This document shows positions 1 through 64,000 of a DNA stretch of 64,000 nucleotides, one piece after another. The number at the start of each line of letters is the position of its first letter. The stretch's first letter is position 1. This DNA comes from Rubripirellula sp. (GTDB lineage: Bacteria; Planctomycetota; Planctomycetia; Pirellulales; Pirellulaceae). A program made the position numbers and the translations under genes. Under the pieces are notes generated by a model. It was not told the DNA's origin. It ran no database searches and saw only the letters and a list, made by a program, of their open reading frames with translations. The stretch covers positions 4,448,001-4,512,000 of the forward strand of contig OZ244207.1 of the NCBI GenBank assembly GCA_965216875.1. The letters are read 5' to 3'.

Positions 1-147
1 CGCCGCGGGTGGCTGATTCGAGAATTCGCCGACTCTGATGAATCGATGCAAGCCGAATGGAGCTACGCGATGATCGGACGAGGACGTCGACGCCGACGCG
101 TCGAGTTCGCCGAAACGAGGTAGCCAGCGATTCGGCAAGCGGCAACG

Positions 148-188
148 AAAAAACCCGCAGGCTGCCGCAAAAGGCATCCAGCGGGTTT
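148..188 (-). terminator. Intrinsic terminator-like hairpin downstream of the thioredoxin/YHS gene
   Basis: AAACCCGC...GCGGGTTT inverted repeat; on the minus strand it is followed by a T-tract, about 40 nt after the stop at 229. Confidence 0.65.
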
Positions 189-228
189 CGTATTTTCGTT
201 TGACCTCAGCGACTCAGCTTCGTCTAAC

Positions 229-1446
229 TCAGCTGCCGGGGTTGGCGTCTTTAACAGCTTGATCCATCACCTTGATCGAAGCATCGACGTAGCGATCGTA
301 CTCGGACTCGAAATGATCGCGAGCCGCCTCGTCAGCAAAGAAGAACATGCGGTTGTACTTGGGATCCTTGACGCCAAACTCTCGCTTGCCGGGAACGATT
401 TTCTTTTCCTCGAAGAATCGAACCACATCGATCTCGTTCAACACTGGCGTGTAAGGAGTCGGGTCGGCAAGAAACGTTTGCATCGCATCTTCGCTGACGA
501 AGAGGTAGAGTTTGCCAAGGTGAATCACGCCGAATTGCGGGTTGCCATCTTCCCAGCGATCTTGCTTGATCACGGTGACGGGACAAAACCCTTGCATCGC
601 AAGTTCGGGCATTTCGGCGGCAGGTGCGCCAGCTGGTTCGTCAGCAACGCTTGTTGCCGATGGGACAGCGGTATCCAAAGGTGCGGTTGGGATGTCCAAC
701 GCGGCAGTTGTTTCTTGTGCAATGGTCGCACTTGGAAGCGGCGGAGTGATCGCTGCGCCAGTGGCCTCGACAGACTCTTGACCAGGCATTGCCAACGACA
801 TCGATTCCGAAGGACTACTTGCCAGCTGGCCCTTCGCCCCGTTGCTGAGATTGCCGGGAAGACTAAAGCCCATCGAATTGGCTGGTGGCGTTTGATCGCC
901 AGCTGCTTCGATACCAACGCTTGGTGCTTCGATACCTGATTGCAGTGCGACTTCGGGCGCTGCGATGTTGGCATTGGGTTGTGCGGCCGCGACTTTCGCT
1001 TCAGGTGCCGGTACGGCTCCCGCAAAGCGCGGAGCTTCTGGTGCCGGGGCGACCTTGGTTAACATCGCGACGTAGCGAGCCGGTTGTTGCGGGCTCACTT
1101 GATGTGACAGGGTCTTACCCTTCGTCGTCACGATCACGTCCGTAGGAAACTTCGTGACCTTGAACATCTCGGTCAGTTGTGGGCTCTTGTTAGCGTGCAC
1201 TTTCACAGGCACGAAACTCTTCACCACTGCTTCGCCAACTTCGGGCGATTTGAACGAGCCCTCTTCGAGCCGATCGCACCACATGCAGTTGTCACTGTAG
1301 AAGTGCAACAGCAGCATCTTGCCTTCGGATTGAGCTTGGGTATGAGCCGAACGCAGATCGGTCTGCCATGGGATTTCAGCACGGACCGTGGTGAGAGTAC
1401 TCAGCGCGATTGCGACTGTGAAAAGTGAGAGGGCTGCCTTGCGCAT
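229..1446 (-). CDS. Secreted thioredoxin-family protein with Ala/Pro linker and C-terminal YHS-like domain
   Basis: Signal peptide; Trx-like domain with CMWC and FPT cis-Pro motif; C-terminal GFCPV...GKLYLF...FLADP YHS-type pattern. Confidence 0.8.
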   Translation of the reverse strand: MRKAALSLFTVAIALSTLTTVRAEIPWQTDLRSAHTQAQSEGKMLLLHFYSDNCMWCDRLEEGSFKSPEVGEAVVKSFVPVKVHANKSPQLTEMFKVTKFPTDVIVTTKGKTLSHQVSPQQPARYVAMLTKVAPAPEAPRFAGAVPAPEAKVAAAQPNANIAAPEVALQSGIEAPSVGIEAAGDQTPPANSMGFSLPGNLSNGAKGQLASSPSESMSLAMPGQESVEATGAAITPPLPSATIAQETTAALDIPTAPLDTAVPSATSVADEPAGAPAAEMPELAMQGFCPVTVIKQDRWEDGNPQFGVIHLGKLYLFVSEDAMQTFLADPTPYTPVLNEIDVVRFFEEKKIVPGKREFGVKDPKYNRMFFFADEAARDHFESEYDRYVDASIKVMDQAVKDANPGS

Positions 1447-1757
1447 TAAACCAGAGTCCTATCGTCGGGGACTTTGCTTGGTAACGAACGATTCCATTCG
1501 TTCGCGTGGGTAGTTTCGTCCGCGTCGTTGTTATGTGCGGTACAGATTGGCGTTTGCGTGGTCGCGAACGGGCATCTGCATAGGGGCGAGCCGTCGGGAG
1601 GGACGTCCCGCTGCAACCGTTTTCGACCAACCGTCGACCGCGGCTTCAGCGGAATCTACAAATTGGGGCGACTTTAACGCCAGCGTGATCTCTGCGGCTT
1701 GCCGGTGCCCAGCACGGTTCTTTCGGGGGGGCTGGTATGGGCGATGTGGGATCTCAC

Positions 1758-1785
1758 TTGACATCGCTGGCGTAGGGTCTATATT
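1758..1785 (+). promoter_or_regulatory. Candidate sigma70 promoter upstream of the long rho leader
   Basis: TTGACA (1758-1763), 16-nt spacer, TATATT (1780-1785), pointing towards rho. Confidence 0.5.
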
Positions 1786-2003
1786 TCAGGCGAAGTAATG
1801 AAGGTATGGGCGTTTCACCCCTTTACCTCTCCCTGGACGGCTTGATCGCGTCCCCTCTCCATTTGTGTTTGCGAACTGCAAATCCCTGGTTGCATGGAGA
1901 ATCATCGGGTTCAGGAGAACCCCGACTGGAACCAGGTCGAGGCTGACTCGGTCAAACCGACAATCGTTGGGCGGGTTTCACAGCGAGCCTTCGCTCCCTG
2001 CCC

Positions 2004-2060
2004 CCAAGAACTAACTTTTGGCTACCAAGAACAACTTTTGGACCAAAGCCTAACTTTTGG
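2004..2060. repeat. Three tandem 17-18 bp imperfect palindromes CCAA..AACTTTTGG
   Basis: CCAAGAACTAACTTTTGG, CCAAGAACAACTTTTGG and CCAAAGCCTAACTTTTGG with about 20-bp period. Confidence 0.7.
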
Positions 2061-2534
2061 CAAAAACACTTCCATTGGGTTGGAAGCCCTCGAAGCGTTT
2101 TGAATCGAGTTCACGTGGTCCTGACTTTGGCCACTCGCTCCCGAAATTAACAAACTCGGCCACGAAAGGCCCCCAAGACATTCCGCCCATCGGGCACTTA
2201 TGGTTGTTGCCGGCGATCGACTCGTCATTCACCTTTGACCCACCCCAGTCGCAGCCAACCTTTCACATTTCGCCGCAACCCGGCCACGATTCCAAATCAC
2301 ACTCGTTTCTTTGCTCGGATGCTTACCGCCGTCCGTTCGAAGAACTCACTTTCCTCAGTCAATTGGTGCGGTAATTCTTCAATCTCGCTGACACGGTCTT
2401 TGGGATGCCGCTTGCATTGGCTTGGCATCACCTTGCAGCCAGCAAAAAAGCTTCGGCTACTTCGCTGCAATGTGCCAACTCCATGCCTGAATCTCCTCAG
2501 TCCGGCAACCACGTTCAGCGTCTCTGGATGACAC

Positions 2535-3845
2535 ATGGCGAAAAAGAAACGGACCAATCGCGGACGGAGTTCCAACAACAGCGGCTCGGCTACGTCGCAA
2601 AGCAACGGCAAGCCACGCGTTCGTCGTCGCCGTCGCGGCGGTGGCGGAGGCGGAGGAGGCGGCGACAAGCAGAACAATGATCGCGAGCCTCAGGATGTTC
2701 CCAGCGACGCCCCGCTTGAAGAGGGCGATGGGATCCTCGAACTTCATCCCAATGGCTACGGCTTCCTTCGCAGCACCGAAAACAACTATGCCCGCGAACG
2801 AAGCGATCCGTTTGTTCCCGGCACCATGATCGAACGCTTTGGACTTCGCCAAGGTGTGCACATCAAAGCGATGGTCCAACAAGCTCGCCGCCAACAAGGC
2901 CCGCGCGTTCGCGAGATCCTTGATGTCGATGGCATGTCGCCCGAAGCTTACCCCGACGTGAAAAGCTTTGACGCGCTGACCCCCATCAACCCCGAGGAAT
3001 GGTTGCGACTTGAACGTGGCCAACGTCCCATCACCAACCGCGTGATCGACCTGTTGGCTCCGATGGGCAAAGGTCAACGAGCACTCATCGTTGCTCCACC
3101 GCGAAGTGGTAAGACCGTGATGCTTCAAGATATCGCGGGCGGTATCGCCGAGAATCACAAAGACGTCAAACTGATCGTCTTGCTGATCGACGAACGCCCC
3201 GAAGAAGTGACCGACATGCGTCGCAATGTCTTGGGCGGTGAAGTCGTCGCCAGCAGTCTCGACATGGACGTGGAAAGTCACGTTCGCCTCAGTCAACTTG
3301 TGGTCGATCGGGCGCGCCGCTTGGCCGAAATGGGACAAGATGTTTTCTTGATGCTCGATTCGATCACCCGCTTGGCTCGTGCCTTCAACAAGTGGGTTGG
3401 CCGCAGCGGTCGCGGTGGAGCGACCATGACGGGCGGTTTGGACATCAAGGCGATGGACATCCCCAAGAAGCTGTTCGCTACCGCACGTGCCTTCCAAGAA
3501 GGCGGCTCGCTTACCGTCGTCGGTACAGCGCTGGTCGATACCAACAGCCGAATGGACGAAGCGATTTTCCAAGAGTTTAAAGGTACCGGTAATATGGAAC
3601 TGGTACTCGATCGACGCTTGGCCGATCGTCGCGTGTGGCCTTCAATCGACATCTCCCAAAGCGGCACCCGTCGCGAAGAGCTGCTTCACGACGAAGAGAC
3701 TTATGAAGCGGTCACGATGTTGCGACGAACACTGAGCAGCATGCATCCGTGCGACGCGATGGAACAATTGACCAAGCAGCTTGGTCGATTTGAAACGAAC
3801 GAGGAGTTCATCAAATTGATCAGCGGTGCCAGCTCGGCTCTCTAG
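2535..3845 (+). CDS. rho: Transcription termination factor Rho
   Basis: GYGFLR RNA-binding motif, Walker A APPRSGKT, LIDERPEEVTD, DSITRLARA, FKGTGNMEL, SGTRREELL. Confidence 0.97.
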   Translation: MAKKKRTNRGRSSNNSGSATSQSNGKPRVRRRRRGGGGGGGGGDKQNNDREPQDVPSDAPLEEGDGILELHPNGYGFLRSTENNYARERSDPFVPGTMIERFGLRQGVHIKAMVQQARRQQGPRVREILDVDGMSPEAYPDVKSFDALTPINPEEWLRLERGQRPITNRVIDLLAPMGKGQRALIVAPPRSGKTVMLQDIAGGIAENHKDVKLIVLLIDERPEEVTDMRRNVLGGEVVASSLDMDVESHVRLSQLVVDRARRLAEMGQDVFLMLDSITRLARAFNKWVGRSGRGGATMTGGLDIKAMDIPKKLFATARAFQEGGSLTVVGTALVDTNSRMDEAIFQEFKGTGNMELVLDRRLADRRVWPSIDISQSGTRREELLHDEETYEAVTMLRRTLSSMHPCDAMEQLTKQLGRFETNEEFIKLISGASSAL

Positions 3846-3959
3846 CCAAAGCCGGTCGGCACAGGTTCGCGAAACAAGCATGGCTTGCAGCGAACCCGAT
3901 GCGACCGCAAAATGTCAGAAAGAAGAGACGGCGATGATCACCTCATCTCCGTTTCATCT

Positions 3960-4042
3960 GGAGGATAAGCGAATTGGTGAGCGGCCTCACTGGAACTGAG
4001 GTACCCCGTAAGGGGCTGCGGGTTCGAGTCCCGTGTCCTCCG
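3960..4042 (+). tRNA. tRNA-Ser(GGA), atypical D-arm; CCA not encoded
   Basis: Acceptor GGAGGAT/GTCCTCC with G discriminator; anticodon stem CCTCA/TGAGG, loop CTGGAAC (GGA at 3992-3994); long variable arm CCCC-GTAA-GGGG; T-loop TTCGAGT. Confidence 0.85.
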
Positions 4043-4051
4043 CTTTGCGAA

Positions 4052-4100
4052 AAAGGTGTCAGGACTCTCTTTTAGCTGAAAAGAGAGTTCTGACACCTTT
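4052..4100. repeat. Long palindrome (REP-like or bidirectional terminator) directly after the tRNA
   Basis: AAAGGTGTCAGGACTCTCTTTT-agctg-AAAAGAGAGTTCTGACACCTTT, 22-bp stem with one G-T pair. Confidence 0.8.
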
Positions 4101-4248
4101 CTTTATTGACGCCGAAGAACACCGCGTGGTGCGTGGGCTTGCGCGCACCAACTCATCACCAGCCAGAGGTTGTCCCCGGTGCGCGCAAGCACACACCCTA
4201 CGATGAGAAAGACAACCCAGCACCCATTCCGCGTATTCTGACTTTTTC

Positions 4249-5004
4249 ATGACGACGGTTCGTGAGCACTACGACCAACTTCTCGGTCCGATCTATGCTT
4301 GGATGGTCGGTGACTTTGAGGCGGCCGTTGCGAGAGCATCAGCGTTCTTTGACGAGGTTGGCACCGACGTAGGTGACGATCAATTGGCCGTTGACCTCGG
4401 TTGTGGCCACGGCATCCACTGCGTCGCCCTTGCGCGACGTGGATGGCGCGTGATGGGTCTCGATACGTCGTCACACCTGTTGGCCGAACTCGAACGACAC
4501 AAAGCCGATCTGCCGATTCGAACGATCGACGATGATCTCTGCGCGTTCACGGATCATCTTGGCGATGACACGGTCGACCTGATCTGCTGCATGGGCGACA
4601 CGGTCACACACCTCGAGTCGATCGATTCGGTGGTCTCACTCATCAAGAACGCTGCGGCCAGTCTAAAACACGACGGCTGCTTCATTGTGTCGCTGCGCGA
4701 CTACGCCAGCCAGAGCCTGACGGGAACCAGCCGTTTCATTCCAGTACGGTCCGACGCGCATCGCATTCACACTTGCTTTCTTGAGTATCAAAAGGACGTT
4801 GTGCAGGTTCACGACATCGTCCATCACCTCGAGGAATCTGGCTGGAAGACATCGGTTAGCGCGTATCCCAAACTGCGTTTAGCGATCGATGACCTGATCG
4901 CGACAGCCGAAAAACACTCATTGCATTTGACGTTCCGTGTCACGCTTGCGGGAATGGTCCACCTCGCTTTTTCTAAACGATCGACTGAAACTAGAACGGC
5001 CTAG
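4249..5004 (+). CDS. Class I SAM-dependent methyltransferase
   Basis: VDLGCGHG motif I, GLDTS, DLICCMGDTVTHL. Confidence 0.9.
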   Translation: MTTVREHYDQLLGPIYAWMVGDFEAAVARASAFFDEVGTDVGDDQLAVDLGCGHGIHCVALARRGWRVMGLDTSSHLLAELERHKADLPIRTIDDDLCAFTDHLGDDTVDLICCMGDTVTHLESIDSVVSLIKNAAASLKHDGCFIVSLRDYASQSLTGTSRFIPVRSDAHRIHTCFLEYQKDVVQVHDIVHHLEESGWKTSVSAYPKLRLAIDDLIATAEKHSLHLTFRVTLAGMVHLAFSKRSTETRTA

Positions 5005-5220
5005 AAGAGAGCGGGGTGTCCGGCGATGTTCGGGGTCTAAAACGAACACGTTTTTGCGAATCTACTGCAACCCGCATTTCCACCGCTTGGACATCCACCG
5101 AGGGCACGGAACCGACTACGATAATCAGTGGTCCGCATGCTGATTGGCTCACACACACGTGTCAGCTCTCTTCCTTTTCGGTCGTGCGTCGAACCTATTT
5201 CGAAACCTTCCAATCGAACC

Positions 5221-6075
5221 ATGCTCATGCAGATCACGTGTCCTGGTTGTGGATGTCAGTTGCCAGTGGAAAGCCACCTTGCTGGTACAAACATTCAATG
5301 TGGTGGCTGCAACACGCTTGTTCAGGTCCCCAATTCGCCTGAACCAATCGGGCTTCCACCTGCCGCCCCCGACGCGTATGTCGACCCGCACTTCGCTCGA
5401 AAGCCAGTTCGATCCGATTGGATGGGCAACGAATCGCTCATCATCACCGCGGCAAGTTGTCTGTTGTGCGTCATGATCGTCGTCGGCATCGTGATCTTGA
5501 CACGTGCCTACACCGAGCCGGTTGCGACCGAAGAAGCCGTAGCCACCGTCGAGGACATCGAACCGGAAGCACAACGGACCTTCTTCAAAGAAGGCTACTC
5601 GATCGAACTGCCAGACGGATTCAAACGACAGTCCCGTGAGAAACTCGAGGAGGGCGTAACCGTCTATCGGTTCGAAACCGAAAAGGGTTACCGCTTTACG
5701 ATGGCGATCATTCCCGACGAATCAGTCGACCGCTTTTCGCACCCACCCGATGACCTTTCCGGCGCGTTGTTCGACGGCGTAAAGGACTTGCGGTATGGCC
5801 CTAAAGCAGACCTTAAACCGTCCAAAGTGATTGTCGACAGCATGGGGGCGAGCATCTTTCGCTATTACGAGCGAGAAACGTTTCGCGGCATCACATTCAC
5901 CTACGTGATGGCTGTCCTCGACCCGGGCAAGAAGCTCATCCTAAGATTCTCTGGACGATACGGCGGCTTCCACGAGGACGAAGAGAACTTCGAGATGCCC
6001 AGCCACTGGTACGAGTCGCTCAAGAGCTTCGAAAAGGGAATCCCTGTTCCCAAAAAAGAACCGGTGTCTGCATGA
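5221..6075 (+). CDS. Membrane-anchored hypothetical protein with N-terminal zinc ribbon
   Basis: CPGC...CGGC zinc-ribbon pattern right after the ATG at 5221/5227, one TM helix, soluble C-terminal domain; ORF track start 5128 is probably too far upstream. Confidence 0.7.
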   Translation: MLMQITCPGCGCQLPVESHLAGTNIQCGGCNTLVQVPNSPEPIGLPPAAPDAYVDPHFARKPVRSDWMGNESLIITAASCLLCVMIVVGIVILTRAYTEPVATEEAVATVEDIEPEAQRTFFKEGYSIELPDGFKRQSREKLEEGVTVYRFETEKGYRFTMAIIPDESVDRFSHPPDDLSGALFDGVKDLRYGPKADLKPSKVIVDSMGASIFRYYERETFRGITFTYVMAVLDPGKKLILRFSGRYGGFHEDEENFEMPSHWYESLKSFEKGIPVPKKEPVSA

Positions 6076-6091
6076 TACGTTTCGCGGCGTC

Positions 6092-6598
6092 TTAGCGAAC
6101 GACGTTCAAACCCGCCGCGTAGTCGGAATTGCCTGCGATCGCAAAGTGGAACGTCAACAAAAAGAAAAGCCCTGCCGAGGCAAAGATCATCCCTGCAAAA
6201 AAGCCGGTCCAGTGTGAACTGTACGAACCGGTAATCAGGTACGCGTCACTCGGATCGGCTGGGTCATAACTCGCCCTGACGACTTCAGCTTTTTTCAGCC
6301 TGTCGTAAAGTGGGCGATGGCCTTCAAAACTCGATGCGCTGTAGGCCGGATGTAACTTGCTGCCAACGTAGTCCTTTCCGTTGACGCGATACTTGTATTC
6401 GACTTTCACTTCATACGTCGTGCCGCCTTCGGAATCGGTGCTTGAGTCGAAATCACAGCTGATCACGTCTGCATCGATGGTTGGCCATTTCGTAACCGCT
6501 CGAGCTTTGCTGATGCCGCGCAAGGTGAAATAGCAAATGCCTAAGCCGACCACGATAAAGATCGAGCAGAATGGATAAATCAGCCAAAGGACTTTCAT
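6092..6598 (-). CDS. DUF3592-like membrane protein
   Basis: Two TM helices flanking WPT...V.Y.Y.VNG..Y...YDPADPSDAYL pattern. Confidence 0.8.
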   Translation of the reverse strand: MKVLWLIYPFCSIFIVVGLGICYFTLRGISKARAVTKWPTIDADVISCDFDSSTDSEGGTTYEVKVEYKYRVNGKDYVGSKLHPAYSASSFEGHRPLYDRLKKAEVVRASYDPADPSDAYLITGSYSSHWTGFFAGMIFASAGLFFLLTFHFAIAGNSDYAAGLNVVR

Positions 6599-6696
6599 GA
6601 TTGCCTGCGCGTTTATTTTGCCAACATCACTTGGTCAATTTGGAAATCAAGGTCACCCGCTTATCGTACATCATCTCCTGCTCCAACCGCCCAAAG

Positions 6697-6875
6697 CTCG
6701 GCGGGAGCCTCGCCCTCCCAAATCCCACAAGAGCGATTAACGCGTGAATCAACTGCCCGGGCCAGGGAAGAGAATTGACAGAAAAATGGAGGGCAAAAAA
6801 ATGGGCGGTGCCTCAAGATTTCGTTGCCAACCATCTCTGTGAACCCTGCGTTCTCTGTGGCTTTGTTCTTCGGAG
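6697..6875. repeat. Composite intergenic repeat, copy A
   Basis: CTCGGCGGGAGCCTCGCCCTCCC + GACAGAAAAATGGAGGGCAAAAAAATGG + CTCTGTG..CTCTGTGG modules; close match to 8561-8740. Confidence 0.85.
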
Positions 6876-6987
6876 AAGAGACGTCACGGAGAGAGCATCA
6901 CGAACAACGTTTGAGTAAGCCCTATCAGTGATCTCGCGAGCGTCACTCGGACGGGATGGGATGAGCTCACTTGTCGCTCGCCAATCA

Positions 6988-8208
6988 TTACTCCCCGCTC
7001 GCTTCCCGGGCGATTTGATTGATCAATTCACGATCTTGATCCTCAAAACGGTCCAGCCGAATTCGAACCGTTCTCCCAGTCCGCAACTTAAGAATCGCAT
7101 GCTGCTTGCTGACACGTTCGACCAATCCCAAAACGATTGTTCCGTTCTTCAACCTCCACCGAGTTCGGTTCGTCGTTTCCGTTGGCAAGGACGAAGTGTT
7201 AGGAGAGTCGCTCTCCGATGATTCTTGCACACCCTGCAGGTCTTGGTTTTCCATGCTTGCCGATTCGGGCCCCGTTGGTTCCGCACCTGGAATACGCAAA
7301 ACGCGACGGGGTGGGTAGTACGGGTCACTCGAATCGGGCTTTTTCAATCCATCAACACGGATTACCCGATCACCGCCTCCAAAGGTTGTAAAAAGGAAGT
7401 CCCCAGTTAACGGATCGATCATGCCTCCTTCGGCACCATGCAAGTCGCCAACGAACACGCGGCGCGTTTCCGGAACGGGATCCCCCGTTTCCGTGATTTC
7501 ATAGGCAACGACATTTCCCGCGCTCCACTCAGCAACTAACAAACTTGGTTTCGGGAATTGCGGTGATCCCTTGGGGACATAAACAAATCCCTCTGGACCT
7601 CCCTGCAAGTTGGTCACATGGGTCCTACGCACAACGTCGTAGCTCCCGTCACCAGCCGGACGTAGTTGCGCGTCGTACCAGCCCCCACTACTCCAAGTCA
7701 ACATTTTCAAATGCCCCGTGGGCGCGAAAAAATTCAGACTTGCAAGGGAGTGTTTCTGGCTCTCACCACCTAGATTCAAAACCCGTCCAGGTGTTCGAGC
7801 ACCAATTGCAAGTTGTCCGAGGTTGTTCACTGGCCACTGAGCACACAACAGCACGCCATTTGGCGCATAGCATAATCCACCGTCATTGTAGGGCGCATCG
7901 GCGAAAAACGCCGCGTTACCAAGTGACTCGATACTATCGTCATCGGAACGCCGCACTTTAACAGCAAAGAGTTTGCCCGTGGCACGATTGGCATTCCCTC
8001 CGATAAGCAAGACGTTGGCGTCGTCGCTCTTTAAAACCAAACCGCCTTGGCGTGTTGGCAATCCGCGGACCCGCCCAAGGTCCGTGAGCTTGTAATCTTT
8101 TTGAAAGGTCTCACCCAGAGTCTGGGCCGAAGCCACTCCAGAAAAGATCAGGGGAGCAAGGAGGAAAGAGATTACAAGTCGTCGCAGTATCAAGACAATC
8201 CTGGACAT
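6988..8208 (-). CDS. Secreted beta-rich (propeller-like) protein with C-terminal SHD1-like domain
   Basis: Signal peptide from MSRIV (ATG 8208); Gly-rich repeats (APYNDGGL, GPEGFVYVP, GAEGGMIDP); C-terminal RWRLKNG...RIRLDRFEDQDRELI resembles SHD1. Confidence 0.7.
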   Translation of the reverse strand: MSRIVLILRRLVISFLLAPLIFSGVASAQTLGETFQKDYKLTDLGRVRGLPTRQGGLVLKSDDANVLLIGGNANRATGKLFAVKVRRSDDDSIESLGNAAFFADAPYNDGGLCYAPNGVLLCAQWPVNNLGQLAIGARTPGRVLNLGGESQKHSLASLNFFAPTGHLKMLTWSSGGWYDAQLRPAGDGSYDVVRRTHVTNLQGGPEGFVYVPKGSPQFPKPSLLVAEWSAGNVVAYEITETGDPVPETRRVFVGDLHGAEGGMIDPLTGDFLFTTFGGGDRVIRVDGLKKPDSSDPYYPPRRVLRIPGAEPTGPESASMENQDLQGVQESSESDSPNTSSLPTETTNRTRWRLKNGTIVLGLVERVSKQHAILKLRTGRTVRIRLDRFEDQDRELINQIAREASGE

Positions 8209-8560
8209 GTCGTTCTCGCAGTGGTGACACGCAACTTGTTTCCACTCAAACAGAGACAATCCGACCGCAAGAAGCTTCCCACACAACTGATCGTGAGTCA
8301 ACGTTGCGCGATCGCTGGGTAACCAACGGAATCAAATAGAAATCACAGAATAAAGCAGATGGCGACACGGATGTTCATTGGTTCATTCTGGAGCCAAGCT
8401 CAGATTGGCTCGATTGAGCAGCAATCGAATTCAATAGACTCAGATTGCAATCTCGCCAACTAATCACTGGTGCTCTGCCCCCGTCTTGTCCTTTCGTGTT
8501 TATTTTCGGTTTACATCCGTGCATACGATTGCCTAGTGGCATGTTCGATAGATGTGAAAC

Positions 8561-8824
8561 CTCGGCGGGAGCCTCGCCCTCCCAAATCCCACAAGAGCGA
8601 TTAACTCGTGAAAAAAATTGCCCGGCCCAGGGAAGAGAGTTGACAGAAAAATGGAGGGCAAAAAAATGGGCGGGGTCTTAAGAGTTCGTTGCAAACAAAC
8701 TCTGTGAACACTGTGCTCTCTGTGGCTTTGTTGCTCGGAGCGTCATGCGATCGATCGGAGGGCAAGGCTCCCGGAAATCGTTGGCAACAGATTGGCCACG
8801 AAAAACACGAGAAGACACAAAAAG
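8561..8824. repeat. Composite intergenic repeat, copy B
   Basis: Same modules as copy A plus GGCCACGAAAAACACGAGAAGACACAAAAAG. Confidence 0.85.
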
Positions 8825-8835
8825 GCTCCGCTTGG

Positions 8836-9267
8836 ATGTCAGAGTTCTTAACAAGTAAAACGATTGGGGCTGGAGGAATCGACTTTAGCTTGCAATTTGA
8901 GTCGATGGGATCGACTGGTTCATACACCCTGATTCGCGATCGCGGGAGTAGACGTATCGTTACACAAATTGACGGGTATGAGCTGGTTGTATCTTCAACC
9001 GAGGAGTTGCTCGATTTGCTTCGAAGGCAATTTGCTGAATTGAACGAGTTTGTCGGTGCGCATCCGGAAGAACTCGCCGAGATGTTCAGCCATTTGCAGT
9101 TTGGTGGTCGGGTCGTGTGTCGCAGCCCTCTGTTTGAAGCCGGCTTTGATTCGATCGATGAATTCCTACCGCAGTGGGAAGCTCCAAAGTTAAAGTGGCA
9201 TGACTTGAATATGGACACACCAGCGATGTCTTACACTCCACGGGAACAGGTCATTGAGACAAAGTGA
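8836..9267 (+). CDS. Hypothetical protein (about 143 aa) between repeat copies
   Basis: ATG at 8836 directly after repeat B; the upstream part of ORF 8689 is repeat-derived; globular-looking composition. Confidence 0.5.
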   Translation: MSEFLTSKTIGAGGIDFSLQFESMGSTGSYTLIRDRGSRRIVTQIDGYELVVSSTEELLDLLRRQFAELNEFVGAHPEELAEMFSHLQFGGRVVCRSPLFEAGFDSIDEFLPQWEAPKLKWHDLNMDTPAMSYTPREQVIETK

Positions 9268-9813
9268 TGGGCAAAAAAATGGTCGCTGTCTCAAGAGTTC
9301 GTTGCCAACCATCTCTGTGAACGCTGCGTTCTCTATGGCTTTGTTCCTCGGAGAGTGATGCGATCGATGGAGGTCCCGCCGAGCTGTCGGTTTCCGGGGT
9401 TATCTGGATAGTCGATCGGCCACGAAAAACACGAGAATGCACAAAAGACTCAACTCGTGAGAATCGTCTGGGTCAGAAGAAAACAGACAGAAAAATGGAG
9501 AGCAAAAAAATGGGCGGTGCCTCAAGCGTTCGTTGCCAACAATCTCTGTGAACTCTGCGCTCTCTGTGGCTTTGTTCCTCGGAGAGTGATGCGATCGATG
9601 GGGCTCCCGCCGAGCTATCGGTTAAGGCTTCGCGGGAGCGTCGCCCTCCCGGGAATGATTAGTAACAGATTGGCCACAAAAAACACGAGAAGGCACAAAA
9701 AGATTCAACTCGTGAGAATAGCTGGGGCAGAAGAAAGCAGACAGAAAAATGGAGGGCAAAAAGATCTCGCGGTGGATCTTTTTGCCCTCCATTTTTTTTT
9801 GTCTGCTTTCTTC
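9258..9813. repeat. Composite repeat copies C and D in tandem, ending in an inverted repeat of about 37 bp
   Basis: Units start at about 9258, 9486 and 9740; final hairpin 9730-9766 / 9775-9813 could terminate the convergent PQQ-propeller gene. Confidence 0.85.
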
Positions 9814-9850
9814 CTGTCTCTTTTGCGTACGACTTCTAGACGAAAGACGA

Positions 9851-11356
9851 CTAGCCAGCAATGTCGTAGCAGTGGAGTTCGTCTTGGTCTCGCAGGTAGA
9901 GCTTCTTGTTTGAGATCACCGGGTGTGCCCAGCTCTTTCCGTTCCTTGATTTGATCTGGAACGATCCCTTCAAGTTGTAACCCTGTGGTGTCGCCTCGAT
10001 CAGCGCCATGACGGCGTTTTCGTAGCGAAAATAGAGGTGCCCGTCGGCGGCAACGATCGCAGCCGATCCTTCACCTGCACCGCGTGATGGGCCCCACATC
10101 TTGCGGCCTGTTGGAAGATGCAGGCACATCGGGAAGCCGTTGTTGTGGCCGTGCCCCATGTAAAGGTGTTCGCCAATGAGCACCATGCCACCGTGGTGAT
10201 TTTGAACTTCGCTATTTCGTTTGTAATAGACCTCGTTGTAGCGAACGGAATTGCGCCCCGCCGGTGAGAGCTTCAACAGAACGCTGCCGCCGTCGTTGTA
10301 GCCCGACGACCCGAACACATAGTCACCCGAAACGACTGGTGTCGGAACGTTGGCCGTTGTGTTGGCAACTCCTGGGTAGTGCCACAACATCGCGCCGTCG
10401 TTGGCACGGACTCCAATGAGCCCCTTGCCGACGAGTGTCACGTATTGTTTGACACCACCACCGTTGCTGATCACCGGCGAAGCGTAACCTGCCGATCCCT
10501 CTCGCATAGGTGTTCGCCAAATGACGCGTCCCGTTCGTTTGTCGAGCGCTGCCAAAACACCCGAGTCGCTGCCGGGCGTGCAAATCAATCGGTCACCGTC
10601 AACAAGCGGCGACTCACTGTACCCCCACATGCTCATCATGCGTCCGCCAAAATCGGACGCAAAATCGGTGCGCCATACTTCGCTGCCTTTTTCGATATCC
10701 GCGCAAACCAGTGTTCCTTCAAAACTCATCCCAAAGACGAGTCCCGAATCGGGATCAACCGTGGGCGTGCAGTTGGGATCTTTTGTGCCGCCAACATTGA
10801 CTTCCCAGATCACCGAACCATCTTCGGCCGACGCGCAGATCAGCTTGGTCGAATTCCCTTTCTTTCCCATCGTGAAGAGCTTGCCATCGCTGATGACGAT
10901 GGACGAGTATCCTTTGCCGAGGCCTCGCGACGACCAATTCAGTGGCGGACCGCTGCCATCCCACGACTGCAGTAATCCCGTTTCCTGGGAGATTCCATCG
11001 TTGGCAACGCCACGCCATCGCGGCCACTCACCAAGCGAAACCAAAGTCGACCCGCCGTCACTTCGGCTGCCGCGATCACGCGGGGACGCTGTGCTCGAAG
11101 AGCGTTGTTGGCGGCGGTAGCGAGCGATCCAGCTTCGGTCCGGACCGCTCAGTTTCTTGAGCGGCACACTGATTTCTTTGCCATCGGTCTGACGCAACTT
11201 GACCGAATCATCATCAACATCAACAAGCTCGGCCTTGATCTTGTACTTGCCAGTAATGTCGGTCCACGTTCGCTCGTCGGCAGCGTTTGCCGTCGAGACG
11301 AAATAGGCAGCGATTGCAAGTGAGACAAACGAACAAACAAAGAAGATGCGTCTCAT
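9851..11356 (-). CDS. Secreted SHD1 + PQQ-binding-like beta-propeller protein
   Basis: Signal peptide MRRIFF...ANA (ATG 11356); RTWTD.TG...LS..DR SHD1; WPRWRG, GYSS, YSESPLVDGD, WAHPVI...LYLRDQD propeller motifs. Confidence 0.9.
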   Translation of the reverse strand: MRRIFFVCSFVSLAIAAYFVSTANAADERTWTDITGKYKIKAELVDVDDDSVKLRQTDGKEISVPLKKLSGPDRSWIARYRRQQRSSSTASPRDRGSRSDGGSTLVSLGEWPRWRGVANDGISQETGLLQSWDGSGPPLNWSSRGLGKGYSSIVISDGKLFTMGKKGNSTKLICASAEDGSVIWEVNVGGTKDPNCTPTVDPDSGLVFGMSFEGTLVCADIEKGSEVWRTDFASDFGGRMMSMWGYSESPLVDGDRLICTPGSDSGVLAALDKRTGRVIWRTPMREGSAGYASPVISNGGGVKQYVTLVGKGLIGVRANDGAMLWHYPGVANTTANVPTPVVSGDYVFGSSGYNDGGSVLLKLSPAGRNSVRYNEVYYKRNSEVQNHHGGMVLIGEHLYMGHGHNNGFPMCLHLPTGRKMWGPSRGAGEGSAAIVAADGHLYFRYENAVMALIEATPQGYNLKGSFQIKSRNGKSWAHPVISNKKLYLRDQDELHCYDIAG

Positions 11357-11572
11357 ATCGAACTCAATTTCACTGAGCATCTCGGTGCGTTGTGACCGAG
11401 GCAGTTGGCAAGCAGGAAGGGGAAAAGAGCTGGAATCCGCGAACCGCCCGGAATTGAGGTTGTCTGATCTCTTGAGAGATTGCGTATTCAATCTGCGAAC
11501 GGGCAGGCAGCATACGAGGACCAGCATTTTATAGAACGCGGCTGCATAACGCGGGCGTGAGAGGGCATTTTC

Positions 11573-12409
11573 ATGAGTCGAAAGAAACGGGCGGCAACCG
11601 CCAAAGAGACACTGGCGATCTGCCAAAGCGGTCTCTACCAAAACGAAAAGGGCAAAAACGTCCGTCTACGACGAGAAATCGAGGCGGCGATCGCGTCCTC
11701 GGTCACTTACGACGAAGATTCACTCGCCTCACGCCCGCCAGCCAGATTCGAATCGACTCGGATCGAAGTCACTGGCGAATCGACCTTTGAAGCCATCGAG
11801 CGGGCGACGCAAGAGTCGAGCGACGAGAAGCATCACGTTGGATGTCTCAATTTCGCCTCGGCAAAAAACCCTGGAGGCGGCTTTCTTGGTGGGTCTCAGG
11901 CCCAGGAGGAAGCTCTGGCCCGAGCCAGCGCGCTGTACCCGTGTCTGCAATCTCAGTTCAGCAACTATTACGAACCGAACCGAGCAGCTCGCAGTTCGTT
12001 GTATCTGGATCGAATCATCGTTTCGATCCGAGTGCCATTCTTCCGAAACGACGATTCGCGACTGATCGAGACGCCCCTTTTGTCGACCGTGGTCACCGCA
12101 CCGGCTCCCAATGCTGGAGCGGTGATCAAGAACCAACCTGAGGATCGAAACAAAATCGCTGGCGTCTTCGCAAAACGCGCCGAAATGGTGCTGCGCGCCG
12201 CAGCATCGCATGAAGTCGACACGCTCGTGCTTGGCGCTTGGGGATGCGGCGTGTTTCGAAACGACCCAAACGAGGTCGCCGGAATCTTCCGCGACTTGAT
12301 CCAAAAAGAGGGTGACTATGCAACCGCATTCGCGCGAGTGATCTTTGCGGTGCACGACCCGGGCGGCAAAGGAGCAAACTACCGAGCGTTCGAAAAAGCG
12401 TTTCCCTAG
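11573..12409 (+). CDS. TIGR02452/DUF2263-type macrodomain protein (bacterial PARG-like ADP-ribose glycohydrolase)
   Basis: LNFASAKNPGGGFLGGSQAQEEALAR (GGG-x6-QEE catalytic signature) and LGAWGCGVFRN. Confidence 0.92.
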   Translation: MSRKKRAATAKETLAICQSGLYQNEKGKNVRLRREIEAAIASSVTYDEDSLASRPPARFESTRIEVTGESTFEAIERATQESSDEKHHVGCLNFASAKNPGGGFLGGSQAQEEALARASALYPCLQSQFSNYYEPNRAARSSLYLDRIIVSIRVPFFRNDDSRLIETPLLSTVVTAPAPNAGAVIKNQPEDRNKIAGVFAKRAEMVLRAAASHEVDTLVLGAWGCGVFRNDPNEVAGIFRDLIQKEGDYATAFARVIFAVHDPGGKGANYRAFEKAFP

Positions 12410-12565
12410 GCTTGTTGTAGCAGTGACACCTACGTGTCTTTGTGTTCGTATCACAAACATAAACTGCGCGAATCAGACAGTGTCCGTGAGGCTTACGCGT
12501 GCCCCTGCTCCCGAGTGCGTCTGCTCCCAGGTATGACGCCGGTAGGGATTCGTTGATGGACCGAA

Positions 12566-14800
12566 TCAGCCGCGGTCCGATTGCTTCTTTGACAGATGCT
12601 CAAAGATAGTGATCGCTTTGGACGCCAACTCATCAGCGCTGTGAGTCTTGTATTTCGGACCGTCTTTGTATTTGCCGGACTTGAAGACTTCGGTCTTGTG
12701 AATCACATCCCAGCCTTCTTGGCATCCCGTCAGCACAACATGGTGTTGCATCGCACCATCAACGATGCGAACCATTTCTGAACGCACTTCCTTTTGCTGG
12801 TGAATGAGTTCACCGCAAGTCCCTCCGACCACAAAGATTGCATCGAAGTCGCTTGGCCGGGCGTTGGCAAGATTGATGTTGCCAAAGGGAGCTCGCAGGT
12901 CGCTCCGGTGTTCTGTCTGGCCGGTTCCGAACCTTGGCGACGCGGTCACAACATCGACATTGCGTGATTGCAAACGTTTCGTCAGTGCAGTGTATTGGTC
13001 ATCAGGAAACCAGTCGCTGCCAACAATAATCAGGGCTCGCCCATCGCCGCCGTTTCGCATCGCGCGGTCGCCACCGACGCGCGGCCCGTAGCGATCCCAG
13101 AGCGGCGCCGCCAGGACAGCCATCACCGCGATTGCCAACAGGGCAATCGCCGTCACACCGTTGCCCTCGAGCATTTTCACACGGCGTTTGCGCCGCGTTT
13201 TTGGTTTTGCCACCGGCGACGCAGGCACATCGAACTCGAGATCCATCGCAGCGGGGACGGCGTTCATTTCGGTCGTCGGTGCATCGGCGTAGGCAACCGG
13301 TGACGTCGCAGGTTGTACCGTCTCCACCGCAGCCGGCTGAACCGCGCTGGCTGGCAGGCCATGAGCCACGGGCTGAGTCGGCGTGATGGGCGCGGCGAGC
13401 GGAGCGGCGGTAGGCGCGGGCTTTTTCGATTCGGATGCCGCCTTCGGGATCTGTCCGTTTTGCAGAAGCCGCAACTCGTCGAGCACTTCCTGCATTGACT
13501 GGTAGCGTTCTTCGGGGCGTTTGGCCAACATCTTGTGAACCACCGCCTCGATGTCGATCGACACGCCGGCGCGTTGCCAAAGCTCGGGCGCCGGTTGTTC
13601 GCGATGAGCAACCAATCGCTGCATCACGGTTTCGCCAGGAAACGGCGCGTGGCCCGTAAGCAAAAAGAAAAGGGTGCAACCAAGACTGTAAATATCGCTT
13701 CGCGCGTCGGCATTGCGACTGTCGAGAGCCTGTTCAGGCGACATGTAGTCGACCGTTCCAATCACGACGCCAGTGTTGGTCATTGCGGCAAGAACGGAAG
13801 CATCAGGGTTATCGGTGATCAGCGAATCAAAGCGTGCAAGACCCAGGTCGAGTACTTTGACCGACAACTTGTTCGTCTTGGCATCGCGTGTGGCGACAAT
13901 GTTGTGTGGTTTGACATCGCGATGAATGACTCCCTGACCATGGGCGTAATGCAAGGCTTGAGCCGTTTGCACGCCCACTTCAAGTGCGTCTTTGGCCGAC
14001 AATGGCTCGCTGGCACGAACGTATTTGGCCAGGTCATCGCCATCGATGAATTCCATCACCAAATAGGGCACACCCTTGGCTTCGTCGGCGTCGTGCGCAA
14101 CAACGATGTTGGGATGACTCAAGGCGGCGAGTGCACGGGCTTCATTTCGAAAACGATCGATGACGGCTTGTGATTGGCGGCCTGCTGAGTTGACGACTTT
14201 CAAGCAGACAATGCGTCCCATCCGCGTGTGTCTCGCCTTGAAGACACTGCCCATGCCACCTTGGCCGAGTCGCTCAAGGATCGCGTAGTTTCCTAGCACC
14301 AATCCTTTCCATCGTCCGCGAAGCAACAACCTCGCTTGGAACGGTGTGAGTTTGCGGTTTTCGATTAACGCGCGAGCGAGCGTACTACTATCACTGTCGC
14401 TGCCCGATTGGTCAAAGCTGTAATCACTCAAGAATTGATTCAGCTCTTCGCCGGGCATCAGACCGCTTCGTCGCAGACCGTCAACGAAGTCGACTGCCGA
14501 AACGGCTTGCGTGGTAGAGCGACTTGAGATCTGCGTGTCGTCGCTGCTTGGCATCTGCTGGGCGCGACGAATCAGTTTCGACAGCCCCGCGTCTTCACTC
14601 GAACCTTCGTCGTTGCCTTGGCGAGCGATCGCAATCACATCGTCATCACGAACGGAGAGTTCATCGACCTTGGCTTGGCATTCAGGACAACTCTCGATGT
14701 GCTTGAACAGCTGTTCTGCCGCGGCCTCCATCAGACTCCCCGTGACCAGCTTGGTAAGCTGCTCAGCGGGCGGGCAGATGTTCAGGGCAGCGTGGTTCAT
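12566..14800 (-). CDS. Ser/Thr protein kinase with N-terminal HxxxCxxC zinc finger, TM helix and C-terminal DJ-1/PfpI-like domain
   Basis: GQGGMG, VCLK, HRDVKPHN, DLGLAR, GTVDYMSPEQ; HIESCPEC; FDAIFVVGG. Confidence 0.92.
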   Translation of the reverse strand: MNHAALNICPPAEQLTKLVTGSLMEAAAEQLFKHIESCPECQAKVDELSVRDDDVIAIARQGNDEGSSEDAGLSKLIRRAQQMPSSDDTQISSRSTTQAVSAVDFVDGLRRSGLMPGEELNQFLSDYSFDQSGSDSDSSTLARALIENRKLTPFQARLLLRGRWKGLVLGNYAILERLGQGGMGSVFKARHTRMGRIVCLKVVNSAGRQSQAVIDRFRNEARALAALSHPNIVVAHDADEAKGVPYLVMEFIDGDDLAKYVRASEPLSAKDALEVGVQTAQALHYAHGQGVIHRDVKPHNIVATRDAKTNKLSVKVLDLGLARFDSLITDNPDASVLAAMTNTGVVIGTVDYMSPEQALDSRNADARSDIYSLGCTLFFLLTGHAPFPGETVMQRLVAHREQPAPELWQRAGVSIDIEAVVHKMLAKRPEERYQSMQEVLDELRLLQNGQIPKAASESKKPAPTAAPLAAPITPTQPVAHGLPASAVQPAAVETVQPATSPVAYADAPTTEMNAVPAAMDLEFDVPASPVAKPKTRRKRRVKMLEGNGVTAIALLAIAVMAVLAAPLWDRYGPRVGGDRAMRNGGDGRALIIVGSDWFPDDQYTALTKRLQSRNVDVVTASPRFGTGQTEHRSDLRAPFGNINLANARPSDFDAIFVVGGTCGELIHQQKEVRSEMVRIVDGAMQHHVVLTGCQEGWDVIHKTEVFKSGKYKDGPKYKTHSADELASKAITIFEHLSKKQSDRG

Positions 14801-14903
14801 CGGAAGAACGAACTGACGTCGTGATGGCGAAAAGAGAAGGGGCGAAACCTCGACGATACCCCCCGGCCGAGTCTTCTGCTACTGGAACGATCGCGGATAA
14901 CGG

Positions 14904-15497
14904 CTAATCGACCAAATCTTCCAGTACCAAACGTAATCTTCGGCGAATTCGGTAGTTTGCTTGGCGAATGACCTGTGGGTCGACCCCCAGCTCTTTGGCG
15001 ACATCGGTCGCGCTCCGTTCCTTCATCGCGACTTCCTGAAAGGCGGCCCAATTTCGGGGGTCAAATTCGGACTGAATCAGCTCCATCGCTCGCGAAACGA
15101 TGAAAGCGTCTTCGTTGGCGGCTTGTGCCTCGTCCTCTTCGCCAAACGGATCGGGCACCTCTGTAATTCGCAATTGAGCGTCCGTCCCGCCGACGCCCGC
15201 CGCTTGGCGGTTGCACCGACGGTGGTGGTCGATCGTCTTGGTGCGAACGATCGTTTTCAACCAACTGCGAAACGACGCGACCTGACGCTGTGGTTTGAAG
15301 GTTCCAAGTTTCTTCGCAACCGTCTGGAATGTGTCCTGAAAGACATCAGCGGTGTCGTCATCGGACAAACCCGCTTGCCGACACCATCGCTGCACCAGCG
15401 GGCCGTAAAGATGCACCAGCTGGTGCCAAGCTTCTTCATCTTCAGCAACCGCTCGTCCGAGCAGGCTCATCGATGTCAGGTCAGAGTTGGCGGACAC
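14904..15497 (-). CDS. ECF RNA polymerase sigma factor, kinase-associated
   Basis: AWHQLVHLYGP, DVFQDTF, SFRSWLKTI (region 2) and HTH region 4; directly upstream of the kinase gene. Confidence 0.92.
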   Translation of the reverse strand: MSANSDLTSMSLLGRAVAEDEEAWHQLVHLYGPLVQRWCRQAGLSDDDTADVFQDTFQTVAKKLGTFKPQRQVASFRSWLKTIVRTKTIDHHRRCNRQAAGVGGTDAQLRITEVPDPFGEEDEAQAANEDAFIVSRAMELIQSEFDPRNWAAFQEVAMKERSATDVAKELGVDPQVIRQANYRIRRRLRLVLEDLVD

Positions 15498-15638
15498 GCG
15501 GCACCTGTCCCAGCGCTGGAAAGAAACGGATTGGGATTCAACAGACCGGCTCGATTATACACGTGGTCTTGGAAATCTGCCGGGACGAAACATCGGATTG
15601 GCGAATGCCTCTCGTTTCAGGGCGTCAAAACCGACGAC

Positions 15639-16721
15639 CTACGAAATCATTTCCGAAAAATTCTCGTTTGAACGTCGCCGCCAAATAAACCCATCGAGCA
15701 CATAGTGGGTGATTTGAGGCACCGCCAATAGCGGCACAAGCCAAGCCTCGGCCGAAGCCCATTGCCGCGATGATCCAAACAGCCAACCACGCTCATGCCA
15801 AATACCGATATCCCAAAGCATTTCCTCGGCATACGCGAGCACCCAAACCACTCCCAGAAACCAAACCAACCGCGGGACATGACCGCCTGACTTCGTTGGA
15901 CGTGATCGATTGGTGTACCAATAGACGAGCACCATGTAGGGGACACCATGAATGATCACGTTCGTCACCGTAAACGCGTAGTCCGAATTGAAGGTAATGA
16001 TCCCGACGTACCAGCAGATCGCCGTTGTGATCACGACGACGTCTTTTCCAATACTCCATTGCCGATGTTTCACCCCGCGGTAGACCGACCGAATGGCGTA
16101 AGCCGCAAGTGAAAACCAATACAACGGCTCGACGATCGACGCAAACAGAGTTGGCAATCGGGCGAAATCCCCCTGAAGGAACCACCAAAAGTTCCGCGGC
16201 AAGTGACAATGCCAATAGATCAATGGATAGATCGTTGCCAGGTAAATGGCCGCAGAGTCAATCCACCAACCCAATCGATCACGTTCGCCACCACGCGAAC
16301 GATAGAGTGCGACCCAACCGTATTGCTGACGCACAAAATGGAAGACGGCAAGGTACGCCAACAATCGCCAAAAGAGCGAATGGCTTTCGCTATAGAGCGC
16401 AACCCCCACCAAGAACGCCAACACCGGCGTCAGTCCGTAAAGCCAAGGGCGTTTCTTGAGTTCAATGCGATCAAAGTAAACTCGAAAGCCCGTCGAATAG
16501 ACGTGCGCCACATCGATCAACAGAATCGCCGCAACCCAAGTCCACTCAGGCGAATCGCTTTCAAGCAGCCCCAAAGGCGCTCCGATGGCGAGAAGTCCAA
16601 GTGCAACGAGCGCACTGCCGCCAAACGTGCAAAGGTCCACCGTCGGTGAAAACAGCCATGGCGACCGTATCTTGTCCGTCCCGTTTGCGGGGCTGTTCGA
16701 TTCGAGGGAGGAGGCAGACAA
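15639..16721 (-). CDS. Polytopic membrane protein with several His motifs; last gene of the polyamine operon
   Basis: Multiple TM helices; DVAHVYST, FHFVRQQYG, IHGVPY, THYVLDGFIWR. Confidence 0.75.
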   Translation of the reverse strand: MSASSLESNSPANGTDKIRSPWLFSPTVDLCTFGGSALVALGLLAIGAPLGLLESDSPEWTWVAAILLIDVAHVYSTGFRVYFDRIELKKRPWLYGLTPVLAFLVGVALYSESHSLFWRLLAYLAVFHFVRQQYGWVALYRSRGGERDRLGWWIDSAAIYLATIYPLIYWHCHLPRNFWWFLQGDFARLPTLFASIVEPLYWFSLAAYAIRSVYRGVKHRQWSIGKDVVVITTAICWYVGIITFNSDYAFTVTNVIIHGVPYMVLVYWYTNRSRPTKSGGHVPRLVWFLGVVWVLAYAEEMLWDIGIWHERGWLFGSSRQWASAEAWLVPLLAVPQITHYVLDGFIWRRRSNENFSEMIS

Positions 16722-16763
16722 AAAGTAATCCCGGGTCAGCTATCGATTCGAACGAGACCAAAC

Positions 16764-18410
16764 CTACGAAAGCCGATTGCTGTGGAGAGCTTGCGTGACT
16801 TCGTCGGCTGCGCGCACTCCATGATAGAACGCTTCTTCCATCAGCGCGATCCCACTCAGGTCGGTTCCGGCGAAATGGATCGGCCCGATCGGCCGAGCCG
16901 CATCTGCGCGCGTCTTGCCCGAGACAAAACCAACACGCGGCTGAATCATCGCGTGGCCCCACCGCAACACATCGATCCGAGTGACGTACTTTGAAAGATC
17001 AGGGTGGGGAACCAACAAATCGCTCAAAGCCAAATCGGCCCAGTGCTCCCACGACAGTCCCAACAATTGTTGACGCGACACCTTGGGATCCTCGGTCAAC
17101 GGGTAGTACCAAGTCAAAACCGTTGGCCCGTGATCCATCCCCAACTGATGCGTCGCCGTCACATAACCAAGTGATTTGGTGTCGTAGATGACGTTGTCCC
17201 AGGCCATTCCGAATCCCGACTCGGCCGGTCGATCGGAAAGGTGAAGGTTGGCCACCACCCAAGCGCCATACTGAAATCGTCTTGCCACGGCGACGCGGTC
17301 AGCGTCAAGGCCGTCGATCACGTAAGGAACCAGAAACTGCGGGGCAGCAAAGATCACGCGTTGGGCGCGATAACCGACGGTCGAACCTGCCGCGGGATCG
17401 ACCGCCAGAACCTCAACGGATCCGTTTGCTTGCCGAACCTTCGTCACCGCATGATTGCGTTTGATTCGATCACCACATGACTTCGATAGAAAATCAACGA
17501 TTCGTCCGTTGCCTTCCGGCCAAGTGATCACTTGTTGTGACGACGCATCACTCGATCGTCTACGCGATGCAAAATAAAAGATACCTGCCCATGCGCTGGT
17601 TTGGTCAACCGTCAATCCATAATCATCGCGACAGGCATAGTCGACAATCCATCGCAATCTTGGTGACGTAAACCCTCGGTCATTCATCCACTGCCCCATG
17701 GTCAGTTTGTCCAACTGCAGGACCTCTTCGTCGGCCGTTGCCGAAGCCGTTGGTATGGCAAAGGCGCGCCGTCCCTTTGCATCGCGCCAATCGGCCCAGC
17801 GTCCCATCTCGGTTCGAAAACGCTTTAGCTGTTCAAGTTCCTCGTCGCTCGCTCCTTGGGCGGGGTACAGGCCTTCTTGCCAGCTGCCTTCTGCGAAAAC
17901 GCGTTCTTCCGGTTCACGACAAAGGTACTGTTCGTCAACGATTGGCGAACCATCCTCGGCAACCGCGTTGACCACATCCATCTGACGAAACAATTCGATC
18001 AGCGATTCGTTCTCTCGCATGGGAACCGGAACGTAGTGCGCGCCCCAGGGATGGGCCATGCCACCGGTCGTGGCTCCCTTGGCGGTCCCACCCGCCTCGC
18101 GTTCAAGTTCCAAAACAACAAAATCGTCCCTACCCGATTGCCGCAATTGCCAGGCGGCCGACAGTCCGGCCATCCCACCACCGACAATCACCACACCGAC
18201 CTCTTTAAACGTGGCGGGTGCAGGCGACCCGAGTTTGGAATCACGCAACCGATGACCAAAACCGAACTGGGGGCTAAGCAATTCGCCTGCGGGTGGCAGC
18301 CTGCGGCGATGACAACCAGCAACCATCGCGGCTTGGGCGCCAAGCACGGCCGCGATCATGTCGCGGCGGTTCCACTTTGTCGCCTGGGAAGCCATCGTCA
18401 GCTCCCCCAT
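16764..18410 (-). CDS. FAD-dependent oxidoreductase, flavin amine oxidase family, Tat-type signal
   Basis: NRRDMIAA twin-Arg-like signal ending [15 protein letters not shown] dinucleotide fold; WGAHY; IHFAGTD...MEEAFYHG. Confidence 0.88.
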
Positions 18411-19912
18411 TCCTGTTCGTAGTAGCGAACAAGCACTTGATCATTCAATCGATTCAACCCCGCATCGACCGGTTGCATGTCGACCGGCAAGTTGAACAGA
18501 TCAGCCATGACCGACGCATTGAGAAATCGCAGCGAACCGTCGATTTCCGCCAGTTGGGGAACTGCAGGTGTTCCCGCAGGGCAGGCAAGCGCAAACCCCC
18601 AAACACCAAAAGTTGGCACCGAAACGCGATAGGGTCGCACCTGAAATCCTGACGCTTCCATCGTTTGCAGAATACACCAGTACGACTTGGGCGCGACCAA
18701 CGGTGATGTGCACTGAATTGAAATGACGGCGTCGTCGCTCACGCGCTGCCGCAAGAGCGAAAAGAAACGAGTCGAATAGAGTTTCCCAATCGAGTACGTC
18801 CCTGGATCAGGAAAATCGATCACGACGCAATCGAACCTCTTGTCCCCCTCGCCGATCCATACGAACGCGTCGCGATTGAAGACCGTCACTTTCGGATCAC
18901 GCAGCGCATCGCCCGTCAGATCTCGCAGCGGTGGAAAGTTCTTCGACAAATCGGTCATCGCTGGATCAATATCGACCAACGTCACGGTCTCGACCGAAGG
19001 GTATTTCAAGACCTCGCGCACGGCCAATCCGTCGCCACCGCCAAGCACGAGCACATGTGTCGGTTGCTTCTTCGACGAGAGGGCAGGGTGAACGAGCGAT
19101 TCGTGATACCGGTACTCATCGACCGAATTGAATTGCAAGTGTCCGTTGAGGTATAGCTGAAACCCCTTCTTGTTGTTCGTGACAACAATCCGCTGAAACT
19201 TGGTCTGACGAGCGTGGACGATCTGGCTGTCGAGCTGATGTTCTTCGGCCCAAGTGGTCATTGTTTCAGCTTTGATCAATCCGACGATCAACAGCCCAAT
19301 TACTAAACAAGCCCGGCCGCGCAAGCCAGGCAGCCCACGTTCGGCGAGAATCGGTCGCAGCAGGTATGTCCCCCAAAGCCCCACCAGCGCATTGAGCATC
19401 CCGAAGACAAGCGACGTGCGCACGAGCCCCAGGTAGGGAACAAGCAATATCGGAAACAGTAGCGATGCCACCAAAGCGCCAATGTAGTCAAAGGTGAGCA
19501 CGCGTGAGACAAGATCGTTGAAGTCGAGGTGTTCCTTCAAGATCCGCATCAACAGCGGCAACTCCAATCCAACCAGAACGCCGATCAAAAACACCAAGCC
19601 GAAAAGCGCGATCCGAAACCAATCGATCCACGCAAAGGCAAAAAACAACATCGGTGCCGACGCACCACCGATGAGCGCAAGGGCAAGTTCCACCTCGATA
19701 AAGACGCGCCCGACCTTTTCGTCAACGTACTGACTGAGCCAGGCCCCAACGCCGAGTGCCGAGAGATAGACTCCGATGACCAACGAAAACTGCGTGACCG
19801 AATCACCGAGCAAGTAGCTCGCCAATGTTCCCGCCAAAAGCTCGTAGATCAGACCGCAGGTCGCGATCACCAGGACATTCAGGTACAGCAGAAACAGCGG
19901 CGCTCGGTTCAT
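18398..19912 (-). CDS. speE: Polyamine aminopropyltransferase (membrane-domain spermidine synthase)
   Basis: N-terminal TM domain; [38 protein letters not shown]. Confidence 0.95.
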
Positions 19913-19920
19913 CGAGTTTT

Positions 19921-20187
19921 CTAGCCCAACACCGCTGCTGCAATGATGATCGCCATCCCCAGAACGATCGCACCGACGATGATTGCCAACGATACGTTGT
20001 GTTCTTCAACCACTTCATGCGTGATCGAGAACTTCGTCAGCTTCTCCATCATGAACAAAGACAAGAAAAAGAAGATGATCCCAATCAACGAAAAAACAAC
20101 CGCCGCAACCAAGTGCTGAAGCAGCAAGTCCCAGTGACTCGCCGAAGGCTGTGCTAGCAGGCCCATTGGAATGATGATGTTGTGCAT
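19921..20187 (-). CDS. DUF350 family membrane protein
   Basis: Two hydrophobic segments around [22 protein letters not shown]; position next to speE; start probably MHNII (20187). Confidence 0.85.
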
Positions 20188-20192
20188 GGTTC

Positions 20193-20357
20193 CTATTTCC
20201 CTCCTCCCCATGACCCGCCGTACGATCGGCCGGACGAAAAGTGAATGTTCGATTTTGGTAATTTCCAACCGCCAACGGCCGCTGCCGTAAGGAAGCCACA
20301 GGTTGCGAGGCCAAACACAAGGTAAAGCACGAAGATGATGGTCTGTAGTCGGGACAT
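20193..20357 (-). CDS. Small membrane protein with Gly-rich tail (...YGGSWGGGK)
   Basis: 54-aa ORF from ATG 20357 with one TM helix, fitting exactly between the DUF4178 and DUF350 genes. Confidence 0.7.
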   Translation of the reverse strand: MSRLQTIIFVLYLVFGLATCGFLTAAAVGGWKLPKSNIHFSSGRSYGGSWGGGK

Positions 20358-20373
20358 CAAATCACTCGCCGGC

Positions 20374-21906
20374 TCATTCGGTTGCGTAAGGACTGTAGTC
20401 GCTGTCTTGCCAACGCTTCTTTTCGAAGCTGTGGTTGTACACCATGATCCCGATTGGGAAAGCGGAAACAACGATCATGCAAATGAACCACAGTCCACCA
20501 TCAGCACCACCGATGACCTTGATTAGCATCAGCAAGAATAGGAATGCGGGCCACATCAAGAAAGGCATGCAACCACAATTGGGACGCGGCTGAATCACGC
20601 CGACACCCCAAGGTTTCGAAACCAATTCCAACCCAAAGGCTTTTTCGATCTCTTCGGCTTCGACGTAGGTTCCCAGCGAAACGGTCACCTCTTCCGAGTT
20701 GCTCGATTCGCCGTATTCATACGAAATCATCTCGGGCGGTGCGATGTAGTCCGCCGTGCGTACTTGTTCGCCCACAAAGACTTGCCAATAAAACTCGCCG
20801 AGCACGGCGCGCACGTAGGCAGTGCCACGGTCATAAACCTTGAAGCGTTTTCCTTTGTAGGTCGCCTGGCTGTTCGTTTGACTCACTTCATGGACAGGAA
20901 CGGGTTCGACAAAGGACCAATGCCGATCGTTGCGAACCAGCCAGCGGAATCCGACATCGGGGTTGTACAACAGGTACTCGCTCCAGGGGAACGTTTGCCC
21001 CGCATACAACGCATAGCGCCAAAGGAATCCGATCACCGTGTATTTGACACCGTTGAGTTCGCCTTCGGTTCCAATCGGGATCACAATCGGCAAACGCTCG
21101 GCATGTTTGATCGTCATCAGGTAGGACAACTTTCCTTCGGAAGCGTCCAACATGCCGTTACAACTTTGACAAACGACGCGTTCAGCTTTGTCCGGCGCGT
21201 GCAGCGTTAGCGGCCCACCACAGTTGGGACAATTCAATTGCAACGCTGCAACGGGAACATGCTCTTGGTCGACCATGGAATGGTCTTCATCAAGATTCAA
21301 GTCGTCGATCGAGACTTCTTTGCCAACAAAGGCTTTGGGTTGATCGCCATACTCGAAGGTGGCAAACGTTCCGTCGGGACCGGACAGGTCAACATACCGA
21401 TGTTCGCCGCCGGGGCGAAACGCCCAGGGAATATCACCTTCGGCCGATCGGTTCTTGGCAACGCCTTTTTCGGCAACCGTGAATTCGCTCTTTCCAAGTT
21501 TGACGGTGCGGCCAACGACAAGATCATCGAACGCCGGCAACTGAGTCGTACCGGACAACTTCCGTTCGAACATCAGGTAGCGTTTGCCTTGCGCTTCGGC
21601 CAACCATCCCCACTTGTCACCCGGAAACGCCAAGTACCACTCATCCCAAACGCCACCGGCGGGATGACCGTACTGAACACGTCCCACCACGTCGTAACGT
21701 TTGTGTTTGAACTTGCCGCTCATACCGCGACGCAGCGGTGAATTGGTCAGGACAAGATCAGCGACTTTGCCGTGGTCTTCAACCTTTCGATCAGCGCGTG
21801 CCACAACCGAATCACAAAACTCACAAACCGTCACCAACGACGAGCTGACTTTGAATTCGACGGGCCCGCCGCAAGCGGGACAAGCAGCGCTGCGATGCTT
21901 CATCAT
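20374..21906 (-). CDS. DUF4178 domain protein with two zinc ribbons
   Basis: Two CPxCGGP...CxxC + W.EW/WSEY repeats; C-terminal TM pair; ATGA overlap with the speD stop at 21903-21906. Confidence 0.88.
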   Translation of the reverse strand: MMKHRSAACPACGGPVEFKVSSSLVTVCEFCDSVVARADRKVEDHGKVADLVLTNSPLRRGMSGKFKHKRYDVVGRVQYGHPAGGVWDEWYLAFPGDKWGWLAEAQGKRYLMFERKLSGTTQLPAFDDLVVGRTVKLGKSEFTVAEKGVAKNRSAEGDIPWAFRPGGEHRYVDLSGPDGTFATFEYGDQPKAFVGKEVSIDDLNLDEDHSMVDQEHVPVAALQLNCPNCGGPLTLHAPDKAERVVCQSCNGMLDASEGKLSYLMTIKHAERLPIVIPIGTEGELNGVKYTVIGFLWRYALYAGQTFPWSEYLLYNPDVGFRWLVRNDRHWSFVEPVPVHEVSQTNSQATYKGKRFKVYDRGTAYVRAVLGEFYWQVFVGEQVRTADYIAPPEMISYEYGESSNSEEVTVSLGTYVEAEEIEKAFGLELVSKPWGVGVIQPRPNCGCMPFLMWPAFLFLLMLIKVIGGADGGLWFICMIVVSAFPIGIMVYNHSFEKKRWQDSDYSPYATE

Positions 21907-22370
21907 GCGTCCCGATACGTCCCTTGGGATTTGCACTCGGCCGCATCGGCGTCACTCTGAACACCGCGAGCGATCGTTCTGACCTGGACTGAATCGGCGT
22001 TCAAACGTTTTTGCAGCTCTTCCTGCCAAGCCCAGGAATCCCGCTCACGACAACAGTAGAGGTTGAACGTCGCAAGCTCGTATTCGGGATAGGTGTGACA
22101 GGTCAGGTGCGACTCGCTAAGCAAGTACATCGCCGTCACGCCACCGGGACCAGGAAACTTGTGGCTATGCGGGTCGCCGACCACGTGCAAGCCGAGCTCG
22201 TCAACCACATCGTCACAAACCGAAAGTATGACGCGAAGATCGCGCAGACGACTCGGATCGCATCCGAAGGCATCGACCACCCATTCGATTCCCGTCTGGG
22301 TTGGTCGTGCCGGATGCTCTGCGGTTGGTTCGGCCGAAACCGTCTCGGTTGTGCTTCCTGACAACGTCAT
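21903..22370 (-). CDS. speD: S-adenosylmethionine decarboxylase proenzyme
   Basis: GGVTAMYLLSESHLTCHTYPE self-cleavage (ESH) motif. Confidence 0.92.
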   Translation of the reverse strand: MTLSGSTTETVSAEPTAEHPARPTQTGIEWVVDAFGCDPSRLRDLRVILSVCDDVVDELGLHVVGDPHSHKFPGPGGVTAMYLLSESHLTCHTYPEYELATFNLYCCRERDSWAWQEELQKRLNADSVQVRTIARGVQSDADAAECKSQGTYRDA

Positions 22371-22373
22371 GCC

Positions 22374-23504
22374 TTAAGGGGCAGGTGGAGGCGGCGGCGG
22401 AGTCGCTGCGCTAAACATTGGCGCGAGCTGCGGTACTTGCGATGCAGGTGCCCAAGCCTGCATGCCCGCCGTCCAAACCATCGAGTCGCCTTGAATTTGA
22501 CCGCTGCTGATTCCGGCCGCAACCTGTTCAGTCGTGTAGGGCCCTTGCGACTGGCCACCAACGGCAACGTGCCAAGTTTGCGCTGCGGGAAGCGGCGGAG
22601 GAGCGGGGGCGCCAGGTGCCGGAGCGCCCGTTGCCGCAGCCGGTCCGCCCATTCCGGGCATCATCCGACTGGCCATCGCCAAGCCCATGCCGAGTCCCAT
22701 TCCCTCGGCAGCGCCACCACCCGAAGGATTGTCGGCAGCCATCGTCATCGCTTGGCCCATTTGGTACTGCTGGTACTTGTTCATGTCCCCGAGCACTCCC
22801 ATGCTCGTTCGCGTGTCGAGTGCCTTTTCGACCGCTTCGGGCAAGGAAACATTGACGATGAACAACTGCGGGCAATCGAGACCGTATTCGTCATCGATTT
22901 TTTCAACCACGTTCTTGCGAAGCGTCTCGGACATCTCGCTGTAGTTGGCCGCCAGATCGAGCGCAGGGATCTTGGATTGACCCACCATGTCGGCAAACGA
23001 GGATGCGATGATCGAACGCAAGAGTTCGTTGATTTCATCGGAGCCAAATTCGCCATCCGTTCCGACGATCTCTTTCAGCAGCGCCGTGGGATCGACCGCC
23101 TTGAGCGCATAGGTTCCGAAGGCTCGAATTCGGATCGGACCAAACTCGGGATCGCGCAACATGATCGGGTTGGGCGTTCCCCATTTCATGTCAGTAATCT
23201 GCGTCGTGTTGACGAAGTAGACTTCCGACTTGAAGGGGCTTTCGAACCCGTATTTCCACCCCATGATCGTCGACAGGACGGGCATGTTTTGAGTGGTCAG
23301 TTCGTAGTGTCCGGGCTGATACACGTCAGCGATCTCGCCCTGAGCCACGAGCACGGCGACCTGGCCGGGGCGCACAATCAATTGAGCGCCATTCTTGATT
23401 TCGTTTTGATGGCGAGGAAATCGCCAAACCATCGTGTGGTGCGAATCGTCGATCCACTCGATGATGTCGATTAGTTCGTTGCGAAGTACGTCGAACAGTC
23501 CCAT
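22374..23504 (-). CDS. SPFH domain protein with C-terminal GYF_2 (DUF4339) domain
   Basis: DIIEW..., KWGTPNPIMLRDPEFG.IRIRAFG; C-terminal WHVAVGGQSQGPY...VWTAGMQAW. Confidence 0.9.
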   Translation of the reverse strand: MGLFDVLRNELIDIIEWIDDSHHTMVWRFPRHQNEIKNGAQLIVRPGQVAVLVAQGEIADVYQPGHYELTTQNMPVLSTIMGWKYGFESPFKSEVYFVNTTQITDMKWGTPNPIMLRDPEFGPIRIRAFGTYALKAVDPTALLKEIVGTDGEFGSDEINELLRSIIASSFADMVGQSKIPALDLAANYSEMSETLRKNVVEKIDDEYGLDCPQLFIVNVSLPEAVEKALDTRTSMGVLGDMNKYQQYQMGQAMTMAADNPSGGGAAEGMGLGMGLAMASRMMPGMGGPAAATGAPAPGAPAPPPLPAAQTWHVAVGGQSQGPYTTEQVAAGISSGQIQGDSMVWTAGMQAWAPASQVPQLAPMFSAATPPPPPPAP

Positions 23505-23816
23505 CGTCGTTCCCGAGTTGAGTAAAAAAATTGTGGCACGTTGGCCAAACAGACAGGCTCATGCCCGTCTCAATGGGGGCGCGAGGTCTTCAGAGAAGTT
23601 GAAGATCAGCGTCAATGATAACGGCCCCACCGATCGGTGGGCAACTAAGGTGGGGCTTCGGCGGTTTCGCTCTCGCGGACCACCTTCTGGCGAAGGTAGC
23701 TACAGAATGTGAGCCGAACGCGCGTACGTCGGGCCTTAACACTCCATCACACGTCATCCGACCGCCCGTCATGCGGAGCATGACCTACGAAAAGGGCGTG
23801 GAGGGCAAACGTGGGA

Positions 23817-25421
23817 CTAGCGAATCAGGCTCATGTAGAAGCTGAAGATTCGGCGGCGGTCCGTGTCCGCTTTCGTGACCGGGTAGGCGAAGTCGAACGC
23901 CAGCGGTGCCGGTCCGAGCATCGGAATGGCAACACGCAGACCAAGACCCGGAGCCACGCGGAAGTCGTTGATCGAAACATCCGGCTCCACGGTACCAAAG
24001 TCGACAAAGGCGACGCCGCGGAACGCATCATCCGCCGTGATCGGGAACATGTACTCAACCGTATTGAGCCACTGGAATTGACCACCCAGCTCGACACCTG
24101 TTGCTGGATCGACCGGTCCCGCACCTCGGAAGTCGAAACCACGAATGGTCGCGTAACCACCTGCAAAGAAGTTTTCGAAGATCGGCGTGTCGTTACCACT
24201 GAATCCAAGTTGCACCGAATAGGACAGCGTTTGCTTACCCGATTCGTCGGCGCGTTCGGTGATCAACCAGTACTTGCGGTACTCGAGTTCGAAGCGTGCA
24301 TAGTCAAAGCGACCAAACATCTCTTCAAACTTGAATTGGAAGTAGTGACCGCGGCTGGCCTGAATGGGACTGTTTCGCGTGTCATGAATCAGCGAAATCT
24401 CGCCACCATAAAGCTCGTTGTTTCGATTCGCGACCGCGTCGAGTTCCGGTACCGAAGCGCGAGGTCGAGTGATTCGGACATTCTGGCCACTGATGCCGAA
24501 CGAAATCGACAAGTCGGGAGAGATCCGGTAGCCAAACGCGAGTCGGCCACCCAGACGCTCTTCGTCCCAGTCATCGAATCGTCGGTCATACAAGAACCCA
24601 CTCACCGACATACTGACCGGCTTGTATCCCAAGATGTTTGGATCGGCAAACTGCAGTGTGTACCGTTTGAAGTCGGTACCGGGTGCAGCTTCGACGCGCA
24701 ACGTTTGACCGGCACCACGGAACGCATTGCCGCCGAACAGGTCGCGGAACGAACGGGGCCAACGCAGGATGTCGAAGTTTCGTTCGTCAATCGTCAATTG
24801 ACCAGTCAGACCCGCGTCACTGTTAACAGCACCGCCGAGCATGATGCGGCCGGTACGAGCCGGGAATCCATTGATCACCAAGTCGGCTTCGCGAACGCGC
24901 GGGCCCTGGTAGGAGCGATAACGAGGACCGCCAATGCTTGGCATCGGCGAAAACACGCCGCCCTGGGCGACGGTTGCTGCTGGTTGTCCGGCTGCGTTTG
25001 GTGTTACCGTGCCAGGTGGAGGCGAGGTGACGCCAACGGTATTTGGAACTTGTCGAACAACGTGCTGCTGGCCCGCTGCTTGTGGACCGACGGCGGAGAC
25101 CTGCGCAACATCAGCGGTCGATGGAGCGGGCGCGCCAGGCAAGACAAAACCTTGTTCGGCTGGCGCGGCGGTCAACATCGTGCCATTGTCCGACGATGGT
25201 GTGGGTACCGCGTTGGTTTCTGTTCCAACAGCCTGCGCAATCGTTGGCGACTGTGTTGTTGACGCTTGGGCCGTAGCCGTCGTTTGAGGTGTTGGCGTTG
25301 CACCCAAGGTGGAGGGTGAGGCACCTCGAAACTGGGCACAGCCGGTCGTCAACATCATCGCACCGGGCAATGCCATCAGGCACATCACGCGGGCAGTCGA
25401 GTTTCGAATCAAATCGATCAT
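23817..25421 (-). CDS. BamA/Omp85-family beta-barrel protein (barrel portion)
   Basis: ERNFDI, FRGAGQ, FFAGGYATIRGF (VRGF-like lid motif), GLGLR, PLAFDFAYP; own N-terminal signal with LTTGC. Confidence 0.9.
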   Translation of the reverse strand: MIDLIRNSTARVMCLMALPGAMMLTTGCAQFRGASPSTLGATPTPQTTATAQASTTQSPTIAQAVGTETNAVPTPSSDNGTMLTAAPAEQGFVLPGAPAPSTADVAQVSAVGPQAAGQQHVVRQVPNTVGVTSPPPGTVTPNAAGQPAATVAQGGVFSPMPSIGGPRYRSYQGPRVREADLVINGFPARTGRIMLGGAVNSDAGLTGQLTIDERNFDILRWPRSFRDLFGGNAFRGAGQTLRVEAAPGTDFKRYTLQFADPNILGYKPVSMSVSGFLYDRRFDDWDEERLGGRLAFGYRISPDLSISFGISGQNVRITRPRASVPELDAVANRNNELYGGEISLIHDTRNSPIQASRGHYFQFKFEEMFGRFDYARFELEYRKYWLITERADESGKQTLSYSVQLGFSGNDTPIFENFFAGGYATIRGFDFRGAGPVDPATGVELGGQFQWLNTVEYMFPITADDAFRGVAFVDFGTVEPDVSINDFRVAPGLGLRVAIPMLGPAPLAFDFAYPVTKADTDRRRIFSFYMSLIR

Positions 25422-25548
25422 TCGGTTCGGACGCTCAGCAATATCGAATGGTAAATTGGTCAGGGTTGGTCGTCAGTCGTTGTTTTGGTTGTGGCTGGCC
25501 CAACAGTGCTGGGGATCCCACAGTCGTCGCGTATCACAAGCACAGCAA

Positions 25549-27117
25549 TCACTGGCCAGTGGGCACGACTTTGATGTCTGGTGGCTCTGCAATCTGTGGA
25601 TTGGTTTCAAGCAACTGGCTTCGTTCCAAGCGATCCTTGTTGATTTCCAACTTTCGTCGGTCGATCCAATCGCCTTCACGAAGGTCGACCAGGTTCAGCA
25701 TGGTCGTTTCACGCATCAGGTGGGGCTCGCCGTCAATGTTGACGCGGATCTCGCCCACCTTCCAACGATCGCCTTCGACAATCTGGTACACCAAGTCGAC
25801 GACATTGGCTTCGTCACGCATCACCGTCTGAGGTTCGACTTCGGCATAGATGAATCCAAGTTCACCGTATCCGTACACGATCTCGCTGACATCGCGTCGA
25901 AGGAGTGTTCCGTCAAACATGTCGCCCGGCTTGAGTTCCAACCGCGATCGAATCGATTCCTCGGTAATGAACTCGTTGCCGATCACTTGAATGTCATTCA
26001 CTTTGAAGCGTTCACCTTCTTTGATGACAAAGGTGACCGTGACCCACTTGCCGGTGGGATCGTATTCAAGCTGGCGTCCAACGGTTGCAGTTAAGAAACC
26101 GAGGTTGTGGTAGTAGCTGGCCAGGGTGTTGACATCTTGGTCAACCTTGCGAAGGTCGGCGGTGTTGCCCGCGTATGCGTAGACACCGACCATGGGGCCG
26201 CGACTCGCAATCACTTTCTTCAATCGTTGTTCGCTCAGGATGGTCGAACCCTTAATCCGGATTTCGGCGATCCGTTCTTTGGGACCTTCGTTGATGCGAT
26301 ACATGACCGCACCGGGTTCATCCTTGATGCCGATCACCGTGGTGATCGTCGCCTGGTTGAAACCTTCTTCGTGGTAGTAATCGAGCAGACGTCGCCTGCC
26401 CGATTCGATGGTGAACTCGTTGCGCGGGTCGCCTGGCGTGATGCCACTACGCCCCTTGAGTTCGCGATCACCGAGGCGGCGGTTTCCGTGGTAGATCACT
26501 TTGCTGATCGAGGGTAGTTCGTGCACGTAAAAAATGACGTCCACTCGACCGGGTTGGGTATTGAGTTTGAACGTGACATGATCGAACGACCCCATATCGT
26601 TCAAACGTCGAACGTCGCCGAGAACGGTTTCGTAGTCGTAAAAGCGATCGCGCCGCGTTTGCAGTTCTTGCAAAATGCGATGCGTGCCAACGGTCTTGTT
26701 GCCGACCACGCGCACCGACCCCACAATCGCGTCGCCTTTTTCACGGCGCACTGCGAGCCCATCGCGTGAATGGATATGGTCGCGGAATTTGGGACGTTGT
26801 TCCGGGCCCGGCGCTCCGCCACCGGCGGCACCACCTCCGGGGCCTCCGAAACCACCGCCGCCGCCGCCAAATTGGGCATCGACCGTTGCTGATGACAAAA
26901 GGATCATCAAACAAGCAACGGTGGCGTGCAATGTCCAACCAAGACAGCGACGCAACGAATCACGTACGAAAATGTGACGCATACTCTTCGGCATACTCTG
27001 GTGAATCTTCAATGGATCAGTCATCCGATCGCCCCCGACCCTCTCCGACAGTCTTTTCCGTCGGGCCGCCCGCAACCAAAAGGGATTGAGTTGCGGACAG
27101 AGCGGGGGACGATTCAC
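25549..27117 (-). CDS. POTRA-repeat protein (BamA periplasmic portion); true start probably about 26982-26994
   Basis: Repeated POTRA patterns (V.GN, DVRRL..MG.F, YYHEEGF, YYHNLGFL, YGELGFIYA); signal peptide ending VDA-QF. Confidence 0.88.
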   Translation of the reverse strand: MNRPPLCPQLNPFWLRAARRKRLSERVGGDRMTDPLKIHQSMPKSMRHIFVRDSLRRCLGWTLHATVACLMILLSSATVDAQFGGGGGGFGGPGGGAAGGGAPGPEQRPKFRDHIHSRDGLAVRREKGDAIVGSVRVVGNKTVGTHRILQELQTRRDRFYDYETVLGDVRRLNDMGSFDHVTFKLNTQPGRVDVIFYVHELPSISKVIYHGNRRLGDRELKGRSGITPGDPRNEFTIESGRRRLLDYYHEEGFNQATITTVIGIKDEPGAVMYRINEGPKERIAEIRIKGSTILSEQRLKKVIASRGPMVGVYAYAGNTADLRKVDQDVNTLASYYHNLGFLTATVGRQLEYDPTGKWVTVTFVIKEGERFKVNDIQVIGNEFITEESIRSRLELKPGDMFDGTLLRRDVSEIVYGYGELGFIYAEVEPQTVMRDEANVVDLVYQIVEGDRWKVGEIRVNIDGEPHLMRETTMLNLVDLREGDWIDRRKLEINKDRLERSQLLETNPQIAEPPDIKVVPTGQ

Positions 27118-27330
27118 CGGTAACTACTAATCTTTCGCCGGCGACCACAAGGCGGATTTGTCACCAAAAAGGCTCGATCGAACGTCGATTCAAAGAAAAA
27201 TGCGCAAGCCAGCCGATCAACTGGGATCTATACGCGAATCCGACGAGTTTCACGACGTTTTTGCCGAGTGAATTTGGACTCGCACTCGAGGTAGAACCTA
27301 CCGAGATTTCAGAAGCGAGATGAGCAACGA

Positions 27331-27795
27331 CTATTCGAGCGATGGCTCTGATTCGACCGCCACGTCCACGGTCTCCACCGGCAATTCAAGCCAGTCGGTG
27401 ATCAACATGCGCTGCACCAAGGGTTCATCAAGATGTTGCAACACGACATCCATGAGCTTGTTGCGGATTTGCGCTTGTGAGGGGTCGTTCAGCCACTCGG
27501 GGTCGCTTTGGCGAAGCAGTTGCTCGGAGGCTTCACGAATCTCCAAACGCATTTGCGTGATCCGTTCTTCGCCGCGATGCCGCTTGCTCGGATCGACGAT
27601 CGCGTGGAGCTGAAAGTGATAAACTTTCGAGAGGTCTTTGACAGGCTGAAATCGAAAACTACCGATCGCCACGGCGCTGCTTTGAGCCCCTTGAAGGCGA
27701 GCAACGCGACTGCGAACGTATCCGATGACAGCAGCGTGGACCGCTACCATCAAGAGAATCAGTGCAGCAACCCAGTAGCGACGAAACAGTTTCAC
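27331..27795 (-). CDS. FliL-like single-pass membrane protein
   Basis: N-terminal TM helix; IREA.EQLLRQ...L.DP....IRNKL...L..PLVQRMLITDW resembles the FliL C-terminus. Confidence 0.55.
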   Translation of the reverse strand: MKLFRRYWVAALILLMVAVHAAVIGYVRSRVARLQGAQSSAVAIGSFRFQPVKDLSKVYHFQLHAIVDPSKRHRGEERITQMRLEIREASEQLLRQSDPEWLNDPSQAQIRNKLMDVVLQHLDEPLVQRMLITDWLELPVETVDVAVESEPSLE

Positions 27796-27913
27796 GACTT
27801 TTACGCCCTGATCAAGTTTTAGCCCTGCTCAAACCTCAATCCCTGCGAAAGGACGTCTTTCGCACGAATAAGACGGTCATGCCGGTTTTTCGGGCTCTCC
27901 AACAGACCGACCA

Positions 27914-28960
27914 TTGAAGGATAGGTTACAAACCAGCACCGGGTCCAAACTTGCAATGCTTTCTACCTCGACGATCACGATGAACCCTTCACCGCAAATC
28001 AACGATCGTCTCGACAAGGCGACTGCGGTGCGCATCATCATCTTTACCAGCCCCAAGGCGGGAAGCGGCGCCGGACGCGATCAGATTCCCAAGCTGCAAA
28101 CGTTGCTCGAAGAGGCTGGCGCAAGCGTCACCATCGCCCACTCGGTCGATCTGTTGATGGATTCAGTCGGTGATGATTTGGAAGGCGACGCCGAACGTCC
28201 GATTGTCGTCGCCGCAGGTGGCGACGGCACATTGGCCCTCGCCGCTCAATCGGTACCGCCCGATGTGCCACTTGTGCCGATGCCGATGGGCACTGAAAAC
28301 CTGCTTGCCAAACACTTTGTGCATCGCGCCGACGCCGGATCCGTTTGCTCGGTCATTCGTTTCGGCGACCAGGTTTCACTCGATGCCGGTCTGGCAACAA
28401 GTGCGGAAGGCCGGGCAAACAAACAACCTCGTCTGTTTCTCATCATGGCTTCGTGTGGATTCGATGCCGAAGTGGTTCGCGGGATGCACCTGACCCGCCG
28501 TGGCCACATCAACCGATTCAGCTACGCCAAACCGATCGTTCGAGCTTTGTTTCGGTATCAGTTCCCCAAACTTCGCGTGCGTGTTGATGGCCAGCCGATT
28601 CCCGATTCGGCATGGTGCATGGTTTTCAACATTTCTCGCTACGCAACGAATCTGAAAATCGAACCTGACGCCAAGGGTGACGATGGAAAGCTTGACCTCA
28701 TCGCTCTGGAAAAGGGTTCGCTGCTCAGCGGCTTGCGGTACCTAGGTGGCGTGGTCACCGGCCGCCACCTCAACATGAACGACGTCAACCGCCAGCGGGG
28801 CTGTGTGATCGAACTCGATTCCGACGCGCGTGTCCCCTACCAATTGGATGGCGATTATGTGGGGCACCTACCGCTGCGGATTGAGATCAAACCGGCACGC
28901 GTGCAGTTGCTGATTCCAAACCAACCTGCGACCGATTCTGGGGCGGGATCGGATAGGTGA
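27914..28960 (+). CDS. Diacylglycerol/lipid kinase family protein (start uncertain)
   Basis: SPKAGSG, AAGGDGT, PMGTENLLA, GFDAEVV, YQLDGD. Confidence 0.9.
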   Translation: MKDRLQTSTGSKLAMLSTSTITMNPSPQINDRLDKATAVRIIIFTSPKAGSGAGRDQIPKLQTLLEEAGASVTIAHSVDLLMDSVGDDLEGDAERPIVVAAGGDGTLALAAQSVPPDVPLVPMPMGTENLLAKHFVHRADAGSVCSVIRFGDQVSLDAGLATSAEGRANKQPRLFLIMASCGFDAEVVRGMHLTRRGHINRFSYAKPIVRALFRYQFPKLRVRVDGQPIPDSAWCMVFNISRYATNLKIEPDAKGDDGKLDLIALEKGSLLSGLRYLGGVVTGRHLNMNDVNRQRGCVIELDSDARVPYQLDGDYVGHLPLRIEIKPARVQLLIPNQPATDSGAGSDR

Positions 28961-28995
28961 TTGCTCTCTTTGGCCGAATCTCAGAAACTTGAAGC

Positions 28996-29856
28996 ATGAA
29001 CGCTTCAAATGAATCCGAGTCGTCGACCTCGTCCGTACAAATCGGCAGCTATCACTGTGGTCCCGGCAACCCTCTGCTTTTGATTGCCGGTCCGTGTGTG
29101 ATGCAGGACCGCGAACTGACGCTGCAGATCGCAGAACGGCTTGCTGCGATCAATGCGCAACCAGACGTCAACGTCGTCTTCAAGGCTTCTTTTGACAAAG
29201 CCAACCGCACCAGCCTTTCCGCCAAACGCGGCCCCGGCATCGATCAAGGACTCCGTTGGCTCGAAGAAGTCAGCCAGGCAACGGGGCTGCCAACGACGAC
29301 CGATGTCCACTTGCCAGAACAAGCTGCCCCCACGGCCGAAGTTTGCTCGGTATTGCAAATCCCCGCGTTTTTGGCCAGACAAACCGATTTGTTGGTCGCG
29401 GCTGCGAAAACGGGCAAAGCGGTCAACGTGAAAAAGGGCCAGTTCATGTCGCCCGAGGACATGCAATATGTCGTGCAAAAGGTACGCGGCAGCGGCGATG
29501 GCGGCGTGATGTTGTGCGAACGTGGCACCTTCTTTGGCTATGGCCGGCTCGTCAATGACATGCAATCGCTTCCGATCATGCGATCGTTGGGCGTTCCTGT
29601 CGTTTTTGATGCCACCCACAGCGTGCAGCGGCCAGGCGGCTTGGGTGGGGCGACGGGAGGAAACCGCGAAATGGTCGAACCATTGGCCCGCGCCGCCGTA
29701 GCAATCGGTACCGACGCACTCTTTTTCGAGACCCACCCCGAACCGGACACCTCCCCCAGCGATGGGGCAAACATGATTCCGCTGGGCGAATTCGGCTCGA
29801 TGATCGACCGTTTGTTGACACTACGGCGCGTGGTCACAGAGACGTTTGGCTCGTAG
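28996..29856 (+). CDS. kdsA: 3-deoxy-8-phosphooctulonate (KDO8P) synthase
   Basis: [49 protein letters not shown]. Confidence 0.97.
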
Positions 29857-29919
29857 TTCGCGCAACTTAACCTCCCTTTCCCAGCCTCGCTGAGACTCCC
29901 TGCCTAGCCGGTTTTTCTG

Positions 29920-31665
29920 ATGGTCCGTTTTCGCACGTTTCCTTGGCCACTGCTCGTCTTGGCTTGCGCCTTTCTGCTGCCAACCGGCTGTGACAACCAA
30001 TCGAAGGCAGTCCGCCAGATTCAGGCCCAGCGTCATGAGCTGGTCCAGCAACAATCCAAGCACGACCATCTGGGCGAAGTCTTTGAGCTGCTATCGGGGA
30101 TCGTCGAACTCAATCCCGAACAGGCGCGGCGGCAAATCGCCTACCACCTCAATCGTTGGCGCGAGTCACGTGACGACGCGATGGTGGCGGCACCCGAACT
30201 GCTCAAAACGCTCGGCGACCTCGTCCCCCCCGACAAACTGGCCGAAAGGGTCGAGCAGGAATTGTTTGTTGGCTCAGACGTCAATCACCTGCGCGATGCC
30301 TATTTGTTTCAACAGATCGTGAAATGGACGGATAGCGAACTTTGTGATGACCCGCTGATCGATGCCTGGTTGACCGAACAAGAGTCAACCCTTGGCGAAG
30401 ACAAAGCGTTGCAGCTTCGCACGGCAGCCAGATTGTTCGACTGGACCGTGCGCAACATTGCCTACGAAACGCCGATTCAACTAACGCCCCTTCAAGAAAC
30501 ACCACCACTTCCCGCAGGGCTCAAGTTTGGTGGCCCCGGATACCGCCAATCGGATTACCAAACGGTTTGGCGGGGAACGGGAGACGCATTACAGCGAGCC
30601 GGCGTTTTCACCCAGCTTTGTCGTCAGGCCGAAATCCCCGCTTTCCTGCTGTCAGTTCCTTCATCCGAAACCGGCGAACTCACGCCATGGTGTGTCGGTG
30701 TCTTGATCGGCGAAGAGATCTATTTGTTCGAACCGGAGTTGGGGATCTTTGTTCCGGGGCCGGACCAAATCGGGATTGCAACGTTCAAACAAGCTCGCCG
30801 TGATGCGTCCGTGATGCGACGCCTGACCGCACAGGGCTTCTTCGACTATCCGTTTAGTAAGAGCGATATTCAAACCTGCACGGCTCAACTGAATCTCCTT
30901 CCGGAAGGTGTCAGTTCTCGAATGAAAAACCTCGAGGAGTCGCTGACCGGTGAGCGTCGGATGCAGGTCTATACCGACGTCGATGAACTCGCCAAACGAA
31001 TCGACGATGTCAGCGGTATCGCCGGCGTACGGCTATGGCTCGTACCGCTGCAAGCCGAGGTGTACCGAACGGCTCTTGAACGTGCCGCAACGCGCGACCC
31101 AATTTTTCAGTTTTGGTACGTTTCGCGGTGGGCCATCATGGATGCGGACATGGATATGTCGCGCAACTTGTCACTCGGTCGTTGGCGCCACCTACACGGC
31201 CAGTTCGATAACAGTGATGACGAGATTGTCAAAGGTGCTCGGCCACTCTACCTCGGACAACGAGCCCCTGAATTCGAAATCGAAAAACTGACGATCGACG
31301 TCAACCTTCAAAAGCAATACGGCATTCGCCGCGAACTCGGTGCTGACCCTCGCGTCTATGAGAATCAGATTCGCCAAGTCCAAGGATTGATGCAGCTTGG
31401 CAAACGCACGGCAACCTACTGGCTCAGCCTGATTCAGTACGATGACGGCCGCTACGATGTTGCCCAAAACTGGTTCGTCAAGCGCGCCCTACACGAAGAG
31501 CAACAATCCCTTTGGTTCCCCGCTGCTCGTTACAATCTCGCGCGGACTCTCGAACGGTTGGGCGAAACCGACCGCGCCATCGAACTCCTCAAGACAGACA
31601 AAGAACCTCAAGAGCATGGCAATCGAATCCGAGCAAGGCTGATCGCGAAAGCGGCCGAAAAGTAA
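29920..31665 (+). CDS. Putative lipoprotein with C-terminal TPR-like repeat
   Basis: LPTGC lipobox-like signal; C-terminal ATYWLSLIQY...ARYNLARTLERLG...AIELL TPR pattern. Confidence 0.75.
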   Translation: MVRFRTFPWPLLVLACAFLLPTGCDNQSKAVRQIQAQRHELVQQQSKHDHLGEVFELLSGIVELNPEQARRQIAYHLNRWRESRDDAMVAAPELLKTLGDLVPPDKLAERVEQELFVGSDVNHLRDAYLFQQIVKWTDSELCDDPLIDAWLTEQESTLGEDKALQLRTAARLFDWTVRNIAYETPIQLTPLQETPPLPAGLKFGGPGYRQSDYQTVWRGTGDALQRAGVFTQLCRQAEIPAFLLSVPSSETGELTPWCVGVLIGEEIYLFEPELGIFVPGPDQIGIATFKQARRDASVMRRLTAQGFFDYPFSKSDIQTCTAQLNLLPEGVSSRMKNLEESLTGERRMQVYTDVDELAKRIDDVSGIAGVRLWLVPLQAEVYRTALERAATRDPIFQFWYVSRWAIMDADMDMSRNLSLGRWRHLHGQFDNSDDEIVKGARPLYLGQRAPEFEIEKLTIDVNLQKQYGIRRELGADPRVYENQIRQVQGLMQLGKRTATYWLSLIQYDDGRYDVAQNWFVKRALHEEQQSLWFPAARYNLARTLERLGETDRAIELLKTDKEPQEHGNRIRARLIAKAAEK

Positions 31666-31694
31666 ACGGCCTTTTGTACGTGAGCGTGTGCATC

Positions 31695-32273
31695 CTAAGG
31701 CAAACGCTCGATGCGTATTCGTTTCAAATGTGGTGTGATCATCGGCAACGCGTTGTCGACGATTCCTTCTTCTGACAGTTCCGTCATGCTGCGGCTTGAG
31801 TCAACGTCGCACGACTTAAGGATCACCAGCTCAGCCGCTCGAAGCTGTGCCGCCAACAACGCTGCGATGGCGTCGGTTGTTGTGTCCCAGGTGGCTGGCA
31901 ACAGGCGGGCAAAATCTCCCGCGGAATCGCGTCCATAAAACGACCGCACCGAGACCACCGACGTCGATCCCTCGGGCAAACAATCAACGGCAGAGGCCAG
32001 TTGGTCAGGCGCAACATCGATTGCCAACCAATCGGGAAACCATTCGGCAAGCGTCTCGAAGGTCGCTTGAAGTAAATCGACGCATCGCCAATGCACCGCG
32101 CCGGGTGGCATCGGTCGTACCTGATCAAGCTTGCGCACCGCATCGATCAATTCGCCACCGCCCACAATGATGAGGTTCACAGCGGGCGGCTGTTCCTCAA
32201 TCCACTGCGGCAACACGTCCGCCAAGTCGGCTCGTGTTAACGTACTCCCGCCAACCTTTACAACTCTGAGCAT
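31695..32273 (-). CDS. Amino-acid-kinase family protein, MfnE/Orf21-like
   Basis: VVKVGGS, IVGGG..IDAVR, LPATWDTTTDAIAA, LVILKS. Confidence 0.75.
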   Translation of the reverse strand: MLRVVKVGGSTLTRADLADVLPQWIEEQPPAVNLIIVGGGELIDAVRKLDQVRPMPPGAVHWRCVDLLQATFETLAEWFPDWLAIDVAPDQLASAVDCLPEGSTSVVSVRSFYGRDSAGDFARLLPATWDTTTDAIAALLAAQLRAAELVILKSCDVDSSRSMTELSEEGIVDNALPMITPHLKRIRIERLP

Positions 32274-32384
32274 GGATCAATCTTGCGACCGTTGTTGACC
32301 GTCCTGCTGTTCGCAACCTCGCCTTGAAGGCAATGGGGCCCCGCCATTAAGCCAAAGAGGCCTCGCCACTAAGCCGAAGCGACT

Positions 32385-32614
32385 GAAGACTCCGGCTCAA
32401 GCTTGGCACTACAAACGAGCGACTCACCAAGATTCACAACCTATCTCGAGACCCTACTTCGAGCAATGTCCTAGTGCTACGGCTTCCACCAGCAGAAATC
32501 CTCGCCAAAATCCACACACCTGAGCCGAGATTGCGTTAGCGGCCGGGCCTTAATCGCCCTCACCCGAGCTGCGCGTCGGCAAGGGCCCGAGGCCTCACGG
32601 CCAGCGGCTCACGG
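32385..32614. repeat. Intergenic REP-like palindromes
   Basis: CCGGCTCAAGCTTGGCACTACAAACG (same family as 37815, 43738, 44851) and TGAGCCG...CGGCTCA inverted pair at 32521-32609. Confidence 0.6.
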
Positions 32615-32673
32615 ACACTGCCCAAACTGCTCAAGACGTTGCGCTGTTGGCACCGAGATTGCGATCCACAGCA

Positions 32674-34083
32674 CTAGCGCCGCATACGTCGATTGGTATT
32701 CGGACGCAATTCGTCGCGAGTCAAATCGCCGTCACCATTGGAATCGAGCCGCCGAAGGCGCGTTGGAGCTTGCTCTAATTCTTCAGCCGACAACGTGCCG
32801 TCACCGTCGAAGTCGAGCGTCATCATCACCGGCATTCGTCGCATCATCTCAGACATTGAAAAGCCGGGGCCGGCACCAGGTCGCGAACCGGGCCTAGATC
32901 CTGGGCGGGCGTCGGGCCTAGATCCTGGGCGGGCGTTGGGCCTTGATCCAGGTCGAGCTCCGCCACCCATTGCGCGTCGACTGCCGCCATCGGGATCGCG
33001 ATCGAACGAAACCAAATACTGCTGCGTGACGGGAACGCAAAAGGTCTCGGCATCGTCACATGCAAAATACTTCACGGTGAGCTCGAGAGGTTTACTGGAC
33101 CGTCCACTCACCTCAACCAAAAACTCGCGTGGGTCGGCATCCGCATCAACATCCACCTTGGGCCCCTGCAAGTCTGGTTGATTGACCGAGATCCCCTCGG
33201 GCGTCTTGATCGAAACCTTGATGGCAGGTGCCTTGTTGTTCCAATGAACCTTGTGGAGTGGATCCAAGAAGAAGCCCAAGTAAATCTTGCCGCTGCCCGA
33301 CTCGGCGCGAAGTTTGACGTAATGCGGTGTCTTCGATTCGAGTGGCGTGATCTTGAGTGGCGACATCCGCCCAGGCAGTTGGACGCGCTCGACAACTCCT
33401 TTCCTAGCTGTCTCTCGTTTGGGTTGTGCTGGCATGTCGAGGTCGGCGACGCGCGTTGGTTGATCAACGGCGCCAACGAGCCCTGCCAGATCATCACGCA
33501 ATGCGTCCGGATCACTCCAGGAACGAGACACCACCAACTTGCCTTCGGGATCGATCACGAATTCGGAATTCGGTCGATCGCCAAGCGCATGCTTCAAGTC
33601 GTTGTCCATCGTGTCGCAAATCCACTCGATCTTAGTCCCGAGTGTTCGGCGCGCTTCATCGATGTGCATCAGCCGCTCTTTTAAATTGAACGGAGCGACG
33701 TAACCGTTGTTCTCTGGATGAGCGAGCGACTTGTAGACGTAATAGAACTTGACGCCCTTCGCCGAATAATCTTGATACACCGCCTCCAAACTGGGGACGT
33801 TTCGCAAGAAGGGCGGTCAGGTCAAGCAGCCAAAAACAAGTACCGTGTAGCTGCCCTTGAGTGACGCGGTCGAAAACCGTTCGCCTTGTTGATCAAAGGC
33901 CGACACGGTCGGAAGCTCCGTCCCTACGGCCGGCGTTTGCTGACCTCCACGTTGCTGCCCCGGTCGCTGCTGCGAGTTTGGTTGCTGCTGCGAAGTTGGT
34001 CGCTGGGCAGGGACGATCGTCGGAGAGATCGACAGGACTGCTAATAGCGAAGCGAGGGTGGTGAAGAGCGGTTTTTGAAGCAT
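32674..34083 (-). CDS. Candidate selenoprotein: deiodinase-like thioredoxin-fold domain (CxxU) + DsbD-N-like domain + EF-hand pair, 469 aa with UGA read-through
   Basis: ORFs 33817..34083 and 32674..33807 are in frame, separated only by TGA(33817-33819)-CCG-CCC-TTC, giving LVFGCLT-U-PPFLR...FYYVYKSLAHPE; signal peptide; KYFACDDAETFCVP; DFDGDGTLSAEE and DSNGDGDLTRDE. Confidence 0.85.
33780..33816 (-). promoter_or_regulatory. Candidate bacterial SECIS hairpin
   Basis: Directly 3' of the UGA: CCGCC/GGCGG basal stem, AAAC/GUUU upper stem, apical loop GUCCCCA starting 18 nt after the UGA. Confidence 0.55.
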
Positions 34084-34309
34084 GGCAACAAGCTCTCGAA
34101 AAGAAAGAAAAGGTGCTGCAGTCTTTGAACCACTCCATCCGTGCCAAGTTCCGGGCGTTTTCGTACGAAAAACGAGATGGAGACGTCACTGTCGCTTGAA
34201 AAACACCTCCGAGCGCCTCGACCCAGATATACTAAGCGATACGATCCCACCTACCGGCTCTCGCAGCCATCTCACTCGCCAATACCCCCTCGCCCAGAAT
34301 CGAGAGTGA

Positions 34310-35338
34310 TTGCCGATGCCCGCATCACCAACTCGCCCGCGTCTGCTGTCGTCACCTGCCTCACGAGCTGTGATCCTCATGGGGCTGTCGGTCCTGATCA
34401 CATCGGTCGCCATTGCCTGCCAAGTTCCGGTGTTTCGCTATGCGCTCGAACGTTGGCCAGCAGACCAATACGAATTGATCGTGCTTCATGACAAGCCGCT
34501 CTCGGCTGGCGACAACGATCGCATCAAGCAACTTCGCGCCTCGAGCGAGACGACTGGAAACGGATTCGCGAACTTCACCGTCACGACTTCCAAGATCGGC
34601 GCAGAACAAGACATCGTCCTGAAGCAGTTGTGGGAGCAGCGCACATCGAAAGACGAGCCGCTGCTGGTGTCGCTCTATCCGCGTAACGCCCAGGAAGTCC
34701 CCGACCGAATTGCATCGGTAGCCCCACTTCGCAAATCTTCGACCGAACACATCGCAACCTCGCCCGTGCGTCAACGCATCGTCGACCACATCGCCGATGG
34801 CGATTCAGCCGTTTGGATCTTCGTGCCCAGCGGCAACAAAGCCGAAGACGCAAAAGCACTCGCAACCTTGAAACAAGAAGTGGCTCGAAACGAAAAGGAA
34901 CTCGAACTTCCACCACAGGAGGAAATCGAAGCCGACGAGTTCTTCAGCGAAGAGACCAAGATTGAGCTTAGACTTTCGTTTTCGATTGTCACACTCGATC
35001 GCGATGACCCGAAAGAACAGTTCTTGCTCGATCTACTGCTTGAAAGCGAGCCGGATTTGCGCCAGCTCGACCAGCCGATGGCTTTTCCCGTTCTTGGTCG
35101 CGGACGTATCCTCTATGCCCTCGTTGGCCCCGGAATCTCGCGTGAAACGATCGCGATCGCCTCGACCTTTATCGTCGGCCCCTGCTCGTGCCAGGTGAAG
35201 GAACAGAACCCAGGATTCGACTTGCTGCTCTCAGCCGACTGGGACGAGCGGGTAGGAACCAAAGCAATCTCCAAACCGATCGAGCCGCGATCGACCGAGC
35301 CCGTATTGCTGACCATCCCGCCGGGCCGCAAGAAGTGA
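34310..35338 (+). CDS. Secreted hypothetical protein with Cys motifs (start uncertain)
   Basis: Signal peptide ending AIA-CQVPVFRYALERW; FPVLGRGR; GPCSCQVK. Confidence 0.75.
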   Translation: MPMPASPTRPRLLSSPASRAVILMGLSVLITSVAIACQVPVFRYALERWPADQYELIVLHDKPLSAGDNDRIKQLRASSETTGNGFANFTVTTSKIGAEQDIVLKQLWEQRTSKDEPLLVSLYPRNAQEVPDRIASVAPLRKSSTEHIATSPVRQRIVDHIADGDSAVWIFVPSGNKAEDAKALATLKQEVARNEKELELPPQEEIEADEFFSEETKIELRLSFSIVTLDRDDPKEQFLLDLLLESEPDLRQLDQPMAFPVLGRGRILYALVGPGISRETIAIASTFIVGPCSCQVKEQNPGFDLLLSADWDERVGTKAISKPIEPRSTEPVLLTIPPGRKK

Positions 35339-35471
35339 TTTCGGTCGATTTGCGTGGGGTTCAGAGCTTGCCACTTCGCTGATACGATTTTGTCTCGAAA
35401 CAGCGGTCTCGCTCGGGTCGATCTCGAGCGATTCTATTGGCCTCACGTCGCTTTGAATCGACAGGAATCGC

Positions 35472-37691
35472 ATGTCAGCGAAGATCATCTACACGCACAC
35501 CGACGAAGCTCCCGCCCTCGCGACCGCGTCGCTCCTTCCGATCATCCAAGCGTTCACGCAGGGATCGGGGATCGAAATCGAAACCAAAGACATTTCGCTT
35601 TCGGGTCGAATCCTGGCCAACCTTTCCGCCTACCTGCCCGAAGACCAGCAGACGCCCGACGCGCTCGCCGAGCTTGGTGCGTTGGCCAAGACTCCTGATG
35701 CCAACCTCATCAAGCTGCCCAACATCAGTGCCTCGATTCCTCAGTTGACTGCCGCGATCGAAGAACTGCAAAAGAACGGCTTCGCAGTCCCCGACTTCCC
35801 AGAAGACCCGCAAACGGACGAAGAAAAAGAAATCCGGGCATGCTACGCCAAAGTGCTCGGCAGCGCCGTCAACCCAGTCCTTCGAGAAGGCAACTCCGAT
35901 CGCCGCGTCGCCGCCCCGGTCAAAGAATACGCGCAAAAGAATCCACACTCGATGGGCGCGTGGTCGTCCGATTCAAAGTCACACGTCGCTTCGATGAGTG
36001 AAGGCGACTTCTTTGGCAGCGAACAGTCGCATGTGATGGCTGATGCCGGCGATGTGTCGATCGAGCTTGTCGGTGCCGATGGCCAAACCACCCAATTGCG
36101 TCCCCCCGTTGCACTTCAAAAAGACGAGATCATCGATTCGTCTTTGATGAGCCGTGAAGCACTGCGAGGTTTCCTTGCTCGCGAAATCGAAGACGCAAAA
36201 GAGCAAGGCGTCCTGCTGTCGTTGCACATGAAGGCGACGATGATGAAGGTCTCCGATCCAATCATTTTCGGCCACTGCGTTGCCGTCTACTATCAAGAGG
36301 TATTTGACAAATACGGCGATCTGTTTGATGAACTTGGTGTCGCAACGAAGAACGGGATCGGCGACGTCTACGCAAAGATTGAATCGCTTCCCGAAGACAA
36401 ACAGGCCGAAATCAAAGCGGCACTCGACGCGGTCTACCAATCGCGTCCGAAACTGGCGATGGTCGATTCGGATCGCGGCATCACCAACCTACATGTTCCA
36501 AGTGACATCATCATCGATGCGTCGATGCCAGCCGCGATTCGAAGCTCGGGCAAGATGTGGGGGCCGGACGGGCAACTGCACGACACCAAAGCGATCATTC
36601 CAGACCGCTGCTACTCGGGCATCTACCAAGCGACCATCGACTTCTGCAAACAGAACGGTGCGTTCGACGTCACGACGATGGGCAACGTGTCCAACGTCGG
36701 CTTGATGGCACAAAAGGCGGAAGAGTACGGAAGCCACGACAAGACCTTTGAAATCCCTCACGCCGGTACCGTTCGCGTCGTTGATCAAAACGGCACCGTC
36801 TTGATGCAGCACGAAGTTGCCGCCGGGGACATCTGGCGGATGTGCCAAACGAAAGACGTCGCCGTTCGCGACTGGGTCCGCTTGGCGGTCAGCCGGGCGC
36901 GTGCAACAGGTTCGCCCGCCATCTTCTGGCTCAACAAGGATCGTGCTCACGACGCAAACCTGATTGAAAAGGTAGGCGTCTACCTGAAAGATCACGATAC
37001 CGACGGACTCGAAATTGACATCCTCGCTCCGGTCGACGCGGCCAATCACGCGTGCCAACGCGCCGCCGATGGTAAAGACACCATTTCGGTCACCGGAAAC
37101 GTGTTGCGAGATTACCTGACCGACCTGTTTCCGATCCTCGAACTAGGCACGAGCGCCAAGATGCTCTCGATCGTGCCGTTGCTTGCCGGCGGCGGCCTGT
37201 TCGAAACCGGCGCAGGCGGTTCGGCGCCGAAGCACGTGCAACAATTCGTCGAAGAAAACCACTTGCGTTGGGATTCTCTCGGCGAGTTCCTTGCGATCGC
37301 CGTTTCACTCGAAGACTTGGCGTCCAAGACCGACAATTCCCAGACCGCCATCTTGGCTAAAACGCTCAACGATGCCGTCGGCCAAATCCTGGACAACAAC
37401 AAGTCGCCCAGTCGAAAAGTCAACGAACTCGACAATCGCGGCAGCCATTTCTACTTGGCCATGTACTGGGCTCAAGCACTTGCCAGCCAAACCGATTCGA
37501 CGGAACTATCGGAGCGGTTCGCAGGCGTCGCCGCAAAGTTGGCTGAGAGTGAACAAGAGATCGTCGATGAGCTCAATGCGGCTCAGGGGATCGCCGTCGA
37601 CATTGCCGGTTACTACCAACCCAATGCCGCGAAAGTCTCAGCCGCAATGCGCCCAAGTGCCACCTTCAACGAGATCCTCGGATCCCTGTGA
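35472..37691 (+). CDS. icd: Monomeric NADP-dependent isocitrate dehydrogenase
   Basis: [60 protein letters not shown]; 739 aa. Confidence 0.98.
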
Positions 37692-37716
37692 TTTTTGAAG
37701 TGTCGCCTTTCGCTCC

Positions 37717-37864
37717 CCCCTCGTGACCACGCTCTGCGTGGTCACGGATTCTTGGACGCTCCGCGTCCCTAGCTCATGAACCAAACGCTCTACCGTCCTC
37801 CCGCGTGAGCCGCTTCTAGGCGGACCGCATGAAGATTCCGGCTAAAGCTCGGTACTACAAACGG
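37717..37864. repeat. REP-like palindromes between convergent genes
   Basis: CGTGACCACGC-TCT-GCGTGGTCACG hairpin and GATTCCGGCTAAAGCTCGGTACTACAAACG. Confidence 0.7.
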
Positions 37865-37880
37865 GTCATGCGCAGGGTGC

Positions 37881-39665
37881 CTACTTGGCGCTCAGCACAA
37901 CTTGGTGTGCGCCGCCGATCACTTTGTCACCTTCGACAATCGATGCCTTGAGCGAAAACTCGCCGGCGGGAAATCTGACGGTCACTCGATGCCCGGCGCG
38001 ACGGCCAGCCATTAGCGGAACGGTCTCTGTCTTCGTGCCAAAGTCCAATCGTGCACTGCGACCTTCGGTTTCGGCGTCAGGCAAAATCACTTCCACCTCA
38101 AACTCTCGCTCGGCGGCATTCTCGAGCAACCAAAAACCGGTCGAGTCCTTTGCCCACGGCCGACCACTGACGTGCCGCCAATCCTGACGCGTCAGCACGG
38201 TGGTTGGCTCGTGCGTCGTACCAACCACGATGTTCGGCGGGGCGTAGTTGTTGGGCCGTGTCGACGAAACATCCGCAAACCAATCTTCATAGGCCTTTGC
38301 AAGTCGCGCGACCACTTCTGGGTGTGCGGCCGCAAGGTCCTTGCGTTGTTGCGGGTCGGCCTTCAGATCGTAAAGTTCAAGCTTTGCCGCCCCCTCGAAT
38401 CGTTCTTTTCCGAAGCCGCTCGGGTGAACGAGTTTCCAAGGCCCTTCATGCAACGCGAAATGATGAAACGGCTGCGGCTGGTTCCCTCGATGGGACTGAA
38501 AGACAAGCTGGCGTGTAGGCCAATCCGCCTTGGCTTCGGTAAGCAGCGGCAAAAAACTGCGACCATCGATTTTGTTTTCGCCACTTGCGTCGACACCACA
38601 TGCTTCAAGCAGGGTCGGCAACAAATCGAGATGCGCACACATTTCACTGGATGTTGCGTTCGCTTTCACCTTCGCTGGCCAATGGAACACCAACGGGGAC
38701 CGAATGCCGCCATCATCCATATGCGTTTTCATGCCACGCATGTTCCCGACATACCGCATCGTGTTGGGCCCGTTGTCATTCAGGTAAATCACAATCGTGT
38801 TGTCTGCGATGCCCAACTGATTGAGTTTGTCCATGAGTTTGCCGACGTTGTCATCAATGTTGGTGATCATCGCGGCGATTCGTGCAAGTCTGTCCTGCTC
38901 GGCTTCAAGTTGTTTGGGCCGGCGATTACCAACAACGATCGGCTTAAAATCGACTTGCTTGTATTCTTCGTACAACTCGGTCGGAACGTCATGAAATGGT
39001 CCATGTGGTGCGTTCGTCGCGATGTAGGCAAAGAAAGGTTCGTCTTTCGAAACCGATCCGGATACGAAATCGATCGCCGCGTCGAAAAACAGATCGGTGC
39101 AATAGCCCTGCATCTGCACTTGCTGGCCATTGCGAAACAGGATGGGATCGGTGTAATTGCCTTCGGCGCCGATCGGATCGGACGGTTGACCAATGCCGCC
39201 GCCTCGATGAATCAGGCTCACTTGAAACCCTTGGTCCATCGGCCGCATCGGATAGTTGTCACCAAGGTGCCATTTCCCAAAAATGCCGGTTTGATAGCCG
39301 CCATCACCCAGGTACTCGGCCAGTGTCACTTCGTCGGGATCCATCATCGCGCGGCCAACGTAGGTATCGATACAGCGCGTTCGATAGTTGTAGCGTCCCG
39401 TCATCAAACTGGCTCGCGTCGGAGCACACACGTTGCTGACGTAGAAGTTACTCAAGTAACCGCTCTTGGCATGCAACGCATCCAAGGATGGAGTGCGAAT
39501 GATGTCGTTTCCCATGAATCCATAGTCGCCGACTCCCTGGTCGTCACTCATGATGACAATCACATTGGGGCGGTCCGCAGAAAGCCGACTCGGGAAAGAA
39601 CAATGGATCACTGCGAACACGATCGCAGCGCAAAAGGAAAAGGAAAACATTCGAAAACGCATCAA
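37881..39665 (-). CDS. Arylsulfatase (formylglycine-dependent)
   Basis: PNVIVIMSDDQG, CAPTRASLMTG, GKWHLG, DNG. Confidence 0.95.
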   Translation of the reverse strand: MMRFRMFSFSFCAAIVFAVIHCSFPSRLSADRPNVIVIMSDDQGVGDYGFMGNDIIRTPSLDALHAKSGYLSNFYVSNVCAPTRASLMTGRYNYRTRCIDTYVGRAMMDPDEVTLAEYLGDGGYQTGIFGKWHLGDNYPMRPMDQGFQVSLIHRGGGIGQPSDPIGAEGNYTDPILFRNGQQVQMQGYCTDLFFDAAIDFVSGSVSKDEPFFAYIATNAPHGPFHDVPTELYEEYKQVDFKPIVVGNRRPKQLEAEQDRLARIAAMITNIDDNVGKLMDKLNQLGIADNTIVIYLNDNGPNTMRYVGNMRGMKTHMDDGGIRSPLVFHWPAKVKANATSSEMCAHLDLLPTLLEACGVDASGENKIDGRSFLPLLTEAKADWPTRQLVFQSHRGNQPQPFHHFALHEGPWKLVHPSGFGKERFEGAAKLELYDLKADPQQRKDLAAAHPEVVARLAKAYEDWFADVSSTRPNNYAPPNIVVGTTHEPTTVLTRQDWRHVSGRPWAKDSTGFWLLENAAEREFEVEVILPDAETEGRSARLDFGTKTETVPLMAGRRAGHRVTVRFPAGEFSLKASIVEGDKVIGGAHQVVLSAK

Positions 39666-39872
39666 GTGAGCCTGTGGTGGGAAAGGGCAGGGTAGGAGGG
39701 GAGCAAAGAGTATAGCTACACGTAGCCCTCAGTTCGAAGCATCGCATTTTGTGGGCGATCGCATGTGAACTCCGCCCAATGGCAGCACAGCCAACCTTCT
39801 TGGCAAGCGTAGCGACGGACTGGAGCGGCCGTCATAATTGCTCTCTCCAATCCCACCTCCAAAGCCCACACC

Positions 39873-41282
39873 ATGATTCACCGAAACACAACGCCCCAAC
39901 CAGCCAAATCGCTGCCACGTGTTTTTGCTCGATTGGTCGCAACCTGGTTGGGTCTCGCACTGCTCACCCCAAACCTGATTGCCGATTCACCGAAGGATGA
40001 CGCTCGCCCGAATATCGTTTTCATCTTGGCCGACGATCTTGGTTACGGCGATCTCGGTTGCTACGGACATCCTGATGCCAAGACACCGCGGATTGATCAA
40101 CTCGCCGCGGAGGGTGTTCGCTTTACTCAGCATTATTCCAATGGCCCCGAATGCAGCCCAACGCGGACCGCTTTCTTGACGGGACGATATCAACAGAGCC
40201 TGCTCGGACTCGAATGTGCCATCGGCACCGGCAACGTGGGTCGCTACGACGACGCGATCAAACTCGCCAATGAACGGAATCTAGGCTTGGCCGCAGAAGC
40301 GACCGTCATCCCTGGACAATTAAAAAAGTCGGGATACGCCTGTGGCATCTTTGGAAAATGGCACCTCGGTTACGAACCACACTTCAATCCGATGATACAC
40401 GGCTGGGATTCGTTCTTCGGATACCTCGGCGGCAACGTCCACTACTTCAATCATCGGGAAACGAGTGACCTGCACGTTTTGTTCGATGGTGTGCTGCCGG
40501 TTCATCGCGAAGGCTACATGACCAAGCTGATCACAGACGCTTCGATCGAGTTCATTGAAAACGAAAGCGGTCCTTTCTTTCTTTATGTTGCCCACGAATG
40601 CCCCCACTTCCCGTACCAGGGTCCAGACGACGAGAACAAAGTGGTCAACGCCGACAACTGGATGGAAGTTGATCAGCGAGCCTACGTTGCCATGCTTGAA
40701 AACCTCGATTCGGAAGTTGGCCGCATCCTCGATTGCCTCGACCAAAAAGGCCTTTCGAAAAACACAATCGTTGTCTTTGCCTCCGACAACGGCGGCTTTG
40801 CCGGAGCCGCAAACATGAAACCGCTCTCGGGGGCCAAGGGCACAACCATGGAAGGCGGGATTCGAGTACCGCTGGTCGTCCGCTGGCCTGGGCAGATCTC
40901 TCCGAGCGTCAGTGATCAGGTTTCGCTGACTTTTGATTTGACCAAGTCATTCCTGAACCTTGCTGGCGCCGACACGAACACGCTGGCCCTCGATGGCATC
41001 GACATCCTCTCACACGTGGCAAACCGAGACCAAGATGTTGACCGCACTCTCTTTTGGCGCGGCAAGCGAGGCACGAAAGTGTGGTCCGCCGCGCGGGATG
41101 GCGACATGAAACTGGTGCGAAAACTTCAAAACGGCAAGCGAGAAGAGTCGCTCTTTGATCTGTCCACCGACATCAGCGAATCAAACAACCTGATCGACTC
41201 CAGCGCCAACACCGCCGCCAAACTCCGTGCCAGCCTTGACCAATGGGAATCCGACATGGCGGAACGCAGTAAGGCTCTATAA
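39873..41282 (+). CDS. Sulfatase (formylglycine-dependent)
   Basis: PNIVFILADDLG, CSPTRTAFLTG, GKWHLG, SDNGG, EGGIRVP. Confidence 0.95.
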   Translation: MIHRNTTPQPAKSLPRVFARLVATWLGLALLTPNLIADSPKDDARPNIVFILADDLGYGDLGCYGHPDAKTPRIDQLAAEGVRFTQHYSNGPECSPTRTAFLTGRYQQSLLGLECAIGTGNVGRYDDAIKLANERNLGLAAEATVIPGQLKKSGYACGIFGKWHLGYEPHFNPMIHGWDSFFGYLGGNVHYFNHRETSDLHVLFDGVLPVHREGYMTKLITDASIEFIENESGPFFLYVAHECPHFPYQGPDDENKVVNADNWMEVDQRAYVAMLENLDSEVGRILDCLDQKGLSKNTIVVFASDNGGFAGAANMKPLSGAKGTTMEGGIRVPLVVRWPGQISPSVSDQVSLTFDLTKSFLNLAGADTNTLALDGIDILSHVANRDQDVDRTLFWRGKRGTKVWSAARDGDMKLVRKLQNGKREESLFDLSTDISESNNLIDSSANTAAKLRASLDQWESDMAERSKAL

Positions 41283-41419
41283 ATCCCGTCAAGGTTTCGC
41301 CAGCAGGCCTTGAGTTTGCCGCGAGCAAATGGCGATCCGTGGTTCACTCTTCGTCGCAACGTTGTTGGATCGAGAGCAAACCACGGATTGATTGAATCGC
41401 ACGAATAAGATTGCGCCTC

Positions 41420-42229
41420 CTAGCTTCGTTTGAAGGCGATGCCGCTTGACGCCGCTCCGTCGAGCTTGAAGGTGAACTGGTTGGCTGCACCCGTCCAGCT
41501 TCCGGCCATCTTTTGAAGATCGTTCGAACGCACCAATGTCAATTGACCGCCAGCGAGTCGAAATTGTCCTTGGAACATGCTCGACTTTCCCGCTCGATTG
41601 GCGGTCCACACAAAGCTGCCGTCCGCATTCAATTGCAGTTGAACGGACTGGTTGCCCGGCAGCGATGCCGTCCAGCGACCGACGTGATCGGCAGCCAGCT
41701 GCTGTTGAGATGCACTGACCTGTGCGCCCTGAGCGTTTGCTTGAATGCTTGGCGTTTGAGGGGCGGCCGCGTTGCTTTGTGAACTCTGACCACCCGACAT
41801 CGAAACGAGCAGTTGCAAAGCCGATGTCTCTGCGTTCGAAGCACTCACGGTTGACGGCTGAGCTGCCGGTGCTGGCGAAGGCGATTGCAATTTCTTTGGC
41901 GTTGAAACGGTTGCTGACGATTGACCGATTTGCCCAGCATTCGGTACGCCACCGGGTACTGGCATTCCAATTTGGCCGTGCACAGGTGCGACGCCATTGA
42001 TGGGCGGGGCGACAACGGGAGCGATCGCAGGTGGTTCATTGCAAATGGGCCTTTGCGGTGCGATGTAGACCGGTTGTCTCGCAACCGGATAGTGGCCGCG
42101 ACTCACCGAAACGAAAGACCGTCCACCGCGACCTCCGCACGCCGTCGCAGGGACGGTACAAGAAACACTGACTGCGATCGAGGCGGCGGCGAAAAACAAC
42201 TGTTTGATGCGACGTTTCATGGTTCTCAT
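41420..42229 (-). CDS. Secreted Pro/Gln-rich protein with C-terminal beta-barrel-like domain
   Basis: Signal peptide ending ATA-CGGRGG; low-complexity middle; VGRWTA...LNADGSFVW...G.F.L.GGQLTL domain. Confidence 0.8.
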   Translation of the reverse strand: MRTMKRRIKQLFFAAASIAVSVSCTVPATACGGRGGRSFVSVSRGHYPVARQPVYIAPQRPICNEPPAIAPVVAPPINGVAPVHGQIGMPVPGGVPNAGQIGQSSATVSTPKKLQSPSPAPAAQPSTVSASNAETSALQLLVSMSGGQSSQSNAAAPQTPSIQANAQGAQVSASQQQLAADHVGRWTASLPGNQSVQLQLNADGSFVWTANRAGKSSMFQGQFRLAGGQLTLVRSNDLQKMAGSWTGAANQFTFKLDGAASSGIAFKRS

Positions 42230-42308
42230 TCCTGATCATTGGGATGCGATGGAAGGGTCTGTTTCGTGATGCGATCGTCTCGAGTTGTTGACGCCGCTCT
42301 CTGAATCA

Positions 42309-42337
42309 CCAAGCGAAACGAAATTCGCTTCGTTACA
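42309..42337 (-). promoter_or_regulatory. ECF-type promoter motif copy 1 (TGTAAC-N16-CGCTTGG)
   Basis: Minus strand TGTAAC gaagcgaatttcgttt CGCTTGG, about 80 nt upstream of the start at 42229. Confidence 0.85.
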
Positions 42338-42369
42338 CATAAATCCGACAATTTGAAACATGTCGGGCA

Positions 42370-43572
42370 TCAATCAGCCAACCAAGCAGCCAACGTATCG
42401 GTCGACGACTGCGTTTCCTTTTTCGGATTCAACTCTTTGCTCATGGCGCCGGCGATGCGGGCGACGTAGTCGATGGTCCCTTTGAGTGCTTCGTCGGGGG
42501 CAGTCGCGTCGAGCTTGGCAACATAGATGACCATGTGCTCGCCGCTTGACGTCTTTTCGATCGCCCAACCACCAATCTTGGTCGCTGCACTTTGGCGAAG
42601 GAGGCGATTCATCAGCTCGACTTTCGGAGCCTCCTTGCTGACCAAGACGAGCGACCAGATCTTGCGAACATCGGCTCGCTGGAAGTATTCGGTGTCTTTG
42701 GCAACAAAGACCGACTGTGTGCGGCCACCCGAGAGCGACTGCTTGATTTCGTAGTGTCCCGTGTCGTGCGTCTCGTGCTCGATTTCGGCGTTGTCCAAGA
42801 GTTCCTTGGTTGGCAGCGGCGCGGGCTTCCACGAGCTCGCCAAGAACGCTTTGATTTCTGCGATATCGACGCAGTAGCTTACGAGGGCACTTTGCGGAGA
42901 AAACGACTGAGCGATCGCAATCAATTCACCTTCTGCGTTGACGACGGGCCCGCCGCTGTCACCAGGTTTGATCGGGCTCTGAGTCTCGACGACGCGGAAA
43001 TCATATTCACCGTGGTTTGATTTGAACTTTTTGTCGTAAACCGAACGGACGCGACCCGATGTGTAGACCCAAAGCACGTCGCTGCCGCCCGGGTTTCCAA
43101 TCAAATCGACTTTCGATCCAGGTTTGGTACTCGAATCGGCCAGCTCAATTGCCTTGCCGTTCTTGGGCGACTTTGGCAGCTGGATGAGCGCCAGGTCACG
43201 TTTGCGATCGATCGCCACGACCTTTCCAGGTTGGGCCAGTTTGACCACGTTCGACAAATAGTGCTTTCGCTTGACCGCTGCCGTCCCGTCGGTCACGTCG
43301 GGGAAGAATACGACGGCCGAACGGCTATCACCGACGACGTGGGCGTTGGTGAGCACCAGACGTTTTTCGCCGTCGACGTAGACGCCCGTTCCGGTCGACG
43401 TTTTGTCGTCAGCGTCACTCGTGATGATCCATGCCGTTGATGCCAACGTCTCGGAGTAGTTGTCGGCATCAGCGTGGGCCGATTGAGCCGACAACGTCAG
43501 CAGTGCTGCGGCCGAGAAAGCAAAGAATACCGACTTCAATTTCGCGATCATGCTGGTACCAGAAAGGGACAT
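42370..43572 (-). CDS. Secreted trypsin-like (S1) serine protease with C-terminal YbjN/CesT-like domain
   Basis: Signal peptide; TNAHVV, DLALI, GDSGGP triad; C-terminal alpha/beta domain (GRTQSVFV...RLLRQS...IGGW). Confidence 0.9.
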   Translation of the reverse strand: MSLSGTSMIAKLKSVFFAFSAAALLTLSAQSAHADADNYSETLASTAWIITSDADDKTSTGTGVYVDGEKRLVLTNAHVVGDSRSAVVFFPDVTDGTAAVKRKHYLSNVVKLAQPGKVVAIDRKRDLALIQLPKSPKNGKAIELADSSTKPGSKVDLIGNPGGSDVLWVYTSGRVRSVYDKKFKSNHGEYDFRVVETQSPIKPGDSGGPVVNAEGELIAIAQSFSPQSALVSYCVDIAEIKAFLASSWKPAPLPTKELLDNAEIEHETHDTGHYEIKQSLSGGRTQSVFVAKDTEYFQRADVRKIWSLVLVSKEAPKVELMNRLLRQSAATKIGGWAIEKTSSGEHMVIYVAKLDATAPDEALKGTIDYVARIAGAMSKELNPKKETQSSTDTLAAWLAD

Positions 43573-43636
43573 GGTTCACCTCGTTTTCGGCGCGGCCGGT
43601 GTCGGTCCGCATGGGAATGGGTTTGGCTCTAAGTCA

Positions 43637-43665
43637 CCAAGCGGGAAGCTGCCCAGGTTGTTACA
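43637..43665 (-). promoter_or_regulatory. ECF-type promoter motif copy 2
   Basis: Minus strand TGTAAC aacctgggcagcttcc CGCTTGG, about 65 nt upstream of the start at 43572; upstream A-tract. Confidence 0.85.
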
Positions 43666-43737
43666 GATCGCCTGAGCTTTTTTTTGAGAGCATTGGGAGA
43701 TGGGCTGTGAGCTAAGAACACATAAGCGGCCGCGCCG

Positions 43738-43803
43738 CGTTTGTAGTCCCGAGCTTTTGCCGGAATCTTGAGGCTCTTCCGCCTAAAGGCGGTACTACGA
43801 ACG
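43738..43803. repeat. GTAG-type REP-like inverted pair
   Basis: CGTTTGTAGTCCCGAGCTTTTGCCGGAA...TTCCGCCTAAAGGCGGTACTACGAACG. Confidence 0.75.
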
Positions 43804-43822
43804 GTGCGTGCAGAGCCCAATC

Positions 43823-44710
43823 TCAGCCAGCTTTCTTGAAGTTGAGCGTCATTGCGGTGCCGCCCTGAGCGTTCTTGATCTGCAGCTCGAAGGCGTCCTC
43901 TGGCGACTGATCGAATGTGCAGTCGAGAGTCACGTCGCCGTCACCAACGAGTTTCAATTGGTTGCCTGAGCGAACGACTCTCCCCTTCGAAACGGTCGAC
44001 TTGCCAGCTTTCACGTGGACCAATTGAAACCGAGCGTCGGCGGCGATCTGAATCGCGAAGGCTTCGTTGTTGGCCAACGACGCCGACCAACGTCCTGACA
44101 GCGAAGCGATGCTGGTCGAACGAGCGTTTGCCGCGGGCGACGCGGACCACAGATTGGCCTGTTTTTCAGCAAGCTGGGCCATGGCGTGCAGTTCGCTTTT
44201 CAGCCCGCTCGCGGTGACGGAACGATTCGAGATCGACGCGCGCACTTGCAGTGTTTTTGCGTTGGGATCATAGGCGAACGACCGCCCCTGATGATCGCCC
44301 GCAGCGAGGAGTTGAAGCAACGTTTGATTGCTCAATTGCGTGTCGCCGTCAATCTTGGCGAGTGTTAATCGACAGTCGAGCCGATCACGGTCGACGTCCA
44401 CGGCAATCGATGCGGGAAATTTCCAACTTGAGTGGGCCAGCGTGAGGGTGGCGTGATGATCCGAATCCTTCGCCTCCAAATTGGCCGTATTCAAGGTTTC
44501 GACAAGCGACGGAACGCTGGTGACGCGATCGACCGAGCCTGACACGTTTTTCGAAGCAACCGGGCTCACGTCGTCTGATTCTGACTCAGTAGTCGCATTC
44601 GACGCTTGAAAAACCGACTCCATCGCCACTTCGGAAAACAGCTCGTCTGCCTTCACTGGGGCCACGGACGCGAAGCTGATGAGCACAGTAAGAAGGGCTG
44701 AATGACGCAC
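43823..44710 (-). CDS. Secreted protein with YbjN/CesT-like domain and C-terminal domain paralogous to that of 41420..42229
   Basis: Signal peptide ending VKA-DE; LLQLLAA...FAYDP..KTLQVR.SISNRSVT; LSGRWSASL...GKS...G...SGNQLKLV...FKKAG. Confidence 0.8.
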   Translation of the reverse strand: MRHSALLTVLISFASVAPVKADELFSEVAMESVFQASNATTESESDDVSPVASKNVSGSVDRVTSVPSLVETLNTANLEAKDSDHHATLTLAHSSWKFPASIAVDVDRDRLDCRLTLAKIDGDTQLSNQTLLQLLAAGDHQGRSFAYDPNAKTLQVRASISNRSVTASGLKSELHAMAQLAEKQANLWSASPAANARSTSIASLSGRWSASLANNEAFAIQIAADARFQLVHVKAGKSTVSKGRVVRSGNQLKLVGDGDVTLDCTFDQSPEDAFELQIKNAQGGTAMTLNFKKAG

Positions 44711-44766
44711 GATTTGGCTCCGATTTGGGTGTGCAATCGACGGAAAGGGTCTGTTTGAGTGCTATT

Positions 44767-44795
44767 CCAAGCGGAGCTCGGGTGAGAACGTTACA
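44767..44795 (-). promoter_or_regulatory. ECF-type promoter motif copy 3
   Basis: Minus strand TGTAAC gttctcacccgagctc CGCTTGG, about 57 nt upstream of the start at 44710; upstream A-tract. Confidence 0.85.
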
Positions 44796-44850
44796 GGTTG
44801 TGTGCGTTTTTTTTCGCCCGTGAGCTGTCAGGCCTTGGGCCACACGCTTG

Positions 44851-45023
44851 CGCACCTTTCGCAGTAAAGCCTTTAGGCGGCGGGCAAAAAGATTCCGGCT
44901 AAAGCTCGGGACTACAAACGGCGGCCGGTCGCGCTCACGCATTCACGGCTCACGCACCGTTCGTAATAAAGCCTTTAGGCGGCGGGCAAGAAGATTCCAG
45001 CTAAAGCTCGGGACTACAAACGG
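44851..45023. repeat. Two tandem REP-like units of about 70 bp (102-bp period)
   Basis: CGCACC..TAAAGCCTTTAGGCGGCGGGCAA.AAGATTCC.GCTAAAGCTCGGGACTACAAACGG at 44851 and 44953. Confidence 0.85.
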
Positions 45024-45052
45024 GCAACAGAAAAATTGTTTTTGCAATTCTC

Positions 45053-45080
45053 GTAACAAACTCCGCGGGCTCTCGCTTGG
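45053..45080 (+). promoter_or_regulatory. ECF-type promoter motif copy 4
   Basis: GTAAC aaactccgcgggctct CGCTTGG, 90 nt upstream of ATG 45171. Confidence 0.85.
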
Positions 45081-45170
45081 CTACTCAGTCACGAAACGAA
45101 CGGGAACGACGAGACGCGGCAACTCACGCTTCCTTCCACTTTCAAACTGCCGTCTTTGGAGAACGAAACG

Positions 45171-45575
45171 ATGTTGAAGAAGATCCTTTTTGCAGTCGCA
45201 CCGATGATGTTGATCGCAAGCTCCGCCATGGCTGACGACAACCTGTTGGCAGCCGTCGCCAAGATGGACCTCGACTCGGCAAACGGTGCTTCGGTCGCAA
45301 CGATCGATGACGATGACTTGGGGCAAGCGGATGTCGATGCCTTGCTGGGCAACGACGAAGTGAGCGAAGAGGAAGCGATTGCAGCTTGCTTCCGTCGCGT
45401 CGGTTACGGCTACCGATATCGCGGCTGGGGTTACAGCAGCTACCGTTCATGCTACCGGTCGTACAGTTGCTTTCCTTCCTACAACTACTGCTACCGTCCA
45501 GTGAGCTACAGCTACTGCACGCCGACCTACACCCGCTACGCCCCAATCTACACCGGCTACTGGGGTTGCTGGTAA
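45171..45575 (+). CDS. Secreted prepropeptide-like protein: signal, acidic pro-region, Tyr/Cys/Arg-rich core
   Basis: GGAGAA RBS; MLKKILF...SSAMA signal; D/E-rich segment; CFRRVGYGYRY...GYWGCW tail. Confidence 0.85.
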   Translation: MLKKILFAVAPMMLIASSAMADDNLLAAVAKMDLDSANGASVATIDDDDLGQADVDALLGNDEVSEEEAIAACFRRVGYGYRYRGWGYSSYRSCYRSYSCFPSYNYCYRPVSYSYCTPTYTRYAPIYTGYWGCW

Positions 45576-45678
45576 GTCGCTGATGCGAATCGTTGCGGGC
45601 ACTCGAGAGCCCAACCTCTCAAGTGCCCAACCTCTCAAGTATCCGGCACCGACACAACTCGATGCTCTATCGCCCAAC

Positions 45679-45718
45679 GCCCGGCTCCACGTTTGATCGT
45701 GGTCGCCGGGCTTTTTTT
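45679..45718 (+). terminator. Intrinsic terminator-like hairpin after the peptide gene
   Basis: GCCCGGC-tCCACG-tttgat-CGTGG-tc-GCCGGGC followed by T7. Confidence 0.7.
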
Positions 45719-45761
45719 CGACACTCCCAAACCAATTGAAATCCAAGAAAAAGGTCCTCCG

Positions 45762-46550
45762 ATGAACCGCACCCGTCTCATGCAATGTTTGCTTGCCACA
45801 GGTTTCGTGATTTCTGCGAGCCTGAACGTCCCCGCTCAGCAGATTAGCCCCGCACAGCAGATTAGCACCTCTGAAGTCCTGCACCGTACGAATCGATGCG
45901 ATCACGTGATTGCGTTGATCCACCGACACGGCGTCAACAACAGCGTCAACCGAGCTGTTGGCAACGCAATGATTCACCATGCTGCTTTCGGCGGCATCGT
46001 TGTTGATGAATCCGACGTTGGTGACTTGCAACTCGCGGGAGTCAACCAGATCGTCGACCAAGACTCGACATGCGGGCCCAAGTTTGCCGTCCTGATTCGC
46101 AACCAAAGCAACCGAGTGGTCAGCAACTTTCGCCTCTCCGCCGTCGGCACCCTCGGTCGCATCTCGCCCTTTTCGCCAAGCACAACGATCACGGTGGGAG
46201 CCATCGGCGCTGGCGAAACGTTGCAGGTCGAGATCACTCTGCCGCTCGAAGCACTGGCGATGGGTAACCGTAATGGCCAGATCATCGGTCTGCAGCGATT
46301 GGTGATTGCCATCGACAGTTTCGACGAATTGGCGGAAACGAACGAAGCGAATAACCTGCATGCGTTCAACCTTGCACAGATCCCAACGCTGACGCTTCCC
46401 GTCGAAACAACGTCGGTATCAACGACTGAAGTGCAAGTCGATGCACCGACAACGCAGGTACCGGCGACGGAGCCGACCACTCAAACCGACCGACTGCGTT
46501 CCGCCATCGAGAAACTCGCCGTCGAGCAAACGGGCGGGGCGGTGAATTGA
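45762..46550 (+). CDS. Secreted CARDB/Ig-like domain protein
   Basis: Signal-like N-terminus from ATG 45762; GDLQL...VLIRNQS...IGAGET...AIDSFDELAETNEANN CARDB-type signature. Confidence 0.8.
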   Translation: MNRTRLMQCLLATGFVISASLNVPAQQISPAQQISTSEVLHRTNRCDHVIALIHRHGVNNSVNRAVGNAMIHHAAFGGIVVDESDVGDLQLAGVNQIVDQDSTCGPKFAVLIRNQSNRVVSNFRLSAVGTLGRISPFSPSTTITVGAIGAGETLQVEITLPLEALAMGNRNGQIIGLQRLVIAIDSFDELAETNEANNLHAFNLAQIPTLTLPVETTSVSTTEVQVDAPTTQVPATEPTTQTDRLRSAIEKLAVEQTGGAVN

Positions 46551-46600
46551 GAAGGTCGAAAAGCTCAAGTACGATTTGTGCCGCCTTCGGGCGGCGGGAT

Positions 46601-48862
46601 CTATTCGCTTTCGACGGGAACGTCTGATCCGCGTGTCGACAAGACTTCAGCCATTCGATCCCATCGATGAGTGATCTGCAAGAATGCCAAGAACGACGCG
46701 ATCAACCCGACCACTCCCGCCGCAATCGCGGTCAGCATGAACCCGCGGGCTTGGCTTTGACTGGAAATGATCAAAGCGGCGCCGAGCTGCGGAATGATCG
46801 CGGCAAACAGCAAGTAGACTTGGCTGCGGCGAAACATTTTTCGACGGCGTTTGTCAAAGTCATCGTCCTGCATCGAACCACCGACCAAGTGGGGGTAGTA
46901 GACCAACGTTGAAACCAGGGCGAGACCAAAGAATGGATAGATCATCGCGACACTGCCGCAGATCAACAGCGAAATGAAGAAGTGCGCGGCCTGAGCAGCG
47001 GTAAAGTCGGGATACATCGTCCAGAGAGCGAGTGGATAGATCAATCCAGCGGCCATCCAAAACGAACCCCCGATCACCGCCGCGCGATGCCCCAAGTTGA
47101 GCGTATCGTCGATGTTTTGACTCGAGACACGTTCACCGCGATTGGCCAATCGTATGCCGCGCACCATCCCCGAAGCGAACCACACCATGACGGGAATCGC
47201 CAACGGATAGGCCACCAAGTTGACGCAAATTGCGATCTTGTTCAGGCCATCGCGCATCTCACTGTCGAGAATCTCTTGATGGTTGTAGTCATAGTTGAAG
47301 ACGCCGCCAGCGATGTTCGGCAGTAGGATTGCCGCAACTGCGACAAGCCATGGCGACACCTTGGCCAAACGGGCGACCATCGAGTCTTCGGCCGGATCAA
47401 ACAGCTCGGCTGCCTCGGGATGCAACGCGAGACTCAGCCGCGCCGCCATTTGTGCGCCACTTTGCGGCCGATCTTCAACGGAGACCGACAATGCACCGCG
47501 AAGCGTTTTTTCCAACACGCGTTCCGACGCCGTGCCAGTTCGAACCGGCTCCAATAGCGGCAACTCTCTTGCCGCCAGTTGGCCTTGCACCGCATCGCCC
47601 CAAGAATCGACACCTTGCCGACACGCAAAGGGCCGTTGCCCCTGCCACAACTCCCAAAGCAAAACGGCAAGGGAATACAAGTCCGCGGCTTCGGCGACTT
47701 CGGCGGGTTGTTCAAGCCATTGGGCGCTGATCGCGCGCAAGTGTTCGGGGGCCATGTAGCCAATGGAACCACCAAACGAGGTCGCCGCGCCTGCCCTGCC
47801 TGCCGCCCCAGCAAAACTGACATTGAAGTCGGCAAGCTTCGGAGTCCCTTCTGCAGTCAACAAGACGTTTGCTGGTTTGACATCGCGATGCAGAACACCT
47901 TGGTCATGAGCAGCGTCCAAAGCGCGCGCCAATTGCATTCCGATCCACGCGACAACCGTCGGCCAGCCTGCCATTGCAATCCAATCGCGAATCGGCGAGC
48001 GGTCCGGGACGGCCTGGGCAGTGCCAAGCAAATTGCGATCGATGGTATCAAGTAAAACGTCACGCGGTGTTCCCGAGGGATGTTGGCGTAAGCTTTTGAC
48101 GACATCCGCCAACGTACCTCCAGGATGGAATTGCATGTAAAGCAAATGCAACGGCGGCTCTTCAATCGCCCGTTGGTCAAACACCCGCACGATGTTTGGA
48201 TGGTCAAACTGAGCCAGTGCGCGCGGTTCGTCACCGCTGCCCAAGGACACTTTCAATGCCACCAATCGATGCATTGATACTTGGCGAGCCAAATAGACGT
48301 GAGCAAACGCGCCCTGGCCAAGTTTTTGGATGATCAAAAAATCGTCGCATTGACTTCCGACGACCAACTCGGGCGGAGCACCGCGTTGCTCGACAGCCGC
48401 AGTCGCCTCGGCTGTTCCGATCAATTGTGCGAACATCCCTTCGAACTGAGGGAAACGGTCGCAATACTCCTCGCGCTTCGGCAGGTCACCCGATTCTTTC
48501 CGAAGCTGAATCTCTTCCATCACCAAATCGATCGGAATGGCGTCTTTTGACAACCACTCTGGCAACGCGTCGACGTAGCGTTCAATCCGATGTTGTTTGC
48601 CCGCCTCGGCCGACATCGCCAAGTCCATCTTGATCAGCTCGACCAACACGTACCGAGCGTCCGAGGGCTCGATCGGAGGCAGTATTTCACCGAGCTGGCG
48701 CGGGTCGTCAGTCGGTCCACACTCAATCAAACGTTCGAGACACTCAGCGATAACGTCATCGACGTCAACGTTGGCGATGTCCTCTGCAGCATCGGCTTCG
48801 TTTTGCTCGCGCTGCGGGCGATCCCACGAGTCGTCGTCTCGATCAAGCGGCGTGGGCGACAT
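46601..48862 (-). CDS. Ser/Thr protein kinase with multi-TM C-terminal domain
   Basis: GQGAFA, VALKVS, HRDVKPAN, DFN, GGSIGYMAPEH, DLYSL; about 6 C-terminal TM helices. Confidence 0.92.
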   Translation of the reverse strand: MSPTPLDRDDDSWDRPQREQNEADAAEDIANVDVDDVIAECLERLIECGPTDDPRQLGEILPPIEPSDARYVLVELIKMDLAMSAEAGKQHRIERYVDALPEWLSKDAIPIDLVMEEIQLRKESGDLPKREEYCDRFPQFEGMFAQLIGTAEATAAVEQRGAPPELVVGSQCDDFLIIQKLGQGAFAHVYLARQVSMHRLVALKVSLGSGDEPRALAQFDHPNIVRVFDQRAIEEPPLHLLYMQFHPGGTLADVVKSLRQHPSGTPRDVLLDTIDRNLLGTAQAVPDRSPIRDWIAMAGWPTVVAWIGMQLARALDAAHDQGVLHRDVKPANVLLTAEGTPKLADFNVSFAGAAGRAGAATSFGGSIGYMAPEHLRAISAQWLEQPAEVAEAADLYSLAVLLWELWQGQRPFACRQGVDSWGDAVQGQLAARELPLLEPVRTGTASERVLEKTLRGALSVSVEDRPQSGAQMAARLSLALHPEAAELFDPAEDSMVARLAKVSPWLVAVAAILLPNIAGGVFNYDYNHQEILDSEMRDGLNKIAICVNLVAYPLAIPVMVWFASGMVRGIRLANRGERVSSQNIDDTLNLGHRAAVIGGSFWMAAGLIYPLALWTMYPDFTAAQAAHFFISLLICGSVAMIYPFFGLALVSTLVYYPHLVGGSMQDDDFDKRRRKMFRRSQVYLLFAAIIPQLGAALIISSQSQARGFMLTAIAAGVVGLIASFLAFLQITHRWDRMAEVLSTRGSDVPVESE

Positions 48863-49030
48863 GCAGTGAACTTAGAAGACGACGTACAAAGGGTCTTCGA
48901 TTGCGAAGCAAAACCTGCCCCGATCGCGCAAACCTTGTCCTGATCGAAACGACCCTGCGAACCAACAGCGTTTACTGTAGATTGGAGGGCTGTCTCCGAC
49001 TACCTCGCTCTCTCAACGCGCAGCAGTACG

Positions 49031-49654
49031 ATGATGGATGAAAACGATGATTCGGATCGGGTTCTGCAGATCAAAGAGCGGGATTCGCAAGCGTTGGCCG
49101 CCTACATCCAAGACAACCGGTCTCAGCTCGAGCGGTTTCTCAGGTCGATTACGGGTGAACACTTGCTTGCGGTGGTCGAAGTGGACGATCTGATCCAAGA
49201 AATCTCGACAGCAGCTCTAACCGGTCTGCCCACCGCGCCGCTCGATCAGTACGAGCCGATGCAATGGTTGCAGCAGATTGCCAGGCGCCGCGTGGTCGAT
49301 GCGCACCGTTTTCACTTTGATGCCAAGCGGCGCGATGTGGGCCGGCAAAAATCGTTGAACGCCGCGGCCAGTCCCGACGCTTCCATGATGGGTCTCGAAC
49401 AGCTTTTGGCGGCGAGTATGACGTCACCAAGCGCTGTGGTCAGCCAGGACATTCGAATGTGCCGGATCCAGCAAGTGATCGAAGAGCTGCCCGATGAACA
49501 GAAGCAGGCAATCCGAATGCGCTACGTCGACGGTTTGCCGACCAAACAGATTGCCGAGGAACTTGGCAAAACCGATGTCGCCATCCGCGTGCTCCTTTCT
49601 CGCAGCATGCGTCAACTCGAAAAGCAGCTCGAAGACGTCCGACCAACACGCTGA
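49031..49654 (+). CDS. ECF sigma factor, planctomycete kinase-associated type
   Basis: DDLIQE, WLQQIARRRVVDAHRFH, LAASMTSPS, LPDEQKQAIRMRY..GLPTKQIAEELGKT; divergent from the kinase gene. Confidence 0.93.
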   Translation: MMDENDDSDRVLQIKERDSQALAAYIQDNRSQLERFLRSITGEHLLAVVEVDDLIQEISTAALTGLPTAPLDQYEPMQWLQQIARRRVVDAHRFHFDAKRRDVGRQKSLNAAASPDASMMGLEQLLAASMTSPSAVVSQDIRMCRIQQVIEELPDEQKQAIRMRYVDGLPTKQIAEELGKTDVAIRVLLSRSMRQLEKQLEDVRPTR

Positions 49655-49670
49655 CAGTCGCGGAACAATC

Positions 49671-49945
49671 ACCCTCCCGCTTGCGGGAGGGTCGGACGCA
49701 AACTCCGGGGAGGGAATGATTTCCATAGAACAAACCCTCTCTGGGCCCGTGAGCCGTACGCGCTAGCGTCGGGCCCTGGGAAATTCACACGAGTGCAAGG
49801 CCCGACGCTAGCGCGCTGGGCTCACCATTTGTAGCTACCTTCGCCAGAAGGTAGTTCCCATTGGCAGGCCGGCTTCCACGATCACCACGCTCTGGCGAGC
49901 GTAGCTACCAAGCGTGGTAAGGCCCGACGCTAGCGCGCTGGGCTT
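49671..49945. repeat. Cluster of several palindromic intergenic repeats
   Basis: CCCTCCCGC-TT-GCGGGAGGG; GCGCTAGCGTCGGGCC / GGCCCGACGCTAGCGC (x2); GTAGCTACCTTCGCCAGA / TCTGGCGAGCGTAGCTAC. Confidence 0.8.
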
Positions 49946-49977
49946 ACAAAAAAGTTACGTCCTCTCGGAAAAAAACG

Positions 49978-50005
49978 GTAACACTCGGCCCTCCACTCCG
50001 CTTGG
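49978..50005 (+). promoter_or_regulatory. ECF-type promoter motif copy 5
   Basis: GTAAC actcggccctccactc CGCTTGG, 58 nt upstream of ATG 50064; upstream A-tract. Confidence 0.85.
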
Positions 50006-50063
50006 CAAATAGAAACGGCAACTCACCCGCCGCAGAACACGTCTCAAATCGCCACAGGACAGA

Positions 50064-50588
50064 ATGATGAGCCGCTCCAAAACCACGCAAATCCTGCTTT
50101 TTTCCGCCGCCTGTTCCGTTCTGCTGCTCAGCGCCCCCACCGCCGAAGCCGGCAATGGTTGGGGTTGGAAAAAACCGATGAATCAGAAAATGGGAGCGTT
50201 CTACACCGGCAACAAAAAACTGCGACGCTCGTCCACATCGAGCTCGAGCCACTCCTCGCGTTACCGCCACTCGACTCATTCGACCTACCGAACGGTGACA
50301 CCCCGTACCTATCATTCCGCTCCGGTCGTCGTGAAGACCGTGCCCCAAACCGTGATGCCCATCCAACCGGCTCCCGTCACCCACGCGCCCTCCGCAACGG
50401 TACCGCCCCCAACACAGACTGCTCCGATCACAACGGCATTGCCCGAGCAGCCCCTGGCCGTTTCTGCCGCTCAACCCAAACCGGCGACTGCAAAGCCAGT
50501 GCAGGTCCCAACCCAGAAAGCGGAACAAGCCCCACCGACCGCAGAACAACAAGCCCTCGAGCTCCTTGGTCCTTGGCTCGCAAAGTGA
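50064..50588 (+). CDS. Secreted basic, Ser/Pro/Thr-rich low-complexity protein
   Basis: Signal peptide ending AEA-GNGWGW; basic His/Ser/Arg segment; Pro-rich linker; AEQQALELL tail. Confidence 0.75.
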   Translation: MMSRSKTTQILLFSAACSVLLLSAPTAEAGNGWGWKKPMNQKMGAFYTGNKKLRRSSTSSSSHSSRYRHSTHSTYRTVTPRTYHSAPVVVKTVPQTVMPIQPAPVTHAPSATVPPPTQTAPITTALPEQPLAVSAAQPKPATAKPVQVPTQKAEQAPPTAEQQALELLGPWLAK

Positions 50589-50600
50589 GCAAAGGACATT

Positions 50601-50691
50601 GGACAGAAAGATGAGGGACAAAAAATGGTCGGTCACCCAACCTGATCATCAAGCCACGCGCCATCATCTTTCTGTCCCCCATCTTTCTGTC
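50601..50691. repeat. Inverted repeat of the GACAGAAA(A/G)ATG family
   Basis: GACAGAAAGATGAGGGACAAAAAATG ... CATCTTTCTGTCCCCCATCTTTCTGTC; same module as in the 6.7-9.8 kb repeats. Confidence 0.75.
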
Positions 50692-50758
50692 GACCACTCT
50701 TCAACCACTTACGAAGCCCCTCCGTCTTCGTTTTTCTGCCAACTCTTTTCTCCATTTC

Positions 50759-50784
50759 TGTCACAGGCCACTTTCTTCCGTGTC
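50759..50784 (+). promoter_or_regulatory. Candidate ECF promoter TGTCACA-N14-GTGTC
   Basis: Single copy 45 nt upstream of the SRPBCC-like/ECF gene pair; resembles TGTCACA-type ECF promoters. Confidence 0.45.
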
Positions 50785-50829
50785 CAAGTAAGAAACCCCC
50801 CGCTTCTTGGCACAAAAAAGGTCTGTGAA

Positions 50830-51237
50830 ATGAAATACTGTCACGAGTTCATCGAAATCGATTGTCCTGTCGACGACGCCATGGCATTGTTTGGCGACCC
50901 ATTGCGTCTGCCCGAATGGGCGATTGAATACTGTCAAACGATCGCGAAAACCGATAGTGGCTATGTTGCCGAGACGGTCGAAGGCTCACGTTGCTTCAAC
51001 ACTCGCGTCGATCGTGCGATGGGAGTGGTTGACGCTTGTTCGGGTTCCAACCACGACCAATTGAATGACATCCTGCATATTCGTTTGGTGCCCGCGGCAG
51101 ACGACAAAACGCTTGCGAGCTTCATCTACTCTCCACCAGGACAGGTCCCGCCGGAAGTGCTTCAACTGATGCAAACGGGACTCAACAAAGAGGTCCAACA
51201 CGCCAAAGCGATGCTTGAATCCGCCGTGCTCCAATAG
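50830..51237 (+). CDS. SRPBCC/polyketide-cyclase-like protein
   Basis: IEIDCPVDDAMALFGDPLRLPEWA N-terminal pattern and C-terminal helix; ATG 50830. Confidence 0.7.
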   Translation: MKYCHEFIEIDCPVDDAMALFGDPLRLPEWAIEYCQTIAKTDSGYVAETVEGSRCFNTRVDRAMGVVDACSGSNHDQLNDILHIRLVPAADDKTLASFIYSPPGQVPPEVLQLMQTGLNKEVQHAKAMLESAVLQ

Positions 51238-51294
51238 CGATTCCACGTGCGATGAGTCCAACCCCGCTTCGAGTTCGCTAGCCACCGAGTTGTC

Positions 51295-52188
51295 ATGGTT
51301 TCTGAATTGACCAACCCCTTCCAGGAAGATCCTCATATCGATGTGACCGACCAACAGTTGGTTGCCCAGGCGTTGGAGGGCAGTGGAGATGCGTTAGAGA
51401 AACTCGTTGCGGGTCATCAAGCTTGGCTATTCAACATCGCCGTGCGCATGGTCTGGAATGCGACGGATGCCGAAGACGTGGTTCAAGAAGTGATGATCAA
51501 GGCGGTCACAAAACTCTCCACCTTCCGAGGCGAGAGTTCGTTTCGCACTTGGTTGTACCGCATCGCTTGCAATCACGTCTTGAATATGAAACGTCGCACC
51601 TCGGAAGAACAGTTAGTGAGTTTTTCGCAATTCAGCGACGATCTCGACCGAATCCCCGATCGCGAATTGCCCGATCCCGAATCAGTGCCCGTTGACCTTC
51701 CGGTCCTCGTCGAGGAAGCGAAACTCGGTTGCCTCTCTGCAATGCTCCTCGGCCTCGATCGCCGCCAGCGGCTCGCCTACACGCTTGTCGAATTGCTGGG
51801 AGCGAGTTCACAGACGGCTGCCGAGTTGATGGAGATCACACCGGCCAACCTGCGCCAAATCGTCCATCGAGCGCGCCAGGAACTTTATCAGTTCATGAAT
51901 GGCAACTGCGGTTTGGTGAACAAAGACAACCGCTGTCGGTGTGCGGCCAAAACGCCATCGTTCATCGACGCTGGTTACGTTGAACCGGCGAACATTCGCT
52001 TTGCAGATGCATCCGCTCCAAGACTTGACACTAACGCCAAGTCACTTGAAGTGCTCGAATCGAGGGTCGACCAACTGCATCGCGAACAACAGCAGCAAGC
52101 GCGATTCATGACGCCGCCCGATGCAAAGAACTCGCTGATGCGATTTTTGAGTGATCCAGCCGTCCGTGAAACACTTTGCCTCGACTAA
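51295..52188 (+). CDS. ECF sigma factor with Cys-containing C-terminal extension
   Basis: DAEDVVQE, FRGESSFRTWLYRIACN; extension NCGLVNKDNRCRC. Confidence 0.92.
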   Translation: MVSELTNPFQEDPHIDVTDQQLVAQALEGSGDALEKLVAGHQAWLFNIAVRMVWNATDAEDVVQEVMIKAVTKLSTFRGESSFRTWLYRIACNHVLNMKRRTSEEQLVSFSQFSDDLDRIPDRELPDPESVPVDLPVLVEEAKLGCLSAMLLGLDRRQRLAYTLVELLGASSQTAAELMEITPANLRQIVHRARQELYQFMNGNCGLVNKDNRCRCAAKTPSFIDAGYVEPANIRFADASAPRLDTNAKSLEVLESRVDQLHREQQQQARFMTPPDAKNSLMRFLSDPAVRETLCLD

Positions 52189-52214
52189 GCCGCGGGGCCA
52201 GATCCCCGAGCTGT

Positions 52215-52712
52215 TCAGCCGATACTGATCACGCTAGGCATTCCCAATTCGCGGCGAATCTGGCTCAGCTGTCCCGTATGCAATGACAGATGCGTCGTCA
52301 TCAGATGGCCAAGCAAATCGCCGATGGTTGGTAATTCTTCGACCAAGAAGGGCGTCGGGTTTGGCTGATCCAAATGCTCGTCAGTGACTTGCTGGAACGC
52401 CGCAGCCAATTTGTCGCCTGACTCTTTCAGATGGGCGACAAGTGATTGTTGTGTTCGGCCGTCATCGCCGATCTTTCCGCCGGGGCTGTTCGGACCGTAC
52501 GTGGGCATCATGTCCTGAATGGACGCCTGCGGCTGGCCAAGCAGATTGAGCCCAAAATCCATGCCCAGTGCAAGATGACCTGTAATCCATTTTGGACTGT
52601 TCGATCCCCCGCGAGGCTCGTCAAACGCTTCTGGCGACAGTCCACTCGCTGCCTCTGCCGCCATCATTCGCATCAACTCAAACAAACGTAACATCGTTGG
52701 CGCTTGTGCCAT
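52215..52712 (-). CDS. DinB-family protein
   Basis: NSPKWITGHLA and HLSLHTGQLSQIRRELG His motifs. Confidence 0.88.
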   Translation of the reverse strand: MAQAPTMLRLFELMRMMAAEAASGLSPEAFDEPRGGSNSPKWITGHLALGMDFGLNLLGQPQASIQDMMPTYGPNSPGGKIGDDGRTQQSLVAHLKESGDKLAAAFQQVTDEHLDQPNPTPFLVEELPTIGDLLGHLMTTHLSLHTGQLSQIRRELGMPSVISIG

Positions 52713-52808
52713 CGGTGGGACTCCTTACAAAACATCATCGAACGAAGTGGAACGCGAACGAAACTACCGCCAACCATCCGTTTCATCAACGTGGCATTGA
52801 GGGCTAAG

Positions 52809-55800
52809 TCACTCAGTTGCCGAAGGTTCGTCGGTTTGCACTTTCCTTTTGACGCCAACGTTCCGAGCGTACGTCTGGTAGCGAACATTGGCGTGAATCT
52901 TTGGTTCGAGCTTGCTGTCCTCGAGAGCGCGAACGGTCGCCCGATACCGACCGACTTCCGCCTCTTCCAAGAGCGCGGGAATGACTTCGGTGCCCATGCG
53001 ACCGTCAATCATCCAATTCACTTCAATCGGTTTCCCTTCCTTTTCGAGCAGCTCCGCCCACACGTCGAGACTTTGTGATTGAAATGAATTGGCGTCTTCA
53101 ACGTTGTCAGAGTCGTCGCCATTCTCAGCGTCGGTGACACCCGTTTCGTCGTCCGCTTTGAAGACCAACGTGAATTCCGGCATCGTATCGTAGATTGGCA
53201 AACGATCTTTCCATGCCAGCTTGCTTGGCAAGTCAGGACCGACCCAAATCCCCATTTCATTGTCGTATTCAAAGGCAATCGAATCGGCTGTCGCAAAGGC
53301 TCGGGCCGTATCGAATAAGCGCTGCGCTGGCTTCGCCTTTTGATCAATGACTTCGATCACAAGCGTGCTGGTTGGCCTCGCAAACCGACTCTTCTGCTCC
53401 TCGGGGATCTCTTGCGTATCGATTTGCTGACTCGTGTAGGTGAACAGCAACACATCACCGTCGCCCGATCTGGCAACCCAACACTGCCAATCGTCATTCA
53501 TTGAGTTGAGCTCCGAAACAGCCACATCGCTCCACATCTTGCCAAGCCCCGCTTTCAAACGTGACTCATCGAATGTCTCAGCATCCGACAAGACAAGATC
53601 ACCCGTTTCGATTGGCTGGATTTCTCCCATCACCAACGGACAAACCGCGAGCAACTCGGATGGAACGTCAGCATCTGTTTCCAACAGCGCGAAATCGTCG
53701 ATGGCAGATTCGATGAGTGACGAATCGACTTCCTCTGTTGCTTTTGCAAACGCTTCGGCATCGTGGTCGAGGAACGCCTGAATGGCTTCGGACGAGAGTT
53801 GGTGCTTGTACTCCACCATTTCGGAGCGGACCTTTAGCATTTCATCGATACGACCAGCACGCCGAAGCAAGCGAGCAAGCTGGCGTTGACGTGAGTAATG
53901 AGGGTAGTGCTCGCGTTCGCTCAATTCTTCGGCCGATCTTGCAGAGTCGATCGCACCATCGAGATCACCATCGCTGGCAAGAAACTGCGCAACGTTTTCT
54001 TCGCATTCCGCTTTCGCTTCCTTGTCGATCTCTACCAACGATACCCAGGCCGCTCCCTGCTCGACCATCTTCGGGTCGTGCAAACGAGTGGCTTCGTCAA
54101 TAAATGCGACCAGAAATTGGCCGCGATAATCGAGGTGCTGGCTGTCAAAACCGAACGCCGGCGGATCGAGTTGAACGAATCGATTCCTTGCAGCCATGGC
54201 GGCACGCTGACGAACCAACTGCCGAAGGCGGTATTCTGTTTCTTCACCGCCCAAGCAAAAACTGAACGCCTTCCGATGCATCTCATCCGCCTTGGCGTAA
54301 TCACCTTCTCGGGCATGCTTCTGAGCGAGCAGGCGGTGTTTTTGAGCCTGAAGTGTCCGTGCAGCGTTTGCCCGGGTATCGGCAACAAACAAAGACGACA
54401 TCTGCGGATCATTCTGGTTGACCAAAAAGTCGCCAATCTGAAAATGCCGCGCTTCGTCGTCAGGAAAATAGCTCGCCGCATCAGTAAATCGTTTGTCCGC
54501 AAGCAACGACTCAACCATGTAGTAGTTGATCGAATCGGAAACCCACTCTTCGTCTTCAGTCAACAATTCGGGCAGACGTTTCAGCTCTTGTTTCAAATCT
54601 TCCCACACGTCGACCGCTTTGGCGTGTTCTTCGTTTTCGTAGGCGCACCAACCGATCAATCCCTTGCCCCAAAAGTTCTTTGACGCTTTGTCGTGCGTTT
54701 GCAGAGCATCGGCGAGCTTTTCGATGTCGCCATAAAAATCGTCATCGATCGCCTCCATGAAGGTGTCTTTCAGCAGTTCATCGAGATCATCGACTTCGTC
54801 AAAAAGCGTTTGAAACTGACCATTCTCATAACGCAAATCTCGCAAGAACTCGATCGCAAGACCGTGCATGATGCCATCCGGAATAGCCTTTTCGCGCGCA
54901 GCAATGAAGCGTTCAGCCGCCTTTTCGACATCTTCGTCTTCGTCGCTGCTACGGCCCTCAAAAACCTCAACGCCACCCTCTGGAACATCCGATCGTTGTT
55001 TCATCTCCGCGACAACGGCGGCAAGCCACTCGGGGCTCATGTAGCTTTGGTACGCGAGGTTTCGCCAAAGGTAATCCTCTTCGCATGCGACAATCGAATC
55101 GATCAGTTCTGGGACATCTTCGACTCGCTCTTGATTCATCACGTGCGAAATGGAACTTGAATCGTCTGGCAGTATTCTCAAGAGCTTGATCGCCGCATCT
55201 GCCGCTTGCGCGTCGTTGGCCAAGCCGTCATAAGCTCGGTTGAAGACCCATTGCACGTTTGGGTGATCAGGCGAGATCTTTGCCGCCTCTTTGGCGGCGT
55301 GCAGCGCGCGTTGGTAGTCACCCTGGTTGATGTAGCAACTCCCAAGTGATGTCCAAACGCCCCAGAGTCGATCGCGTCGTTTGATGGTTTCCAAGACGCG
55401 TGCGGCTTCGTCATAGCGATTCATCGCCATCCAGTTGTATGCAAAGTGGAGCTTTGCCACGGGCGCATCGAACTTGAGCATCGGAATGCGTTCGGCCGAA
55501 CGCATCAGGCGTTCACCTCGTTCGGCTTCACCTTCCTGCCAAGTTTCGTATCCGCGCGCCGCCCGATTGAGGGCAGTGTCAAATCCTTCGGCTTGCGGCG
55601 ACACCCCGGTCATAAAGCTGGCGTACTCGTCAGAGACACGACGTCCCTCTTCGAACAACAACCAATCGTAGAGCTTCCAGCCCTCTTCCTTTTTGACGAA
55701 GTAAAACCGGTAGCTATCGGTCAAACTGTCGGTCGAGTAGAGCAACACATCCATCGAAGCCAACTTGCCGTCTGGATCTTCATACACGGCAAGGATGCGA

Positions 55801-56276
55801 TCCTTGTCATGTGTCCAATTCAATTCAGGATGCGCTGCCGCGATCGACGCTTGAACCATCAGACGATGACGCCGTCCAATCTGTCCGTTGCCATACTTGC
55901 TTGCCGCGACCGCTTCCAAAAACATCGGAAAATCGAACTGAGCCACCGTCCCATTGCGGTAGTCCTCGAGCATCTGTTTGGCCGTCGAGACAAGTTCGGG
56001 CGAACCACAGGGTTTCACACACGGATTCTTCAGAGCCTGATTGAACTCAAATTGGGCCGTGGGCAATTCGTCGCCGCGCAGCTCGAGTGCCACTTCCGCT
56101 TCGCCGGTCACGCTGTTGACGGCGACAAGCATCAAGACGCCAACGCCTCCGCAACAGAAAAAGCAAAGGGCGCCAACAATCACAAACGCCATCAATATCG
56201 GATGACCGGTCGTTTTCTGGGGTTCTTCCCTGCCATGGACATCAAAGTTGGCAGACAGTGGGTCGTCTGAAGACAC
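52809..56276 (-). CDS. Large membrane-anchored TPR-containing protein
   Basis: N-terminal TM with CFFCCGG; TPR-like helices (WTSLGSCYINQGDYQRALHAAKEAAKISPDH); 1155 aa. Confidence 0.8.
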   Translation of the reverse strand: MSSDDPLSANFDVHGREEPQKTTGHPILMAFVIVGALCFFCCGGVGVLMLVAVNSVTGEAEVALELRGDELPTAQFEFNQALKNPCVKPCGSPELVSTAKQMLEDYRNGTVAQFDFPMFLEAVAASKYGNGQIGRRHRLMVQASIAAAHPELNWTHDKDRILAVYEDPDGKLASMDVLLYSTDSLTDSYRFYFVKKEEGWKLYDWLLFEEGRRVSDEYASFMTGVSPQAEGFDTALNRAARGYETWQEGEAERGERLMRSAERIPMLKFDAPVAKLHFAYNWMAMNRYDEAARVLETIKRRDRLWGVWTSLGSCYINQGDYQRALHAAKEAAKISPDHPNVQWVFNRAYDGLANDAQAADAAIKLLRILPDDSSSISHVMNQERVEDVPELIDSIVACEEDYLWRNLAYQSYMSPEWLAAVVAEMKQRSDVPEGGVEVFEGRSSDEDEDVEKAAERFIAAREKAIPDGIMHGLAIEFLRDLRYENGQFQTLFDEVDDLDELLKDTFMEAIDDDFYGDIEKLADALQTHDKASKNFWGKGLIGWCAYENEEHAKAVDVWEDLKQELKRLPELLTEDEEWVSDSINYYMVESLLADKRFTDAASYFPDDEARHFQIGDFLVNQNDPQMSSLFVADTRANAARTLQAQKHRLLAQKHAREGDYAKADEMHRKAFSFCLGGEETEYRLRQLVRQRAAMAARNRFVQLDPPAFGFDSQHLDYRGQFLVAFIDEATRLHDPKMVEQGAAWVSLVEIDKEAKAECEENVAQFLASDGDLDGAIDSARSAEELSEREHYPHYSRQRQLARLLRRAGRIDEMLKVRSEMVEYKHQLSSEAIQAFLDHDAEAFAKATEEVDSSLIESAIDDFALLETDADVPSELLAVCPLVMGEIQPIETGDLVLSDAETFDESRLKAGLGKMWSDVAVSELNSMNDDWQCWVARSGDGDVLLFTYTSQQIDTQEIPEEQKSRFARPTSTLVIEVIDQKAKPAQRLFDTARAFATADSIAFEYDNEMGIWVGPDLPSKLAWKDRLPIYDTMPEFTLVFKADDETGVTDAENGDDSDNVEDANSFQSQSLDVWAELLEKEGKPIEVNWMIDGRMGTEVIPALLEEAEVGRYRATVRALEDSKLEPKIHANVRYQTYARNVGVKRKVQTDEPSATE

Positions 56277-56431
56277 GTCGCGTGCTCGCTAAATAAGTTC
56301 TTGCCGAAATAATTAGAGCCCCCCAATCATAATGTCCCTCGTCGCCCGCTGCGGGGTACCAAACAGGGTGAAGGAGGATGCTGGGGACCGTTGGAAGGAT
56401 CGGAGATGCGATAGCGGGCCACATCGATCCT

Positions 56432-57376
56432 TTATTCGATACTCGACAGCACGGTTTCGCGAAACGCGAGCTGATACTCAGGTTCCCGCCGATGCTGGCG
56501 TCTGAGAATGACAATTTCCTCGTGCCCAAACAGTTTTGACACATCACGAAAACCAAGGGTTCGTATGTCACCGTATGGCGAGTCCTTCTTGGCACGGTAG
56601 CGCGGACTGATCGGGACAATCGCTATGCCAAAACCGATTTGAAGGTACTGCAAGAGCAAGTCTTTCGTGCTCGTTTCACAACTGACGTGCAAATCATCCA
56701 GTAAACCTGCTTTTGAAAACACCTCGTCGACTCGAGTGCGAGAATTCGTCCCAACGCTCGACATCACCAAGGGAAACCGCGCGAGCGTCTTGGGTGTCAA
56801 GCGTTTGATCGACATCACCGGATGCTCTGCAGGCGCAACGAGCATGAACGGAAACGTCGTGATCGAATCGGAAACGAGCGTGCTCGGAAGATCGCTTGCG
56901 AGCTGTCCAACCACGGCGAGATCGACTTCGCCCGCTTCCAACAATTGTTTCGCCTGGTTGGACGGAACATCAATCAGATTCAACTCGACTTCATCGTGAC
57001 CCTTGCGGTACTGAAGAATCGGCGTCGGCAACTCGTTGACCAGGATGTTCGATGGCGATGCGATCACCAATCGCTTGGGGATCGACTTGGATTCTTGCGA
57101 AAACCGCTCGACGATTGCGTCAAAGCCCTCAACAACAGGAGCGGCCAACTGAACCAACAGCCGACCATGCTCGGTCAAACTGACTTGCTGGCCGTTGACC
57201 TCGACCAGGGTCACCCCAAATTCATCTTCGAGCGCTCTGACCTGTTGCCATACCGATGGCGTCGCCAAATCGAGTGCCGCGGCGGCCGCAGCGAACCCTT
57301 TCCCGCGCGAGAGTTCCATCATCGCGCGAAACTGGGCAATTCGAACCTGTTTGAAATATCGACGACGATTCATCAC
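56432..57376 (-). CDS. LysR-family transcriptional regulator
   Basis: GFAAAAAALDLATPSVWQQVRALEDEFGVTL HTH, LTEHG, GEVDLAV, GFGIAIVP. Confidence 0.95.
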   Translation of the reverse strand: MMNRRRYFKQVRIAQFRAMMELSRGKGFAAAAAALDLATPSVWQQVRALEDEFGVTLVEVNGQQVSLTEHGRLLVQLAAPVVEGFDAIVERFSQESKSIPKRLVIASPSNILVNELPTPILQYRKGHDEVELNLIDVPSNQAKQLLEAGEVDLAVVGQLASDLPSTLVSDSITTFPFMLVAPAEHPVMSIKRLTPKTLARFPLVMSSVGTNSRTRVDEVFSKAGLLDDLHVSCETSTKDLLLQYLQIGFGIAIVPISPRYRAKKDSPYGDIRTLGFRDVSKLFGHEEIVILRRQHRREPEYQLAFRETVLSSIE

Positions 57377-57450
57377 AGAAACCGGCTTTGGGGATCTTTA
57401 GAAGAGGTGTCTGATTGGCCGCAAACAGAATTTGTCACTGCCTAACGCAA

Positions 57451-57478
57451 ATAACGAACGATTATGAATAACGAACGA
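57451..57478. promoter_or_regulatory. Candidate LysR binding sites
   Basis: ATAA-N7-TTAT (T-N11-A) at 57451-57465; ATAACGAACGA repeated at 57451 and 57468, between divergent LysR and MFS genes. Confidence 0.6.
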
Positions 57479-57681
57479 CCAATGGGCAACGTCCTCGCCA
57501 TCGTTTGACACGGCCAAACCAACGTAAAGCTCGACCAAACGGTCACCGCGGGTTTGGCAAAAAACCAGCGATCAACGCGATCCCAAACGGCATTGCGGCC
57601 TGTACGAATCGTCGTGATCGCGTACACTCGCTGCATCTCCATCCGAGCCCTCTTCTCTGATCCCTTTCTGGGCGTTGCTGA

Positions 57682-59175
57682 ATGAACGACTCAATCGCGA
57701 CCCGTCAACGATATTGGTTGGTGTTCCTGTTGTTCTTGCACACAGTGAACACTTACATGGACCGAGTCGCGATCTCGTCCGCGAAAGGCCAAATGCAAAA
57801 CGACATCACTGGCCTTGATGATCAGATGATGGGTTACGTTTTCGGAATCTTCGCGATCGGGTATGCGTTGTTTCAGATTCCGGCGGGATGGTTCAGCGAT
57901 CGTGCAGGTCCGCGCCACGCTTTGACCATCGTCGTGATCATCTGGAGCGTGTTCACCGCGATGACGGGCGCCGTCTATACCGCGATCAGCCTGTTGGTGG
58001 TTCGCTTTTTGTTTGGTGTTGGCGAAGCGGGAGCCTACCCAGGAGCAACCCGCGCACTTTACAGTTGGCTTCCAGCCAAAGAGCGCGGGTTGGGGCAGGG
58101 TATTTTTCACTCGGGCGCCCGCGTCGGCGCGGCGTTATCGTTGGTCTTGATGCCCATCGTGATTGATGCGATTGGTTGGCGCATGACCTTTGTCGCCAAT
58201 GCTGCCTTGGGACTGATCTGGGGCGTTGTCTGGTGGGTTTGGTACCGCAACGATCCGTCGGAACACAGCAAAGTCAATCAAGCCGAAGTGGAGCTGATTG
58301 GGAAAGGGATCGCAGCCGAGGCGACTGAAAAGGAAGGCGTTCCCTACTTCCAGATCGTGACATCGGCAAACGTCCTGCTGGCGATGTTCCAGTACGCTGC
58401 CAGCAACATCACCTTTTTTATCAGTATCACCTGGCTGCAGTCACACATCGGGGATACTTGGGGCGACGAATACAAATACCTGGCCGCGGTTCCGCTCCTT
58501 TGCGGCGCTGTGGCGTTGTGGGTGTCGGGCTACGCTGTCACCTTCCTGCATAGCCGTGGCATGCCGGTGATTTCGCGACGCTTGCCCGCGATGTGCGGGT
58601 ATGCACTCGGAGCGGTGGGCCTGCTGCTCTGCACGCAAACGTCTGATTCAGAAAGCGTTTGGCCATTCATTGCGTGCTTCTCACTCGCCATCTTTGGTGT
58701 CGAAATGACACTCAGCCCGAGTTGGTCGTTCTGCATGGATATTGGCGGGACGCGATCGGGTGCGGTGTCCGCCGCGATGAACATGGTTGGCAACATGGGG
58801 GCTGCGGTGAGTGCGGTCGCGTTTCCCTTTTTCCGAGATCACATCACGATTCCCGGAATCGCTGATGTGCCCGGCACTGCCAATTCATTCTTCATCTTTG
58901 CGGCAACCATGAATGTGCTCGCCGTTTGTGCTTGGATGTTCATGAACCCGCTGCGACCGCTGAAAGAGATCTCGCAAAAAGCACTCAAGGCACGGATCGC
59001 GATTTTCGGTCTGATGATCGTTGTGGTCATCACAGCACTCATCTATACAAAGTTCATCTATCGTGACGAAAAACCCGACAAAGACCCCGCTGACAAACTC
59101 GAACAAGTCGAGCAACTCGAGCAACTCGAGCAGCCCAACGACACGTCGCCCGATACTGGGTTGCGTAGCCGATGA
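57682..59175 (+). CDS. MFS transporter (ACS/sugar-acid type)
   Basis: YMDRVAIS, GYALFQIPAGWFSDRAGPR, RFLFGVGEAGAYP, W.PAKERG. Confidence 0.93.
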   Translation: MNDSIATRQRYWLVFLLFLHTVNTYMDRVAISSAKGQMQNDITGLDDQMMGYVFGIFAIGYALFQIPAGWFSDRAGPRHALTIVVIIWSVFTAMTGAVYTAISLLVVRFLFGVGEAGAYPGATRALYSWLPAKERGLGQGIFHSGARVGAALSLVLMPIVIDAIGWRMTFVANAALGLIWGVVWWVWYRNDPSEHSKVNQAEVELIGKGIAAEATEKEGVPYFQIVTSANVLLAMFQYAASNITFFISITWLQSHIGDTWGDEYKYLAAVPLLCGAVALWVSGYAVTFLHSRGMPVISRRLPAMCGYALGAVGLLLCTQTSDSESVWPFIACFSLAIFGVEMTLSPSWSFCMDIGGTRSGAVSAAMNMVGNMGAAVSAVAFPFFRDHITIPGIADVPGTANSFFIFAATMNVLAVCAWMFMNPLRPLKEISQKALKARIAIFGLMIVVVITALIYTKFIYRDEKPDKDPADKLEQVEQLEQLEQPNDTSPDTGLRSR

Positions 59176-60421
59176 TGTCACCGGTGCCACCGACCTTGCG
59201 ATCAACTTGGTCGGCGGTGGGATGCGCGTCGTTCAGGTGTTGGGCGTTCCAACGGCGGAAAGTTTGGAAGCGTGCCGTGACTGCGATGCCATCGTGGTCG
59301 CACTCAAGTCGCGTTCGATCCCAGCCGGCGACGCGATCACGCTGTCGCTCCGCTCTCTGGCCGCACTAAAAGAGCTGGGGATCGAGCGGTTTTACTTCAA
59401 GTATTGCTCGACGTTCGATTCCACCCCCAAAGGCAATATCGGTCAGGTTGCCGAGGCCATGCTGGATGAGCTTGGGTCCGAACAAACGATTTTCTGTCCC
59501 GCGTTCCCTGGCGCCGGACGCACGGTCTATCAGGGCCACCTGTTCGTTGGCGATCAATTGCTTAGCGAATCTGGCATGCAACACCATCCGCTCAATCCGA
59601 TGACCGATGCGAATCTCGTTCGTGTTCTCGCCGAACAAACGAGCCGCGGCGTCGGGCTGCTCGCCCACAACGATATCCTTTCGGGCAACGTGCAAGGCAG
59701 GCTTGCTGAGCTAAGAGAAAACGACACGCCGCTTGTCATCGTTGACGCTTGTGACGACCAACACCTTCAGCTTGTCGCAAACGGTGTTGCCGACATGCCG
59801 CTGCTAACTGGCGGATCGGGGCTCCCAAAGTTCTTGGCATCGGCATACCGCGAACGCGGCATCATGACATCGTCGGCTTACACACCCCAGCTACCCAATG
59901 TTCAAGGACGCAGTCTTGTCGTGGCGGGCAGCTGCTCAAAAGCAACGAACGCGCAGGTGGCACGCGCTGAAAAGAAATATCCGGTTTGGCGCGTCGACGT
60001 GCCAAGTATGATTGCCAGCTCGAGTGAAATGCTTGACGCGCTGCGAAACTGGGCGGGCGATCAATCGGTCGACCAACCGCTCGTCATTGCCTCGACGTCG
60101 ACTCCCGATTCGGTCGCGAAAGTCCAACAAGCGTTCGGGGGCGAAAAGGCTGCCGAGGCGATCGAGCAATTCCTGTCGGCCGCAACACGAATGCTGGTCG
60201 AAGATCTCGACGTCAGCCGACTCGTCTTGGCGGGGGGCGAAACGTCAGGAGCGATCACTGCCGCTCTTGACGTGACCACCATGGAAATTGGCAAGGAAAT
60301 CTGCCCAGGTGTTCCCTGGACGGAAACGACCGTCGGTGATCGGCGACTCGCTTTGGCGCTCAAGTCGGGCAACTTCGGTGGTGAAGACTTTTTTGAACAA
60401 GCTTTGGAAATGTTGCCATGA
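59063..60421 (+). CDS. otnK: 3-oxo-tetronate kinase (DUF1537 family); start uncertain
   Basis: LGCVADDVTGATDLA, FKYCSTFDST..GNIG, HHPLNPMTDANL, AGGETSG, LKSGNFGGEDFF; nearest in-frame GTG is at 59063. Confidence 0.88.
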   Translation: MTKNPTKTPLTNSNKSSNSSNSSSPTTRRPILGCVADDVTGATDLAINLVGGGMRVVQVLGVPTAESLEACRDCDAIVVALKSRSIPAGDAITLSLRSLAALKELGIERFYFKYCSTFDSTPKGNIGQVAEAMLDELGSEQTIFCPAFPGAGRTVYQGHLFVGDQLLSESGMQHHPLNPMTDANLVRVLAEQTSRGVGLLAHNDILSGNVQGRLAELRENDTPLVIVDACDDQHLQLVANGVADMPLLTGGSGLPKFLASAYRERGIMTSSAYTPQLPNVQGRSLVVAGSCSKATNAQVARAEKKYPVWRVDVPSMIASSSEMLDALRNWAGDQSVDQPLVIASTSTPDSVAKVQQAFGGEKAAEAIEQFLSAATRMLVEDLDVSRLVLAGGETSGAITAALDVTTMEIGKEICPGVPWTETTVGDRRLALALKSGNFGGEDFFEQALEMLP

Positions 60422-61050
60422 GCGAACAAGAACTTCGCGAACGCATCGCGTTGCACGGCAAGTCGATTTTCGACCGAGGGTTAACGGCAGGAAGCTCGGG
60501 GAACATTTCGGTTCGCATCGGCCAAGAGATGTTGATCACGCCGACCAACAGCTGCCTTGGTCGCCTTGATCCCGATCGCATTACCAAGATCGATGCTCTT
60601 GGAAATGTGGTTTCGGGCGATCAGCCGTCCAAGGAAGCATTCCTGCATCATTCGATGTACCGATCACGTCCCGACGAACAATCGATCGTCCACCTCCACT
60701 CGACGCACTCGGTCGCCGTCTCGTGCCTTGATGGGATTGATCCCGAAAACGTTTTGCCGCCGATCACCGCTTACTACGTCATGCGAGTCGGCATGCTGCC
60801 GCTTGTGCCATACTTTGCTCCCGGCGACCAAACGCTCGCCGCGGCGGTTGAGCAGGCATCCAAAAACGCTCATGCCGTGCTTCTTTCAAACCATGGCCCT
60901 GTTGTGGCCGGCAAGAACCTCGAAGCGGCAGTCAACGCAACGGAAGAGCTCGAAGAGACCGCGAAACTTTTCTTGATGCTTCGCAACGAAAAGATTCGCG
61001 CACTCACGCCCGATCAAGTCGCCGATCTTCGCGCCAAGTTCTCGAACTAA
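60418..61050 (+). CDS. otnC: 3-oxo-tetronate 4-phosphate decarboxylase (class II aldolase fold)
   Basis: GSSGNIS, TPTNSCLG, PSKE..LH, VHLHSTH, NHGPVV, EELEETAKL; ATGA overlap with otnK. Confidence 0.88.
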   Translation: MSEQELRERIALHGKSIFDRGLTAGSSGNISVRIGQEMLITPTNSCLGRLDPDRITKIDALGNVVSGDQPSKEAFLHHSMYRSRPDEQSIVHLHSTHSVAVSCLDGIDPENVLPPITAYYVMRVGMLPLVPYFAPGDQTLAAAVEQASKNAHAVLLSNHGPVVAGKNLEAAVNATEELEETAKLFLMLRNEKIRALTPDQVADLRAKFSN

Positions 61051-61478
61051 CGTGATGCAAACGCAGTGATGATGTTGTGCCAGCCTGCGGCGGCCGGACT
61101 GCTGCAACGATTGCCCATGAAGGCATCCAGGACCTCGCGAGCACACGTACTTAGGTGCTGGTGATCCGAGCGATGCATCGACGACTGCATCAAGCCTTGA
61201 CGTTCACCAGGCGCTGTTCTCGCGATCGCTACAAGTCGCTCAAACTCCTGAATCGTCATTCCTTGATCATCAAGTTGCGCCGGTGGACGCGACTCCGTCT
61301 CGACAACCTCTTCGCCAAAAAAAGAAACGGGCGAATCAAACTCGTGCACGCCTTCTTCGCCAACGCGAAAGGGCGCAGCCGTTCGGTCGCACACCTTCTT
61401 AAAGGCGGATCCTTGATAGACGAACACGTCGCCCATTCGAAGATGAGCGAATTCTCGTTCAGTTGGTTCTGACATCAT
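61047..61478 (-). CDS. Hypothetical protein
   Basis: ORF filling the gap between otnC and the sulfatase gene; plausible start MMSEPT at 61478 (track start 61574). Confidence 0.5.
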   Translation of the reverse strand: MMSEPTEREFAHLRMGDVFVYQGSAFKKVCDRTAAPFRVGEEGVHEFDSPVSFFGEEVVETESRPPAQLDDQGMTIQEFERLVAIARTAPGERQGLMQSSMHRSDHQHLSTCAREVLDAFMGNRCSSPAAAGWHNIITAFASR

Positions 61479-61741
61479 GGGGCAAGTCAACCATTTTCGA
61501 TCGGCGCGATCGAACCGAATGTCTGGGGCGAACCTGCCATTTGGGGATCGATGCGCACTCAGTGTGGTGGCCAATACCTAAACCGGGTGATTCGGTTTAG
61601 ACGACGCGCGCTCGGTCGTATTCATCGACCAACTCATCAAATGGGATTAGCAAAACCGGGTCCCACAACGGCCGCGAACATCTCACCCACCGAGTGGGGA
61701 CCCTCCCCAGCCAGCCACAAGAACTGGTTCGAAAACTCGAA

Positions 61742-63943
61742 TCACCGGTCCGCGTACACGGGTGGCTTCCACCCCTTTGGCAAACGTCCTTGCGGCCGAA
61801 CCCCCAACGCATCGTCGGGAATCGGATGATCAGACATCTTCTGTAGCGGCTCGTCATCGGGAAGATGTTTGATGTCGATGTCTTTGAATTGCACCATCAT
61901 CTTCGGACCGACATGAACCTGAAAGGCGAGCACGCCTTCGAGCGCACGACCGGTTTCGTCAAAATCGACGAGGTCCGCGGTTTGATGACCATCGATCCAG
62001 TGCTGGTGATGATTCCCAACGACCTTCACGCGATAGTCGTGCCAACGATCTGCAGCAAACTTCTTGACCGGTAGTTTGCCAACGATCCAACTGCGTCCTT
62101 GAGGATCAATCACAACACGCTCGCCGGTATGTGCCAGGATGCGTCGCCCCTTTTCTTCATACAGCATGCCGTCGTAGTTCGGGTTACTCGACACGACATC
62201 GCATTGATAGCCGGTCACGACATCAAGTCCGAGATCAGGCCGTGACGTACCGCGGTACTGAATGCCGCTGTTACCGCCCGAGCTGAGCTTCACTTTGACT
62301 CGTAGATCAAAGTTGCGCACCGTCGATCCCTTCCAAGTGATGAATCGATTCATCTTGAGCGTTCCGTCGGTGACTCCGGTCAAAGCCCCCTCTTTGACCG
62401 ACCAGTACTTTCGATCGCCGGTCCAATTCCGAAGTGTCTTGCCATCAAAGAGCCGCACGAAACCATCGCGTCCTCTTCCCAAACTGACCGCCGCCGAAGC
62501 GACTGGGTGGGGGTCGGTCGATTTGGCGAACGTCCCTTTCAACGGTTCGAGCGAGCCACCAAGCTGATCCACTCGAGCATCCGTCCGCTTTCGCATCGCT
62601 TGAAGAACCTCTTGGTGTTTTGGATCGCCAACGAGATTCACCAGTTCGTCGGGATCGTTTTTTAGGTCATGCAGGAACTCGTGGTCATGGTCAAAGTAGC
62701 GAACGTACTTGTATTGTTCGTTGCGAATGCCCTCGAAGGCGGGAATGCGACTGCGGACCGCAAAGTGCTCGTGAAAGGATTCGGTTCGCCAGTCTTGAGG
62801 CGTACGACCGTCAACGATCGGCTGGAGACTGCGGCCTTGGTAACGTTCGGGAACATCAACGCCAGCCCATTGCAGGAATGTTGCTGGCAGATCGAGGTTC
62901 AACGCGATCGCATCGCTCACCTTGCCTTGCTCACTCTTCGCAGCGCGGGGGTCCATCACGACCATTGGCACGCGCAATGATTCTTCGTAGTGTGACCATT
63001 TGCCCGCCAAACCGCGGTTGCCCATGTAGTACCCATTGTCAGCCGAGTAAACGATGATCGTGTTGTCAGCCAATCCCGCTTCATCGAGAGCTTTGATGAA
63101 GCGACCGATCGCGCCGTCGATCCCGCTGACCATTCGATAGTACGACCGCATGTTCGTGTCATACTTTTGCGGTGTGTTCCAGCGCCAAAAGAACCTCTCT
63201 CGTCCGATGCTGGTGCGCAAGAAATCGGGCAATGCATCAAAGATCTTGACGTCACCCAATCGTGGTTCCGTGATCACGGCATCTTCGTACATCCCATCGA
63301 CTGCCTTGGGCCAGGGAAATTGCCCGATGCCTGGACGGCGGTCACCGTCTTCGGCATGACAAGCGTTGAACCACATGTTCAAGGCAAACGGCTTGCCCTT
63401 CGGATTCGATTGTATGAATTCGATTCCGCGATCAACAATCAACTCGGTCTCGTGCCGAAGCGACCCATCAGACTGAGGTTTGTAGAAAGGGTTGCGTCCA
63501 ATCGCCTCGAACTCGTCAAAATGAGCTTCGCGTTTGTAGCCCTTGGGCATCTTGGCGTGCCACTTGCCAAAGTAGCCTGTACGATACCCTGCGTCCCGAA
63601 GCAGATCGCTGTAGAGTTCGTTGACGGCATCGGGGCGTGCCAACTCAGGATTGCCCGGCGTTCCATACGAACGCCCCGTCAGTCCCGAAAGAATGGTCGT
63701 GCGACTGACCCAACAAATCGAGTGGCTGACAAACGCATTGGAAAATCGCGTTCCACGTCGAGCCAAACTGTCGATGTTTGGCGTTTGCACCACCTCGTTT
63801 CCGTAACAACCGATCGTGCTTGTCGTTTGGTCATCGGTAAAGAAGAAAACGATGTTCGGCTGTTCGGCACCGAAAACCGAGGGTTGTCTGTGCGCTAGCG
63901 AGAAAGCGGCAACGAGGCAAAGAAAGTAGCGAAGTCGAAACAT
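61742..63943 (-). CDS. Sulfatase with C-terminal DUF1080 (3-keto-disaccharide hydrolase-like) domain
   Basis: PNIVFFFTDDQ, CWVSR, GKWH, ADNG; LFDGKTL.NW, GNSGIQYR, G.LAFQVH.G...VQFKDI. Confidence 0.93.
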   Translation of the reverse strand: MFRLRYFLCLVAAFSLAHRQPSVFGAEQPNIVFFFTDDQTTSTIGCYGNEVVQTPNIDSLARRGTRFSNAFVSHSICWVSRTTILSGLTGRSYGTPGNPELARPDAVNELYSDLLRDAGYRTGYFGKWHAKMPKGYKREAHFDEFEAIGRNPFYKPQSDGSLRHETELIVDRGIEFIQSNPKGKPFALNMWFNACHAEDGDRRPGIGQFPWPKAVDGMYEDAVITEPRLGDVKIFDALPDFLRTSIGRERFFWRWNTPQKYDTNMRSYYRMVSGIDGAIGRFIKALDEAGLADNTIIVYSADNGYYMGNRGLAGKWSHYEESLRVPMVVMDPRAAKSEQGKVSDAIALNLDLPATFLQWAGVDVPERYQGRSLQPIVDGRTPQDWRTESFHEHFAVRSRIPAFEGIRNEQYKYVRYFDHDHEFLHDLKNDPDELVNLVGDPKHQEVLQAMRKRTDARVDQLGGSLEPLKGTFAKSTDPHPVASAAVSLGRGRDGFVRLFDGKTLRNWTGDRKYWSVKEGALTGVTDGTLKMNRFITWKGSTVRNFDLRVKVKLSSGGNSGIQYRGTSRPDLGLDVVTGYQCDVVSSNPNYDGMLYEEKGRRILAHTGERVVIDPQGRSWIVGKLPVKKFAADRWHDYRVKVVGNHHQHWIDGHQTADLVDFDETGRALEGVLAFQVHVGPKMMVQFKDIDIKHLPDDEPLQKMSDHPIPDDALGVRPQGRLPKGWKPPVYADR

Positions 63944-64000
63944 TGTGGTGGGCTCGTGTTTTTGCTGAAACCGGAGACGCGGCCAAATTCAATCGATCGA

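Follow-up and report, generated by a model that had tools for sequence, protein, structure and literature searches.

Five genes for secreted proteins in the planctomycete Rubripirellula sp. share an upstream sequence made of GTAAC, 16 unrelated nucleotides and CGCTTGG, and they bracket a divergent pair of genes for a membrane Ser/Thr kinase and an ECF sigma factor. Are these sequences promoters and, if so, which sigma factor reads them and what switches it on? We analysed a 64,000-nucleotide stretch of the genome (the window) and compared it with related genomes. In our assessment, the five copies are probably conserved promoter-like sites read by the neighbouring sigma factor (sigma 49031), which would itself be switched on by the kinase encoded at 46601–48862. 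Comparison between genomes strongly backs a regulatory role for the motif, and from it we infer that sigma 49031 reads the sites and that the kinase activates it.

Form and genomic distribution of the motif

A pattern scan exactly reproduced the five copies of the original prediction, with the same coordinates and strands: 42309–42336 (−) before the P1 gene, 43637–43664 (−) before the S1 protease gene P2, 44767–44794 (−) before P3, 45053–45080 (+) before the prepropeptide gene P4 and 49978–50005 (+) before P5. None was expected by chance in the window, and 100 dinucleotide shuffles produced no match. Across the whole genome (8,264,643 bp), the exact pattern occurs five times, always at the studied locus and within 8 kb, with no copy scattered elsewhere; loosening the spacer to N15–17 yielded no additional GTAAC/CGCTTGG pair. 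All five copies are intergenic and oriented toward the next open reading frame, as had been claimed. They lie 79 (P1), 64 (P2), 56 (P3), 75 (P4) and 58 nt (P5) from the start codon, or 90 nt for P4 if the ATG at 45171, favoured by the family alignment, is used, so that the distance is now 56–90 nt. An A-tract had also been proposed upstream of most copies; a run of at least five A within 25 nt is present in four of the five here but is not conserved in the other genomes compared.

The motif is bipartite and non-palindromic: a −35 box containing AAC and a −10 box containing CG are held apart by a fixed 16-nt spacer. According to the available sections of the PMC7826278 supplement, SigF of Caulobacter and SigD of C. 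glutamicum also recognise GTAAC as −35 box. Between the five motif regions, nothing is invariant except GTAAC, CGCTTGG and some isolated columns, and the copies are therefore not those of a repeat element. Shortening the pattern to GTAAC-N16-CGCT gave 30 other matches in the genome, 25 of them inside open frames of at least 252 aa, which favours our reading. Whole-genome totals for this relaxed form did not exceed those of a reversed control, which counts against it; for the relaxed pattern, the signal is carried by position and clustering only.

The secreted products

By inspection, a basic segment, then a hydrophobic one and an AxA-like site stand at the N-terminus of all five motif-led products, bearing out the earlier claim that they are signal-peptide proteins. 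P1 (41420–42229, −), defined by its ORF translation, is a secreted 269-aa Pro/Gln/Ser-rich protein (net charge +15) in which the signal peptide is followed by a CGGRGGR N-terminus, a low-complexity linker and a C-terminal domain common to P3 (40% identity over 55 aa, E 5e-10); it matches TIGR03066 at 30 bits, below the cut-off. P2 (42370–43572, −) is a secreted HtrA/Deg-like S1 serine protease (Trypsin_2, 93 bits) with H78, D126 and S206 invariant in 38 sequences. Its structure model (pLDDT 84.5) aligns with Deg2 (4fln; Z 25.7, rmsd 2.1 over 189 residues). A Pfam profile search detected no PDZ domain in P2, which ends in a conserved C-terminal domain of 150 aa, a region that matches 213 proteins.

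P3 (43823–44710, −) is a secreted two-domain protein whose model (pLDDT 80.7) predicts a type III secretion chaperone-like fold for residues 59–188 and a lipocalin-like eight-strand barrel for residues 206–293. Foldseek retrieved ExsC (3kxy, E 1.4e-4, TMt 0.63–0.67) and the lipocalin-like 4iab and 4gzv, and some P3 homologues carry the NCBI name 'type III secretion system chaperone'. The earlier label 'YbjN-like' thus holds at the level of the fold, as the chaperone-like model of residues 59–188 indicates.

Family alignment and composition identify P4 (45171–45575, +) as a 134-aa Tyr/Cys prepropeptide comprising a signal peptide, an acidic pro-region (net −14) and a basic part rich in Tyr, Cys, Arg and Gly (net +8, 26% Tyr, six Cys). 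An AACFRR junction and a C-terminal YWGC[WYH] end are conserved. Its homologues form 117 clusters, every one unnamed and without Pfam domains, and P4 itself gave no Pfam match up to E 10. P5 (50064–50588, +) is, from its ORF and composition, a secreted basic (net +13) Pro/Thr/Ser-rich protein of 174 aa, for which tblastn found no homologue in any fetched locus.

A further gene, X (45762–46550, +), joins the set of five as its sixth member; its product is secreted and matches CARDB weakly (E 0.01, below the cut-off). X lies downstream of P4 in 43 of 44 public loci and has no motif of its own here, whereas its counterpart in one relative (G023) does; co-transcription with P4 is likely.

The exported set would then bring together P2 as an HtrA-like protease, P3 with its chaperone-like and lipocalin-like folds, the Tyr/Cys-rich prepropeptide P4, the CARDB-like X, and P1 and P5, both basic and of low complexity. 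Its most likely role would be to remodel or arm the cell envelope or surface on induction. P4 may be cut by P2 at the conserved AACFRR junction and handled by P3; the 'peptide plus maturation protease' function proposed at the outset is likewise a prediction.

Conservation of the motif and linkage to the kinase and sigma genes

The −35 and −10 boxes are kept, around a spacer of variable sequence, before orthologous genes in about 40 species. P1, P2, P3 and P4 orthologues in four other genera all have GTAAC-N16-CGCT upstream. In G016, G023, G036 and G040, the motif precedes the P1-like genes and every P2 and P3 orthologue; for P2 it lies 75–124 nt upstream in these four genomes and in G010. All six P4 genes from five genomes have GTAAC(A)-N15-CGCT 118–121 nt before the ATG. 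Our public comparison set comprised 44 Pirellulaceae loci (218,608 bp), 41 of them with a testable P4 gene. The expectation that the motif would recur at such orthologous loci was confirmed: it lies 117–153 nt upstream of P4 in 32 of the 41, with GAAAC-N16-CGCTTGG in 8 of 41 at 124–130 nt and 1 of 41 at 238 nt. These loci hold 53 more exact copies, 50 of them oriented toward P3, P2 and P1. The change from GTAAC to GAAAC occurs in a Stieleria-like group, and the alignment revealed no matching change in the sigma-4 recognition helix, a point against our reading.

Could the motif be a transcription-factor site, or a short element of structural or repeat type, instead of a promoter? In favour of this, other nearby elements are conserved too (an AG 9–10 nt after CGCT and a P4 5'-UTR stem). 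Against it, the two asymmetric boxes always stand on the coding strand, 56–153 nt before a start codon, and the spacer between them is invariant in length (16 nt) but free in sequence; sigma-type promoters have this form, dimeric operators and mobile repeats do not. In addition, a search of 10.5 kb for sigma-70-like sites returned one, at 46547–46575 in the stretch separating X from the kinase gene's 3' end, and none in front of any target gene. We regard a non-promoter element as very improbable.

The motif also keeps company with the sigma and kinase genes, the synteny on which the original prediction had relied. The kinase gene lies within 2.5 kb of P4–X in 26 of the 44 public loci, and in 7 of the 10 genomes checked a sigma gene (70–72% identical) comes just past it. 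G040, from another family, has an identical gene order and four motif copies; G010 has five copies around its sigma/kinase pair; a kinase homologue directly follows P2–P1 in G023; and in G032 (L025, 10911), a copy just downstream of the sigma gene occupies the same position as motif 5. Across the order, kinase and sigma genes stay paired at 13 of 20 sigma-orthologue loci. P3 and P4 were each found only in genomes with a sigma orthologue (5/5 versus 21/41 overall). In the same 20 loci (294,395 bp), a relaxed pattern matched 19 times against 0.6 expected, an enrichment of about 30-fold (shuffle mean 0.79, maximum 3; reversed pattern 3), although these statistics overstate the effect because the pattern was relaxed after the relatives had been viewed and the genomes are kin. 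Eleven of the 20 loci yielded no copy, which weighs against our reading.

Some of these data would fit a real promoter read by another sigma factor, either the second ECF encoded at 51295–52188, 1.6 kb downstream, or one of the many unlinked ECFs, with the sigma/kinase pair a mere neighbour. The sigma 49031 gene has no motif copy of its own in this genome, and the autoregulatory link usual for ECF promoters is therefore missing, whereas the sigma gene of G036 (L054) does carry one. Targets can also lie away from the pair: of the 40 relatives in the first search, G016 has the closest sigma (67% identity), yet its targets are on other contigs, and in the L074 assembly, whose P2 and P4 are the closest, the sigma match reached just 40%. 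In G032 (L036), a copy stands upstream of another ECF-like ORF. On the other side, a homologue of the second ECF is absent from the syntenic loci of G040 and G010 and from the loci that hold the targets in G016, G023 and G036, whereas sigma 49031 stays beside kinase and targets in most genomes checked and the motif is enriched around its orthologues. Recognition by a different sigma factor is distinctly unlikely. The proposal of an ECF/kinase regulon is supported by the uniqueness of the motif, the persistence of its boxes and its linkage to kinase and sigma.

The kinase–sigma pair and related systems

Pfam matches confirmed both members of the divergent pair. The ECF sigma factor (49031–49654, +; 207 aa) matches Sigma70_r4_2 (55.8 bits), Sigma70_r2 (23.9 bits), TIGR02937 (79 bits, cut-off 42.9) and, below its cut-off, TIGR02984 (101 bits). 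The membrane Hanks-type Ser/Thr kinase (46601–48862, −; Pkinase 102.7 bits) consists of a conserved N-terminal domain, the kinase domain and six to seven C-terminal hydrophobic helices (hydropathy, residues 502–732). Its catalytic motifs are complete (GxGxFxxV 182, VALK 201, HRDVKPAN 325, DFN 345, APE 371), and the catalytic residues are intact throughout an alignment of 13 orthologues. The sigma-2.2 region of sigma 49031 reads EVDDLIQE and its linker contains AASMTSPSA. All aligned orthologues keep the acidic sigma-2.2 E/D-x-x-D, and all 20 aligned sigmas share an SMT[ST]xS linker motif. Retention of the acidic motif ruled out membership in ECF43.

A complex model of kinase residues 1–490 with the sigma factor scored 0.42 (runs 0.42, 0.44 and 0.39; best of three controls 0.00), with at least 23% of contacts agreeing between runs and partner pLDDT of at least 63. 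Of 157 solved complexes, 116 attained the mark applied, as did 2 of 215 mismatched pairs, counts that hold roughly here because our own alignments were used; at scores of 0.60 or lower it took in just 18 of the 157 solved complexes and both mismatches. The model lends weak support to kinase–sigma contact.

On our preferred reading, the kinase would sense a membrane or envelope signal through its C-terminal helices and phosphorylate the sigma factor, which would then guide RNA polymerase to five promoters driving six genes. The invariant linker A-S-M-T-S-P-S (about residues 128–134) is the most plausible phospho-site because the acidic sigma-2.2 motif, missing in ECF43 sigmas, is intact here. 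The missing motif copy at the sigma gene in this genome would make control post-translational and not autoregulatory.

It is also conceivable, if rather unlikely, that sigma 49031 reads the motif without being controlled through phosphorylation by the kinase. Its control could then lie in transcription or stability, or in the kinase serving as a tether, and the kinase might have other substrates. With its acidic (E/D)xxDxxQE, the sigma factor should bind core RNA polymerase unphosphorylated, going by the parts of PMC8999054 consulted, and the planctomycetal kinase-linked groups have no characterised member in the supplement sections available for PMC7826278; the complex prediction, too, is only weakly supportive. 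Phosphorylation of the linker has a precedent in EcfK (ECF43), where T106 is needed according to the accessible text of PMC13147305. The order-wide pairing, the intact catalytic residues and the invariant Ser/Thr cluster in the linker likewise favour kinase control, and neighbouring ORFs gave no anti-sigma-type Pfam match.

Among known systems, RpoE of E. coli directs an envelope-stress ECF regulon that includes the periplasmic HtrA/DegP protease. RpoE-type regulons resemble the present one in that an ECF sigma drives an HtrA-like protease and other exported envelope proteins. They are large and autoregulated, with an anti-sigma factor and regulated proteolysis, whereas here the protease lacks a PDZ domain and the co-regulated proteins come from unnamed families. 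P4 recalls the Cys-rich YTV-domain cell-wall proteins of Planctomycetes, which, as the available text of PMC8567305 describes them, are exported and rich in Cys and Tyr, and it contains CY(R/T)PV(S/T)Y-like segments; it differs in having no Pfam match, a length of just 134 aa, an acidic pro-region and the YWGC[WYH] end.

The ECF43 systems EcfP/PknT of Vibrio parahaemolyticus and EcfK/PknS of Xanthomonas citri (PMC13147305 and PMC8999054, in the parts available) likewise combine an ECF without an anti-sigma factor, an adjacent transmembrane Hanks-type Ser/Thr kinase and a dedicated regulon, and EcfK needs a phospho-site in the sigma-2/sigma-4 linker, where we propose one here. In contrast to sigma 49031, ECF43 sigmas as described there lack the acidic DxxD in sigma-2.2 and have a conserved Thr in its place (QTTA), so that their phospho-switch, the only proven mode of kinase activation, is not simply transferable, a point against our reading. 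Their kinases have a periplasmic sensor domain instead of a 6–7-helix membrane domain, and their regulons comprise polymyxin-resistance or type VI secretion genes instead of secreted proteins.

We did not find this promoter and its conserved secreted module in print. The planctomycetal kinase-linked ECF groups are credited to Jogler 2012 and Casas-Pastor 2021. The original remark that the system was not recognised as a described one must be corrected for the switch class, which is already catalogued as ECF59–62 and ECF217, groups without a known promoter or characterised member in the available entries of PMC7826278. By the descriptions given there, ECF59, ECF61, ECF62 and ECF217 share with our locus a planctomycete ECF, an adjacent membrane kinase and no anti-sigma factor; six helices are given for ECF59s1 kinases and at least five for those of ECF61, and ECF59 has a longer linker. 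Like sigma 49031, these groups retain a DAED-like motif (PMC8999054, parts available). Their target motifs are reported as 'not conserved' for ECF61 and ECF217 and only as 'a conserved TC in −35' for ECF59 in the entries consulted (PMC7826278, Casas-Pastor 2021). Unlike ECF59, ECF61 and ECF217 as catalogued, the present system has a sharply conserved promoter and a defined set of predicted targets, and would give an unstudied class of kinase-linked sigma factors its first predicted regulon.

A bipartite motif confined to one locus

A pattern scan of the window recovered all five claimed copies of GTAAC-N16-CGCTTGG, at 42309-42336(-), 43637-43664(-), 44767-44794(-), 45053-45080(+) and 49978-50005(+). 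As the original prediction had proposed, every copy is intergenic and lies on the coding strand of the next gene. The distance from motif to start codon is 56–90 nt, and in 4/5 copies five or more consecutive A occur no further than 25 nt upstream. The motif did not occur in 100 dinucleotide shuffles of the window. We then scanned the whole source genome (G000; one contig of 8,264,643 bp, 56% G+C), as had been suggested, and found exactly five copies, all at this locus, with no additions when spacers of 15–17 nt were tolerated. When the five motif regions were aligned, invariance was confined to the two boxes and a few scattered columns and, as the regions share no other sequence, they are not copies of a mobile repeat.

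With the -10 box shortened to CGCT, the scan gave 35 matches across G000, 30 of them off-locus, and 25 of these 30 fall within open frames of at least 252 aa. The sole off-locus relaxed copy preceding a long ORF (GTAAC-N16-CGCTGG, intergenic, G000:C1:4329618-4329642 (-), outside the window) is found 122 nt ahead of a frame of 522 aa whose N-terminal region is hydrophobic; this copy may be a sixth promoter. A one-mismatch copy of the full motif at window position 63803 was attributed to chance, being antisense within a sulfatase gene (61742-63943 (-)). A second sulfatase gene lies on the other side of the region (39873-41282 (+); Sulfatase, 194 bits).

Cognate promoters of ECF sigma factors combine an AAC-type -35 box with a CG-type -10 box, about 16–17 nt apart. 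The 25 curated GTAAC-N16-CGCT sites, in which the boxes were fixed by the selection of sites while spacer and flanks were free, have this form and are predicted sites of the ECF encoded at 49031-49654 (+). Across the 10.5 kb scanned, just one sigma-70-like site was detected, at 46547-46575, where it separates gene X from the 3' end of the kinase gene and does not stand ahead of any target gene.

We examined the motif upstream of target orthologues in 41 genomes of the same order, G000 included. The genes P4 (prepropeptide) and P3 (a two-domain protein) were each found in the same five genomes (G000, G016, G023, G036 and G040), all with full-length orthologues of P2 (S1 protease); a distant P2 homologue occurs in G010. 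GTAACA-N15-CGCT starts 118–121 nt before the ATG in 6/6 P4 genes from these five genomes, the motif lies 75–124 nt upstream of every P2 orthologue and ahead of every P3 orthologue, and the P1-like gene after P2 has its own copy. The boxes and their 16-nt spacing are kept while the spacer sequence varies between species, which is the signature of a functional bipartite site.

Species-representative public genomes scanned with the P4 alignment provided a second set of 44 loci, almost all titled Pirellulaceae (Rubripirellula, Stieleria, Novipirellula, Rhodopirellula, Roseiconus, Aporhodopirellula and MAGs). Upstream sequence reached 200 nt or more in 41 of these loci; GTAAC-N16-CGCT was found 117–153 nt before the P4 match in 32 of the 41, and the -10 box reads CGCTTGG in 29 of these 32. 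Eight of the other nine carry GAAAC-N16-CGCTTGG at 124–130 nt, and the last has GTAAC-N16-CGCT at 238 nt. The GAAAC form marks a clade of Stieleria species and some Rhodopirellula-titled records (L091-L093, L095, L096, L101, L102 and L106), with spacing and position unchanged. Elsewhere in the 44 loci (218,608 bp), exact copies occur 53 more times, 50 of them on the opposite strand, reading toward P3, P2 and P1 homologues; fewer than one would be expected at the G000 background rate (30 matches in 8.26 Mb). Whole-genome counts of the relaxed pattern in relatives did not exceed the reversed control, and for this pattern only position and clustering are informative.

Six exported proteins

Besides its two regulators, the locus encodes six exported proteins. 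In P1 (41420-42229, -), the N-terminus after the signal peptide begins CGGRGGR, and a low-complexity linker joins it to a C-terminal domain matching the C-terminus of P3 (40% identity over 55 residues, E 5e-10).

P2 (42370-43572, -) is an S1 protease (Trypsin_2, 93 bits) whose triad, H78, D126 and S206, is invariant in 38/38 sequences. Its predicted structure (pLDDT 84.5) matches plant Deg2 (4fln; Z 25.7, rmsd 2.1, 189 residues) and, with Z of about 25, other HtrA/Deg proteases. P2 thus shares the chymotrypsin fold and His-Asp-Ser triad of the HtrA/DegP family, but whereas members of that family carry one or two C-terminal PDZ domains, a Pfam search found no PDZ match in P2. It ends instead in a strongly conserved 150-aa tail (213 proteins at E ≤1e-3, identity up to 87%), modelled as alpha-beta3-alpha-beta2-alpha. 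Judging by the order of secondary-structure elements in the model, this topology appears chaperone-like. The tail reached Pfam YbjN only at E 0.13, as did one of 38 family members at E 0.12, and hhalign against the P3 profile returned no match; in a wide structural search with the P2 model, protease matches over residues 31-251 filled the result.

P3 (43823-44710, -) is modelled as two domains (pLDDT 80.7) and has no Pfam match. The fold of residues 59-188 is akin to that of class I type III secretion chaperones, with Foldseek matching ExsC (3kxy; E 1.4e-4, TMt 0.58-0.67) as well as SchA, CesT, SicP and SycE, while residues 206-293 are modelled as a lipocalin-like eight-strand barrel. Some P3 homologues are named 'type III secretion system chaperone' by NCBI; a protein atlas search gave no usable match. 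The earlier description of P3 as YbjN-like therefore stands at the level of fold, since residues 59-188 share the alpha-beta3-alpha-beta2-alpha arrangement of type III class I chaperones and YbjN-like proteins in the model, but not at the level of family, as neither YbjN nor CesT was matched in Pfam at E up to 10. In contrast to the cytoplasmic type III class I chaperones, P3 carries an N-terminal signal peptide, as judged by inspection.

P4 (45171-45575, +; ATG 45171 being the best start) encodes a prepropeptide from a family of 117 clusters, none named and none with a Pfam domain. A signal peptide is followed by an acidic pro-region (net -14, with a conserved LGQADVDALLG), an invariant junction, AIAACFRR, and a basic C-terminal part that is rich in Tyr, Arg, Ser, Gly and Cys (net +8, 26% Tyr) and ends YWGC[WYH]. 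P4 matched no Pfam family at E up to 10, the YTV domain included, and so differs from the YTV cell-wall proteins, which are defined by that domain.

Two candidate RNA structures lie near P4. In its 5'-UTR (window ~45115-45160), a 6-bp candidate stem, GGCAGA ... TCTGCC, is present in 4–5 of 6 orthologues, at the equivalent position in L038, L048, L033 and L045, with almost no compensatory changes (1/9 pairs). Between P4 and X (45680-45720), a GC-rich hairpin followed by seven T (CCCGGC...GCCGGG TTTTTTT) was seen by eye and could attenuate read-through into X; it was not among the sites of a terminator scan, which itself found 17 against a shuffle mean of 13.0, not above shuffles.

X (45762-46550, +) also begins with a signal peptide; its CARDB-like match is weak (E 0.01), and it lacks a motif copy. 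P5 (50064-50588, +) is likewise secreted, basic and rich in Pro/Thr, and no homologue of it was detected in any relative locus examined.

The sigma factor, the kinase and their linkage to the motif

The sigma factor is a group 4 sigma-70 family protein, that is, an ECF (Sigma70_r4_2, 55.8 bits; Sigma70_r2, 23.9 bits against a cut-off of 24; TIGR02937, 79 bits against 42.9). Its best specific NCBIfam model is TIGR02984 (planctomycete subfamily 1), at 101 bits, below the cut-off of 183.75. Sigma-2.2 reads EVDDLIQE, and (E/D)xxDxxQ(E/D) is retained in 20/20 sigmas of one alignment and 15/15 of another. A linker segment, LLxASMT[ST]xSxAFSR, is invariant across the aligned orthologues, and no residue of the sigma-4 recognition helix separates loci with a GAAAC -35 box from those with GTAAC. 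A second ECF is encoded at window 51295-52188 (+): 297 aa, with a C-terminal extension of ~100 aa that bears a Cys cluster (CGLVNKDNRCRC); it has no counterpart in syntenic loci of other genomes.

The membrane Ser/Thr kinase gene (46601-48862, -) is divergent from the sigma gene. All catalytic motifs typical of Hanks-type kinases are present (GQGAFAHV 182, VALK 201, HRDVKPAN 325, DFN 345 and APE 371), with K204, D327 and D345 invariant in 13/13 aligned sequences. The protein also has a conserved N-terminal domain of ~140 residues and, at residues 502-732, 6–7 hydrophobic helices with conserved Pro, Asn, Gly and Trp positions. A Pfam search found no anti-sigma family among the neighbouring ORFs. 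No motif copy lies in the 168-bp gap between kinase and sigma genes; that the sigma gene of G000 lacks an upstream copy fits post-translational control.

Kinase residues 1-490 and the sigma, predicted as a complex from self-made alignments, scored 0.42, while the best of three controls scored 0.00; runs agreed in at least 23% of contacts, with partner pLDDT of at least 63. The mark used for such predictions was reached by 116/157 solved complexes and 2/215 mismatched pairs, but at scores of 0.60 or less by only 18/157 solved complexes and by both mismatches, so that the predicted complex weakly supports pairing.

A single sigma orthologue (35-67% identity) was found in 21/41 genomes, and the kinase adjoins it in 13/20 loci examined. 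G040, which belongs to a different family of the order, has the identical gene order (P1, P2, P3 / P4, X / kinase / sigma), and its four motif copies are placed as in the window. In G010, five copies (GTAACA-N13-TT-CGCT) precede signal-peptide genes on both sides of the sigma/kinase pair, among them the P2 homologue and two proteins with P1-like N-termini, and in G007, G032 and G034 one copy lies beside the pair. Across 20 sigma loci (294,395 bp, window excluded), GTAAC[AG]-N15-CGCT matched 19 times against 0.6 expected (100 shuffles: mean 0.79, maximum 3; reversed pattern: 3), an enrichment that is overstated because the genomes are related and the pattern had been relaxed once sequences from relatives were inspected.

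Of the 44 public loci, 43 have X after P4, and in 26 the kinase gene falls inside the downstream flank of 2.5 kb. Ten public genomes were searched whole: in seven, a sigma of 70-72% identity lies directly beyond the kinase, while in the others it is 17 kb off, on another contig or only a 40% match (one each). Together with the gene order in G040, these adjacencies support the expected synteny of motif-bearing genes with the ECF/kinase pair. In G023, a kinase homologue directly follows P2-P1 and the sigma is elsewhere. A phylum-wide sample, in which 20 candidates per genome were scored, placed a sigma orthologue (E ≤1e-30) in just one further family (6/6 genomes), and the same-genus genomes G001 and G002 showed no DNA match to the cluster, no synteny of its flanks and no readable insertion boundary.

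Variations on this arrangement were also seen. In G036, a motif copy (GTAACAATTTGTTGGCCCCTTCGCT; L054, G036:C451, 3600-3624 (-)) lies 72 nt upstream of the sigma gene, which may thus be autoregulated, unlike in G000. In G032, a full copy (GTAACAAGCCTCCCGGCCGTTCGCTTGG; L036 / L057, G032:C32, ~1437 (+)) lies 56 nt upstream of a different ECF-like ORF, which hints at a sigma cascade. The P4, X, kinase, sigma module occurs twice on one contig titled Rhodopirellula baltica BR-MGV (L091, L093), and the module copies in L091/L093 and L119/L123 form inverted duplications with identical promoter sequences.

The site is thus unique in its genome, conserved, promoter-shaped and travels with the kinase/sigma pair, which supports the proposal of an ECF/kinase-controlled regulon. 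We infer that the sigma reads the motif and that the kinase gates the sigma.

Proposed function and relation to known systems

P4 joins an anionic pro-piece to a cationic Cys/Tyr-rich peptide, and the regulon also includes a secreted protein of chaperone fold and a dedicated protease; this combination suggests that P4 is processed and handled. An envelope role is plausible, as PMC8567305 lists cysteine-rich proteins as known components of planctomycete wall preparations. We assign a low probability to a fuller reading, in which the cluster would be an inducible peptide-arming system of a kind undescribed in bacteria. The kinase would phosphorylate the linker of an otherwise competent ECF sigma, switching on a defensin-like precursor made of a signal peptide, an anionic pro-piece and a cationic Tyr/Cys-rich mature peptide. 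P3, as a secreted protein with a type III chaperone fold, would hold the precursor; P2, as a PDZ-less HtrA protease with a chaperone-like tail, would cut it at the AACFRR junction; and the cell surface would thereby gain a peptide with an antimicrobial, adhesive or wall-crosslinking role.

The locus supplies a promoter with sharp definition, a predicted regulon of six genes that is conserved across about 40 species, and a candidate phospho-acceptor segment in the sigma linker. What such sigma/kinase pairs control, and how a kinase might gate a sigma with an acidic core-binding motif, is now directly testable. The undescribed, widely conserved exported set (a Tyr/Cys-rich prepropeptide family, a secreted chaperone-fold/lipocalin protein and a PDZ-less HtrA-like protease) may also bear on the unusual Cys/Pro-rich planctomycete envelope. 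Neither this promoter nor its regulon nor the P4 family turned up in the openly searchable literature.

An adjacent Hanks-type kinase is common to this locus and to ECF43. In the ECF43 proteins EcfP and EcfK, the proven precedent described in PMC13147305 and PMC8999054, sigma-2.2 lacks an acidic DxxD and a phospho-threonine supplies the charge. ECF43 thus carries a phospho-acceptor Thr (QTTA) in place of DxxD, whereas the sigma here reads EVDDLIQE; because it and its aligned orthologues keep the acidic residues, it is not an ECF43 member and the phospho-Thr charge switch does not apply. EcfK also requires a linker phospho-site, T106 (PMC13147305). By analogy, and given the invariant linker segment, linker phosphorylation is our best guess for the kinase's action, with that segment as the likely phospho-acceptor.

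According to PMC7826278, planctomycetes encode ~40 ECF sigma factors per genome, and ECF59-62 and ECF217 are the catalogued kinase-linked groups; their kinases have five, six or more membrane helices, their predicted promoters are not conserved or show just TC in the -35 box, and no member is reported there as characterised. A planctomycete sigma, a neighbouring multi-helix membrane kinase and no anti-sigma factor typify ECF59, ECF61, ECF62 and ECF217, and this locus shows all three; target homologues carry Pirellulaceae names. Going by these published group descriptions, the sigma resembles ECF59 or ECF217. The switch belongs to a known but uncharacterised kind; what is new is its promoter, the predicted and conserved secreted regulon of six genes and the likely phospho-site in the linker.

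Follow-up and report, generated by a model that had tools for sequence, protein, structure and literature searches.

In curli (CsgA-G), Fap and TasA/TapA/SipW, an abundant low-complexity subunit is accompanied by an Ig-like or chaperone helper and by a dedicated peptidase. Tyr/Arg/Pro/Gly-rich chains such as CotT, the sulfur globule proteins, the high-Gly/Tyr keratin-associated proteins and the mussel foot proteins form cross-linked coats, and in Bacillus subtilis the acidic N-terminal piece of CotT is removed after synthesis. Eukaryotic prepro-defensins of the alpha-defensin type consist of a signal, an anionic segment and a cationic C-terminal part that contains Cys. Among planctomycetes, the Cys-rich YTV proteins are known wall components (PMC8567305, PMC12673574) and are described from wall fractions (PMC8567305). 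On the regulatory side, ECF59s1 and ECF61 are planctomycete ECF groups with a kinase of five or more membrane helices alongside; the target promoter of ECF61 is reported as not conserved, that of ECF59 is given only as 'TC in -35', and target genes are left unnamed (PMC7826278).

The locus described here resembles curli, Fap and TasA in its logic and has no component homologous to theirs. Its central gene, YC, encodes a small secreted protein, is single-copy in a closed 8.26-Mb genome and lies, with the module around it, in the window, that is, the whole 64,000-nucleotide stretch of DNA that was analysed. In the libraries and papers searched, no described family or system corresponds to YC or to the module, and no description of either was found in the open-access literature; the logic of the module would parallel that of the matrix-fibre systems. 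The features of YC are the following:

45171..45575, + strand: YC protein, 134 aa, with a signal, an acidic region and a Tyr/Cys/Arg/Pro-rich tail (ORF translation and homologs)
45171..45233, + strand: predicted Sec-type signal peptide, residues 1-21, with an AMA/D site (read from the sequence; A21 is nearly invariant)
45234..45386, + strand: acidic region, residues 22-72, net about -14.5, with conserved D-V-D-x-L and E-A-[IV]-[AE]-A
45375..45398, + strand: junction AIAA-CFRR, with the putative cut A72/C73
45387..45572, + strand: tail, residues 73-134, a Gly/Tyr/Arg/Ser stretch followed by [CY]Y[RT]P[VCSI]Y units with Pro every 7-8 residues, net about +7
45558..45572, + strand: terminal YWGCW motif; across 101 aligned relatives W131 and C133 do not vary

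A ribosome site, GGAGA at 45158-45162, precedes the start at 45171, and an alternative TTG start at 45156 was rejected because this site fits 45171. The predicted signal runs from KK through a hydrophobic core to AMA/D. The composition given in the original prediction was exact on recount: a 21-aa signal, a 51-aa region (residues 22-72) with 11 Asp and 4 Glu, 15 acidic residues in all, and a 62-aa tail (residues 73-134) with 16 Tyr, 6 Cys, 8 Arg and no Asp or Glu, ending in GYWGCW. The acidic region also holds a single Lys, and the tail none. A lipoprotein reading of I-A-A-C was rejected, since an acidic linker rather than a hydrophobic signal precedes it. AlphaFold returned a mean pLDDT of 53.5, with low-confidence short helices at residues 23-39, 52-59 and 66-76 and none past residue 76; the tail, at pLDDT 42-48, was given no fold, although low confidence alone does not exclude one. 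When the genome was screened for 40-aa windows with at least 8 Tyr, at least 2 Cys and at most 1 Asp/Glu, 2 of 29,575 open frames of at least 100 aa passed, YC at the top and a YS/CS simple repeat as the other.

The homolog search gave 117 proteins including YC itself (116 relatives) at E<=0.01, out of 155 candidates, and those bearing names are planctomycete hypothetical proteins. Against 1.84 billion representatives the YC profile had 94 matches at E<=0.001, and ESM Atlas returned only unnamed planctomycete clusters at 0.92-0.93, plus a lead at 0.79. No Pfam or NCBIfam family matches the protein, and 70 diverse members compared with family profiles yielded scattered weak compositional matches only, among them SGP in 2/70 (best E 0.0085) and keratin families in 1-2/70. 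The three-part layout is kept across the homologs. The label 'eukaryote-style' is an analogy, and no eukaryotic homolog was found in the homolog and profile searches; two eukaryote-like profile matches (P0198 and P0205) were rejected as partial and compositional. Over 21 non-overlapping pairs, dN/dS was 0.23 in the signal (boundary approximate), 0.17 in the acidic part and 0.14 in the tail; purifying selection in all three parts, together with the homologs, indicates a real gene.

The best-kept stretch of the protein is the junction. Strict AACFRR is present in 108/117 homologs and C[FY]RR in 112/117, and YW[GAST]C[WYFH] stands before the stop in 111/117, four of the records that miss the junction or the end being frameshifted or truncated; the original prediction had asked whether the A-C-F-R-R junction and the terminal YWGC are kept while the middle of the tail varies, and this is the pattern found. 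In a wider set of 179 relatives of 105-200 aa, from which nine proteins had been dropped for lack of a junction match and four for low-Tyr tails, the first tail residue is Cys in 164 (the junction Cys is absent in 15), a Cys lies within the last four residues in 176, and positions P4-P1 read A-[IV]-[AE]-A in 162. The tails are free of Asp/Glu in 173/179 and of Lys in 178/179. Each tail holds between 1 and 16 Cys, an odd number in 103/179; a fixed C73-C133 ring is possible and is not required, as 3/179 tails have a single Cys. In one Rhodopirellula locus (L040), the tail has Cys only at the two terminal positions. The mature protein has a net charge of -6.7 and the tail one of +7.3, and across relatives acidic excess against tail charge gave rho 0.16; with intact YC at -6.7 and this rho, simple charge masking of the tail is not demonstrated.

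The surrounding genes, their promoter motifs and the terminator are as follows:

41420..42229, - strand: 269-aa secreted protein with mature start A/CGGRGG, a Tyr/Pro-rich low-complexity leader, a helix and a TIGR03066/lipocalin-like barrel
42309..42336, - strand: promoter motif for the 269-aa gene
42370..43572, - strand: secreted HtrA-like S1 protease without PDZ, with His78/Asp126/Ser206 and a conserved C-terminal [ED]TLAxWL helix
43637..43664, - strand: promoter motif for the protease gene
43823..44710, - strand: 295-aa secreted protein with a CesT-like chaperone-fold domain (sub-threshold) and a lipocalin-like barrel
44767..44794, - strand: promoter motif for the 295-aa gene
45053..45080, + strand: ECF-type promoter motif GTAAC-N16-CGCTTGG of YC
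45679..45719, + strand: intrinsic terminator-like hairpin and T-run between the YC and CARDB genes
45762..46550, + strand: secreted CARDB protein (Ig-like, metal-binding type) whose N-terminal part is a C-x-HV helix subdomain and whose C-terminal amphipathic helix sits on a linker
46601..48862, - strand: Ser/Thr kinase with six C-terminal transmembrane helices, putative activator of the sigma factor
49031..49654, + strand: planctomycete ECF sigma factor; the model that fits best, TIGR02984, stays below cut-off
49978..50005, + strand: promoter motif for the 174-aa gene
50064..50588, + strand: 174-aa secreted low-complexity protein with an amphipathic helix at its end

YC and six neighbouring genes form a Pirellulales module, and the same seven recur in more distant Pirellulales. 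We surveyed 48 YC loci (our own and 47 others), many of which end at contig ends and two of which (L018 and L020) show the same duplicated region. A CARDB-like gene lies directly 3' of YC in 47/48, and the other companions were the 295-aa gene (28), the kinase (27), the ECF sigma (26), the protease (24) and the 269-aa gene (21); the downstream CARDB gene is the closest partner of YC, and neither it nor the ECF/kinase regulon figures in the original prediction. Loci L001-L068 contained no further gene family common to YC loci beyond genus-level synteny, and no tailoring, transporter or immunity gene was conserved in them; the earlier remark that no RiPP tailoring enzyme is visible holds also for the flanks of the relatives' loci. 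YC itself is duplicated in L018/L020, L042, L050 and L045, where each copy usually has its own promoter and terminator; in L018 the duplication is inverted, with copies about 7.6 kb apart. Around the module of this genome, a 739-aa enzyme resembling monomeric isocitrate dehydrogenase and two sulfatase-like genes (35472-41282) are not syntenic in relatives, and a second ECF sigma (51295-52188), with an unannotated small gene upstream and a convergent DinB-family gene (50566-52712), is not conserved with it. REP-like intergenic repeats occur at 44846-45023 and 43726-43810, as two 76-nt direct copies 102 apart and inverted copies about 1.1 kb away.

In a 301-genome sample of the order, YC was matched in 20 genomes, strongly in 18 (E<=2e-18) and partially in two (~1e-4). 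Those 18 genomes, and no others of the sample, hold full protease orthologs (E<=7e-86); the ortholog was also present in 5/5 genomes where it is not adjacent to YC, and four weaker protease relatives (37-46% identity) were found in YC-less genomes; CARDB orthologs (E<=5e-31) are present in 17 of the 18, with domain-only matches in 39 more genomes, and all these co-occurrence counts are descriptive, the genomes being related and not independent. The association of the S1 protease with YC, proposed from the one locus, is matched by an identical distribution (18/18). The exception for CARDB, genome G387, has a decaying module: its protease is split into two frames (L111, 4836-6024; L066), a CARDB ortholog and the sensor were not found, and its YC is the most divergent. 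YC is patchy, with 49 of 251 genomes of the family, 3 of 301 across the phylum and 0/2 congeners (one of them 97% complete), a distribution that speaks against a holdfast of housekeeping type. Genomes that have YC carry one to three copies, and the module is found in cultured strains, among them Blastopirellula marina DSM 3645 and strains of Stieleria, Novipirellula and Rhodopirellula.

The motif GTAAC-N16-CGCTTGG has five sites genome-wide, all within 7.7 kb and one per secreted gene except CARDB, where chance would give about 1.1 genome-wide and 0.001 in 7.7 kb, for a motif drawn from these same sites. In an independent test on relatives, GTAAC-N16-CGCT lies at most 260 bases upstream of YC in 59/68, of the protease in 29/30, of the 295-aa gene in 26/30 and of the 269-aa gene in 21/23, against 2/52 for CARDB, 0/21 for the kinase and 0/15 for the sigma factor; the reversed-pattern control gave 0. 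The protease had been called co-regulated with YC, and the promoter motif common to both agrees. Orphan YC paralogs retain the motif, and relatives of the 174-aa protein elsewhere sit under the same promoter. A terminator-like hairpin follows 51/73 YC ORFs, compared with 4/300 random stretches. Co-location suggests that the sigma factor of the module reads GTAAC-N16-CGCT, and by analogy with known kinase-linked ECF groups the kinase would activate it. As in ECF59s1 and ECF61, the sigma gene adjoins a multi-helix kinase, here of six helices, a fit by description; unlike in those descriptions, the module shows a non-autoregulated GTAAC-N16-CGCT regulon. In R. baltica, we take RB7919 to be the kinase of the module. 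It is the sole RB791x row in supplement file 1 of a stress microarray, where it is down in heat (PMC2754498), and under this assignment the absence of the other module genes from the stress lists in that file is a weak hint against a general heat, cold or salt response.

In the genomes of L023, L021 and L042 the motif also precedes genes for a class-3 lipase, PDZ proteins, an RTX-repeat protein, a kinase and several secreted Gly/Tyr/His-rich proteins, and such extra sites may partly be due to chance (10 against 2 and 9 against 2 control sites). Candidate further regulon members of these kinds (class-3 lipase, PDZ, RTX-repeat, kinase and His/Tyr-rich secreted proteins) were noted in L074-L092. 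The six-helix sensor of Pirellulales has conserved intramembrane residues, PN, FN..YN, H..S...CG and YP.F.

The model of the CARDB protein (pLDDT 79.7) contains an Ig-like CARDB domain with a D..E.NE.NN motif. Its best Foldseek match was 3idu (E 4e-5), the closest CARDB structure, which binds two metal ions, and VIA gave 2l0d (Z 8.4, rmsd 2.6, 102 aligned), with Ig domains of glycosidases scoring equally well; one relative exceeds the Pfam CARDB cut-off. Two Rhodopirellula loci (L040 8516-9304 and L038 8516-9304) encode a CARDB protein without the N-terminal C-x-HV helix subdomain. The CesT-like domain of the 295-aa orthologs was detected at E 4e-4 to 0.03 in 5/10, below threshold. The mature chain of the 269-aa protein also begins A/C, and a leader rich in Gly, Arg, Tyr and Pro comes next. 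All six secreted proteins have a short tethered amphipathic helix, with slight mutual similarity (21 vs 19 vs 17.5); homology of such docking helices between the start of YC and the end of CARDB proved weak and was set aside.

We examined 18 loci (L093-L110) from the 39 genomes in which the CARDB match covers the domain only. In these YC-less genomes, a CARDB domain of the same subfamily closes, or nearly closes, secreted proteins whose leaders are long, basic and of low complexity, and it often stands directly behind an aromatic Tyr/Trp/Cys/Pro segment; the promoter motif is upstream in 12/18 and a related kinase nearby in 5/18. Locus L096 has three or more large proteins of leader-aromatic-CARDB type. 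The YC-tail profile was equalled by 0-12 of 300 within-segment shuffles in 8/10 fused segments, a modest resemblance in order beyond composition, and was at chance in two, and with composition correction most of these scores fall near or below zero. The fused segments thus look like positional and compositional equivalents of the YC tail, with weak indications of homology. A tail-like segment fused to CARDB suggests that tail and CARDB act together and argues against a free peptide.

HtrA-type proteases are often quality-control enzymes rather than maturases. The protease of the module has the His-Asp-Ser triad in an HtrA-type domain, lacks PDZ and falls below curated HtrA cut-offs. By numbering inferred from HtrA alignments, the position of trypsin Asp189 is Pro, Ala or Gln in 30/31 orthologs (those with the motif), and position 216 is Phe or Ile in the 29 read. 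HtrA proteases are described as cleaving after aliphatic residues (PMC6509562). With an enzyme of this type and preference, AIAA/C fits as the cut and RR does not. Moreover, 96/111 YC tails carry at least two more Arg, so an Arg-specific enzyme would also cut within the tail; cleavage at RR by the S1 protease, as first suggested, is on both counts disfavoured.

YC is most likely a builder of cross-linked material in or on the cell envelope and not an antibiotic; of the functions first offered for the core, the structural one is the most likely, and the defensin-like antimicrobial is not supported. More specifically, we propose, tentatively and from sequence patterns, that YC may well be an inducible structural subunit, matured at A72/C73 and cross-linked with the help of CARDB into envelope or matrix material. 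The six-helix membrane kinase would activate the neighbouring ECF sigma, upon which the five promoters would fire, and as most YC mRNA would end at the terminator, more YC than CARDB protein would be made. Once YC is exported by Sec, its acidic helical half may keep the cationic aromatic tail soluble and present it to partners, until the HtrA-like protease cuts the small-residue end of the junction helix (AIAA/C) and frees a Pro-kinked Tyr/Arg/Cys peptide of about 7.7 kDa and net +7. Aromatic and Arg-aromatic contacts would let this peptide self-associate, disulfides between molecules, also at the near-invariant terminal Cys, would lock it into insoluble envelope or matrix material, and the CARDB protein may chaperone or decorate that material. 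A tail composition that is kept with 1-16 and mostly odd Cys fits cross-links between molecules better than a folded peptide. YC loci share no conserved outer-membrane channel, and CsgG had 0 matches in this 99% complete genome, with the search control matching in 4/14; with no export pore found, which counts against the scheme, the material may lie in the periplasm as readily as on the surface.

Comparison with the described materials sets the proposed subunit apart from each of them. Unlike the cross-beta repeats of curli, YC has Pro every 7-8 residues and many Cys, the Pro spacing arguing against long strands in the second half of the tail, and its control is by a kinase-linked ECF factor. 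Its composition is similar to that of the Tyr-rich structural proteins, yet no oxidase is linked to YC loci; a tyrosinase search matched 0/6 genomes, and its control also matched nowhere. The YTV wall proteins (PF07639) share with YC the phylum, secretion, a Cys/Tyr/Pro-rich composition and a P-V-Y turn, and the YTV repeats of this genome, in three wall-protein genes (genome positions 2948167-2949243, 7396592-7397164 and 7543877-7544224), have a K-P-V-Y turn in common with it. However, YTV proteins are of about 600-770 aa, Thr/Val/Glu/Lys-rich and encoded elsewhere in the genome, YC is by contrast patchy and presumably inducible, and YTV repeats were found in 0/70 YC members.

A rather unlikely alternative is that YC is never matured and works at full length as a scaffold, its acidic helices docking on the CesT-like domains and the protease only clearing misassembled material. 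Such a role is suggested by the aromatic segment of the fused relatives, which has no acidic pro-piece ahead, by the acidic half having invariant residues of its own (D54 and L58 in the aligned relatives), by the tethered helix of all six secreted proteins and by the degradation of unfolded chains by HtrA proteins (PMC6509562). It accounts poorly for a junction that is the best-kept stretch, with small residues at P4-P1 and an abrupt switch to tails nearly always free of Asp/Glu and Lys, and for the co-occurrence of protease and YC in 18/18.

Unlikely, too, is a peptide signalling loop in which the protease frees a peptide, for example the terminal YWGC-aromatic, and the six-helix kinase responds to it and switches on the precursor and the secreted enzymes. 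A precursor, a dedicated protease, a multi-pass receptor kinase and a transcription factor do share one locus, W131 and C133 are invariant, and the L023 and L021 genomes have the motif before further genes, some of which may be chance sites. In peptide quorum sensing of the Agr/Com type, however, the receptor is confined to genomes with the peptide and co-varies with it, whereas here the sensor family is in 138/301 genomes against 18 with YC (16 of these 18 have it and two gave no sensor match), and its membrane core is conserved across YC-bearing and YC-less loci, not hypervariable. The motif is absent before the sigma and kinase genes, and a signal would leave 60 residues of constrained repeats and the CARDB link unexplained.

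Quite improbable is a defensin-like antimicrobial or anti-grazer peptide freed from an anionic pro-piece. YC is like prepro-defensins in its signal, anionic piece and cationic Cys-bearing C-terminal part, its tail (net +7) is rich in Arg, Trp and Tyr, and it is patchy, with one to three copies per genome. Unlike defensins, it has 1-16 Cys, mostly odd in number and without a fixed framework, a low-complexity Pro-kinked repeat tail under purifying selection and no sequence similarity to them, no Pfam defensin profile matching YC or any of the 70 members, and it is single-copy in this genome. It shares with RiPP and bacteriocin precursors a conserved leader, a variable core and a linked peptidase, yet that core is under purifying selection, and YC loci lack the conserved tailoring, transporter or immunity gene of those systems; nor can the fused relatives be free peptides. 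Very improbable is a periplasmic thiol/metal sponge, in which an envelope-stress sigma would control a Cys/His/Tyr tail that takes up metals such as copper or mops up oxidants, since the averages of 5.3 Cys and 2.2 His per tail and the metal ions of 3idu are offset by Cys counts of 1-2, by the lack of a metal-site spacing motif and by the lack of a metal-transport or redox gene conserved nearby.

Taking the cross-linked subunit as the preferred reading, a fuller scheme can be drawn, although as a whole it is doubtful. A kinase-activated ECF sigma would induce a pro-protein, a dedicated PDZ-less HtrA protease would take off its acidic half, the Tyr/Arg/Cys peptide would condense and disulfide-cure into a glue or coat, Ig-like and barrel proteins would be recruited through look-alike leaders and tethered docking helices, and YC would have split off an ancestral fusion of aromatic segment and CARDB, amounting to an undescribed bacterial route to on-demand protein material.

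With this analysis, what was a hypothetical protein becomes part of a seven-gene unit that can be tested in cultured strains. A kinase-linked ECF sigma of planctomycetes also gains a candidate promoter and regulon, where the 2021 classification had left the targets of this class unresolved. Should the signalling or the antimicrobial alternative be true, YC would represent a new class of peptide, in a phylum from which few peptides have been characterised. If the structural reading is true, it would be a new protease-triggered, disulfide-cured bacterial protein material and would bear on envelope remodelling or attachment by these abundant surface colonisers.
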